Source: Felis catus (Eukaryota). Taken from it: a stretch of DNA of 64,000 nt. Of this stretch, positions 1 through 64,000 are shown in pieces. Made by a program: the position numbers and the translations under genes. The notes beneath the pieces are model-generated. The model searched no databases. It was not told where the DNA came from and saw only the letters and a program-made list of their open reading frames with translations. Each line of letters begins with the position of its first letter. The stretch's first letter is position 1. The stretch covers positions 36,086,001 to 36,150,000 of the forward strand of contig NC_058368.1 of NCBI RefSeq assembly GCF_018350175.1, given 5' to 3'.

Positions 1-376
1 ATAAAAACAATGTTTACTGCCTTTCATGTAACTTATAAAAAGAAACTTATCAACCCCATTCCTACTACCTAAAGACTAATGAGAAAACATTATCCATCAC
101 AAGATAAATTAGTAATTTGTTGCTAGTTCGCATTTTTTATTCAGATGAAAACTTGGTAACAAGAATCTGTGCAGCTTACAAAATAACAGTAATATCATTT
201 TACTGTCACCTGTCTAAATATATGCCCAGAAGAAATGCCACATTCCATGAGTCAGTATTAAGACAGAAATAAAAATCTGAAAATTATGAGCTTGCCCAAA
301 TCAAACATCAGGTGAATTTCACAATTAATAGAATTTTATTAGTGAAATTTAACATTAGAACATAGCTTCCTCTTAC

Positions 377-493
377 CTTATAAAATAATCATTTCGAATC
401 AGCAAAAGATGCTGAAGAATGGAAATAAAATATCCTTCCGCTCTAGTTTCCTTAACTGTGTTCCACACCATGTTGTAAATATCATATGCTTCA
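377..493 (-). CDS. DIAPH3: DIAPH3 coding exon (~exon 12), 117 nt, starting after a U12 AC acceptor
   Basis: Junctions ttccttaatcgatgtac|TGAAGCA...TTATAAG|gtaaga; encodes (D)EAYDIYNMVWNTVKETRAEGYFISILQHLLLIRNDYFI(R). Confidence 0.95.
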
Positions 494-1296
494 GTACATC
501 GATTAAGGAATATGTGAATTTATTTATTCTCTACACCAAACAACCAATAACACAGCACAGAATCTGTTCTGTAAGCCTTCAAAAGATTATTATGTGTCTT
601 ACCCCATACCATCATGTATACTCAACACATGGTACCACACAGGTAGTTAGGATTGAAGTAGAGAAAAACTGTGTGCAAATGGTAACTTCACCTGGCACTG
701 TCTTCTCCTCCAAAATCAACTCCAACCATTTGCCTCTCTCAAGCCAAGATGGTTCGGGTGGCAAGGGTAACAGGCAGCTGGTTGGAAATACCATATTAGG
801 TGTACAGAGTGCCCTAACCAAGAGAGATGGTGCCAGGCATTATCCACCATGGGGAAGCCCCAGTGGAGGACAGGAACCTGGTGGATTTCTGGAAAAGCAC
901 AGAGATCTGCAGACCCACAGAGTTAACAAAGGCCCATAGGGGTGTGCACCCAAGGTGTAGGACAGGAGCCAACCAGTAGGCTAATGCTAGAGAGCACTAG
1001 AGGAGGGGGAGGTGCCACACATGAGAAGAAAAAACAACACACTGTACACATACACAAGAGGCCTCATGGAATTTGTGGGTTGGAACGTCCATTTCCATAT
1101 GCATGGACTCAGAAAAACACACATGAAACTATTAAGAAAAGTTTATATGAAAATCAATCTGATTCATAAAGGTTTGGCTTTATACTGTTTATACAGAAAT
1201 GGCTTCAGAAGTTTAGTATCTTGGGGTGTGAAGTTTGTTTGTTTGGGGTTTGGCAACAATTTTACATAGGTCAATAACTTCAGAACAAAAGGATAT
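494..1296 (-). other. U12-type (minor spliceosome) AT-AC intron, 803 nt
   Basis: 5' splice site ATATCCTTTT (1296-1287), branch site TTCCTTAAT (510-502) and terminal AC (495-494). These boundaries keep the DIAPH3 frame (GA|T = Asp). Confidence 0.95.
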
Positions 1297-1415
1297 TCAA
1301 GCTCAGCTCTAATCTCTTCAAGGCGATGGGAGAGCTCAAGCAAATCTTCTTCTTTATGCTCATCAAAGACTTTAAGTTGGATATCCAAGCCATCATTCTT
1401 CAGACATTTTAAATT
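1297..1415 (-). CDS. DIAPH3: DIAPH3 coding exon (~exon 11), 119 nt, ending at a U12 AT donor
   Basis: Junctions ctctag|AATTTA...GAGCTTGA|atatcctttt; encodes NLKCLKNDGLDIQLKVFDEHKEEDLLELSHRLEEIRAEL(D). Confidence 0.95.
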
Positions 1416-1677
1416 CTAGAGATATGAAAGAGAAATGACAATTAACGGTTTTATTTTTAATAATGCAAAAAGGTTAATGAAAAACATATAAACAATAAAC
1501 CAACCATTTGACTTGATTTACAGCATTCAAACACTTAAAGTGTTAATACTCCAATCTTATCTATATTTCAAAAATAGATTTTTATACTCAAGCCTTTTTC
1601 CCCCGCAGATAAATTATTCTTGAAGGTAATTTATCTAAATTTCCCCCTATTCAAGTACTCCTCTAATTTAAATATTA

Positions 1678-1812
<135 letters not shown>

Positions 1813-3617
1813 CTACAATAGATTGCACAGTGAGACTTAAGCTTGGATTCCAACATTAAAGAAAGAGGAATACAACTGAAACATGAAGGTTTTGTTCCAA
1901 GAATCATTAAGTACCTTTCTTCCCAGGAGAATCTATTAGAACAATAATTTGTATGTAAATTATTTTAGTCAATTAAAATTAAATAAGAAATATAGTTTCG
2001 GTGGAGTTTTCTTCTTTTTTATTTGTTTGGGTATTTTTTTGTGGGAGAGGAGAGAGAAACATTAGGCACTGGAGCTGTTCCATAAAAATTTCACTCTAGC
2101 CAAAAGTTCAGCTCTTATCCAAGAAAATCACTCCATGCTATATGTGCATACAACATAAGCTGAATGTCCTAGTAGAAAAACTATAGATCTCTGTTGGATA
2201 GGTAATACTTACCTGACATAGTAAAGTAACTTGCCATTCATGGAGAGCAACCCAAAGTTTCAAACACTTCAAGGTCAGCAAGTGTCGTGAATCTGGTCAA
2301 TGGGGTTGTTATAACTATCTTATTATCACTGCACAATTAATTACTAGAATTAACCAGGCAAAGGTTCTTACACTTTCGCAAGAATTAAAAAATTATATAG
2401 GTCATGTTTATTCCAAAGGCATAAAGAAATAACATAGCTAATTAAATCCTTTAGTATATACCTCAAGTGCTAAAAATGTAAAAATCACTATACTTTCCAG
2501 TTATTTAACACCCCAAATTTCAAACTGGATATGCATTTTTTTTGTATCCCTGGCTAAAACCTATCTTTCATTATCTGAAATCCATATAATGGAAGCAAGA
2601 GAGACTGGAAGCAAAAGAGATGGTCTCTAGAGAAGTGAAGTACTCTTTGTTGTTGATGATGATGCTATTTTTCTGTCTACACTCTACCAGAGTCTTAACA
2701 AGAATGACTGGCCTACTGATCAATATGTTTAACCTCATGCTGTTCCCTAAATTGTCCTTTCTCCATCCCTTAAGGCAAGGTTTATATGAATTTAAAATGT
2801 CTCTTTTGGATTAAGACACCTCCAGGGGTCTCAGGTCCTGCTGGTTGAAATATATCGTAATTATTGTATTTGATGTCTAAATACTAAAATCTGACCAGCA
2901 TGCCTCTACTGTCAAAACTTAAGACTATTTAAACTGGAGGAAGGAAATGTGCCAGAAGATAAATAGAGAAAAGGGAAATACTTAGAATAAAAAAAGAATA
3001 AACTTAAAAACAGAGGCTACCTTTCCAGTACACATTCACTCAGCTGTAACTGGTTCATGTCACAAGGTTTAAAACACTTTCTTTCCACCTCCTTGTCAGT
3101 CATTACCCAGTACCAACAAAAATACCTTTTCAGCAATAGTATAGACTTTTAAAAGATCTCAAAGAACATTTAAATAATATTTCTCTACATTTGAGCAAAT
3201 AAATTAGTATTAATCACGAGGTTTCTGGAAAAGATGTAAATTATAAAGGGCTCAATGCAGCAAAAATAGCAGCATAAAAATTGGCAGGAAATAGGATCTA
3301 AATGTAAAGTAAATATGTGTAGAACAATAGCAGCATGAAATTGAAGAGAAAGAAGGGAAAAGGATAATCCACATTCTTTCCAGGAAGTATCCTAAAGGGC
3401 AATTTTCTATAAAAGGAAAAAGAGAAAATTGACTTAAGCTGAAATAATGAATTTAAGTTCATTATCTAAAATCCCTTCCCAATTCTAATGGTAATTTGCC
3501 ATTATCATGACCTATAACCACTCTTAAATTGATGTCATGTAAACACAGGCCTAGGAAAATATGCAAATACACAGCAAAATGTAATGTTTCCTTATAGACA
3601 AAAAAAATTCTAACTCA

Positions 3618-3850
3618 GGGGCGCCTGGGTGGCGCAGTCGGTTAAGCGTCCGACTTCAACCAGGTCACGATCTCGCGGTCTGTGAGTTCGAGCCCCGCGT
3701 CAGGCTCTGGGCTGATGGCTCGGAGCCTGGAGCCTGTTTCTGATTCTGTGTCTCCCTCTCTCTCTGCCCCTCCCCTGTTCATGCTCTGTCTCTCTCTGTC
3801 CCAAAAATAAATAAACGTTGAAAAAAAAAAAAAATTTAAAAAAAAAAAAA
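3618..3850 (+). mobile_element. Young felid CanSINE (SINEC_Fc type)
   Basis: Head GGGGCGCCTGGGTGGCGCAGTCGGTTAAGCGTCCGAC, CT tract, long A tail, and TSD AAAAAAATTCTAACTCA (3601-3617 and 3845-3861). Confidence 0.95.
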
Positions 3851-4049
3851 ATTCTAACTCAAGGTAAGGATCAAAGAGTTCCTTCTAGGTTTTTAAAAAT
3901 GTATACTCAGACATAAAGACTTGTTTTATCACACAATTTCGAACTAATATAGCATACCGGCAGAAGCAGGGGCCAATATAGCATCTATGTCATAGAAATC
4001 AATTCCTACAGACAGTGGAAAAGGCTCACGAACTATGAAGGTGAACAGG

Positions 4050-4660
4050 ATCATGCTGCCTGTCCTCATGAAGACAATAGATCAATGATAAAAATATACT
4101 ATGCAGAAGAGATATGTTCCATATATACTGGGAATGTGGAGAAACCAAATAAAAACAAGGACAGCTGGGTAACGGCATTGACTCTTAAAGATAAATAGGA
4201 AGGCAGCCTGATGAAGTGAAGGACTGAGATGAGATGTTCTCAGCATCTAAGGAATTAACCGGTTAGAAAACCTGGGCCCTGGGCCCTTCCATTGCATTAC
4301 AAAGGGTTCAGGAGAGAGCGGCTCCAGGAGTCACTAGAGATGAGGTTGGACAGGGACACAGGCCAGATGAGGCACAGCTTTGTATGCCAAGTCAGAAAGT
4401 TCAGGTTCAACTGGAAATAGGAGAAACTACAAGGAATGTAAAGGAGAGGCAACAGTAGAGGTAATAATATTAGTTAAGAAACTATTGTAGAAGCAACTTT
4501 AGTGAGCAATGATGAGAACTTGAACATTTGAAATCTATGAAAACTGACAGAATTTGATGGCTGGGTGGACATGGGGTAGAAGAAAAGAATTCGTGAGAGC
4601 CCCTCTCCTTTGTTCTTCAACTAGACAAGAGGTGGTACCATTAACAAAGCTATAAAGTAC
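4050..4660 (-). mobile_element. Ancient L2 LINE fragments, continuing at about 5700-6500
   Basis: Degenerate L2-like motifs such as gagtcaagattgactccaaggttttagcttgggcaa; boundaries approximate. Confidence 0.5.
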
Positions 4661-4699
4661 AAGGAAAGAAAGAGGTGGGGGGGGGAGCTATTTCAAGTG

Positions 4700-5235
4700 T
4701 TAGTTAAATTCTATTTAGTTAACATATATGGTAAAATTGGTTTCAGGCATAAAATTGAATGCTTCATCACTTACATTTAATACCCAGTGCTCATTTGAAC
4801 AAGTGCCCTCCTTAGTACCCATCACCCATGCTGTCTATTCCCCACCCACCTCCCTCCATCAACCCTGTTTGTTCTCAATAGTTAAGAGTCTCTTACGATT
4901 TTTTTCCCTTCCCCTATGTTTCACTTTTGTTTCTTAAAGTTCACATATGAATGAAATTCTATGGTATTTGTCTTTCTCTGACTTATTTCACTTAGCATAA
5001 TAGGACACAAAAATACAGATTTCAAGGGGCACACACAATCTGATATTTATAGAAGCATCATCAACAACATCAAAACTATGGAGTCCAAATATCCATCAAC
5101 TGATGAATGGATAAAGAAGATATGGTGTGTGTATATACACATACAATGGAATATTACTCAGCCAACAAAAAGAATGAAATCTTGCTATTTGCTACAGTGT
5201 GGATGGAGCCAGAGTGTATTACACTATGAGAAATG
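4700..5235 (-). mobile_element. 5'-truncated carnivore L1 3' end with an inverted segment
   Basis: 4700-5002 is L1 3' end in minus orientation. 5003-5235 is the adjacent upstream L1 part in plus orientation (ccatcaactgatgaatggataaagaagatatgg). Confidence 0.8.
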
Positions 5236-6100
5236 GGTTTCAGAGGAGAATAGAATAAACCCTGCTTTTAAAATTCTGAGATTAAAATGTACATTAGGAA
5301 TCATTAATACATTAAAAAAAAAAAATGTTTAGTTATTGGGTACCTAGCCTGTGTCAGCAGGGGATATTAACAGAAGCTCAAGGAAATAATGGCATTGTGA
5401 TATTCATCATAAAAGTATCACCATCCTGTTTCATGTTCCAAAAGTGTAGCATATACGATTTTCATTAATTTGTATTTAGCATTCTAATTGTTTAATAGCG
5501 TGACAAAATCTACCTCCCTAAGAAGTAGATGAGGGTAAGAAAACAGAGCTTCTGCCTTCCTGGAAACATCCTAATTTAACTAAAGCCTCTATCTTTGGGC
5601 ATCAGAATGCAGAATTCACTTTCTGTTTACTGGCTCAACCATTTCATTCCCTCAAAGCCTATTTATTGGTGCCCCCTCAGCACTTCTCAGTAGTAGGGAT
5701 ATAGCTATAAGAAAAGATAAAAATCACTATCTGAAATGAGAGTCAAGATTGACTCCAAGGTTTTTAGCTTGGGCAATTCAAAGGATGGAATTATCATTTA
5801 TTAAGGTAGAAAATAAATCATTCATTAAGATGGGAGAAAGAGGCTTGGAACGACAGATCAGGGGAGTTGGGTTAGAAATACATTTTAGTGATGAGCATCG
5901 AAATAAAGTGGAGAAGAAAACTGGATATAGGACAGCCAGGTTCAAGAAAAAGATGACCACAGCAACTGTACATAAAAATCAAGGTCTTGCATAGAACCAT
6001 CTAGGAGTAGCAGAAAGGAAAGGTGACATACAGGAACTGATGGGGCATTTCAATGGCAGGTTTTGCTTTCAAGGCTGGGCAAATAAAGTAAAAAGGCATC

Positions 6101-6320
6101 CGGGCACCTGGATGGCTCAGGTGGATGAACGTGTGACTCTTAGTTTTTTGGCTCAGGTCATGAGCTCCTAGTTTCATGAGTGCAAGCCCTGCATCTGGCT
6201 CTGCACTAGCAGAATGGAGCCTGGTTGGGATTTTCTATCTCCCTCTCTGCCCCTCCCCACTCACGCTGTCTCTATCTCTCTCAAAATAAATAAGTAAACT
6301 CAAAAACAAAATTTTTTTTA
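6101..6320 (+). mobile_element. CanSINE (older, diverged)
   Basis: gggcacctggatggctcag head, ggctcaggtcatga, CT tract and caaaataaataa tail. Confidence 0.9.
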
Positions 6321-9300
6321 AGTATAAAATGGATCAAAAAGGTAGAAGAAAAATAAGATTGTGGTGCTCAGGAAATATGGGAGGAAAAGTTTCTCAACAG
6401 AGAGGGTGATCAACTCAGTCAGAGGCTCTGATAGGTCAAATAAGATGACCAATAAATTAACATTGGTTTTGGCAAATTGGTGACTTGATAAGAACAGTTT
6501 CTATAAAAAGACAGAGTTGCTGTCCCAAGTAGGACAACACTTGCCTTCTCATGGGTACCATATGCAATCCGCAAACAAAAGCATACCATTAAAATCGGCA
6601 CTAAAATATTCTTCTCCTTGCTCCAAGCACATCTTTATACTTTAGAAACACTGGTTATTAACCTTTGGTTTCAGCGAGTAAGGCACTTCTCTTTAGGTGT
6701 TAAATCACGGACTCAGTTCTGATGATTCGGAAAGCAAATACTGTAAGCTCATTTTGGTACTCTTACCTTAATTATCAAAAAGGAGGCTTGCATGAAATAA
6801 AGTATTTAACAAAAGTTATAGCTGGAGGAGTGTGTGTATGTCCATCTAGGGCTTAGGATGGCTGAAGGTTTCCTCAAGAGCAGCGGCAAACAGAAGGTGC
6901 ACTGTAAGGACTGGGGCTGGCAAAGCCCACAGACAAAGATGAGGAAAATGCGCAGCCAGAGCTGTAATTATAAATAGTGAGAGAAATATAAACAGTGCAG
7001 GAGACTAGAAGGCACAGACACGCAACAGGGGGCAAAGTAAATAAACCGTAAACAGAAATCTCAAAGATACTCAATATGAGGAATAGAGCTGTTCCAAGGC
7101 AATCTTAGGAACAAAGCAAATGATCAAAGAAAAATCATTCGACCTGGAAAAAGGTTAATCGGCAAGACAAAGAAAGAAAGATGCCCCATGTACATCACTT
7201 CAGCAGCAAAGCAGCTTTCTGCCCTTGACAACAACAGGCAGGTTTGCTCACATGTGAATACACAGCACCTAAATTTCCTCTAGTACACAATTGCACTATG
7301 GCTGATTATCACTATGCTGAACACAAATATGAGGAGAAAAAAACACTTTATGTATTTTTAAACTTCAAACAAGCACCTTTGACCCTTTTGCAAAACTCCA
7401 AGCACAAAATTCAAGGGACCCTAACAGGTGTGATGCCTGAGGCCCAACCATAAAAGCTCATCCAAGTTTTTCGAAGGCCATCACAGAAAATGCCTTCTCC
7501 ATGATTGTGCCGAAGGAACTGAGAAGATATCTGAAAGCCAAAGCAAGCATATTCTTTAGAAAGCTCACACTTTAAAAACAAAACACAAAACAAAAAAGAA
7601 AGCTCACACTTCAGTCAACATGTTCATTCTAAACACAAGTAGATGTTTTTACAAGTAAAACGATGGCTATATGACACTGAAAATATATCAGCTGCACAAG
7701 CTAAACTCACATTATAAACAAGTACCAGTCAAGTACTTAACATAGAAATTCTATCGGAATCTGTGAATAATTATTACATGGGCTTGGAAGATACAACTTA
7801 GTCTGCTCTCCATCTTTCCTAACCCATTGCTGAAATCATTTGTTTTTCTTTGCACAATCAAATTGCATATTTCTCAAGTTAAAATGAGTAAATGATGCTT
7901 ACAGATGAAGTTCCCCTCTACTGCAGACAAACTCCAAAGAATTTAAAAAGCACTGCATTAATTCAGAATAAAAACTAACCCGACTACATTACATGGACAA
8001 ACACAGAAACATTTAAGTAGATCAGCAGATGTCAAGTTCTATAAGTTTAACCTCCAGTTCAGTGCTCTGTCAATTACAGACACAAAGAACAACTCAGAGT
8101 CCAAGGTACCTGCATAGAACCCACACAAACACAGAGAAATAAACTGTAGGATTCAAGAGGCTACGATTTATATGTATAGAAATACTGGAAAAACAAATGG
8201 ATTTTTAAATATTTACTCAGAAACTTCCCTCTGAAACAGCACTAATTTCTTCTGTGTCCTCTCATGCATTTTGCTGTATGCCTTAACTACTGCATTTTTC
8301 TAATGAAACATTAGCTATCTTCAGATTCCCAAGTATAAGCTTCTAAAGGGCAGGAGTATACTTCTTTATGGTCCTAGTATAATTCAGCGCACAGCAGTCA
8401 CTGAATAATTAACCAATTGACTGCTTAATTATGAAACTCTGTGCAGTTACCTCTGAAGCATGAGGTAAGTTTATCTTTCTGGCAATCTACTATAGCATAA
8501 GTGAATAAATTTTATTATGTAAACTCAGAAAATTGGCAGTATGTGCTAGACAAAAATGTTCGCCACAATTTAAGTGTGTACTTAAATTAAGTGTGTACTT
8601 AAGTGTGTACTCCATATGACAATATGAGGTCACATTAGATTGTCCCACTATGTTTCTTTAATGTCTTCGCTTAATGGCCTATTATTTACCAGTCCATTTT
8701 AATACATTTAACCTTTTGATTCATATTGACATATGAATCCTACTGATGTAAACCTCAATAGAAGTAGTCAAAACAGAGAGGAATTAAACTGATCTCTGCA
8801 TCCTTCTGGAATGCCTCCACAATAATCCTAAAAATACATTTTCTATACTCTCTGTTCTTCATTTGGGTCCTTCATTAACGGTGAGAATAAGTTATCTGAA
8901 ACTGAAAACTTCGGTTAGTAATTTTGTGGGGGAGGGTGGAGATACTTGAAACAAGACAAAGTAGTAAATTAAGGTAGGACTATTTATTATAATGAGGACT
9001 TTATTTGGTCTTAAGCAAAATTAAACTTGAGAATATTTTGAGCATTTCAGGGGTACGGAAAAGAAAAGAAACAGAAGCAAATAAACTTGACTGTATCCAA
9101 AAGGGTATTTTAACCCATGATTTGTTTCAATGTTCTATTTCTCAATTATTGTCTAATAACAGATTTCAAGGTACAGTGAGTATAACTCAATTAAAGGTAA
9201 TTTTTCCTACTTTCTGAGACATATGAAAATGTGATCCAATCAATTTTACAAATATCTCTTCTGTATTTGAACTCAATAAAATCCAGAAATTGAAGAGGCT

Positions 9301-9329
9301 TTTTTTATTTTGTTTTTAAGAGAAACTGT

Positions 9330-9740
9330 GTCTTTACAACAGCCATGGGAATGCAGTTCCTTGACTGCAGGGAGTATAAATGACTAACAGCCCAGCCCCA
9401 GCTGCTCCCTGTGAAATCCATCTCAAGATATGAGTCAAACCCACACTTCCCACCGGCTTCTCCCAGCCAATGTCTGCACACAGCAAGAATACTGAGACAG
9501 GACATGAAGGGCTTTGACTTGAGGATTCCCCAACCACATTGCCAAGTTCTCCCGGAACTGCACAGCAGCCTAAGATACTTCCCCCAAGCCTCCTTCCTTC
9601 TCTCCTCCAGCTGGGGTCAAGTGTGCACTGAGCTGGACATCTCCCCACCTGCCCCAGCCCTCTCCAGATCTCTAGTAGGCATTTCCCCTAGCTCCTTGCT
9701 GATCAAATCACTTGCTTCTCAAAGGACCTAGATTAACATA
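9330..9740 (+). mobile_element. Solo LTR, LTR16C-like (ERVL class)
   Basis: Motifs gccccagctgct..gaaatccat, cacttcccac..ctcccagccaatg, gaactgcacagcagcctaaga and ggcatttccccta..tgcttctc..aggacc match the recalled LTR16C consensus. Confidence 0.65.
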
Positions 9741-10312
9741 GCCTTGTTCTACAAAGCAAGTTGCGGAGAATATCATTTTCAATTTTTCTGATTCCTAAGT
9801 ATTATAAATGAAACTTCTTTTGTAACAGAGATTTTCACTTTTTCTTCTTTTTGTCTAAATGTGAGCACCCTATCCACTTTAGTATGTAAGCATGAGACAT
9901 TCGTTAACACCATGTGCGTGCCAGGTGTCTGAATATGTTTGAGACCTTATTTTCCTCTTGTAACAGTTCTTGAGACAACAAAGACCTGGATTATCTTTCT
10001 CCCTTTTGCTTCTTTGGAAAATACATTTCAGGGTAGAGCAATATCTATGGGAATCCTAGAAAGACACATCTATCTTTCATCCCAGTCCACCGAATCCTGG
10101 AAGGATATAATCTACTACTCTTGTCCACTGTCCACTCAGTCTGTAATTAAGGTAGAGAAAAATACTCTGTAGTACAGCATGAACCAAAACTAATGAAGGA
10201 TGCATTCCGTTCTATCTACACCAAGGTACGATAAATGACAGGAAAAACAATAAGAGCATCAGACTGAAGAATAAGAGGGTGACAAGAGAAGGTTTAGTGG
10301 TCTGCTCCCCAA

Positions 10313-10560
10313 TGCATGACAGTGCACCACCATGGGTCTCTTACATTTCTGCATGCATTGCAAGCCAAGGCACTGACTGCCGTTCTTCTGGATGAACTTT
10401 TCAAGGAAGTTTGAACAGCAAATGGGTAGGCATGCTTCATGTCCAGTCTAATAAAGATTATGTCTCTTTGGAGCAAAAGGCAGGCACAATTACAACCCAT
10501 TATAAAAGATTAGGATTTCCTAAATTCAGAGTTCCTGTCCTGTAGCACAACCTGGCATCC
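10313..10560 (+). mobile_element. 5' LTR remnant (5' half), LTR40-like
   Basis: ccatgggtctc..tttctgca..ggcactgactgcc..ttttcaagga..ggagcaaaaggcaggca..cccattataaaagatt matches the recalled LTR40a 5' half, including TATAAAA. Confidence 0.75.
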
Positions 10561-10959
10561 CCACCCTATCTTCAGACTCTCCAAAACCAAGGCCTGCACT
10601 CAATTTTATCCTGAACTGGGAATCCTACTGTTTATCAGACAATTGGGAGGCCACGTTTTAAGCACTATTACCCATTAGCCCCCTATTTGATAAAGATCCC
10701 ATTTGGGGGGCTCCAATAACTATAAACAATGCTTTCATTCCAGAAGCACCATGTAGACATTCAAGACCACATATCTTATGAAGAAGCAAGGCATTAACTT
10801 GCTTGTCTCTCGAAAAACACCAACTTTCACCTTAGAGGTGATCATAAGAGATTTTCAAGTGTTTAAGCAAATGCTAGCGGTACACCGTGCAGTCCTCAGA
10901 CAACCACGACAAGCTCACTCTCCAACTGAGGCTATCGTTGGTCCTGGAGAAAAAAGTTA

Positions 10960-11350
10960 TTTATGTGTACATGCAGGCAGTTATCCCTATGATGGGAATC
11001 ACCCAAGTGGAAAAGGCGCTAAGAAATCTGTCCCCAATTTTAGTTGACATTATCAATGATACCACACATTAGCCCCAGAAAGCACTCAGATTCAACTCAC
11101 TAGCCAGGGTTGTTATGGATAAAAGTATTGCCCTAGACTTCCTTCTTGCTGAACCAAGGGAAGTCTGTGCAATCACTAATATGTCATTCTGTACCTGACT
11201 ACCTCAGACAAGGTGGAAAAACCAACCGAAAAAAATTAAGAAAAAAGCCTCCTGGTGTTCAAAGTCAGACCTTGATGGTCTGTGGGGTTTGTGTAGCTGA
11301 CTGGATCTAGGACCTGGAAGGCCTGGCTGAGGTCCATATGACAGGCTAGC
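10960..11350 (+). pseudogene. Decayed endogenous retrovirus env, TM subunit (gamma-type)
   Basis: One frame reads AVIPMMGITQVEKALRNLSPILVDIINDTTH*PQKALRFNSLARVVMDKSIALDFLLAEPREVCAITNMSFCT*. This is a heptad repeat, an immunosuppressive-domain-like segment and a degenerate CX6CC motif, with stops and frameshifts. Confidence 0.85.
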
Positions 11351-11448
11351 CTCAACTTGCTTAGAGTACAGCTGACCAAGAGCTTTAATTAAATACTCTG
11401 AGATAAACTGAAGAGATTTCGTCATAGCTTTTATCAATCAAAATAAGC

Positions 11449-11697
11449 GCTGCCTGTGATGGAAGAGTTGAATTCCCTAAACTCAAGGTTTCTCTCCTAA
11501 AACACAAACCACTGCAACTGGAAACTGGGGCTGATACAAAGCTGTACTTGAGCCACTACTATTGCTGTGGGTAATGAAGTCCTTTGTTTTCGACCCAGGC
11601 ATTTATGTCTTCTCATAGCATGCATAAGACTAACATGGCAGACTAACACATTAACTTATAAGTGACACAAAATCACAGACCCTTCATCTTCTTGACA
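11449..11697 (+). mobile_element. 3' LTR remnant (3' half), LTR40-like
   Basis: ttccctaaactcaaggtttctctcct..aagtcctttgt..gacccagg..tggcagactaac..aaaatcacagacccttca..cttgaca matches the recalled LTR40 3' end with terminal CA. Confidence 0.75.
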
Positions 11698-13634
11698 CTC
11701 CCCACCCATGAGTCCAAGAGGACTGAAAGAGGAAGACATCATAGGAAAAAACGAAGCATGCTGTCACCACAGGCCTGAGAACACGTACACAGAAGCAAAG
11801 CCAAACATCCACCCAAAAAAACTCAAGGATTACCACCCTTCGATTCCTTTCCTGACAAAAATCTACCACAATTCAAACAGTCCTCCGACCAACGGCAAGG
11901 TTTTGGACAAACTCTTTAGAATCCAGATAATGTTTCCGATACTCTAGCAAATTATGGCTCTAAACTGAGAAGGGAGAAGATACACGTATAAAGGAAAAGA
12001 AAAATAAAGGGAAAGAAACGAAAAGAACAGATACATTCAACATGCGGTTGAAACTAGGGACTGGTTCACCCGCACTTATTCCAACCCTCTTCTGGGAAAG
12101 CAGACTGTGTCAATATGAGAGGACAATCATACATATCAAGACCGGACCCCATGAGGAAAGGTTTGGGTCTGTGGCAGAAGCACTATTGTCTGCTCTAGGG
12201 TCTCAGGTGCTGACTAGAATAGAATGTTGGGAGTGGTTTTTCCCTTAGAACATTCACGGATGTTGTCTGGCATTTCTTCTACATTACGTCTGTAATACCC
12301 ATCCACACACAGTTCCCTCCCACAAGTTCTGTTAAGGTATCCAGCACCATTTCCTGCTTAAATTACCCACTGTGGATTATGCTGCTTGAAGCTGAAAACA
12401 TCTCTCTGATACACTTGAGAAAAGAAAGTAATGTATAATTTAAGTCTGATATTTATATTTGTACTTTCTTTTCTGATAGGTAAGACTCTCTAAGGCCTGA
12501 GGATAATTTTAACATTTCTGGGACTCAGTTTTTCACTTTCTTTCTCTACCATATGCGTGGGAGGAATGAAAGTTATGTTCAGTTCTATCAAAAACATAGG
12601 CAGTCACATTATCTTCATTATTATCAGACTCAAAAAAAAAAATCTAACAACCCTCCTTTCAAAAGTACTTTGTTATACTTTGCAATAAAAGAACAATGAG
12701 ATTTTTTTTTATTTTATTTTACCATCTCCCACTTACTCCAATTTAAAAGCAAACAAGTGGTTTCTATTTTATTCAGTGACAAACAAGTTTCATTTTTAAT
12801 TTGGTGATTTGCTAATATCCACCAGCCTAGCACATTTCAATCAATGCAAAGTATACAGGTAATGTTATAAAATGGGCACTTAGTACTCAACAGTTTCATG
12901 GGCAAATTGATAATGAGCTAGCTCTAAAATATACTTTATTGTAGAAAATTCAGAAATATCCAAAGAAAAAAGTATTTTTAGGTATTACTAAAGTGTTGCA
13001 TGATCTTTTTAAAGGAAACAGAGAACAACCAGCAACCCCCAAAAAGACAATCTACTTACTACCCCCCCCCCCACCAACACACAACCCTTCTCCCTAAGTT
13101 AGTTATCTGAAAAACAGTACCTTTAACTCCTAACTTAAGCTTGCCACCTGCTAGCTATTTCATATATTAGGCTTAGTAATAATGAGAAACCTTCCTTCCA
13201 GAATAAAAATCCACAACAAAAGGGTTGAGTAGGGAAAATAAGAATTAAAATTCTTCCCATTGTTTATTCATCATCAAAAGCATACAAATTTAATCTGGCC
13301 TTATCAGAAAAATGGGGGAAAAAATGCTAAAATGAATTTTCACTTCTCAATGAAAATTAAACTTTTAAAAACTGTATGAAGAAATTTTAGTGTTTCAAAA
13401 ATAACACAACTAACCATAAAACAAAATATAATTACTTACAACTGAACAAATTACTTTCATAAAAGCAAACACAATCAGCCACCTAGATCTTGGTATAAAA
13501 TTTCTCAAGAACTGAATCAGATGATTTAAACAACTATCAAGGGGAGGTGTTGCTGCTAGCCCTGCCCCGACCTTTATTCCCCTAACGCTAAAGACGGCAA
13601 ACAAGCAGTCATTGAAAAAAAAAATCATCTCCAC

Positions 13635-14120
13635 AAATTTTCACAGGCAGCATTACTCATAAAAACCAAAAAGCAGAAACAATTCACATGTCCACCAACT
13701 GACAAATGATCAACAAAATGTGGAATATCCATACAATACGCATACTTGGAGCAGAAAAAAAATGAGGTTGCGACACATACTTCAACATGAATGAACCTTG
13801 AAAATATTATGTTAAGTGAATGCAATCAGTCAGAAAGGACCTCATATTGTATTATTCTTATCAAATATCCAGAATATGAAAATCTATAGGGAGAGAAAGT
13901 AGATTAGCAGTTGCCTAGAGCTATAGGGAAGGAGGGCATTGCAGGCTGACCGTGAAGGGGTAGGGTGGGGGGATTCTTTTAGGGGTAAATAAAAGGTTCT
14001 AAAGTTGATTATGGTGAAGGCTACACAACTCTGATTATACACAAAATACTGAACTGTCCATGTCACATGGGTAACTTTTATGATACATGGATTTTATCTC
14101 AATAAAGCTGTTAAAAAAAT
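13635..14120 (+). mobile_element. Old L1M (L1MB/MC-like) 3' end
   Basis: aacatgaatgaaccttgaaaatattatgttaagtgaa through ttttatctcaataaagctgttaaaaaaa. Confidence 0.8.
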
Positions 14121-14549
14121 CATTTCAAATTTATATCAGATCTTTAGATAAATGTTTAAATTTCTTCAAGTCTTAATGTCGTCTTTAAACTAGTAATCCA
14201 CTCTCAATTGTTAACTGACTATTCTCTTTCAGAGAACTGTATAGATATTTACTAGCTAAATATAAATTTATCATAACTACACCAATCATTTTTCCATATG
14301 GTAGCACCTTCAATGAGAGTAACTACCATAATAGAAATGACTAAATATACCCAAGAATGTTTTTGATACGTGTAGTTTGCCTTCAGGTTCATATGGTAAT
14401 CAGTTATAATTCTTAAAGTTCGAATAGATGTACCTCAATGTTTGATAGCCAAAACAAATTTAATAGGCAAATAACGAATTTTAAGGTTATAATGGTCACC
14501 TTTCAACTGTCAATCATGTTATTTACCTAGATTAAACATGGTTTTGTTC

Positions 14550-14573
14550 TTTTTTTTCTTAAAATTTTATTTT

Positions 14574-14611
<38 letters not shown>

Positions 14612-14770
14612 TGAGGGGCGGGGGGGGGGGGGTGCAGAGAGAACCGTAAGCAGGCTCCACACTGTCAGCACAGAGCCTGATGTGGGGCTCAAACCCACGA
14701 ACCATGAGATCATGACCTGAGTGGAAACCAAGAGTCAAATGCTTAGCCAGTTGAGCCACCCAGGCACCCC
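14550..14770 (-). mobile_element. CanSINE
   Basis: Reverse-complement SINE: T tail, (GA)n tract, gagatcatgacctgag, gagccacccaggcacccc. Confidence 0.92.
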
Positions 14771-14884
14771 AAAACGGCTTTGTTCTTAACAAGACATTTT
14801 TTACCCCTTTCCTCAGACAGAGCTTTAAAATGTTAAATGATATAATATTGCCATAAACTGGGACCTTAGTTTTACCAAGATTTG

Positions 14885-15560
14885 TTCTTAACTGTTTATT
14901 TTGAAATAATTGTAGATACACAGAAAGTTGCAAAAAGAAACAAATGCACAGGTAGATCCTAGGTATTCCTAACACCTTGCATGATTATAATACAACACAA
15001 AAACCAGGAAAGTGAAATTGGTACAACCCACAGAACTTACTTAGCTTTTAGCAGGCTTACACTCATTTGTGTGTATATGTACAGTTCTGTGTGAGTTCAT
15101 CCTATGTATACGTTTGTCACCATCACCACAATCAAGATGCAGAACTGTTTCACCACACACAACTCCCTGCTGCCGTTCATTTATGGTCACACCCAACACT
15201 TTCTCAGACCCCGTTCCAAATCTTTGGCAACCACTAAACTGTTCTCTGTCTCTAAAACCTGGTTCTTTCAAGAACGCTATATAAGTGCAATCACAAAGTG
15301 TGTAACCAACAGCACTGGCATTTTTCAATCAAGGTAATTCTCTGGAGATTCACGTAAGCTGTTGTATATATCAATAGTTCATTGTTTTTCATTACTGAGT
15401 AGTATTCTAAGATACACGTGTACCACAGTTTAACCCTTCATCTGTTGAAGAACTTCTGGGTTGTTCCCAATTTGAGTCTATGAAAAATACATGAACAGGT
15501 TGTGTGTGAGCATACATTTTGTTAATCTGAGATATGTTCACGGGTATTGCTAAGTTCTAA
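14885..15560 (-). mobile_element. Old L1MC-like 3' fragment
   Basis: ttttgaaataattgtagatacacagaaagttgcaaaa and caatagttcattgtttttcattactgagtagtattc are typical reverse-complement L1M 3' UTR. Confidence 0.7.
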
Positions 15561-15594
15561 TTATGTAACAATTTTTTAAAATCTTTTGATGGTT

Positions 15595-15808
15595 TCTTTT
15601 TTTTATGTTTGTTTATTTTTGAGAGAGAGCAAGTGTGCATGCAAGCAGGTGACGGGCAAAGAGAGAGACAGAGAGATAGAATCCAAAGTAGGCTCCAGGT
15701 TCTGAGCTGTCATCACAGAGCCCGAAGTGGGGCTTGAACCTATGAACCGTGAGATCATGACCTGAGCCGAAGTTGGATGCTTAACCAACTGAGCCACCCA
15801 GATGCCTC
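15595..15808 (-). mobile_element. CanSINE
   Basis: Reverse-complement SINE ending gagccacccagatgcctc; the flanks repeat ttatgtaacaatttt. Confidence 0.92.
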
Positions 15809-15959
15809 TAGTTATGTAACAATTTTAGTATCAATTTTAGTATGTTTCTGAGAAAGGAAGATCGCCTTCAGTCTCCATTCTCCACTGTTGTTAATTGAAC
15901 AAAATTCCTTTTGAAGTCTACCATTTACTCAACTCTTATGGCAAATGAACTAAACATTT

Positions 15960-16150
15960 TAAATACATTAATCTATACAATCCCCACATCAACCATGGGG
16001 TAGTGATCAACAGTCTCCTTATCTTACAATTAAAAAAAAAATGGAGGCAAAGAAGAGGTCTAGGGCACGATCCTGGGTCACAGAGCCAGGATGGGAAGAG
16101 CAGGGACTTAAATTCAAGCTATCTGACTCAGAAGTCTACTCCTTCCATTC
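15960..16150 (-). mobile_element. MIR fragment
   Basis: Degenerate MIR core (ggaggcaaagaagaggt..gggtcacagagccagg..gagcagggacttaaattcaag..tctgactc). Confidence 0.6.
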
Positions 16151-16506
16151 CAAGACAGCATCCCTTCCACTCTTGGGATGTATGTATTATTAAATACAAA
16201 AAGCATACACTAGCACAAAAAGTATTTAGGAGATAAAGTTTATATGTGACTATTACATTTCCTAAGTGAGATTTTAAAAACTGGACATGATCTCTATCTA
16301 ATATGCTATGCAAATGACCAAAATTCATCTGATAACCTGTTGCTATCTGCACAAACATTATACAGGTAAGAGGTAACCTGGGTACTAAAGGAAAATTCAG
16401 GTAAAGTAATCAGCTTTTCTTTACAAAGTTTTTTCTGTGTTCACTCTTCATTAGGCTTGTGGTAAATAGGAGGTCTGGGGCCAGATGAGAAAGGAGGAGA
16501 AGGGAG

Positions 16507-16707
16507 GGGCTCCTGGGTGGTTTTGTCAGCTGAGTGTCCAACTTTGGACCAGGTCATGATCTCACAGTTCATGAGTTCGAACCCCACGGGGGGCTCGTTG
16601 CTGTCAGTGTAAAACCCCCTTTGGGTCCTCTGTCCCCCACTCTCTCTGCCCCACCCCCGCCCATACACTCTCAAAGAAAAGAAACATTAAAAAAAAAAAA
16701 AAAAAAA
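16507..16707 (+). mobile_element. CanSINE
   Basis: ggggctcctgggtgg head, caggtcatgatctcacag, A tail, and ggagaaggga repeated at both flanks. Confidence 0.9.
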
Positions 16708-17274
16708 GGAGAAGGGAAATGAGAGCAATGACATCCTTGTCCATGGATACGCACTGTAGACTCTAAGACTCTAGAATACATATGAAAAATCTGAAGGAGC
16801 AAGGTCCACATCAGAGGTGATAACACATCCCAGGCCCCTACTCCCATGCTCTCTGACAAGCCCTGATGAGTAAGGAGAGGCTTCTTTCCAGAAGCTCTGG
16901 TAACAGGACCTATGCATTAGGGAATATATACTCGGATCTCCAGCCCTACCTATTGCCCAGAGAAACAAATCACAACAGGGTTCCTCACCAGCCATTCACA
17001 AACACTGTCATCAGAAAGGTCATCATCACAAACACCATCATCAGAAATACCATAATACATTTTTTAATTTTGACATCTCTAAAATTTTCTGATTGATCAT
17101 CAAATACTATCTTTTTTTCTTAATTTAACGTAAGATTTGGTTTCTTTATTCCTACCACAATGAAAAATAATACAGAGGCCAAGCTGCACAGACCTTTAAA
17201 TAAAATTTAAAACTAGAAGTTTTTTACTAATTAAGGGGGAAATAAATTTACTTTGTAGCTATTATTAGCACATT

Positions 17275-17420
17275 TTGGTTTTTAATCATTGCTGCACATT
17301 AGAATCATCTGAGAATCTTTAAAAATCCCAATAGCCAGGTCATACCAATTAAATTTTTTAAATATCCAGAGGTGGGAGTCAGGTATTAATTATTTCCTTA
17401 AAGATACTCAGGTTATTAGC
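17275..17420. mobile_element. MER5-like hAT-Charlie MITE fragment
   Basis: gctgcacattagaatcatctgagaatctttaaaaatcccaatagccagg matches the recalled MER5 consensus. Confidence 0.6.
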
Positions 17421-17574
17421 AATAACTGTAACAATTCCAGCAATTAAAACAAAACCCCTCTTTAAAAAAAAAGGAGAAATTATATAAACATTAGTTATAC
17501 AGCTTGGACACTATACTAGTTAAGTCTAAAAATAACTTCCTTAAAAAAAGTGAATTTCTAACAGCACTTAAATA

Positions 17575-17770
17575 TTTTTTAATTTATTTTTTAGTATTTA
17601 TTTATTTTTGAGAGACAGAAGACAGTGTGTGAGTAGGGAAGGGGCAGAAAGAAAGGGAGACACAGAACCGGAAGCAGGCTCCAGGCTCTGAGCCGTCAGC
17701 AAAGAGCCTGACGAGATCATGACCTGAGTCAAAGTTGGACGCTCAACCAACTGAGCCACCCAGGTGCCCC
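17575..17770 (-). mobile_element. CanSINE with a small internal deletion
   Basis: Reverse-complement SINE with TSD aacagcacttaaatattt on both sides. Confidence 0.93.
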
Positions 17771-18214
17771 AACAGCACTTAAATATTTAAATATCTTTGA
17801 AAATCCTAGTGTACCTTGGTCTCCTTATTATTCATGCAAACTCTTAACTTTTCAGATATAAAAACTAATAATTCAGCAAAAAGCCGTAATTCACTTAATT
17901 GTCCAAACTTCATAAAAAGTTGTAATTATCAAGTAGTAAGACTAACAGAAAATAAAGAATTCATGGACTTTGATTATCGATTTTATAGAAATCCCTAGTA
18001 AGTCAGCATCTAAGAAAGTAACCCAAGGAAATAATAATAGGTATACACCAAGTTATAACTATAAGAACACATTGTGATACATTATACATTAGAATTCCAT
18101 ATATTTATTTGAAATGTTATAAAACATTCAATGGCATGCAGGGTTTCATACTTAAATATAAGCCAGTCAGAAAACAGTTATAAAACAATATGTAAGATTA
18201 TACCTGAAACTTAC

Positions 18215-18320
18215 CTGCAGCTGAGCTGAATCATGCCTGAGACCTTCCACAATAGATGAAAATCTGTCAACGTTTCTTTCTTCTCCAGCTGATGTTAAAG
18301 CTTCTAAAACTTCTTCAAGG
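18215..18320 (-). CDS. DIAPH3: DIAPH3 coding exon (~exon 9), 106 nt
   Basis: Junctions tgatag|CCTTGAA...CTGCAG|gtaagt; encodes (I)LEEVLEALTSAGEERNVDRFSSIVEGLRHDSAQLQ, also visible inside ORF 18167..18433; phase 2 to 0. Confidence 0.97.
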
Positions 18321-18519
18321 CTATCAGAAAATTTGAAATTAATTAAATTGCCAACAGCAAATAATCTAAATGCCTTAATACAACTGCTTGATCTATTCAA
18401 CTCCAGAGTCACTACTCCCAGAACCAGCAACATTTTAAAAGCTTACTGAGTACATAGCATGTATCAAGTACTAGCTACATGTTTTAATTCATTTATGCCT
18501 AATAACCCTATGATGAGGA

Positions 18520-18775
18520 TAACTTATCAAACATTTATAAAGTGCTTTCTACACATCAGGCATTATTTAAATCAGTTTACAAATATTAACTCTTTTTAAT
18601 GTATAGAAGTCTATGAAGTTGGTATTGTCCCATATTATAGAGCAGGAAACTGAGGGAGAAAAAAGTTAAGCAATTTTTCTAAGGTCTCACGTCTCCTAAA
18701 TGATGAAGCAAGGATCTGAAATCAGACAGTCTTTGTGGTGAGCACTGTCCTGGTTTCCTTAATCACTACACTCTA
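18520..18775 (-). mobile_element. MIR
   Basis: cccatattatagagcaggaaactgagg..aagttaagcaattttctaaggtctcac is a reverse-complement MIR core. Confidence 0.7.
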
Positions 18776-19039
18776 CTTCCTTTTCAGTGTAAATGAAGTC
18801 TGATAGCCAAAAATACACAGTAGTAAGGATTTATATACACACATTCGCACATAAAAAATATGCACATAAAAATACGCACATAAAAAGTAGCAGTTAAAGA
18901 GCTACAGTCGCTACACCTTTAAAGAAAGTGTGTTAACACGATCTAGTGTATTGTAGGTCAGTTTGTAGACGTAAACATGTAGTCTGTAAACGTTATCTGT
19001 ATCATTTTAATAACCTATTATGAAGTCAAGAAATAATAA

Positions 19040-19265
19040 ATATGGAAGAAGTAGAAGAAGACGAAGGTGAAAAAAGAGGAGGAAAAAGAGAAAGAGGGTA
19101 AAGAAAGAAGAGGGAAAGGAGATGGCCAAGAGGAGGGAAAAGGAAAGGAAAGGAGAAGGTGTTAAGGAGGCAAGAGGGAAGAGAGAAGACACAAGAAATG
19201 GGTGGAAAGAGGGAGGAGGAGAATGGAGCGGGAGGAGGAGAGGAACAAAGGCGGAGGGGGGGAGC
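19040..19265 (+). repeat. Purine-rich low-complexity tract
   Basis: About 220 nt composed almost entirely of A and G. Confidence 0.85.
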
Positions 19266-19397
19266 ACTAGGTGCATCTTGTGTGTCAATATTAAATACCC
19301 TCTTAGGGTTTTTACAATAAAGTTACTATGGTCTTTTTGAAACAGTTAAGGGAATGTGGTGCAGCTGTACCTGGCTTCACGTGCTGGCGCTGCTGCT

Positions 19398-19592
19398 GGG
19401 GACATCTTTGTCCGTGGACACACACCTAGCTACCCGTGTTGCCGCGGGGGGACATCCTTGTCCGTGGACACACGCTGTAGCTACCCGTGTAGCCATGGGG
19501 GGACATCCTTGTCCGTGGACACACACCTAGCTGTGCAGCCGCGAGGGGACATCCCTGTCTGTGGACACACACCGTAGCTACCCGTGCAGCCA
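19398..19592. repeat. Minisatellite/VNTR, 4 units of about 46-51 bp, CpG-rich
   Basis: Unit GGGGACATCCTTGTCCGTGGACACACACC(G)TAGCTACCCGTG..GCC starts at 19398, 19448, 19499 and 19545. Confidence 0.95.
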
Positions 19593-20037
19593 AGGGCGGG
19601 GCCTGAGTCTTGCCTGCTGACTCTCCAATAATCCACACAGAGCAGCTCAACAGTTGCCAGGCCCAGGAGGGTCGCCACAAGGACAATTTTCAAATGCGTG
19701 CGGGAGGGTCTGCTTACAGGCCTCTCTACCTAGCCTTTATGAAAGGGCTATGTATTTACTCTGTAGGTTGTTCTGTTTTTATATCTTCTCCCTTTTTAAA
19801 AGGTATTTTAAATAATTTTTAACTGCTTCCTGTAATAAGAATCCCAACCTTTCAAAAAAGAAAAAAAAGGGGGGTGGAGGTTTATCTCTATAATTATCTT
19901 TTAATATGTATGTAATGGTCTTTTGCTTACAATCCTAATATGTGTGGATAATGTCTTTAAAGTTTAAAACTTCAGGATGTATTTTATGGTCAAAGACTAC
20001 CCTCAACCAGTAAAGTACTATTACATATAGCACTTTT

Positions 20038-20275
20038 ATTATTTTTTTAAGTTTATGTATGTATTTTGAGGGAAAGAGTGTGAGCATGGGCTAGGGAGGG
20101 GCAAAGAGAGAGGGAATGAGAGAAACTCCCAAAGCAGGCTCCAGGCTGCTCCAGCACGGAGCCCGAGTGGGGCGAGTGGAGAGGCTCGGGGGCTCAAGCC
20201 CATGAACCATGAGATCATGACCTGAGCTGAAATCAAGAGTCGGAGGCTCAACCAACTAAGCCACTCAGGTGCCCC
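20038..20275 (-). mobile_element. CanSINE
   Basis: Reverse-complement SINE with approximate TSD atagcactttt/atagcattttt. Confidence 0.9.
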
Positions 20276-20702
20276 ACAAATAGCATTTTTAAAATCTGCC
20301 TTACAAACAGATTTTCAAATAATATTGCAAGGGAAATTGCATGACCTACAATTTGAATTAACTCTATCTGGAAAACAAAAATCACTTAAGAAACAGAATC
20401 CATTTGCATATTTTTTTAAGTCTTTGTTGAGAATTTTTATTTAGGGTTTGAATTCAGAACAACTTAAATACGATGAAGAAATAAGTTTTTCATAGAAAAA
20501 GGTTAGCCCATAACTACTATACTGATTGAGAAATAATTATTACTCAAACATTTCTGTTCAGACAATTATGAATCTAAATCAGCTGCTTAAGTAATACTTC
20601 ATTTATTAACAGTAAATTCTGGTCTAAAATAGAATAATGAAAACATTAAGTAAATCAAATTATATTGTTATATAATTAGAGAAATGAGTTGAGAGGACTT
20701 AC

Positions 20703-20839
20703 ATGCTTTCCTCCCCTACAATGCATACTGCAGAGAGGAGTTTTACCACATCTGTCATCATACTTGGGTGCTTGGGATCGATGGCTTTGGCTAATAGAGA
20801 AAGACTTCTTTCTTCACTCATAATTCTTTCCAAGCCATA
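20703..20839 (-). CDS. DIAPH3: DIAPH3 coding exon (~exon 8), 137 nt
   Basis: Junctions ttatag|TATGGC...AAGCAT|gtaagt; encodes YGLERIMSEERSLSLLAKAIDPKHPSMMTDVVKLLSAVCIVGEES(I); phase 0 to 2. Confidence 0.97.
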
Positions 20840-21269
20840 CTATAACGTTTTGGAAATAAGAGGTTAAATGTTAGCAGTTTATTGGTGGGAAAAAAAATAG
20901 TGCCCTAGAGGAAATACAGTTATTAAAAAAGTTTATAGGATAATAGTTTTTTTTTTACTTTGTACAAGCTAGAAACTATAAGGAATGTATAACATCTTGG
21001 AAAAAATTCATAGACTTATTCACATCAAAAACTATGATAGTCAACCAAACATAACTCCTCAAAGGTGATTTTACAATAGTATGACTTACAATTACTAAGA
21101 AGGCTAAGTATCCAACTGGAGAAAGGGAGAAACAGTGAGGAAAATGGAGATTTCCCAACAGAAGCACACAAAATAAAAGGTCAGTTTTTGTACCAGACAC
21201 TGAGGCCATAAGGAGCTTTCCTGGGAAGGATGGTTGGTAAAGGATATACCACACAAGTAAATACACAGA

Positions 21270-21546
21270 TCAGCTCTAACCCAGAGAAATATAATGAAAG
21301 CCACCCACACAATATCTAGTTTTCCAATAAAAAAGTAAAATTTTAATCAAATTAATCCAGTATATCTAAAATATTATCATTTCAACATAATCAATATAAA
21401 ACATTTATTGATGAGACAGGAAGAAAAAATAACTAAGTATTCAAAACCCAGTGTGTGTTTTATATTTACAACACATCTCAGTTCAGACGAGCCACCTTTC
21501 AAGTGCTCAATAGCCACAGGTGGTGACCACATTACACAACACACAC
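21270..21546 (+). mobile_element. MER33-like hAT-Charlie MITE
   Basis: agaaatataatg..aaaatattatcatttcaacat..actaagt..cacatctca..agccacctttcaagtgctcaatagccaca matches recalled MER33. Confidence 0.75.
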
Positions 21547-24333
21547 CTAGATAGTAATGCTGAGTTCATAAAATGGGCACAGGTTGAAAGAAGATTTGGA
21601 CAGATCCCGTGTAGAAACTGCCATGAGGAGCATAGATACTCTGATCCGACTGGTATTTTATCATCAGAAAGACAATGCAGTTGTAAACACATTATATAAA
21701 TGGGATGATGCTGGACAAGGATAAAGTTTGTTTGCTACTGCCAGGATGCCACATCCAATTAGAAGATAAGGAGTCATGTTAATGACTTCGTGTTTTGATT
21801 TGAGGATATATACATCTCTTAGGGCCCACTTACAATCTATGGGAGATAAGTATCAAATAACAGAGGATAAATAGAAGCAATAAAACAATATGATTTATCT
21901 TCTATGTATCCCAAAGGATCCTTCTAAAGAGTGAGAAATTGGTTGATTAGAATTACTACTGAACACTAAAAAGGACTTTAATCCCAATTACAGACCTATG
22001 AACTTCAGCTTAACTCAAAGTTAACACTAGATATAATTATCAAAGTTAAATCTATAACAAGCTTAGACCCAAATGCTGTGAGTGGTATGAAATCTTATTT
22101 CTAATTTTCCTATCGTGCCTACGTCATTTATATAAAGAAGCCGTCACACTGCTGAAAACACTGCATTTGTTTTCAACCACTATCTAAGGAACACAGGTAC
22201 CAAGGAAGCAGCACAGGCAGAAGGGCCAAGGGCCCAGGATAGGCTTTCTGGAGAGACATCTCGGTCTTGTTGGTGGCAGGGAAAAGTTTACAAATAGATA
22301 GCTAAGCCAGTCAGGAAATGATCCCTTTTGTGATGCCCTGGGCTGTCTCCTAACTGGAAACAAAGAAAGAGAAAGCAGGCATGGGGCCAAGGACTACAAT
22401 GTTCTTCAATAACCATTATAGGGAATTGTCAGAGGTTTATAAAGTACCACTTAGATGCAATTCAAAAAGCCAATCAGTCAATGATTACCAAGTGCCAAAG
22501 AGCTGGCTCTGTCCTGAGAAACCAGAGGATTCAGTAAAGCATTTCCCTTTCATTTCCCACCCACTTGGATGTCCTTAGCCAACTCCTGCTCGTCTGGAAT
22601 CAGAGTCCTGTGGCTCCTCCAAATACTCAAAACAACTCATACCGATTTCCTCCAAGTGATACTAACTACCTTCTCTGTGAAGCCCTCTAGCTCTAAACCA
22701 TTATGAGTAGAGAGCAAAATACGAGCATTCTCTGATTTCAGAGTTTTCACTAGCACTTCCTAAACTCCAAAGCTCCACCATCGGCAGTATTCTGACTTTG
22801 CTAACCTAAAAACATGCCGCGCTCATTTTAAGACTGGAATGAGGCCAGATTACCACCACTGAGCATCTAGAACTAAAGACAGAACTGCCGCCTACTTCAT
22901 TAAAATTACTCTTGTTCAATTATTTAAAAAACAAAACAAAGCAAACAAAAACTGTTGACTCTGTGAAAGAAATAATCAACTTACCAGTGCTAGCACTTAA
23001 AGTGCATTAAATGAAGCCTATTAGAACGTTAGAGAGGCGGTGACAAATTTTGGAAGGTCTAAGGTGTCTCTCTACTGAATATCAAGGGGCCACTCTGGTT
23101 TCTATGAAAACTCATATGTTCTAAATCAAGGAATAAAGCCAGGTTCCATTTGCTTTCTACTTGAGGCCCATTATTACCTAACAGATAGAATGTCAAGCCA
23201 CTGGAAAAGTGTTAGGTAGGGGAAGGTGAAGGCCCTAAATCCTTGTGTACGATACTCAATAGGGCATGAATCCTGATGCTCAATCACTAACTACTTATGG
23301 TGAGTTAATCCCAGTAGCAGAGATAACACTGGGAAGGGGGCTGGCTTCAGGAGCAAAACACCTATGCTGGGGGGTGCACACCTTAAAGCAACACACAAAA
23401 TGTTAACAGACCAAAATGTAGCCCCTGTTCTACTCACCTCTTAAACATATTTAACTTTTCATCATTTTATTGTTTCCCCTAATATTCAAAATCTTTTTCC
23501 ATTTAGAAAATACTATTTAGTCCAATTTAGTGTTATAAGAAACTCACTTTCATCTGTTACCAGATTTACTCATTAATTACATAATTACTAGTGCCTAAGA
23601 AGGTACCACTTTTTTTCCCCTCTCAGAGCCTATATTTTTTTCATTATTCGAGGAACTCTTGTAAAGAGTACACAGTGACATAAATGAAAAACCATCAACA
23701 AATCTTGGGGAGGAGGGGGACTTTACCGAAAAATTATTTCATATATTATTAAGTTTAGAATTCAAAAAATAGAATAATTTCAAGTATCAGCAACTTTTTA
23801 TTCTTATTAGCACAGATGATAGCCATCAACACAAATGGAAATAGATTCCAGCTCCACAGACACAAACTATAAGCAAAAGCAATCCATTATAAGGGAACAC
23901 ACTGTATCAATCAGAACCTAAATACATAAAGTTGACTCCCTCCTCAGGTCAGTCTGAAGTAGGAAATTGCTTCTGTACACCACCTCATCTCACTTTAATC
24001 CTGGTATTCTTCCCAAAATCAAAGAATGATCCACATGCCCCTTTAGTTTAAAAAAATGTTCCTGGATTTTCTCTACTGTCAGCCTTATCATCAGGGAAAT
24101 TTCCAATTTCTATATTCTCAATTTACAAGGAGCCTCTCTAAAGCAATATTATGTCCTCAGGATAGAAAAATCGCTTTCTTCATTTACTCTTAAGACATAT
24201 TGTAAAAAAGAATATGTAGTCTAACTAAAAACTAATTCTCACAGAACAATCCGTTCAAATATAGAATATATGTGAATATGTAACAATATAAAGAGGATTT
24301 CTACATCAGATATTCCCCTTGAAAATCATATTA

Positions 24334-24545
24334 GAGGCGCCTGGGTGGCTCAGTCAGTTGATCGTCCAACTTTGGCTCAGGCTGTGATCTCACAGTTCGT
24401 GAGTTCGAGCCCCACAAGGAGCTTGCTGCTGTCAGCTTGTCAGGGCAGATCCCACTTCAGATGCTCTACTCTCTTTCCCTCTTCCCCTCCCCCACTCACA
24501 CTCTCTCAAAAAACAAAACATTAAAAAAAAGAAAAGAAAAGAAAG
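24334..24545 (+). mobile_element. CanSINE
   Basis: ggcgcctgggtggctcagtcag head with TSD gaaaatcatat. Confidence 0.92.
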
Positions 24546-24664
24546 AAAATCATATCTGATTGGAGAAGGCAGAGAGGTGAAAAATATCTCATTGTGCAAA
24601 AACAGAAATCTCAGCTCAAGAAAATGCTGAAAAATAAATAAGACATGAAGGATTAAAAAATATT

Positions 24665-24880
24665 GGGGTGCCTAGGTGGCTCAGTCAGTTAAGCATCGAA
24701 TTGTGGCTCAGGTCATGATCTCACAGCTCCTTAATTAGAGTCCTGCATCAGGCTCTGTGCTGACAGCTCAGGGCCTGGAGCCTGCTTTGGATTCTGTGTC
24801 TCCGTCTCTCTCTCTGCCCCTTCCCCTCTCATACTCAGTCTCTCCCTCAAAAATAAACATTAGAAAAAAAAGAAAAAAAG
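24665..24880 (+). mobile_element. CanSINE
   Basis: ggggtgcctaggtggctcagtcagttaagc head, CT tract and A tail. Confidence 0.92.
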
Positions 24881-25752
24881 GAAAATAGAAGTATTTGCTA
24901 CATTTAATAAAAAGAAATATGAATGTTAATAACTGAAGTACCAGTACTTAAGTGTGTAAGGCTCTAAAGGCTTATTTTTAAAATGTAAGACAAAATATTA
25001 AAAATTTGAAATTAATCAGAAATATACAGGCAGTTTTGCTGTGAAACACAAATCACCCTAACACCACAGGTAAAATTCCTCTCCTGCTGTCTAATGGCAA
25101 CTAAAACACCGATCATTACTGTACCCATCATGAGGTAGATATGTTTAGATGTTGAAGCTAAAGACATGCCATGTGATAGAGCCAAATTCTGCAATTAACA
25201 GTATACAATATTTAAAAATGGGAACACTGTCCGAAAAATCTAACTTCAGTTAGGAGCTTCAAGTGTTCCTCTCTTCTTACGTATCCTCTTCAAATTTACA
25301 AACTCTGCAGGCCTGCCATATTGCCTTTGGTTTCAATATTACTTGTATGAAGCATCATTGCTCCATTTTGGGGACCTGCTTCTAATCGTTTCACACCTTT
25401 TCACATTAATTTGATTGTAGATTTAAATTTCTAGGCTATGAAAACTAAATCTTTCCCACTTGATTCTTTGATAATAAATATTACTGCAGATCACGTTCAA
25501 TTATCATGTATGATTTCAAAGCTTATTTTTGCTATACTTCTGAAAATTGAGAAGGAAAGAGGAAGAGAGAGGGGGGAACAGAAAGGAGGGTAGAAAGGGA
25601 GGATCAACCCACCCACAAGGATTTGTACTCAATAGCTTATCAAAGCAGTATATCACTTCAGTGCAAATTCTGTACTACACACAACTCTATTTTATACGAA
25701 TTCTGTAAGTACCAGTGAAGAACGAATACAATGTAATTACCTATGTACATAC

Positions 25753-25822
25753 CTGTGTGTTCATCAAAGCTTTTAGACACTGTATGACTTTATGCTGCTT
25801 CTTCTTTACAATTTTTTCTTGT
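25753..25822 (-). CDS. DIAPH3: DIAPH3 coding exon (~exon 7), 70 nt
   Basis: Junctions atgcag|ACAAGAA...ACACAG|gtatgt; encodes (I)QEKIVKKKQHKVIQCLKALMNTQ; phase 2 to 0. Confidence 0.97.
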
Positions 25823-25909
25823 CTGCATTGGCATAAAAAACATCACTGTTGGGAATATCGCTGGACATGCAAATGTAGCTTAATTGAAAATAAAAATGAA
25901 TATACTTAC

Positions 25910-25984
25910 ATTTTGCCACTAATCAGTTTTTCCAAAATGTCCAGTAATAATCCAAGCCCCTCATGTCCAAAACTTTCCACCCAA
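25910..25984 (-). CDS. DIAPH3: DIAPH3 coding exon (~exon 6), 75 nt
   Basis: Junctions atcag|TTGGGTG...GGCAAAAT|gtaagt; encodes (S)WVESFGHEGLGLLLDILEKLISGK(I); phase 2 to 2. Confidence 0.97.
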
Positions 25985-26167
25985 CTGATAAACAGGAAAA
26001 CAAAAAACAAAAAACAAAGGCAGTTATGCATGGTCAGTATTCTAGTTTAGAATATCACAATGAGATATGCTCACAAATATTTCATATTTGTTATATTCTA
26101 ATCATAAATACAACATAAGAATATCATCTGCAAAATCACTTATGATACATAATCTTATTTGTGAGAG

Positions 26168-26345
26168 CAGTGATGGGATAAACCAGACTATGTCCATCAC
26201 TTCCGTGCTCCGTGTCCAGCAACATTGTGTTGGTAGCTAGAATCTGTGGGAAGTAACACAATGCAGAAATCAGCAAATGCTGCCAATCACCCCATCTCCC
26301 CCCACCCAGAGAGCTGGCCATTAAACATTTACCAACACACCACTG
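26168..26345 (+). mobile_element. MER63-like hAT MITE
   Basis: Begins cagtgatg, contains gttggtagct, and ends ccagagagctggccattaaacatttaccaacacaccactg. Confidence 0.65.
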
Positions 26346-26405
26346 GATAAGCCTCACTTTAAACTTTTACAAAGAGCAGAAATCAGGCAATATTTAAAGA
26401 GGGAA

Positions 26406-26611
26406 GGGGCGCCTGGGTGGCTCAGTCGCTTAAGAGTCTAACTCTTGGTTTTAGCTCAGGTCATGATCTCACGGTTCATGAGTTCAAGCACTACACCAGG
26501 CTCTGCACTAAAAGTGCAGAGCCTGCTTGGGATTCTCTGTCTCCTTCCCTCTCTCTCTCCCTCTCCTGCACTGGTTCTCACTCTCTCTCTCTCAAGATAA
26601 AACACATAAAC

Positions 26612-26640
<29 letters not shown>
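26406..26640 (+). mobile_element. CanSINE
   Basis: ggggcgcctgggtggctcagtcg head, long pure A tail and TSD atttaaagaggga. Confidence 0.94.
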
Positions 26641-26642
<2 letters not shown>

Positions 26643-27052
26643 TTTAAAGAGGGAGAACTCAGATGAACGTATTGAAAAGAAAAGTCTTAGGAAAATTTCT
26701 CAAACCACTGAAATGCATCCTAATTTCCTAAGTTTCAAAGTTTGATTGTTTTAAGAGTTTCATCATTATTTTTAAATGAACATTTTCATCTTGACCAAAC
26801 CACCTCTTTTCATAAACCCACTGGTATAATCACAGTACACTAATGTAATTAGGACATCATTGCCAATAGACAATTGCTTACCTTGGTTATAGAAAAACTA
26901 CCTTAATGGGAATTAATACATTTTTTTTTTCCCAGTGGTTATTTAGAAAGCTTTGAACAAGAATATCATCTGTTTTTTAAAAAGTAGGGGAAAGAAAATT
27001 TTAGGATATATAACTGTGTTTATCTCTTTGTATATGTGTTTGTATGTATGAG

Positions 27053-27076
27053 TGTGTGTGTGTGTGTGTGTGTGTG
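27053..27076. repeat. (GT)n microsatellite
   Basis: About 12 consecutive GT units. Confidence 0.9.
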
Positions 27077-28218
27077 GCCTTTGAAAAATCGAACTGTAAA
27101 GACAAAGTTTCATCCAATAACCAAAAGCAAAATATTATAAACATTAAGAGCAAGTTTAAGTCATATACCAAGATATAATACCATTTTCTTAAGACACAAT
27201 AGAACATTTCCTATGACAATAAGAAGACCAAACACAACATTTTTAAATGAAAACAAATATTGTTTAAAAAAAATCTTCTTCATTTGTACACTTGTGAATA
27301 CAGCTTACTCACTTATAAATGTTCAGAATTTCTGATTCCTACCACACCAAAAAAAAAAAGCTATTTGTCATTTAGATTGGCAGACACTTGTCAGCTATTT
27401 CACTTGTCTCCTCCCTGTCCAGTGAAAGCCATGGAGTAACTAATTCAAGAATGTACTTAAGCAAGAAACATACTCTGATACCCTCCTAGGAAAAGAAAAG
27501 CCTGGAATCACTATTACAAGTGAAGGTGAGAAAAAAAAAGTTGAATAGAAGTCAGAGTTTTCAAACCAGGATGCTACTTCAAAAGTGACGAGTTTACTCT
27601 CCACTATCAGCAACATACAGATTACCTGTAGGCATTTCAAATCTCACTTTCATGTTTCATGAAACACCTACAGCATGTGCTTAACTGTTTGCCTTGTTGA
27701 CATCCTACTCCGTATTTATTCTTATTTCACATGAAGCAGGGAAGCTTGAAATCAAACACATAAAGAGTAACTTGAGAGTTTTACTGGGGCCGACACTGAC
27801 ACACGTGGACAGACTGTATTCATCGTGCCCTCCTGTGTTAGTGTCTCCAAGAGGGACTTCCTACTTTGAAGTGAATTTTTAACAATCTGTATATGCAAAA
27901 GTATAACCATGGAGACATTCAAAAGCTAACATAAATGATATAGGATTATTCATATGGCTATCCCTTTCAATCATTGTGGAAAATAAAGTCACTATTCCTA
28001 AAACTGCCTTATACCAAAATAATTTAAAACTAGGTTAATATAACAAAATAAACTTTGTTTCACTTAATATGCTCATGGTGAAGCCTACTACAGAATTTAG
28101 GAAGCTTATCGATCCAAGTAAATCAAGTTAAGTCTTTTGGTCTAATTAATAGAACACAGTTTTGTTTGTTTGTTTGTTTTGTTTTTGTTTTTGTTTTTGT
28201 TTTTAATTTATCACCCTT

Positions 28219-28450
28219 GGGGCACCTAAGTGGCTCAACCGGTTAAACGTCCTACTTCGGCTCAGGTCATGATCTCACGGTCCGTGAGCTCAAGCCCCGA
28301 GTCGGGCTCTATGCTGACAGCTCAGAGCCTGGAGCCTGCTTCAGATTCTGTGTCTCCCTCTCTCTCTGACCCTCCCCCGTTCATGCTCTGTCTCTCTCTG
28401 TCTCAAAAATAAATAAACATTAAAAAAAATTATAAACAAATAAAAAAATA
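28219..28450 (+). mobile_element. Felid CanSINE
   Basis: ggggcacctaagtggctcaaccggttaaacgtcc head with TSD aatttatcaccctt. Confidence 0.94.
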
Positions 28451-30842
28451 AATTTATCACCCTTAATATAACAGTTATAACCAGAATGCTGTGACCCACA
28501 GAAGGTCTCATATTAACTATTTTTGGACCCACTAAATAACTCTTCTGAACTATGGAATATAAGCCATTGCAGTAAAACTTCCATTCACTCAAGCATATTA
28601 CATATGAACTACTTCTCTATAAAATAAACTTAATAAATTAAACGTAAAGAGACATTATACCAAATTACTTTACACTGCAATCTTTTAACTCGTGGTAGAA
28701 ATTAATTTCTGAATAAAATCGGAGAGAATGGTAATAGCCTAATGAAAGTCAGACTATACATTTCGTAAAATACATCAAAAACAAAGTGAGGGGACAAGGG
28801 GAGGAAACAAAGATGTTTGGTAACAAAAAAAAATACATATATATAATATTTAAACATAAAAAGCTGGTACTTACTGAAATATTAAAACACAAATTAAGTA
28901 AAAACGCTCTCTGTTTTCTTAGAAATTTGCAAGGCCAGCATATTGTTGTACTAACAAGTTGTCACTAACAAACCCATTCTTTCAAAACCTTGCCCCCACC
29001 TCTACTATTTTCAGCATGATTTTTAAAAATAGGGGCAAATATTATTTCTTATCTTTTCTGGAAAAGACGTGCAAGATAAAAAGTGATATTGAGTAGGTAG
29101 GCCTGTGGTGCTGACAGAGGTTCATTGAAATCCATAGCTTTTTACAAAAGTAAAAGATTTCTCATCATCAATGTAAGAAGCAACCTGGAAAAAAAAATTA
29201 TCAACTGATCTATAAATGATCAATCTTTAGGAAACAAAATCTGTTCTATTTATTCTGTGCCTGTCAGCATAGTACCATCAGGCATTATGTGGTTTAACTA
29301 TAAACTGCATTCATGGATGAATAAGCACTGTGCAAATGTTTCTTCCTCATGAATAGAAATGACATAGAGATTAGTATGACATTTGTATGGGGAAAAAATT
29401 GCTTAAAAACAGCAAAAAGTAATGTGCTAAGTACTAATTTAACACAAAATCTACCTCTTAAAATTCCGTAACAGGAAATATCAAACTCTTCTTTTTTAAT
29501 TGCTTCAAGAAAAACTTCTAAGTATATTGCCATTTAGCACTTCCTAGCAGGGGGTTGGCTCCATGTAAGAGAAAAAAAGAGGTGAAGAGGTAACAAAAGG
29601 AAAAAAAAAAAAAGAGGGAGAAAGAGAGGTCTCTAGGATTAAATGTTCAAACCATCTTAAAATGTTCAAAGCAGCTTATGCTTTGAAATTCAGTTGTTGC
29701 TTCCTGAGACACAGGATGAAATCAAAGGTATGCAAAGTGGTTTCCTAGGTGTTGTTGGCTTTATGAAGCAAATACAGTCATCTCAATGAGCAGAAGAGGC
29801 AATAATCAGGTCTCAGATTTACTTCCTGGCCCAAGGACACTATCCATGTATATGTTTCCCACAGACTTAAGTTAGTTATCACCTCTCTTCCCAAATGTGC
29901 TCCAACGAAGGTAAAGATAAATGCATCATAGATTGTCAGAACAAGAATAAACCAACCACATCCTAAGGGCAACCTTACCAGTCACATACACCTGGAGAAT
30001 AGGGACCATTTCTAATTTGTCTTTAAATTCCCCAGCTCCTGGAATAGACTAAGCATTCAATAAATGGTTTTAAAATAAAACTGAATCTCCTTCCATTTTT
30101 ATATATAAGAAAAGAAGACACAGAGAGAGGTTATGGTCACTTAGAAATAGCATCCAGGTCGCTGATGCCCAGATTCACACCCTTACTTTACATACCTAGA
30201 AAAAAAGTACAAAGCAATGACGCTTCCCATGCAGTATCACTGAGCCTGTTCCAACCTTCATGCCAAATACATCAATTCTGATTTCAGAACTGGTACTTAT
30301 CCATACTGAACCAAGGATGATGAATCTGGAGTCCCTGTCCTTAGCACACTTGAGGACTTGATTGACTGCAGCTCAAAGGGTGATGTTTCATTACTACTCA
30401 AACAAGTGTTCATTAACAAAGTCACTCAGCCTTTATGAAGGTCTCACTGTGTGCTTAATACTACAATAGGTATGACAAATACAAAACTGAATAAAACATG
30501 TTCTCTGCCCTTGAAAAGATCACAGACTAGTGGTTGAAACAAATGTTGAGCTAAATCATTTCCATAATATAATAAATGCTATAATCATGGTGCTAAGGGA
30601 ACAGAAGATAACAGCATCTACCTCTCCTAGGAGCAAAGCAACTGATGTCTGACCTGAGTTTTCAAGGTTAAGTCAGAGAAAGAGCTGTTTCTAAGGCACT
30701 GGGAATGCATGCAAAGCCATTAAAAGAAATGGTCTGTGCCGAGTTCCAGAAACGGCTGTATGAGGTAAAACCAAAAAGGTAGGAAGGGGTTTCTGAAAAA
30801 AACTCTATACAATGTCATGGGCAATGGGAAGCCATTAGCACA

Positions 30843-31270
30843 TGTGGTAGGCAGAATAATCTCACCCCTGCCCCCACCCCCACCCGGGAGATGGCCACGT
30901 CCTAACAGAAGCTATGATGATCTGATATAGCAAAAAGAGGAAACAGAAAAGGAAATTCAGGTTACAAATCACAGGATTTTAAAATAGGGAAATGACCCTA
31001 AATTACCCAGGTGAGTCCAACCTAATGACCTAATTTACTTAAGTTGAAAGCCTTTCCCCGCGGGATTGGAGAGATGAGGCAGAAGAGAGATGCAAAGCAT
31101 GAGAAGGGCTCAAAGTTTACAAGTTTAAAGACAGAGAAAGGGGAATAGGAGCCAAGGAGTGCGGGTGGCCTCTAGAAGCTGAGACAACCCTCACATGGCA
31201 GCTAGCAAGAAAAAAGGGATGTCAGTCTCAAAACTGCAAGGAATTGAATTTGGCCATTAACTCAATCAAG
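30843..31270 (+). mobile_element. MaLR LTR (MLT1D/E-like), 3' end missing or interrupted
   Basis: tgtggtaggcagaataat start, ggagccaaggagtgcgggtggcctctagaagctg, and aactgcaaggaattgaattt. Confidence 0.75.
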
Positions 31271-31828
31271 TAAACATCAAGCACAAAGGATCGCTCTCCA
31301 TTTATTCAGAACTTCTTTGATTTTCCTCATTACGATTTTGTAGTTTTCAGCATAAAACTGATTGCTAGTGAAAGAATATAACCAATTTTTTTCAGGTGAA
31401 AAATTTCCTCTTAATATTGAAGTGTACAGGGCAGTATTATCAACGATATATATGCACACTGCTGTACAACACAGCTCTGAAACTTTTGCATCTTGCAAAA
31501 TAAAGTCGATTTTTATCTTGAATCCAGCAATGTTGCTGCACCTACTGATTAGTTGTAGTTTTTACAGATTCTTTCAAGTTTTCTATGTAAACATGTCATC
31601 TACAAAGAAGACAGTTACAGTTCTTCCTTTGGGATTTATACATTTTTGTTTCATTTGTACCTCATCACTATGGCCAGAACTTCCAGCACTGTGTTGAACA
31701 AGAGTGGTGAAAGCAAACATCCTTGCCTCATCCCTAGTGTGAGGCGGAAAGTATTCAGCCTTTCACATTTAATGTTAGCTCGAGAATTTTTGTAGATTTA
31801 GGTTATCAAATTGAGAAAGTACTCCTCG

Positions 31829-32203
31829 GTATTAGTTTCCGAGAGTAGCTGTAACAAAGTACCGCGAAATAGAATATGTAGAGGAGAAGTTCATTCTCAT
31901 AGTTCTGGAGGCTAGAAGCCCATTGTCAGAAGGGCTGGGCTCCCTCTGAGACCATGGGTAGACCCCTTCCTTGCCTCTTCCTAGGTTCCGGTGTTAACGG
32001 CTAATCCAGGATTTCGCTACCTCCCATCACATGGCACTGTGTCTCTCTTCTTAAAAGAACATAAATCGGATTAAAAGCCCACTCTATTCCTTTATGACCT
32101 CATCTTATTCCATCTGTATTGACCCAATTTTCAAATGAGGTCCCATTCTAAGGCGCCAATTCGGACTTAACATTTTCCTGGGGGACACAATTCAATCCAT
32201 AAC
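31829..32203 (-). mobile_element. MaLR LTR (MLT1A/B-like)
   Basis: tattagtttcc..gctgtaacaaagtacc..ttctcatagttctggaggctagaag..ggggacacaattcaatccataac. Confidence 0.8.
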
Positions 32204-34020
32204 GTCTTTCCTCTTCTGAGAGATTTTATTAGAAGTGTTTAGTTTTTGTCAAATCTTTGCATCTATTGATACGTGATTTTCTTCTTTAGCCCTGTTGATA
32301 TAGTACATTTCAGTTAAGATTTTCATGTCTATATTCGTGATGGACATTAGTTTGTAAATCTGGAGTTTGGGGTTTTGATTGTTATTGTCTTTGTTTGGCT
32401 TGCTATCAGTATCAGCTTCATAAAATAAATTGTGAATTGTTCCCTGCTCTTGTATTTTCTGGAAAAGGCTGTATAGAATTGGTATTAATTTTTCTTCAAA
32501 TCTTTGGTAGAATTCTCCAGTGAAAGCATCTGTACCTGAAGATCTTTTAGGGACTCTTAAAATAGTAATTTAATTTCCTTAATAGCTAGAAGACTAGTCA
32601 AATATTCTATTTCATATTGGGTACGTTGTAGTACTTTCTTCTTCAAGAATCAGTCTTTCAAATAAGTTGTCAAATTTGTGTGTTTAAAGTTGTTTGTCTT
32701 ATTACCCTATCGACATTGAGTCTGTGGTGATATTCTGTTTTATTCCTAATACTGGCAATTTGTCTCTTTTCTTCATCAATAATAAAGGTTTATCAGTTTT
32801 ATTAATCTTCCCAAAGAACTACATCCCTGTTTCACCAATTTCCTCTATTGTTATTCTGTTTCCAATTTAATTGATTCTACTCTTTATCGTTACCTTATTT
32901 ATATTCTATTTTGCTTTTTAGATTGAGGTGAGAACTAAAATTATTTATTGGAGCCCTTTTACTTCTCTAATGTATGTATTTAGAGCTACAGATTCCCTTT
33001 CTCAGTACAACTTCAGATGTGTGCCACAAGCTTTGAAATGTATTTTCATTAACTTCAGTGTATCTTTTTATTTTCCTTGAGACTTCCCCTTTGACTCAAG
33101 GATTATATACAAGTGTGTTGTCTGCTTCCCAAATGGTTGGATATCTTCCTGTTATCTTTGTTACTGATTTCTAGTTTGAGTCTTTTGGTAGAAGAACACA
33201 TTTGGTATGGTTTCAATTCTTTTAAATTTGATGAGGTTTGCTTTGTGGCTCAGGATACAGTCTAACTTGGTACATGTTCTAAGAAGAGAATGTGTATTCT
33301 GCTATTAACTGAAATGTACTATACTATGCATTATGTATTTTACTTAATAGTAGTGTTGAGTTCTTATATCTTTAGTGATTTTCTGCCTAGGTGTTCTATT
33401 GATTATTGACTGAGTTGTGAAGTCTCCAAATCTAATTGTGAATTTATTCCCTTCAGTTCTAGTACTTTTGCTTCATATATTGTGGACATCTGTAGCCTGA
33501 TATGTATACTTAGGATGGGTCTTTTGGTGGATTGACTCTTAAAAATCAATCTTTTTCTTTACTCTGAGATCTAAATGATTGGATATTAAAACAGCCACAA
33601 CTGCCTTTTGATTAATGTTTGCATAATATGTCTTACTATCATTTCACTTTCCATCTGTCTATATCAATATATTTGAAGTGAGTTTCTGATAGAAAGCATA
33701 TAATCAGGTGATGTTTTTTAATCTACTCTGCCAGTCTCCTTTAATTAGCATAACCATTTACACATAATGTAATATTGACATGTTAAGCTCTAGTACTTAT
33801 TTTTTGGATCTTGTTCATTCTGTTTGTTCATTTTTTTTTTGCCTGCCTTCCTGTGGTTTACTTGAACCTATTTTAGAATTCCATTTTGATTTATTTATTG
33901 TATTTTTTATTTATAGCTCCTACAGCTTTTTAGAGGTTGCCCTAGGTACATCAGAATATATCAAAGCTTATTGGCATCATTGTCTCACACGCTTGTGCGA
34001 ATGGTAGAAGTCTTCCATCC

Positions 34021-34398
34021 CGTTATGAATCGAATAGTATCCCTCCAATTCATACATACAGGCCCACACCCACAATGTGATAATATTTGGAGATAAGGCC
34101 TTCACAGAGATTATTAAGGTTAAGGGACATCACAAGGATAGGGCCCTAATCCAGTATGACGAATGTCCTTGTAAGAGGAAGACACCAGGATTGCACACCC
34201 ACAGAGGAAAGGCCATGCGAAGACACTACAAGACAGCAGCCACCTGCAAGCCGAAGAAAGAGGCCACAGAAGAAACCAACCCTGAGGGCACCTGACCATG
34301 ACCGTAAGGCTTCCAGCCTCTGGAATACTGAGAAAATAAATTTCTGTTTAAGCCACCCAGGTTGCAGCCTTTTTATTATGGCACCCCAAGCTAACACA
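34021..34398 (+). mobile_element. MaLR LTR (MLT1A-like)
   Basis: caatgtgataatatttggagataaggcctt..gggccctaatccagtatgac..gagaaaataaatttctg..taagccacccag..tatggcacccc. Confidence 0.85.
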
Positions 34399-37300
34399 TC
34401 TCCCTTTATGCACTTTACCCTCCCCATTTAGAGTATCATTGTTATAAGTACTTCCTCTATGTACAGTGAGAACCTCATCAGACAGATATAAGTTTTGCTT
34501 CTACCAAACATAATTTAGAAAATTCAAGGAAAGGAAAGTACACTTACCCACATTTTTATTTACACTGTACACTTTCTCTTCCCAGTATTTCAAGGATGCC
34601 TTCTTGTATTTCTTTTATTATTATTTTCTTATTCTTTTTCTTATTATTCTTTTATTATTTTTCTGTTTAGAAAATATCATTAGCTATTCTTTTAAGGCCA
34701 AAAATTCCCTTTGTTTTCTTTCGTCTCAGCATGTCTTGATTTTGCCTTCACTCCTAAAGGATACATTCACAGCACGCAAGATTCTGAGCTGGCTGTTCTT
34801 GGCTTTCTTCATTTAAAAACTGTTTCTACCACATGCTTTGGGCCTCCATAGTTTCTGAAGAGAAATCCAGTGTCATGCCATTGGTTTTCTCCGTAACCAA
34901 AGTGGCATCTCGGGTTGCTTTCAAGAATTTTTACTGTTTTCAGTTGTCAGAAGTTTGACTATGGAAGGTCCTAACGTGAGTTTCTCTGGGTTCACCCTAT
35001 TTGCAGTTTCACTAGGTTTCTTGAATCTGTGGGTTTAGGTCTTTTGCCAAACTTGGGAAATATTTAGCCATTATTTCTTCATGTAACTTTGCTATCCTCC
35101 CACCTCTCAGATCCTCCTAGGATTTGGATAACAAAACGTTAGATCTTTTATTATAGTGCCACAGTTGCCTGAGGCTCTGTTTTGGTTTTGTTTTTCATTT
35201 CCTCTCTGTTCAGATTGGGTATTTTCTATTATTCTACACTGCAGATCACCAATTCTTTCCTCTCATCCTCGCATTTTGTTGTTGTGCCCCTCCAGTAAGT
35301 TTTTCATTTCAGTTATTGTAGTCTTCAATTCCAAAATTTCTATTTGATCTTTTAAAAAGAATAAAGTTTCTTCTATTTCTTTACGGAGACTATTTTTTTT
35401 TCTTTCAGCATATTCATACTTGCTCATTAAAACATCTTTAGGATGGCTCCTTTGAACATCTTTATTAGAATGTTCAAATATCTCTGACAACTCATTGTTG
35501 TCTATTAGTAAAGGTCTTTTTGCACTCAGTTTGAAACCTTCCTCCTTTTTATTATGACAGGTTTTCTATATTGAAACCTGGAAACAGGTTATTATGTTAT
35601 GATACTTCGGATTTTATTTCAACCTCTTGTTTTTTTAGCTGGCTTCCTACGATACAGCTCAGGTGGAGGAAGGAGGACAGGCATCCCCTCAATACCGCCA
35701 GGTGAACACACGAGTCCATGTTCTCCAGTTGGCCTCTGCTGATACCTCAGAAAGAGGCTTCTTGTTATTGCTGGACATGGATGGGTGTCTGAGCTCCCCA
35801 CCTAGCCTCCATGGTACCTCCCTGTCAGGGAGAAGTAGGACTGCCTTGTTATGCTCACATAACCCCCACTAGAACCAATGGGAGGGGAGGTTTGTTTCCA
35901 AATCTGTTTTTGCCAGGTGTACCTATTACTGTAATTAATTTAATAAAAATTACATAAACAGACAAGTCACTGCCAAAGAAGCTGCTGTTTCTATGAAAAC
36001 CAAGCCTAATGCTTTGAAAAAGTTTTTTAAATGGCATTTTAAAAAATGCCAGAGAAATAGACGTGAACACAAGTGTTTACTATTGAGAGACATCAAAAGG
36101 ACTTTACAAAAGAATTCTGTATACTTTATAAGAGCCTCTACATTTCTGTTCCACCTTAAAATACCAATATGAGGAAGACAGTGCATCATGGATGTGGTTT
36201 ATATAATCATCTATTTCTACTCAGAAGTAGAGTAGGTGCTACTCTGACCTCCTCATCAAAAGTATAGAGGAAAAAAAAAATGTTCAATCTTTTGAATCCA
36301 AAGAATGTTTAGGACATATGTAAATCATTTATCATTCCCTGTGTTAGCCCTAAAAACCAATAGCATCAAACAAAAGGACTTCTTCAGTAGACACACACAC
36401 ACTTCCATATAGTGCCTTTTTAAGTAGGTGATGTTACACATTTGTTTCTTCATTTTGCTTGTGTTTTATCTATTTTCTTATAATGAACTCCTACTTTTTG
36501 TAATAAGGAAAATTTTTAATTACCTCCAAGAATAATCTTACATAAACACCTAGGGAAGCACAAAGTTATTTTGCTCAAAATCAATATAAGAAACATCCTG
36601 AAAGGGGAAAAAAATATCACTGGTCACATGTGACAAAGTAACGAATTTTATACCTTAACCTTAGAAGGTCAGCTTTAATACTGTGTAATATCCAAATCCA
36701 ATTTACATTCCTCGGTCAGAGTAATATATCACCAATGCTGAATATAATTATAGCTTATTTTAGCTTTCATTTTCACCTACTCTTAGTAAGGTGACTAAAT
36801 ACTTACAATGAACCGGCAGGGGGGGGGGGGGGGGGGAGTAGAGGAGCACAAAGCAATTAACATGCCCTAAGGACAAAACAAACATACACCTCCATCCCAA
36901 CTGATGGGCATCCACAAAAATTACACTAAATTATACAGGGAATGCAGTAACTAAATAATGTTCTGATTTAAAAATCTACCAAAATTCAAAATGCAATCAT
37001 TAATACATATATTTTCTAGGAGCTGACTTTTAAAGAAATTATATATTTAAAACCAGTCACTTATTCTCACTTCTAGTATTAGATGAGACAGTAGAGTAAC
37101 AAACTAAGTAGTCTATTCTCTTAGTTACTTTCTAGCAGTAACATATTGAAAGGTATAAACTATCTAGAAAAAGTAGTCGAAATAGCACAAAAAGAAAACC
37201 AGATGAACTGCAGTGATGTAACACAAATCACCAATAAGAAAGATGAGCTCTTGATCTTTAAGTGAAAAGACAGTAAAAGAACTATAGAGTTGAAATAACA

Positions 37301-38214
37301 TATACTGGCATGTGCTCTAATCAAAACTTTAGTCCACTATTAAAAGAAACATTGCAGAAAAAAAAAATCTTTTGGAATGTATTAAATAGGAGTAAAGGAG
37401 TTTCTTGGTATCAAATCAAAATATCATTACTTCAGGAAAGCACTAATGAATTTTTCATCTTAAACAGACTAATTTGACAACCAATATGCGAGGGGGGAAA
37501 GAACCCATTTTAGTGCAGGTCTTCCACCATCTGTTTTCACCCAAAGTACTTGCTACTATTGCCCAATACTAGTCCCATAAACTTCATTATTAAGTCTATC
37601 ATCTGCTCCTCATTCTGTCAAGTTCATTACTACCTTCACTCATAATGCTCCCCTCCAAAGAGCTGCCTCTTCAGTTACAAACGAAACTATTTCACCTTTC
37701 AAGAGCCAATGCAAGTTTGTCTTCTTTGAACTCTAGTTCATCTAAGTTTCTCCATTTGCTTACTGGGTCTTACCCACTTGGCCCCAGATCTCTCTCCAGT
37801 TACTGTCCGTTTCTTTTTTACAGCATAATGTCTCAATTGCCTCTGAAGAATGGTTAGTATAAGAAGTACTTCTTCACCATCTATTCTTTACCATCCATTT
37901 ATTCCATCTCACTTCATCTGGCTTCTGCCACCCAGACTCCACAAAACTGCTTTCCTCGAAGGTCACCAAGAACGCTCCTCTTGCTCATTCTGGCAGTAAC
38001 ATCTTGCCCCAGGTCTCAGGAGCATTCATGTGGTTTGCCACTTGACCCTACTGAAACTCTCTTCCTCTCTTAGGCTCAGGAAACCAGCCTTTCTGGGTTC
38101 TCCTCCTCCCAAATGACCACTGCTCAGTCTGTTTTTCTGGTTTCTCTAGCCTTTCTAGACCATGGATAACTGCTGGAGTTCCCCAGGGCTTCTTCTGAGT
38201 GTTTTTCTGCACCC

Positions 38215-38455
38215 ACCATCCATCCATCCATCCTTCCTTCCTTCCTTCCTTCCTTCCTTCCTTCCTTCCTTCTTCCTGCCTTCTTCCTTCCTTCCTTCCT
38301 TCCTTCTTGGACAACTCCCACTGCTGCCATTGGCTACAACTCTGGGGTGGTTTTAAAATACATCTTTCCTTCCTTCCTTCCTTCCCTCCTTCCCTCCTTC
38401 CCTCCTTCCCTCCTTCCTTCCTTCCCTCCTTCCTTTTTTCTCTCTCTCTCTCCGC
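38215..38455. repeat. Compound (CCAT)n/(TTCC)n/(CCCT)n microsatellite in two blocks
   Basis: Directly visible tetranucleotide arrays at 38215-38306 and 38364-38450. Confidence 0.95.
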
Positions 38456-39002
38456 CCCCTGCACCCCCCACCTGGACTCTCAACTATTCTCAGTGCTTTA
38501 TGTACAGTCTACATATCAACAGTAGGTAGGCATCTCCACATGTCTCCACTGAGCTCCAGACTCCATTATCCAGCTGCTTGCTTGTTCATATCTCCAACTG
38601 TGAAACTCAAACATATCAAACTTAACGTGGTTAAAACAAACATTTTTGTTTTCCACAAAATGTATGAAACAAGTAACAAAACCATCTTCCTCTATCACTG
38701 TTAATGGCACTACTTTCATCAGGTCACAAAATCTAGAGGTCATTATTGATTCCTCCACTTCAGTCACACACCACAGCCGATCTGTCAACAGGTCCTACAG
38801 TCTGTACCTCCGGTTTATCTGCAAAACCCACCCTCTCATCGCCCCACCACGACTACAATCCTCATCCAAGCCATGCTCATCACTCCTGTGACTAGGCCAT
38901 AGCCTCCTTTCTGATCTCCCTGTCCACTCTATCCTCCCTTCAATACACTGTCCCCAAAGCAGTTCCTTTTAAAAGGTAAACTTAGAAATATGTGATTTCC
39001 AT

Positions 39003-39118
39003 GGGGTGCCTGGTGGCTCTGACAGCTCAGAACCTGGAGCCTGCTGCGGATTCTGTGTCTCCCTCTCTTCCTGTCTCTGTCTCTCTCTGTCTCTCTCTCT
39101 CTCAAAAATAATTGAACA
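39003..39118 (+). mobile_element. Internally deleted CanSINE
   Basis: ggggtgcctggtggct is joined directly to ctgacagctcag; degenerate TSD tagaaatatgtgattt/tagaaatacgtcattt. Confidence 0.85.
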
Positions 39119-40067
39119 TAAGAAATACGTCATTTGCTATGTAAATCTCGTTAACAGCCTCATACTTATTTAAAAAAATCTTATGTCTCCCCCCAAGTCA
39201 CCCTTAAGGCCTCTCATGACCTGGCCACTGTCCACCTCCCTGATGGCTCCATGGCCTCTGGGATTCCATCTCCCTCCCTCCACTCTCCTGCCACTCTCCA
39301 CTTTCCTCACCTCAGGGTCTCTGCTGCCCGAGAGGTGCTTCCTGGCCCTGAAGCAAAGCCTAAGCTTCTCTTAACTAATTCCTTGTCTTCTTAGTCTCTT
39401 AATCTTTACTACCTCAAAGACTTCCTCTGACGAGCTTGTATCTAAAAGTGCTCTATGCACTATTCTCAGTCCCTGATTTTTTCTTAACTGAACTGGTATC
39501 TTCTGTTATATATTTTCTAGGTCTTACCCCTAGATGCCTCATTCCTGTGATACCTAGCACAGCACCTGAGAATTCTGGTTGCATGAGATTAACAAATACA
39601 TCCTCTGCTGTACTCTAGTGGCATTTTATCCATACTACGCACTCAAAGAGCTGGTGGTATCACTTACTCTATGTGTTCAACGTTTCTCTCCAAATGTGAT
39701 CTCAGCAAGCTGAAGCCAGGGAGAAGCCTTTACACCTCTACGAGTTTTCCAACAGAGAGGCGTGTGAAGAAACTCAAACCACCGGACCCCCTACCCTAAA
39801 AACTGACTGGTGGCACCTCATGCATTTCATATTATTTCATGTTTTAACTTCCCTATTCTCTTTTCATTATTCAACTCCATTTAACATGCACCCTGATCTT
39901 CCGAGTCCATGTGACAGTTCCTCAACAACAATTAATTAATTAATAATATTCTGGCCTCCTCCTCAGAATGCCACACCACAGCAGAGATGCCTTATCTTCA
40001 GACTCAAGAATGCAAAGGCTCAAAACAAGTGCACAAAGAATATCATCACATGACTTGCTCTCAAATT

Positions 40068-40222
40068 ATTGTCCAAAAGAGCAGCCTCTAGTGACATGCG
40101 AATTTAAGCTTAAATTGCATTTCTTAGTCACATTAAGCATGCTTCAAGTGCTCAACAGTCATGTTTTGAATACTGAACAGCACAGACCAAGAACATTTGC
40201 TGTACAAAGTTCTACTGAACTT
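40068..40222 (-). mobile_element. MER3-like MITE fragment
   Basis: tagtcacatt..ttcaagtgctcaacagtcatg..tactgaacagcacagac..agaacattt..aaagttctactgaac. Confidence 0.55.
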
Positions 40223-40521
40223 CTGCTCAAATGAGCCTACTTTCTCTCTGTAGAGGCAGTCCAAGTGACCTCAGTGGATCTAACCCTAATGTGTTTATCT
40301 TTTATGAATGTTAACATATGAAAGATGTTTAACGTATGAAAACTTAGAAGACTACGAGTTTCTTACATTTATTGATTGTCCCATAACAAAAGACCTAGAA
40401 ATCCATGGCCAATATGGATGATAAAATTCAGTTTTATTTCACAAGTTTTTCTGAATTATAAAAATTAAAATTTCCTTCTATTGCCAATATATTTCACCTA
40501 TGTATTTAGGCCTTATGTAGA

Positions 40522-40852
40522 CAGCTGACCTTTGAACACTGTGGGTGTTAGGGGTGCCAATTCCCCCCGACACAGTGGAAAATCCAGTATAATAAACATT
40601 TGATGCCCCAAAAACTTAGTTCCTAATAGCCCACAGTTGGCCAGAAGTCTTACCAATAACATAACCAGCTAATTAACACATACGTTGTATATATGTTATA
40701 CAGTGTATTTATTCTTACTATAAAGTAAGCTTTACAAAATGGTGAGAAATTCTAAGAGAAAATATATTTGCAGGACTGTATTGTATTAATAAAAAAAAAT
40801 AGCTGTGTATAAGTGGACACATTTCAAATGTGTGTTGTTCAAAGGTCAACTG
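40522..40852 (+). mobile_element. Tigger2-type (TcMar) MITE
   Basis: Terminal inverted repeats CAGCTGACCTTTGAACAC and GTTGTTCAAAGGTCAACTG, followed by TA on the right. Confidence 0.85.
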
Positions 40853-42697
40853 TAGTTATGTACTTTTTTATGTATAGAGACAGCAAGGAATACCAAGACA
40901 AAAATCATATTTTAAGTTCTTTGCTTAACTCACCAAGCAATACTTTTAAAACGTTGGTAATGAAGCCAAAAAATTAGTCTCAGGAAGAAACTACACAGAC
41001 CCTTCATATGTAGGCTACTAAATAATAGGGGGGGGTTAGGGTCTGCAAGGCAATAATTTTTCCACTGAAGACATTCATCTTCGCCAAAGAAACCAAAGTA
41101 TTCAGTAAATAACATAACGCTGGTAACGGTTACAAATGTGAACATATAAGGCTTACATTCTCTGAGGACACAGACAAAGCAACTGAAAGGCAAAGTTTCT
41201 TGTATTTCACCTCTACGGTCAGGAGAAGCTGTACACGTTTAAGAGCAGCACTTTTCCCAAATTGTTATAACACTATCTTTTGTTGTCTTTTAAACAGTAA
41301 TCTAATCTTTCCCCATAATTAGTTTTCAGTCACAATTCTTTCTCTTATGCCTGAATATCAAACTACTCTATTTTAAAAAGGAAGATTTGAGACCCTGTGT
41401 TAATTGTGACAGACTTTACATATGAATTTTTGAAAATTAATCTTCACTATTCAAACAGCAATTTATATTTTATTTTAAATAGACTAGGAGATATATATTA
41501 TCAAGTAGATTGGGAGGATTTTACTTCTAGGGCCTTTCAGGTCAAGTATAAATTGAGCTACACAGCTGTTATTCATCGGGTACAGAAAATACGTATTTCT
41601 CAGTTAAAAGCAATTACTATATTTCCAATGCACTGTACTTTTATTGTTAACCTTGCATTCAAAGTCAAAGCTTTTCAGATACAGATAGAGTTAACTTTGA
41701 AACCAAATAATTATGACATATTTTAAAACAGCTATAAGCCAAAACCAAACTGTAGTATGAATGACAATACACAAAGGACGAAGTCTCCCGCCAGTGGGGA
41801 ACATGAAGTCTTCTCGGAGATTTCTCAGAGAAATTACTCCAGCTTTGGTAGGACTGGGAAAGCAGTGGAAAGTATTGGCATGCCCTTTAAAATATCAGGT
41901 TAGTACTCATTTATAAACATTAGTATTTTCTTTCAGGGCATTTTGCATTAATATTTCATTCTTTTAAAACACTTTGGAAAGGACTTCAAAATGACCTAAA
42001 ATTAGAGGGCATTTTCAATAAATATTTCTTTAATAAGCAATATTAAGAGTCATAAAAGTAATGGATACTGAATGTTAATTTAGACATAAATAATACAAGG
42101 TATATCCTAAGATATATGGTATCGTCTAAATACAGAAATAAAGAATATTAACATCTTACCTAGACTTGGTGACTTTTTATTGAAAACAACCTAGAAAAAA
42201 TGCTTTGTAGAGGTAAAAGTACATCTCCCTGAGAAAAGTTCTGTAAAATAAACATGAATCCAATGGGTATTTTTAGCATACCAAAGGGGATGTTCCTGTG
42301 ACTTTCACGATGTGCCATATTGCCGATTCCCTCATCCTAGCTACAGGCAGTCACACTGAAGGCTGTCGTGGACCACACCTTTTGCACTGCCTGTCAGACA
42401 CACCCCTCCTCTCCGTTTCTACCCCTTAACAGCTGGTGCAAAGCCCATTCCCTTTGCCTTATCCAAGACAGAACTCCCCGCTAAAGGCAGCCTCTCATGG
42501 ATCGCTCGTTTCTTTTTGGGATTCTCTTGATACAAACGCTCACTCATCCTTGGAGGTTTTAAAAATCTTTTAATCTTTCAGACTTCAATTCCTTTATATA
42601 TTCCCATAGTCCTGAACTTAACTTTGAGGATATAATCGTCATGCAGTATTTATGTCCAAGAAGCAAGCAGCTAACCAGAAGAACCAAGATGTTTAAG

Positions 42698-42872
42698 CAG
42701 CAATGTCTAATAGAATTTTTTTTACAGCGACATAAATGGTTTCTATGTGCGGTTCAATTTGCTAGCCACTAGCCACAAGTGCCTCTTGAGCACCTGAAAT
42801 GCTTACCCCCACCCCGGCTTCATTAGTTTAAATAACCACAAGGACCTAGTGGCTACCTTATTAAAACAGCAC
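42698..42872 (+). mobile_element. MER3 hAT-Charlie MITE
   Basis: tgtctaatagaattt..tagccactagccac..ttgagcacctgaaatg..tttaaataaccac..ctagtggctacc matches recalled MER3. Confidence 0.75.
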
Positions 42873-43095
42873 GGGGGCGCCTGGGTGGCGCAGTCGGTTA
42901 AGCGTCCGACTTCAGCCAGGTCACGATCTCGCGGTCCGGGAGTTCGAGCCCCGCGTCAGGCTCTGGGCTGATGGCTCAGAGCCTGGAGCCTGCTTCTGAT
43001 TCTGTGTCTCCCTCTCTCTCTGCCCCTCCCCCGTTCATGCTCTGTCTCTCTCTGTCCCAAAAATAAATAAACGTTGAAAAAAAAAAATAAAACAA
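42873..43095 (+). mobile_element. Very young felid CanSINE (SINEC_Fc type)
   Basis: CpG-intact ggggcgcctgggtggcgcagtcggttaagcgtccgacttcagccaggtcacgatctcgcggtc; TSD taaaacag(c/t)ac. Confidence 0.95.
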
Positions 43096-45302
43096 TAAAA
43101 CAGTACAGGAAGGAAAACAGAGCCATCTGTATCACGTGGCCTCCTGGCATCACTAGAGGAGGGGAAAAAAAAAAAGGGAAAGACAAGACAGAAGAAATAG
43201 AAGAATGTAGACCACCCAGGAAAATCTTTACCCTTCCTGCCCACTTGAGAAACTACCACTATTAATAACACCATACACCTATACATATTGTTAATTCCCA
43301 AACTTTTTTCTAAGGCTTATTTTTAAAAAGAAATTTTGTATCTCATGTCTTATTTTAAAATTCTAAAACATGTCAGGCAATAAAAATAAACTGAATCATA
43401 TTAGTGAGAACATTTACTATCCTCCTCCTCTCGGTTCTACTAAAGAAGAGGCCTTCTCCTATGTTCCCCAGAAAAGAATATTAGGGATTACTTCCAGTCA
43501 CTCCCTCCATCTCATTATTTGGAGATTTCCCCACCCCACCCCCCCCACCCCCCACTCACCACCACCCAGAAGGACTCATTTATCAAATTAGAGAAAGTGG
43601 GGAAGGGATCCTGACCCTGGCCTACAGTTGTCTATTCTTTCTACTGAGGACAGTGTGGGAAGTTTGATTCACTGGGATGAAGTACACTTGACGTTCAAAA
43701 GTCCCAGTTGTGCTCTGCAACTTGGCCTTTCCAGGAGTCCAGAGGTTATTCCTAAGCTCACTTCTCTTATCTACTTTAACATGTTCAGAACTCAAGGGCA
43801 AAAAGGGGATGTATCCGTATCTCTTCAAAACCAGTCATTTGCATGTTTCTGTGTGAAACAAGACAGCTGTTAGAGAAAATAAAATAAAGAGTAAAAGGTC
43901 TCTTTTTTAATGTAATCGAGGGATAAGTACTAAACAGAAAAAGAAGATCTTTGGGAGGCAAAGTAAAAGTGAGGTATTGAGAAAGTATTGAAGTCAATGT
44001 GGGAGCTGAGCTAGTGACCATTTATTTACCTGGACTAAACGGACAACCTTCAAATAGAGGTAAGTTTCAAGAAATCCAGAGCAGGACAGCCCTTTGTATT
44101 CTTAGAAAGTTTATGCCCAGATCCAAGTCCTGTAGCATATCATGAAAATACTTATTTTTATCTCCTAGTAGTAAGATAAATGAAACTAAAACCTGGAAGA
44201 AATGAGAATTTAACACTTACTGACCTATTCTCTGCCCAACTAAATAATGTACAGATGCTTGACCCCTTTCTTCTCCTTCCCCTTCTTCCCCTTCTGCTGT
44301 TCTGATCTAGTTTCAAAGGGGTTCATTTTGTAGGCTCAATGCCGGCCCCCCTTAGCTTCATGAACAGAGTTCTTGCCCTCCCCCTCCAGCCCAGGGGTGG
44401 AGCAACTTCTCACTGCTGCCAATCAGGTCCTCACTGCTTCTTATGTGGTTTCTCAGTCTTTCCATCAGTTATTTAACCTATTTCTGGTATTAACTTCTTT
44501 AAAAAAAAAAAAAATTACAGCGTGCTCTCTGGTGTCTGTCTTCCCGCTAGGACTCTGACAACATATATACTACATACATACATACATACATATATATGTG
44601 CATATGTATGTACAGTTTCATTCTGATTCCTTCCCATCTCCTTCCTAGGAAAGGATCTTTGCTAAGACTGACAAAAGCAACAGCGACTCCTCTAGGATCA
44701 TGATGCAGTATACTTAAACTTTAGGAAGAGGTCCATCTGGGTAAAAGTTTGACCTGTCGATGTTTCGGTTTGGGTGCTTTGAAAAGGCTGTACACCCCCT
44801 CCCACCACATGTCATTTAGATCCACTGACTAAAATTACGGGTTCTGCAGACAGGAGAGAAGGATGAAGGCCTGGGGGACTGGACGCTAAGTCGTCCTTGC
44901 TCAAGGCATACCCTATCTCTCATCATAGTCACTGTCCCTTCCCCCAACCCAGGGACAGACACAGGGTGTTGGAAACGCAGACTTTTTACCCAAGTGGGTA
45001 AATTTACTCCTGCCATGAATTTCTAGGATGTTTTTTGAGGAGTATTATCACGTTCCACAAATCTCTAATGCCAAACCATGATTTTCAAAAAGATATAAAC
45101 ATCACTTCACCCAGAAAAAGTCAACAGTGTCAAATATTTATTTACTACGTTAATGAGGGAACCAGCAAGATGGTGAGGCTGGTTCAAAAAGAACTAGAAA
45201 AATCAAAGGATTTTAAGGTGCCTTAAAGGATAGAAGAATGCTAACTGAAATGCAAGACCGATACCCTGCAGAGTAATAAAACCATAACTTCTAGAGTTCA
45301 AC

Positions 45303-45512
45303 TTTTTAATATATAATTTTATTTATTTACTTTGAGATAGAGATAGCACAAGCAGGGAAGGGGCAGAGAGACAGGGAGGGAAAGAATTCCAAGCAGGTTC
45401 TGCACTGTCAGCACAGAGCCCAACACAGGGCTCAATCCCACAAACCGTGAGATCATGACCTGAGCTGAAATCAAAAGTTGGATGCCTAACCAACTGAGCT
45501 ACCCAGGCTCTC
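45303..45512 (-). mobile_element. CanSINE
   Basis: Reverse-complement SINE with approximate TSD tctagag(t/c)tca. Confidence 0.9.
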
Positions 45513-45759
45513 CTCTAGAGCTCATCTTGGGGGGGGGGGGGGGGGGGGGCAGGGTAAGCAAAAGTAAGGTAAAGTAAAATAAGTATATGAACATATTAAC
45601 ATAGGCACTTAAAAAATATGAAGCAAAACCAAAAAACAGTTAACAGGAATTCACCACTGACCAACTGGTCTGACAAATAAATGATAGAAAGGAGGAAGCC
45701 CTCTACTTGTCTGTTTATATCCTTCTGAGAAATTGGGATTTGGGGCACAAAACTTTAAT

Positions 45760-48470
45760 ACTTATCTTTCTTGTATTAAAATAGCGATCTGCAACAATTC
45801 TACCAAAAACCGTCACTGAAACAAGATTTTAAAGTTGTATCTGTGGTAACAAGAAAGTAAAGTATCCTTAAAAGAAAAATTTAAAGAGAGAGAAAGAGGA
45901 ATTCAGAGAGGTAAGCCAGCCTTGAGCCCCACTTGCTCTGCCCTATGGGACAGATGCAAAGGAAACCAACATTTCCTTTGTGATTGTGGTACAGAGTCAA
46001 AGGGACAAGAGCCAAAGCCTAGAGGCCATTATCAAGGCTAGGACACACGGCAAAAATGAGAATCTCAAAGGGTCACACCTGCAATAAGAAGGTAAGCTAG
46101 AAATAAACCTATCCACCTGCCCAGTAAAGGACAAGGCAAATATGTTCTGGTAACATATAACCCAAGTTAGATACATGTAAGGTGCCCATGTGTTAAAACA
46201 AACATAACACCAAAAACAAAAGTCTAAAACACCTCAAGCCAGAAATTTTAGTTTAAGTTGGCCCTGGGTTATTAGTATCCATATGTGTCTAGTAGTTGAA
46301 AATCATTCAATTCATTCTAGCAAACTATATCTTCAAAATAAATCTCAAAGAAAAAGTTCAAAGGGACAGGAGGCCACTCTCATTACAGAGCGCACAAAGA
46401 AACAAGACATGAGTAAAGATGGAAAGAACTAAGCAGCCAACCAAATAACCAAGATCAGGCCTGAGAAATTTTCACTTACTAGATTACAGACCTAGAAAGT
46501 AGGGATATTTACTATGTTTAAAGAAATAAAACAGGATTAAAAATAAGCATGAAGCAACAAATTATGAAAAAGACAAGGAGTTTTAAGACAGAAACAGAGG
46601 CACCTGGGTGGCTCAGTAGGTTGAGTGTCCAACTCTTCATTTCGGCTCAGGTCATGATCTCAGGGTCTTGAGATCAAGCCCCACGTGAGGCTCTGTGCCG
46701 ACAGAGCAGAGCTCCTCTCTCTCTGCCCCTCCCTCTGCTCACACTCTCTCTTTCAAAATAAATAAACTTAAACATAAACAAATAAAACAGAACGAAGGAG
46801 AAATAACAGGGATGCAATTATAATAACGGAAATTTAAAATGCAACATATAGCTCAATAGCATATTAGACACCAGTGAAGAAACAAGAAAACAAGAAGATC
46901 TAATAAATAAATATAAATGCTTCCAGAATATAGAGGAATATAGAGGAATGTAAACTATTAAATTGATAATAAATAATGGCATATGGAGGAAGAAGGCCTG
47001 CATCCTAACATATATAAAATGAGGAAAAATTGTAAAGGGTAATAGCTGAAATTTTCACAGAATGTATTAAGGACACCAAACCATACTCAGCAAACCTCCC
47101 CAAAACCCTAGAGAATAAATAGGGAAATTTCCACCTGGACACAGAACGGAGAGAAAAGGCAGATTACCCGGAAAAAAATGAGTTTTAGATCAAGAGTCAA
47201 CCCTTTGAAAACAGCAATGCAAGGCAGAAGAGGAAATACTATCTTCAGTGCACTAACTTATCTAAAAGCCCTCCATTTCATGCCTTAGGAAAAGCATCCT
47301 TCAAAAGTAAAGGCAAATTAAGTCACTTTCTGACAAATTAAAGAGTTTTACCATTAAAAGACTTTGGCCAAGGGAGCCTAATAATATACTTGAAGCAAGA
47401 GTCAAATCATCGGAGACAAATGTGTAATACCCAAAAAGGAATGACTAAATGAATGTGCAAACATATATACATATACACATATCTGTAGTTTGACTCAATA
47501 GTAATAGCTAATTTGTGACATTAAAAAGAAAAAAAATACAATTAATATATCACACAACACTAGCATACAAATTAACAGAAGGTGATTGGTGTTCAAGTAT
47601 TTTTAGGTCTATGTTCTTAGGTTCAAAATACAGGATATTGCTTATTTTTGTCCCTTTTAGGCACATGAGTATTAAATTTCCTTTTTGAGTGTGTACATGC
47701 TAACTTTCTTTTCTAAGATCAGAAAGGGAAAATGTGTTCCAAATTAGTAAGTAAGGGAAAAAGTGAAATGAGAAATTAAAAATCTACCCAAAAGAATTTA
47801 AGGAAGAAGAGGAAGAAGGAGAGGAATAATACAGAAAAGGAACAAAGAGCAGAAGGCTGGGTGTATAAAGGAAGATGAACACAGTGCAAGCAGCATAAAC
47901 TACTTGAAAATTCAAAATGAAAAAATGAAATGTCAGGTACAGTTTCCAATACGTTTTTACAGTGGCGATGAAAACATAAAACTACCAGAAAATGACAAAG
48001 ACTATCAGATTTGTTAAAAAGAGCATTTGTATACTATCTGTAATAGATCTTCCTAAAACATAAGAAAAAATAAAAGTATGGAAAAGTATGGATTGTGATG
48101 GTGTGTGCGTAGTTGCACACATCAACGTACTTAAGTCTACCAAATACAATAGAGAGGGAAAGTCTCAGAAGAATGCACGGAAGATTATGCTGTTTACAGG
48201 AAGTGACAAAGATGAAACCAAATAATACACAAATTAAGAAGGCATATATGGTGAAACTATAATGAAAAGAAAAAACAAAGATAACCCCTAAATTCAAAAC
48301 AGCACTAACCACAGTATAGCGGGAGAACGGGACATAGAATTAAGCAGGGATGCATGGAAGCTTCCAAGTTACAAGCCTTATTTCTATCTTAGCTTCACAG
48401 GTAGGCAAGTGGGTGCTTGTTTTTCTCTTATCACAATGTCTTTACTACATGTTTAACGTTTTACGAAAAT
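45760..48470 (+). mobile_element. Highly diverged L1M/HAL1-like region (ORF1-type remnants)
   Basis: A-rich plus strand with ctcaatagcatattagacaccagtgaagaa and aatagctgaaattttcacagaat motifs; boundaries uncertain. Confidence 0.5.
46598..46785 (+). mobile_element. CanSINE
   Basis: ggcacctgggtggctcagtagg head, ttcggctcaggtcatgatctc and an A-rich tail. Confidence 0.9.
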
Positions 48471-48479
48471 ATAATTTTA

Positions 48480-48710
48480 GGGGCGCCTGGGTGGCTCAGT
48501 TGGTTAAGCATCCGACTTTGGCTCAGGTCATGATTTCACAGTCTGTGGGTTTGAGCCTCGCGTTGGGCTCTGTGCTGACAGCTCGGGACCTGAAACCTGC
48601 TTCAGGTTCTGGGTCTCCCTCTCTCTACCTCTCCCCAGCTTGTACTCTCTCTCTCACTCTCAAAAATAAACATTAACAAAAATTTTTAAGAGATAAATAA
48701 AAATACATAA
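48480..48710 (+). mobile_element. CanSINE
   Basis: ggggcgcctgggtggctcagttggttaagcatccgac head, CT tract and tail. Confidence 0.93.
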
Positions 48711-49081
48711 AAATTTAAATAACTATTAGCAACTTCAAAATTATTGGTCTTGACTTTTTTCTCCAGATCATGTTAGTATCAATGAGTATGTTGATCTCAT
48801 TGCTTGCCACAAACTTGTCTCTCACACAAGTGGTATAAGGCACAAAATATGTGTCAGTTCTAAAACGAAGCCCTTCTATCAACTTTGTGTTTAAGCGCAG
48901 AAAAACTAGATTCTAAACATGGCACTGATCAAATGGAATAAAGATCCACAAAGGCTGCTCAGTTGCATTACGGTAAACATTTTACTGCACGTTTTTCTTA
49001 AAGTGATTTTTTGGAAGTTACAGTTATTATCTTAATCAAACCTAGTTCCAAAACCCCTTAGAAATTTAATGAAAAGATGTT

Positions 49082-49116
<35 letters not shown>

Positions 49117-51132
49117 CTTGTAAACTTCAAAATGCACATGTTAACTATGAGTAAAGGAAAATAATGCCTAAGATTAACACGAGACCTGATAGATTGGATT
49201 TTCTGAGCCAGAAATCGTGCCCTTGACAGCTACATCAAATTGAGAAAATGAAGATACATTCTGTAATTCATTTGCTATCTGCATAGATGAGTATGGACGA
49301 AAATGCTTGTTATCAATCATAATAATGTTAGTGTCTACTTTTTTACGTTTCCACCTCAACGTGTTCAATAGCTGAAACATAATTGTTGCCTATGTCAAGA
49401 TCCACTAAAAGTTATAATTGACAATTTGAAGAAGCTGGTCTTTTCCTAGTGTTCCAAAACTAAAGCACTGTGTCTTTTAGCTTAAAACTGTCACCAAGAA
49501 TATTGAATAATCAATAAAACTTCAAAACAGAAGAACTTTGTGGTCTTCAAATCAACTCTTCATAAAAGGTGGCAAATAACATGATATTTAATGCACTGGT
49601 TTTCACATAATTCACTGTCTGGAGGGTAGAAGGTTGACATGGCTCATAATTGGTAGGTAGCGTTTCAGAAGCAGACAAATGATTCTGCAAGTATTGCATA
49701 TCTAGATGGGGGTGGGGTGGAGAGAAGGGAGGTTTTCTTCTTGATCCTTGACTTTTTATTTAAATAAAACTCAATCCCAAACCAACATTGGAGAACCATC
49801 ATTAATCAGTTCCCATGTTTCTTTTTTCAAATTTATTCAAAGACATTGAAGAATTTTAACTCTGATTTACTCAATAATACTACAGGGCTAACAACGATCT
49901 CAAAAGATTATTAAAAGAATTTTAATTATTTTTCTCTTGAAATTGAGTCACACACTATACATCAAAAAATATGAAAAATGGACTTTACCAGCAGACACAA
50001 AACTAATAGAAAAGTCCAAAGATTTGAACATAGGCATAAATTCAACTTTTACACATTCAAAGAAGCCATTCCACTAATTGGAGCACTGCACACAGAAATA
50101 ATCTTGAGTATCTTCTCAATTTTCTCTCTACATCAAGTGCCACAATTTCAGAAAAACTTCTCCAATGGTAAGATTTCTATCATTTATAGGGAAACATCGA
50201 TAGCTTGTGGATCCCTGGTAATACAGCAGGTAATATAGCAGTTTAAGGCAAAATCACATATAAATGTATACGCTGTAATATACATGAATTCATACATAAA
50301 AGTTTTCCTTTTGCTATCATAGTCACCTAATCAAATTATGAAGATAGCAGGAAGGGTCTGCTTCTAATCAAACTGAAAAACCACGGAAACAACCATTGCT
50401 CAGTGGTTGCCAGATAAACTGAGACATGGAGTGCATCTCTCCAGTCAACCCCAAAATATCCTTTTGCTACATTTAAACTCCATAAGTACAGGACCTGGAT
50501 CTGCTTTGCTATTTACCCAAGCCCCACAAGACAGGGCTTTATAAGTATTAGGTGCTCAGTAATTATTTTTTTAAATGAATATATTAAATAGGTACAGATT
50601 CAACTGGAAAGCAGAGTTCTTCATGTATGATCATACCTGCCAAATAAATTCTCAATTCAACTCAGTGTCTAACAATAGCCAAGGTAAAACTGAAGGAAGC
50701 TCAAATTAAACTTCATTGTTTCAATCGACAAGTCTTCACTGAGTACTTTTTATGTACTGTGTGCTATGAGTGGTAAAGAGAAGTAAGTAAGACATAGCAA
50801 GTCCTGGTCTCCTTCCCCTCATTAAGCTTACAGCCTAGAAAACAGGCTGGATGTGGGGAAATATGGAAAAAACAAAGATAAAGTTGAAATATACTTTGTT
50901 TCCTCTTCATACTCCTCAGTTAAACCTCACTCACTTCATGTCTCAACAGGTAAGGTCTTTTCGTTTTAAATAGGTGTACTGTGAAGGATTTTTTCATACT
51001 GTAGCCAAACTTCAGAAATGTCCAAAAAAGTAGTAACAGAGCAGACATCAAAGAGATTCTATTACATATTATTAACCTCTGTAGTCATTCTAGCCCTGAC
51101 AATTATTTATACACACACACACTTTTCAAAAA

Positions 51133-51335
51133 ATTTTTTTAATGTTTATTTATTTTTGAGAGAGAGAGAGACAGACTGTGCAGGCGAAGAGAGAGAGGGA
51201 GACACAGAATCTGAAGCAGTCTCCAGACTCTGAGCTGTCAGCACACAGCCTGACATGGGGCTCGAACTCACGAAGCATGAGATCATGGTCTGGGCCAAGG
51301 TCAGACACACAACTGACTGAGCCGCCCAGGTGCCC
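51133..51335 (-). mobile_element. CanSINE
   Basis: Reverse-complement SINE from ttttaatgtttatttatttttgagagag to gagccgcccaggtgcccc. Confidence 0.93.
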
Positions 51336-51558
51336 CTCAAACACACATATTTTACACACATCTAATACACAGTATTTTCTTATGCAAAAACAAGCATTCA
51401 TTTATTATACAAAGGAAGCCAAAAATGATCTACCTCAGACCCTTACAGCTCTGAAATTTTATGACTACTCAGACATTTCATAACAACTTCTGCTTGAACT
51501 TTTTCAAGAATATTCTGAGCCTAAAAGTCTAAAACTTGATTTATAGAGACATCTCTAT

Positions 51559-51690
51559 TAGAGTTGCTGGATCCAGGACACCTAGTTAAATTTGGATTCC
51601 AGATAAACAAAATCTCACAGTGTCTGTATATCTGAAACTCAGATTTCACTCGGCATCTTGTATTTTGACTCACTACATCTGGCAATACTA
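51559..51690. mobile_element. MER53-like palindromic hAT MITE, centrally deleted
   Basis: Left arm tagagttgctgga..caggacacctagttaaatttggattccagataaacaa; right arm tatctgaaactcagatttcactcggcatcttgtatttt..atctggcaatacta. Confidence 0.75.
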
Positions 51691-52141
51691 GCCTATGTGC
51701 TCCTATAAAGACATAATTTCCAATAAAGGATGAGTTAAATAATAGTATTTCTTTGTGTGTCAAACAAAAATCAGCCACTATATATACAATACCAAAATTC
51801 ACATGTAACTCAGCCATGTTACATTGAGAGTTTTTGATCATGATGATTTTCTTTTAAAAAACACCATTTCTTCACATTTTTAAGGAAAAAAAAGAGTAAA
51901 TTTGTTCTTGTTTTTAAGTCCCCAGGCTATGTATCACTTGGTAATAAACACAAAAGTACTGATGACATTATATTACATTATGCATACAAACATTAGATAC
52001 TCAGTTTTTACCTTGAGACACCATTGAGGTATACCACCCAGGAACAGACACTATAAAGAAAGTGTTAAATGAAAATAACAGATTAAAGACATCTGTTTAA
52101 TTTACTAACATGCCCTGATGATGTTCAGATAGATGAATTAC

Positions 52142-52269
52142 CTGACAGGATTACTAGTCAAAGAGACGCGGAGGGACTCCAGGCATGTGACAATGTCATC
52201 TGCAGACCCCATTTTCAGTTCATGGATGAATTCCTGAGGTGAGATCTGTCGCCTACTCTTAAGACTTCC
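52142..52269 (-). CDS. DIAPH3: DIAPH3 coding exon (~exon 5), 128 nt, GTPase-binding domain
   Basis: Junctions ttacag|GGAAGT...CCTGTCAG|gtaatt; encodes GSLKSRRQISPQEFIHELKMGSADDIVTCLESLRVSLTSNPV(S); phase 0 to 2. Confidence 0.96.
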
Positions 52270-52476
52270 CTGTAATTTAAAGAAAAAAAAAATTTATCTT
52301 CATTAAAGCACTATCAATTACATTAATCCTATCTTTCATATAGCAGCTGCATGCAACTACTCCGAGCAGTCTTACTTTGCAGGAATGATTCCTCTGCTCA
52401 CAAATATAAATTATAATCTACGATATTCACCAAAGATGAAACACCAAAAGGTTTGCAAATTAAAAGGACTTTCTCA

Positions 52477-52730
52477 GGGTGCCTGGGTGGCTCAGTTGAT
52501 TAAGTACCTGACTTCGGCTCAGGTCATGATCTCACGGCTGTGAGTTTGAGCCCCGCGTCGGGCTCTGTGCTGACAGTTTGGAGCCTGGAGTCTGCTTCAG
52601 ATTCTGTGTCTCCCTCTCTCTCTGCCCCCTCCCCGGCTTGCATTCTGTCTTGCTCTCAAAAACAAATAACTCCGGCTTGCATTCTGTCTTGCTCTCAAAA
52701 ATAAATAAACACTAAAAAATGTATTTTAAA
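52477..52730 (+). mobile_element. CanSINE with a duplicated 3' segment
   Basis: gggtgcctgggtggctcag head; TSD taaaaggactttctca (52461-52476 and 52733-52748). Confidence 0.94.
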
Positions 52731-53339
52731 AGTAAAAGGACTTTCTCAAATGCAAAATTATCATGGAAAACAATGAAGTGTGGAGACATACGTATCATAG
52801 GAAATATCTGAAAACAGAGTAATCTATTTTAGGCACTTGCAACATAAAAATCAAAACTCAATACAAGAAAAGCCCTGTTAAAACTAATCTTCTAAGCACC
52901 ACAAAAAGGCCTTGAAGCTACTGACTCAACTACCATTAAGTGCCTAGTTCTAAGCACGATATACAAAGAGATGATCAAAACCTAAGTCTGGAAGGAGAAA
53001 TGCAAGCACAGTAGTAATACTTTCTGGTGAATCTAATTCCTGTAATACAGTACCTACCTAAGGACCCAGAGGAGGAATCCTAACTTGGTGAGCAGATGAG
53101 GGAAGCCCGAGTAAAAGCGCGAAGGGAAGTCAGTTAAGGGGACTGAGAATTAGGAACTTCTTCCAGACTGAAATAGGGCACATATGTGCAACCACAAAGA
53201 AAACCAGAAGCACTTATAGCCAAAGGTATCAGCCAGGTCAGGGAGGGACAGAGCACCACTAATCAATCAGATTCTCCAGGGCAGTTTTGGAAGGATCACT
53301 CTGCCAGCAGTATGAAATGCAGATGAGAAGAGTTGGAGT

Positions 53340-53900
53340 GCATTCATTATTCAACATTTCGTGCCTACTAAGTGTCAGACACTGTTTGAAGTGCTATACA
53401 GAGAACAGTCAATAAGAGACAAACATCCCTAGGTACATGGAGCTTTCTTCTCCATGGAGAAGAATAAAGCCAGGCAGTCAATAAATGAACTAAGCAGTTA
53501 AAGTAGTTGCTTTGTAGCTACGGAAAAGTGCTACAGAGAAACATAAAAGCAGAGAAGTAGAATAAGGAGCACAGGAGGTGGTTTGCAATTTCAAACAGTG
53601 TGGTCACAGAAAGACTCGCAGAAGAATCCGAAGGCCTCAAACTTGAGTATTAGAATAAAGGTGTGAAGGACAGAGAAGTAACCATACCTGTAACTGAAAA
53701 GTTGTAATGGAAGGGACTGTACCCTCAGAGGCCGCCCAAAGAACTCTGATTTTACTTTCAGATGAGAAGCAACAGAAGCAGCAAGACCGGTTAGAAAGGC
53801 ACAAACATAGTCCAGATGGAAAAAATGAAGCAGCATGAACAAAGTCCAGAACTGAATCCACTTAAACTACGGATTACACATCCAAGGGGAAGGAATTATA
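53340..53900 (-). mobile_element. L2 3' end fragment
   Basis: cattcattattcaacatttcgtgcctactaagtgtcagacactg is a reverse-complement L2 tail. Confidence 0.65.
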
Positions 53901-54624
53901 CATGTTCAAGAGCAGATTAGTTGGGGTGTCAGGAAATCAGATCCACTTTTTTTTTTTTATTATTAATTTGCCATAATATTGTCCAAGAAAACACTTCCAA
54001 TAACACAAAACAAATTAGCACAGGAAAGACAGAGGATTTTCATCAATGGCAGAGTGGATATTTACCAACAAGAAAAAAAAAACTGAGCAAAATCTACAAA
54101 AATAAATTTGAAAGGAGAAATGAAATGATTTAGTGAAAATAAACACTTTTGAAATCAGTGACTGTTACGTATCATTAAAAAGAATACATTCAACTTGTAC
54201 TGACAGCATTTTCGGTATACTTTTCTGCTTTAAATTACTTAAGTATTGCCTGTTCAACACAGAAAATTTGGAAATCAGAAAAGCACTAGGAAAAAAAAAG
54301 TGCCTCAAAATGACTCTTAATTTGATATTTCTCTTTTAAGTGTTTTTTCTCATTTAGAATATGTAATATTCCCTATACATTCATGAACACATGTACTTTA
54401 CTTTCAAAAATATTATGTCATACATATTGTTCAGTAGGCTACTTTTATCTTTAGTAATATTTCATGAATATATCCCACATCTTAAATGAAAATTTTTTTC
54501 CTGGCTACAGACTGTTAACATACCATTACTTACATGATTTAGACCCATATTACTGGGTGCATAGGTTGCCCAATATACTTTCTTGGTATCTTAATTTGTC
54601 AAGTTTCCTGTGCATACTGTCAAT

Positions 54625-54686
54625 ATTTTTTTAATGCTTACTTACTTCTTTTGAAAGAGAAAGTAAGTGAGCACACGCATGCAAGC

Positions 54687-54721
<35 letters not shown>

Positions 54722-54845
54722 CCCAAGCAGGCTCCTCACTCTCAGCACAGAGGGCCATGCAGGGCTTGATCTCATGAACTGTGAGATCATGATCTGAGCC
54801 AAAATTAAGTCAGATGCTTAACCAATAGAGCCACCCAGGTGACCC
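54625..54845 (-). mobile_element. CanSINE
   Basis: Reverse-complement SINE with (GA)n tract and TSD gtcaatattttt. Confidence 0.92.
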
Positions 54846-55078
54846 ATCAGGTCAATATTTTTATCAAAATATGTATCAACAGAAGTTAAACTAGATCTTT
54901 TTGTAGTACTTTCTGAATTTATCACTGAAATAATTATGATATGGAGGGATCAAAATACACCAAAGCTGAGATCAATTGGTTCCTTTCAACAAAAAATGGG
55001 TAAACACATATAGTCAATACTTTTAAAATGTAAGAATAAAAAGCAATAAATGCATTTGAGTAAAAATAAAAGTGATTT

Positions 55079-55310
55079 AGGGGCCCCTGGGTGGCTCAGT
55101 CGGTTAAGCAGCCAACTTCGGCCCAGGTCATGATCTTGCAGTTTGTGAGTTCGAGCCCCGTGTCAGGCTCTGTGCTGACAGCTTGGAGCCTGGAGCCTGC
55201 TTCGGATTCTGTGTTTCCCTCTCTCTCTCTCTCCACCTCCCCAGCTCATGCTCGCACTCTGTCTCTGTCAAAAATAAATAAATTTTTAAAAAATAAGTAA
55301 ATAAAAAATA
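55079..55310 (+). mobile_element. CanSINE
   Basis: ggggcccctgggtggctcagtcggttaagc head with TSD aaaataaaagtgatt. Confidence 0.93.
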
Positions 55311-55839
55311 AAAGTGATTAAAAAAAAAAAAAAAGTAATCACCTGCCCCACCACTTAACCCTATCCTTCAGAGGCCATCACTTTTAATTCCCTTAACTGT
55401 TTCTTTTGATGGTTACTTAATATGTCTAAATAACATGTTTACTCCAATTTTCTTAAACTTCTAAGACTTCAATATTACCTTTGACTTCCATTATGAAAGA
55501 TAAGGAGCTAGTTATATTAAAACAATGGAATTTGTATTCTTCCATCTTCTGACTATAGTTATAAGTAAACTCAGTTGAACCAGAAGATGCCAATTCCATG
55601 ACATAGAAGCTGACTGAATCCAGGCTCTATGAGATCCAGAGAGATTTTTGGATCACTGAACTTAGTAATTCTTTAGTTTGTTTCATGACACAAAATAGGA
55701 CATCATATGCCCCCATTCATAAAGTCTTCCAGCTACTATAATTCCCATGTTGGTCAAACCAACTCATTGGTGCCCCCACAACAGTGGAGATGCGAGAAGC
55801 ATGTTGGATCTTCCCATTCCTATTCAGTATTTTACTGGA

Positions 55840-57970
55840 GGTACGAACTAGTATGGCAAGGCAATAACGACAGCAACAATAGAGATTAGAAAAGAAGAAG
55901 AAGTAAGACAGTCTCTACTTGCAAATGAAATTATCTACATGAATTCAGCAAGATCACAGAATAAAAGCTCAACCTTCAAAAAATATTTTTTTATGTCTAA
56001 ATATTACTAGTAAGTGAGAAACGAAATTTTACAATTTAACAGTTGAAATAGCATCAAAAAAAGCCCTCACAAAATAAGGAGAAAAATTTTTAACAAAAGA
56101 AGATAAATACCTCTATGGAGAACTACAAATATTGTGAAGAGGTATTAAAGAGGACCTAAATGAATGATCTTATGCCAAGTTCACGGGTCAGAAGGCTCGG
56201 TATTATTAAGACATTGTTAAGAAATACATTTTCTGAAGGACAATGTATATATTCAATATATTCACCATCAGAATCCCAGCAAGTTTTTCAGAAATTGAGA
56301 AGAAGCTTCTAAAATTTATATGGAAAAAAAAAAATTTATATGGAAATGCAGGAAACCTAAAGTAGAGCAATTTAAAAGAATAAAGTTGGGGGGATTTTTC
56401 CAATTTCACGATTTACTATAAAGCTACCAAAATCAAGTTAGAATAGTAGAAGCATCAATAGAAAAGAATCCAGAAATACACTTGCACCTACGTAGTCAAT
56501 GATTTTCAACCAAGGTGTTAATGTAATTTAATGGGGTAAGAAGAATCTCTTCAACAAATAGTGCTGGAACAACAGGACATCCAAATGAGAAAAAGTGAAC
56601 CTAGACCTTAGACCTAAATGTGCAAGCTAAAACTTAATGTCTATAAGAAAACATAGATGAAAAGCTTCACTACCTACGGGAAGGCAAAGATTTCTTAGGA
56701 CAAGAGGCACTAACTAGAAAATTATTCATAAATTAGACTTCATCAAAATTTAAACCTTCAATTTTTCAAACAACTCTTAAGATAGTTTTATTGGGACAAT
56801 GAAAAGGAAGCCACAGGCTAGGGGAAAATATCCATAATACAACTCAAGAAGTGTGCAGTCCGAGTCTACATAACGTAACAAGCTAAATGAGCCTGTTACT
56901 GGTTCCTGAATGGTGGCAGAAAACATGAGTCCGCAGTTAGAGACAAAGGGCTGTATTATGCCTGTGTTGGTTCCCTGACCCACCAAGTCCCAGAGGGGCA
57001 ACACAGGGCTCCCTGATGGATGATCAACGCCTCCACATGCCATAGAATGCATTATAAGATACTGAGCATGGGGAACTCACCAATTTTAAAGTGAACAATA
57101 ACAAGCCTGCTCATTGTCTACAGGGAGACATAACCACCTTTCAAGGCAGCTCACTGCAAGCACAACCCTGAGAAATGGATTCAGTAAAGAGCAGTCAAGC
57201 CTTCCATTCTTGGTGTAACTAGAATAAATATACAGAGGTACTCAGGAACTATGGCAGACTGCCTCTCCCAACAATAAATGCATCGCATAAAGATTTGTAT
57301 TCAGAACTTTCAATGAAGTCCTACAACTCAGTAGTAATAAGACAAATAACCCAGTTTAAAAAAATGATCAAAAGACTTCACGAAAGAAGATACATGAATG
57401 GCCAATAATCACATGAAATAATGTTCAAGATAATTTGCCACCAGGGAAATACGGTTTAAAACCACAAGTGAAAAAAACAAAAACAAACAACTCCCCACGA
57501 ATGAGGTAACACTACACATCCCCTAGAGAGGGGAGGATGTGAAGCACCTAAAAGTCACCTATACTACTGGTGGAAACGTAAAATGGTATTGCCACTTTGG
57601 CAAAAAGTCTGGCAGGTTTTTTTTGTTTTTTTTTTTTAAAGATAAATGTACACCGACCAGAGGACTCCGCAATTATACAGCGATGTATTAAGCAGGAGAA
57701 AAAACAAAACAACAAAAATTCATACAATGTTCAGAGGTGTTTTATTCATAATATTCAAACACTGGGAACAACCCAACTATTCATCAAGTTGTGGTATATC
57801 TATTCAATGGAATACTGTACAACCATAAAAAAGATTCACTCATAATGCAACCAGATACATGAACCCACCCCCCCCCCAAAAAAAAAAAACTGCTGGGTTA
57901 AAAAAAAAGCCAAACAAAAAAGAGCACATAATGTATGGTTGTATGTATATGAAAGACCAAGACCAACCTG
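55840..57970 (+). mobile_element. Old L1M ORF2 3' part and 3' UTR, interrupted by an LTR
   Basis: tcttcaacaaatagtgctggaacaac, attagacttcatcaaaattt, aaagaagatacatgaatggccaataa and tattcaatggaatact motifs. Confidence 0.8.
56843..57273 (-). mobile_element. Solo LTR40-like LTR (diverged subfamily) nested in L1
   Basis: Ends ctctcccaaca (reverse complement TGTTGGGAG). tggcagaaaacatgag..agagacaaagg..caagtcccagaggggc..gggagacat match reverse-complement LTR40. Confidence 0.7.
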
Positions 57971-58719
57971 TCAGTCCTTTGTCCTGCTCCACTCTCTAGC
58001 TAACAGTATAAAAGCAAACGTGTCAATAGTTTTTGTTGTATTTGGGTGGAAGATGGGGGTAAAGACAGACAGCATCTTAAATGGGGCAGCAGGTAGACTT
58101 CACCAACAAACACTGGGAAAGACAGAATAATTTCACTGGCTCAAAGTAACTCTATTTCAGCCATAGTAAGTCTTCCAGTTTGAGCAATTTATTATCTAAA
58201 AACCTCCACCTTTTGCCCGAGATTCTTTCCTCTTAACACCCTCCCCTTTCACCCAAACTGTCACAATCACTACTGAATCTTTGCACAAGCCTACTCCCAG
58301 ACAGCACATCTGGGCTGAGACTCACTTCCTGGGATAGGCCTCTTCTGAGCCACAAAAGGGGAATCCCCCGTCCATGGATTCCTTCTTCTTAACACTCGCC
58401 ACTCTTATTTATTGTATAGAGGATATTGTGAGCATCTACTCTTTCCAGACATTGTTTACATGATGTAGACACAGGGGTGACCTAAGTGGTAGCAGAAGCA
58501 GCTATTGAAGAGTTCCAAGTCTGAGCAAATGACACTCTCCTAAGAAAATAACATTCAGCAGAAACCAGAATGAAGAGGAGAATGAAACATGTTTCAAGCA
58601 AAAGCAAAAGGCAGGAAAGAACTAAGTATATTCAAAGGATGGTAAAACGACATCTCAAAATCCCAGGAAATGACAGAGTTGAACAGGACAAGAGAGACAC
58701 AACAAGCTGGTATTGGAGG

Positions 58720-58928
58720 CAGGGGATCAACAAACAGCCGCCTGAGTGCCAAATGTTTTCGTAGGACTCCCGAGCTAAGAGTGTTGCTTACATTTTTAAA
58801 CGCTTGTAAAAAGGAAGAGGAGGAAGAGGAAACACTGGCACTGGCAGAAGTAACTGAAACCCTATGTGACTTGCAAAGCCTGAAACGTTTACTGTCTGGC
58901 TATTTAATACGAAGTTCGCTGGTCTCTG
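58720..58928 (+). mobile_element. MER58A-like hAT-Charlie MITE
   Basis: caggggatcaacaaac..gagctaagagtg..tacatttttaaa..gcaaagcctgaaacgtttactgtctggc..aagttcgctggtctctg. Confidence 0.7.
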
Positions 58929-59023
58929 ATGGTGAGGGCTTCAGGTTAATTCATCCTGAATGGATGGAAAACTATTGGCAGATATCCAGCAGATAAATTC
59001 TAAGATCTATTAAAATCAAGAAA

Positions 59024-59235
59024 CTTTTTTTTTTTTTAGACAGTACACCCAAGTGGGGGAGATGGGAGGGGGGGGGAGGGACAAGGAAAGAGAAACAGAA
59101 ACAGACAGAGAGAGAGAGAAGCAGAGAGCATCTTAAGATTCTCTTAAGCATAGCTCAATACCACCACCCTGGGAACATGACCTGAGCCAAAATCACGAGT
59201 CAGACACTTAACCGACTGAGCCACCCAGGCTCCCC
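59024..59235 (-). mobile_element. CanSINE, diverged
   Basis: catgacctgagccaaaatcacgagtcagacacttaaccgactgagccacccaggctcccc; the flanks repeat aaaatcaa. Confidence 0.88.
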
Positions 59236-60079
59236 AAAATCAAACGCTTTTTAAAGACTGTTCTAACTACTGTGTCGCGACAGAATGTAAGGAGCAAAAT
59301 GTGAAATAAGACCACCTGTTAGAAGGCCAGTACAGCGTCTGGTCAAGAGTGGACAGCAGCCTGGTACAAGGAGCCAGTGATGGAAGGCATGAGATCTGCT
59401 CAATATGAAGTTAGATCAGACAAGACTGGCTGATAGTTTGGAGGTGAGGTATTGAAAGAAGTTAAATTCAAAGATGATGCTGAAGTTTTGGTCTTAACAA
59501 CTAAGTGAGCAGTGCTGCCATCTACTGATCATTGATTCCCTGTCAAGAGCCTCAAGAGTGGTGGACTGGGGATAAACCCGGTCCAAAGTTCAAGGGGAAA
59601 GAAAAAAAAAGGGGGGGCAACTCTTGTGGGAGATTTCCCATAAAGGAGAGCAAAGAACTGGGGCAGCAGTTGGTGGGGAGCTATAGTGTGGATTTTCTTT
59701 GGGGGAAACTACAAGATGTTTGCAGGCTGATGGGAATGACCAAGCAGGGAGGAAGAAACTAATAACGCAGAAGAAGGTAGGTAAAGATGCAGGGAAACAA
59801 ACAAGTAAACAAACAAACAAAAAACTCAAGCAGATGACTCGGGATGTAGCCTACAAGAGGAAGGAATGACCTTACACAGTCACAGGTAAAGTCTATCACC
59901 GTAAGAAGATCAAAAGCAAAGTCAAGGGGAACAGATTCAGGTAGCTTGTTAGACCTGGTGATTAGGAAGTGAGGCGTGAAAGTTCTACTGTGATGGCATC
60001 AACCTTCTCAGGGATAGAAATAGCAATATAAGCGGCTACAAGTGAGGACGCAGAGTTGGAGGTATAAGAAAAGGTATGA

Positions 60080-60310
60080 GGGGCACCTGGGTGGCTCAGT
60101 CGGTTAAGCGGCCGACTTGGGCTCAGGTCACGATCTCGCGGTCCGTGAGTTCGAGCCCCGCGTCAGGCTCTGTGCTGACAGCTCAGAGCCTGGAGCCTGT
60201 TTCAGATTCTGTGTCTCCCTCTCTGACCCTCCCTCGTTCATGCTCTGTTTCCCTCTGTCTCAAAACTAAATAAACGTTAAAAAAAATAAAATAAAATAAT
60301 AAATAAAAAA
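60080..60310 (+). mobile_element. Young felid CanSINE
   Basis: CpG-rich ggtcacgatctcgcggtccgtgagttcgagccccgcgtc with perfect TSD aagaaaaggtatga. Confidence 0.95.
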
Positions 60311-62391
60311 AGAAAAGGTATGAAATCATTTCCAGAAAGCAAAGAAGTGTGCTGGCAAGGGTCAGGTGGTAGGATATCTGCTAAGGGCTCACTTGTCAAC
60401 CGTAGTCATTCAGAAAACACTACTTGTGGCTGTATGCTTCTTCCCAAATGCACGTTGTGCTGAGATGCAAAAGCAGACGAGGTAGGACATTTAGTTTAAC
60501 CAAGGGTAGAGTTTATATGGACCAAGAGGGAAATAAAAGAACTGTTTACTGAAGGTAACAATGGAGCATGTGTCTAAGGTCAATAAGGAAAGAAGGATGT
60601 AGCAGCAGTTGGAAAGTGATGGACATGAACAAATGGTAGAGTAGATGGATCGGTAGTTCTAAAAGGGTTATGGAATTCTTTCAGTGGGAATATTAAGTAA
60701 GCAGAAAGACAGGTAATGCTCCGCTAAGTTTGTAAACCATATTTAGGGGTGGTATTTTACTACGGGAGGCAACGAGTGGTTGAGGTTGGGTAGAAAAACC
60801 AAAGATTGCTGGAAATGATAGTCGAGAAAACGAGAGGACTGAATGTTGGATGGATCCTCTGTGTGAATGATGAGGTCAGAAAGGACACGGGCAGCGGTAA
60901 TAGCAGGAAAAAAGCAAAGGCTAGGGGCCAAATCTGTGAATGTGCTAGTACCTCTTTGTATTTTACTGGAGAAGGTCTTACATGTCTACTCAGACAGTGT
61001 CTGCCTCTGCCTAATTCATCACCGTGTCATCAGTACGTTGTAAAATTGCTGGCACTCAGTGAATGAATGAGGCTATAATAAAATCTAAGGTATACATAGA
61101 GTAAGAATTAAAACAAGAAAGGCGAGGAAGATAAGTCACAAGAAAAAATTCTCAATACTTACTCAGAAAGGAATATCTCAAATTAAAGACACAGGCAACA
61201 GACCAGATAATTGGGTGATTAGCTTTCACCAGAATTTCCCCCTTTTATTATAGTACTATCAACACACAGGTACAAAAGAAAGGAAATTGTGGGGAGAAAT
61301 ACATTACGTGAATAATCAGAAATACTCTTTTTAAGCACAGCTCTTCCTGTGTTTCTTTCATTTCACATAACTTCAAAGGAAGCGGGAAGTAGGGGGAGAG
61401 AGGAAGGACACTCACGTCTGCCTATCTCTGATTCCATTAGCCATGAAGATGAAAATACTTAGAAAGCTTTATCCCCTGTGGTATCAAAACACATTAGTGA
61501 GATAAGGATGTCTGCCTGACATCACAAAAATTAGAAGGATATTTATCCAACATAATTTTTAAATCTTTTTTAATCCCTTAGTAAATTTTATTCTGAAATA
61601 CCAAATGCAGGATAGAAAGAAAAGTACATAACATTCCTCTTGTCAGATTCCTTATTAAATGTATTCTAAGGTATAGAAAGTAATATGCACTTCCACAATT
61701 TATTTCCCTCACCATTTCTATATTTCTGAAACCAAATATTCTTTCTTTTGCTATGTAACTATTAAAGGTAATGGTAGTCATTTCTTCTGTACCTGCCTCA
61801 ATGCCTGCATTTCATCGCAGGTCAGGTATCAGAACTTTTCAGTAGATTTCTCCATTATTCTGTCTCATTTATTTGTTTGCAGAATTTGAAATACCATCTC
61901 CATGACAAATTAAAAATATATCCTATTTCCAGTTACCGGTAGGAAGTATTAGAGAACATTCTTTCATTTTTCAAATAATTGAATCATTTACATACAAATA
62001 TGGAGAATTCACCACTCAATGGAGACCTAATTTTAACAACAGTAAAACAAGCTATCTCTAGAAAGCCTGCAGGCTCTGCAGGAAGATGACCCACCCTAAT
62101 GTGTATGTGGGTGAGGACAATGACCTTTCAGTCCCTGGTAGAATGTCTGACACATGATAGTTGCTTTAAGCAAAAGTTTGCCCAATTACTCAACTCATTG
62201 AATCATACCTTATTCCTCCTGGAATGTACCTAGTACCCATACTACATCCTCAACCATGGGTAATGGTCTCTTACTCACACCTAAACCCATAAAGAAAAAT
62301 CAGCATGTTTTAACATGACCCAAAATATATAGCCTTTGGCAGTTAAAAACTTGAAATATTGGGGGACTGTAAGAAAACACTGAAACCTTAA

Positions 62392-62585
62392 CTTTTTTAA
62401 AATTTCTTTATTTTGAGAGGGGTGGAGGAGGGGCACAGAGAGAGAGGGAGAGAGAGAGAATCCCAAGCAGGCTCGCACCAATAGTGGAGAGCCCCATGCG
62501 GGTCTTGAACTCACGAACCATGAGATTATGACCTGAGCTAAAACCAAGAGCCAGATGCTTAAGTGGCTGAGCTACCCAAACACGC
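62392..62585 (-). mobile_element. CanSINE
   Basis: Reverse-complement SINE with TSD aaaccttaact. Confidence 0.9.
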
Positions 62586-64000
62586 TAAAACCTTAACTGA
62601 TCTTTTTATGAAGTAAGTTACTAGACTCAAGATCCCTCTCAATGACATTCACTTTCTAATTTTTAGCAGGTAAACTGCAGAGAACAAAAGAAGCTCCATC
62701 AGCATAAAACAAAAGGAGTCAAAAAGCCTAAGTTCTCATAGTGAGGAGAGTGTGTGTGCACACGTGGTCTGGCATTGGTGTGTGTGTGCCTGTTTCTATC
62801 CACCGGTCAGTAACTCTAGCTTAACTGCCTCAGTATCTCTTTAGTATTAGAACTCCTGTGGTCTTGGTACCTAACTCAGGTGATCAGACTAGTGAAGGGG
62901 GAGAAGATATGAAATGTGGAGACTATTTAAAGAAATAGTGTGCACTGATAATGACTGTATTTTAAGAAAACTGCAGAGTCAGCACTGTGCAAAACAGGGG
63001 TAAACACAGTTGCTGCCAAGGGGGTAATTATAATCTAAATTACTATCATGTATATTGCTATTAAAATGCATTACTACAATTTCCTTGCATTTTTCAAATG
63101 ATTCCTAGCATCTCTAATGTCACAGATCAACAGAAACACTAAACTGTCAGTGCAGTATGAATTACTTATTTTCAGAACATTTACAACCCCAACAGATCTC
63201 CAGTGCCAATAAAATCTGTTATTCAGAGATGATATTATGCAAACTCATAGTAGAAACTACGAGCAATGACAAGTACTGCAGAAAGGGGCGTTCACCACCA
63301 ACAACAAAAAAAAGTTCAGCAAAGAGTTTCTTTTAGGAGTTATTATTTTTTCCATAAACATTTAATGAGCATGATTATGTACCAAGAACTTCTCCTATAA
63401 TTTTGGAGGCTGCTTTTAGCGTACATTAAAAATAGCATACGTTAAAGGTTTAGAATTATCAAGTACATTTTACAAAGGAACATGATAAAATACAGAAAAA
63501 TCTGCTGCTCTCCCTCTTTCAGTTTCTAAAATAGCTCTACAGAAGAAAAAAAAAAAGCAGATTGATCCAACACTAATTTTAGCCACTCAGAAATTAACTT
63601 GCATAAAAGAAATTCAACACATTACATTCCTCGTATTATCCATCAATACTTAACTAGCATCGACATCCCTTCTATTCACAGGAAAGCTTTCTCACATTAG
63701 CCCATTGCCTTCAATAAAACAGTTGACTATTTAGACGATTCTGTATATTTAAAAAGACTTGCTTCAACTGCTCAAAGCAATGTCCTGCTATTATAAACTT
63801 CCATCTGGTTACCATGACCAGAACTCAGGTGCTTTTTAGCTTCTAAACCTCAAAAGGATGTACCATAACAGTTAACAGTCAACTGCTTCTACCCACAGCC
63901 AGAGAACAGAAGCCAAATCAACCATGGTGAGCAACACATCATGAACACATTGCATGAACCATAACACGCAATTATAAATAAGAATGAGGGTGTCTCTGAG

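Follow-up and report, generated by a model that had tools for sequence, protein, structure and literature searches.

The host intron and the layout of the element

The window analysed here is the whole 64,000-nucleotide stretch from position 36,086,001 to 36,150,000 of the Felis catus contig NC_058368.1 (forward strand), with a GC content of ~37%. Minus-strand exons at 376–519, 1296–1415 and 1702–1812 match consecutive parts of the diaphanous FH3 model, and one of them is similar to DIAPH1 structures at the level expected of a paralogue (E = 9e-4). From these exons and a further probable exon at 18.2–18.3 kb it follows that the element described below is antisense within an intron of a diaphanous formin gene. 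The preliminary description of this locus, made from the sequence by itself, had placed the element antisense to DIAPH3; the orientation stands, and the gene is probably DIAPH3. Atlas gave no help in naming the host exon. The features are as follows.

1702–1812, minus strand: host diaphanous formin exon, downstream of the element-bearing intron (Drf_FH3, E = 1.3e-16)
10305–10309, plus strand: probable target-site duplication, 5' copy (putative length 5 bp; the exact match runs two bases further, to 10311)
10310–10552, plus strand: 5' LTR piece, LTR40A-like (consensus ~1–286, remainder of the LTR missing; start at 10310 or 10313)
10553–10913, plus strand: internal DNA, perhaps the last part of env SU (weak alignment of two relatives as far as ~10840)
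10914–11276, plus strand: env TM ectodomain fossil (profile E = 1.8e-26; stops at 11070 and 11196)
11277–11461, plus strand: probable env membrane anchor and cytoplasmic tail, eroded (interrupted by several stops and shifts of frame; aligned less strongly than the ectodomain)
11462–11697, plus strand: 3' LTR piece, LTR40A-like (consensus ~237–519 with a gap of ~45 nt; ends flush with the consensus end)
11698–11702, plus strand: probable target-site duplication, 3' copy (the 7-bp match extends to 11704)
18215–18322 (approximate), minus strand: probable host formin exon, upstream of the element-bearing intron (by-eye translation; alone, no Pfam match)

The 5' LTR piece comprises U3, with a TATA-like box at 10501–10507, and the start of R, and is without most of R and U5. 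The 3' piece is without most of U3 and its poly(A) signal is eroded; about 48 bases are present in both. Neither a primer site nor a polypurine tract is left, the longest purine run before the 3' piece being 7. The observed/expected CpG ratio over 10310–11460 is 0.21. With 13–17 stops in each plus-strand frame of 10553–11460, the relic cannot code today, as had been stated on the grounds of the stops at 11070 and 11196, and it has no intact open reading frame of the kind seen in co-opted syncytin-like envelopes. The peptide frame quoted in the preliminary description is exact, both stops included, with TSDKVE and the Trp-rich pieces in the next frame. A stop-free frame of 96 codons (10757–11044, plus strand) overlaps the probable SU/TM junction in another frame and has no Pfam match. 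At least half of the element's words are present in 17 of the 24 sequencing runs listed, RNA-labelled ones included, which is no evidence of expression; one run that contains part of the element bears the label feline metagenome.

Several other features of the window are recorded here for completeness. Its longest stop-free frame (197 codons, no start required) runs antisense across a formin exon at 346–939 on the plus strand and probably arose by chance. What we take to be tRNA-derived SINE copies of carnivore type, recognised in translations, lie at about 14800–14980, 17600–17790 and 48500–48670 and indicate a feliform host. The next formin intron holds a GC-rich minisatellite at 19398–19596, with about four copies of a 51-bp unit (or two of 97 bp) and 81–86% matches. 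Microsatellites of TTCC type, and a stretch strongly skewed towards C/T (GC skew −0.39), occupy 38219–38435 and 38001–40000, and a near-perfect 39-bp tandem duplication at 52633–52708 (97% matches) looks recent.

The LTR pieces and their flanks

The LTR pieces were compared by hand with the LTR40A consensus given in supplement 2 of PMC3601003. Consensus positions 18–110 equal 75 of 93 bases at 10330–10422 in an ungapped alignment, and the last ~134 bases of the consensus equal 101 of 132 at 11563–11697, with three gaps and a flush end; both are by-eye counts against one subfamily only. The opening 17–20 bases of the 5' piece match LTR40A poorly. By eye, both pieces appear to be of LTR40 type, in keeping with the identity first proposed for them.

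The stretch shared by the two pieces, 10505–10552 and 11462–11509, is identical at 34 of 48 positions in an ungapped alignment. When it was slid over 127,906 positions on both strands of the window, the runner-up reached 26 of 48. The direct repeat reported earlier is thus real, but its coordinates were one base off and give 20 of 48 as written. The 20 largest families reported by a generic repeat finder do not include this repeat. When the two ends were aligned in full with lenient gaps, the score was not significant, 43 of 500 shuffles attaining it, so that only the short 48-bp stretch is common to both ends; the similarity of the 5' LTR U3 to 11300–11460 was likewise not significant. Both copies of the shared stretch have, by eye, two common non-CpG differences from the consensus, a weak sign.

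The word CTCCCCA stands at 10305 and at 11698, as had been reported, and occurs 11 times on the plus strand of the 64 kb. A 7-mer match at such spacing was found at 75 of 61,000 control positions, and a 5-mer match at 1,068 of 61,000. The end of the 3' LTR is fixed exactly by LTR40A, which places the target-site duplication at 11698; a CCCAA/CCCAT duplication that would put the end of the element at 11704 was ruled out, the LTR40A end being 11697. For an LTR40 element one would expect TG...CA termini and a duplication of 4–6 bp. The 5' LTR starts either with a TG at 10313, one base from the 7-bp match, or at 10310, where its end would be eroded and the 5-bp match perfect. Target-site duplications of 7 bp are long for a retrovirus. 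The matching flanks of the candidate duplication stand, and a length of 5 bp (CTCCC), with erosion of the LTR start, fits equally well; on duplication size we prefer the 5-bp reading with the LTR starting at 10310.

The envelope fossil and its relatives

The preliminary description had identified a gamma-type env TM between the LTR pieces and had named the Pfam TLV_coat model as a first check of that claim, the lack of any env HMM match being among the outcomes said to refute it. Pfam searches of six frames and four sub-pieces of the window returned no family, TLV_coat included, and the homology of the TM consequently had to be sought with sequence and profile searches. A phmmer search with the residues encoded at 10965–11198 against 1.84 billion representatives yielded 55 matches, of which 52 are env-like, syncytin-Ten1 and EnvV2-like proteins among them; the best env-like match has E = 5e-10 and 47% identity. 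The three others (P0002, P0012 and P0024) are unrelated repeat proteins and were dropped. TLV_coat is found in 31 of the 55 relatives at E ≤ 0.01, and 24 of the 55 reach the curated cutoff. Among ten clusters that were looked up, the named members include syncytin-Ten1, envelopes of birds, and sloth and elephant proteins that are EnvV2-like, and the relative P0022 is placed by Atlas with chordate env fragments (0.93).

A search of PDB with the single sequence found syncytin-1 at E = 1.2 only, with the ISD aligned to that of syncytin-1 without gaps; the top match, a designed repeat protein, was dismissed as chance. A profile built from the window piece and 21 relatives matches syncytin-1 and -2, FRD, S71 env and MLV p15E, with syncytin-2 at 8e-12. 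A second profile, built from 20 longer relatives with the window sequence excluded, matches 10914–11276 at E = 1.8e-26, against 0.019 for the second-ranking site across six frames of the 64 kb; these relatives had originally been found with the window query, and the control measures specificity within the window, not independence. Word-index protein searches gave no match among longer proteins, and 11 near-length matches with a profile. On these comparisons the stretch 10914–11276 is established, at the level of homology, as a gamma-type Env TM. Towards the 3' end, single relatives aligned in a frameshift-aware manner reach 11297, 11354 and 11464. Upstream, an SU-only alignment on 10560–10960 does not rise above controls, 36 of 158 of which reach its summed score, and an RxxR site near 10900 was noted by eye only.

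The TM fossil contains the fusion-peptide region, a first heptad with an N-x-T sequon, the ISD and an eroded CX6CC hinge. The gamma-type signature, as characterised in PMC9967133, is an ISD of about 17 residues with CX6CC directly after it, and a glycan at the heptad stutter is also described there; further marks of this Env type are a CXXC motif in SU and a furin site. In the window an ISD of ~17 residues is present, in columns shared with the relatives; after it, the first and third Cys of the hinge stand at the right spacing and the middle Cys, a Cys in 35 of 58 relatives, is absent, a loss that we read as decay. The sequon in heptad 1 is N-D-T at residues 31–33 (N in 39 of 58 relatives, T in 48 of 58). 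The ISD is of Asp type, Asp standing at the position of the syncytin-1 Gln.

A tree of 59 rows and 78 columns, from which one short row and the three repeat proteins were left out, places the window TM in a clade of 27 rows, itself and 26 short unnamed ORF rows, with a support of 98/96 that is rough, the bootstrap not having settled. The clade is star-like with long tips, its members have at most 162 residues, and none of 12 members looked up has an informative name, which suggests that it may consist of dead copies of one old multi-copy repeat family. It stands apart from the Ten1, EnvV2-like, beaver and bird envelopes. The nearest named proteins, EnvV2-like and syncytin-Ten1, are 36–45% identical over the TM and have the same Asp-type ISD and N-x-T sequon; unlike the window TM, they are long or intact ORFs outside the 27-row clade. 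CARenvV, according to PMC9604959, sits at another locus with other LTRs.

A second DNA copy linking this env to LTR40 was not found in viral and metagenome contigs or in a phage collection, which are mostly microbial collections in which blanks say little. Alignment searches of the viral and metagenome contigs gave no paralogous DNA, and a protein search of the viral contigs gave one short chance locus only. An LTR motif scan gave 0, 3 and 1 loci; the three metagenome loci matched over the motif alone and the fourth came from a bacterial genome.

Probable origin of the element and its possible place among class III retroviruses

We consider it probable that the element is one collapsed LTR40 (HERVL40-type) provirus with a gamma-type env, antisense in the formin intron and shortened by two deletions. 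Both LTR pieces are collinear with LTR40A and on the same strand as the env, the env lies directly before the 3' piece, and one flank word brackets the whole element. One provirus with two deletions would explain this order and orientation together with the doubled stretch and the single flank duplication. The preliminary reading of a single collapsed provirus with gag-pol deleted is thus upheld as the best one, though two deletions are needed because the 3' LTR has also lost most of its U3. In this scenario an LTR40 provirus carrying a gamma-type envelope would have integrated antisense into the formin intron, probably in an early placental mammal, with a short target-site duplication. One deletion, beginning in R of the 5' LTR, would have taken the primer site, gag, pol and the greater part of SU, and another would have removed the polypurine tract and most of the 3' LTR U3; the remnant has decayed and yields no protein. 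From what is known of the family, the TM of the living virus would have been a class I fusion subunit, disulfide-linked to SU and glycosylated at the heptad stutter.

The shared 48-bp stretch is 29% diverged (K2P 0.385), which corresponds to about 84–87 My at a rate of 2.2e-9, the rate used in PMC9604959, with an interval of 44–151 My for an age that rests on 48 bases. The insertion would be very roughly 85 My old, consistent with integration before the carnivores. The single provirus, its age and its class III backbone are all inferred.

As one alternative, a solo LTR40 could have acquired an env fragment of an unrelated ERV1 (HEPSI, MER66 or PRIMA41 type) through recombination or a further insertion, with ~48 bp of the LTR doubled in the process. 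Together the two LTR pieces do make up roughly one LTR, an Asp-type ISD is also present in the class I env groups mer50b, prima41a, mer66a, herv1artio and hepsi1a (PMC4724089, supplement 4), and LTR-env recombinants are reported in primates (bioRxiv 2024.10.28.620668). We nevertheless regard this as unlikely: by eye neither a poly(A) tail nor a second set of LTRs is seen at the junctions, a 48-bp duplication would be long for L1 or an integrase, the orientation and position suit a provirus, and in the tree the TM is separate from the EnvV2-like and Ten1 proteins.

The provirus could also be real and its backbone not class III, LTR40 having been filed under ERV3 by LTR likeness for a virus with a class I pol. 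The class III assignment made earlier agrees with the Repbase label of the LTR but is taken from that label alone, no gag or pol being left in the element, and Repbase puts HERVL40/LTR40 (LTR40A–C and HERVL_40 in Table 4 of PMC5753468) in an unclassified subgroup of ERV3. We think such a backbone quite improbable, as the same source gives HERVL_40 as the internal sequence that goes with LTR40A–C, supplement 2 of PMC3601003 aligns LTR40A with MLT1F, MSTA1, LTR41B and MER54B, and a 5-bp duplication generally suits ERV-L. Finally, an LTR-env-LTR form deleted before integration and spread non-autonomously, or a relic now kept as a cis-regulatory element of the host gene, would fit the retention of one and the same TM stretch in many dead relatives (a feature for which the query itself selects) and the mention in PMC7145552 of LTR40 as supplying transcription-factor binding sites in human cells, but is very improbable, since by established retrovirology an element without one U3 and one U5 should not be reverse-transcribed and integrated normally, and no sign of constraint was seen.

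Under the favoured reading of a single LTR40 provirus, the preliminary description's combination of a class III element with a class I-type envelope holds for the gamma-type TM, but the combination itself has been described before. ERV3 families with ERV1-like envelopes (HERV18, HERVL32 and HERVL66) are given in PMC5753468, all class III envelopes found in PMC4724089 clustered with class I, XtERV-S is an intact example from a frog (PMC8278194), and the point recurs in PMC10536682 and bioRxiv 2024.10.28.620668. The original envelope of HERVL, if any, is unidentified according to PMC4724089. Like HERVS/HERV18, HERVL32, HERVL66, the HERVLc chain and XtERV-S, the element is ERV3-type, by its LTR label, with a gamma-type TM and an ISD, followed here by what is probably an eroded form of their cysteine hinge; XtERV-S also has the stutter glycosylation site. 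All of these keep pol, whereas the element is without it. According to supplement 4 of PMC4724089 the ISD is Gln-type in HERVS, HERVL32 and HERVL66 and Asp-type in the HERVL chain and HEPSI1a; the element agrees with the latter, HERVLc and HEPSI1a. Compared with LTR40A and HERVL40 themselves, to which both pieces match at ~77–81% by eye with the 3' end flush, the element has only part of each LTR and no gag-pol, and its host is a feliform carnivore. We found no description of an LTR40/HERVL40 env in the openly accessible literature searched, including PMC7649802, PMC12265279 and PMC7145552, although subscription papers, bioRxiv supplements, and Dfam or Repbase entries may well annotate it; LTR40 is not mentioned in the main text of PMC4724089 (Vargiu) and has 17 mentions in its supplement. 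Envelope-bearing class III relics are thus already known, and this env lineage was not found described.

As one of many dead ERV relics that encodes nothing, the single locus matters little. Its value is that of a pointer, tying an LTR40 end to a gamma-type TM that stands apart from the named envelopes retrieved. These results lead us to speculate, tentatively and against our own expectation, that the LTR40/HERVL40 virus had its own undescribed gamma-type env lineage, with an Asp-type ISD and a heptad-stutter glycan, captured independently of HERVS, HERVL32 and HERVL66, and that it spread among early placental mammals as a genuine extracellular virus, of which dead copies alone are left, none of those looked up having a name. 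If true, this would be one more separate env capture by class III retroviruses, of roughly ERV-L's own age. If the link between this env and LTR40 holds genome-wide, it would bear on the question raised in PMC4724089 of the original HERVL envelope, as well as on the frequency with which class III retroviruses acquired envelopes of class I.
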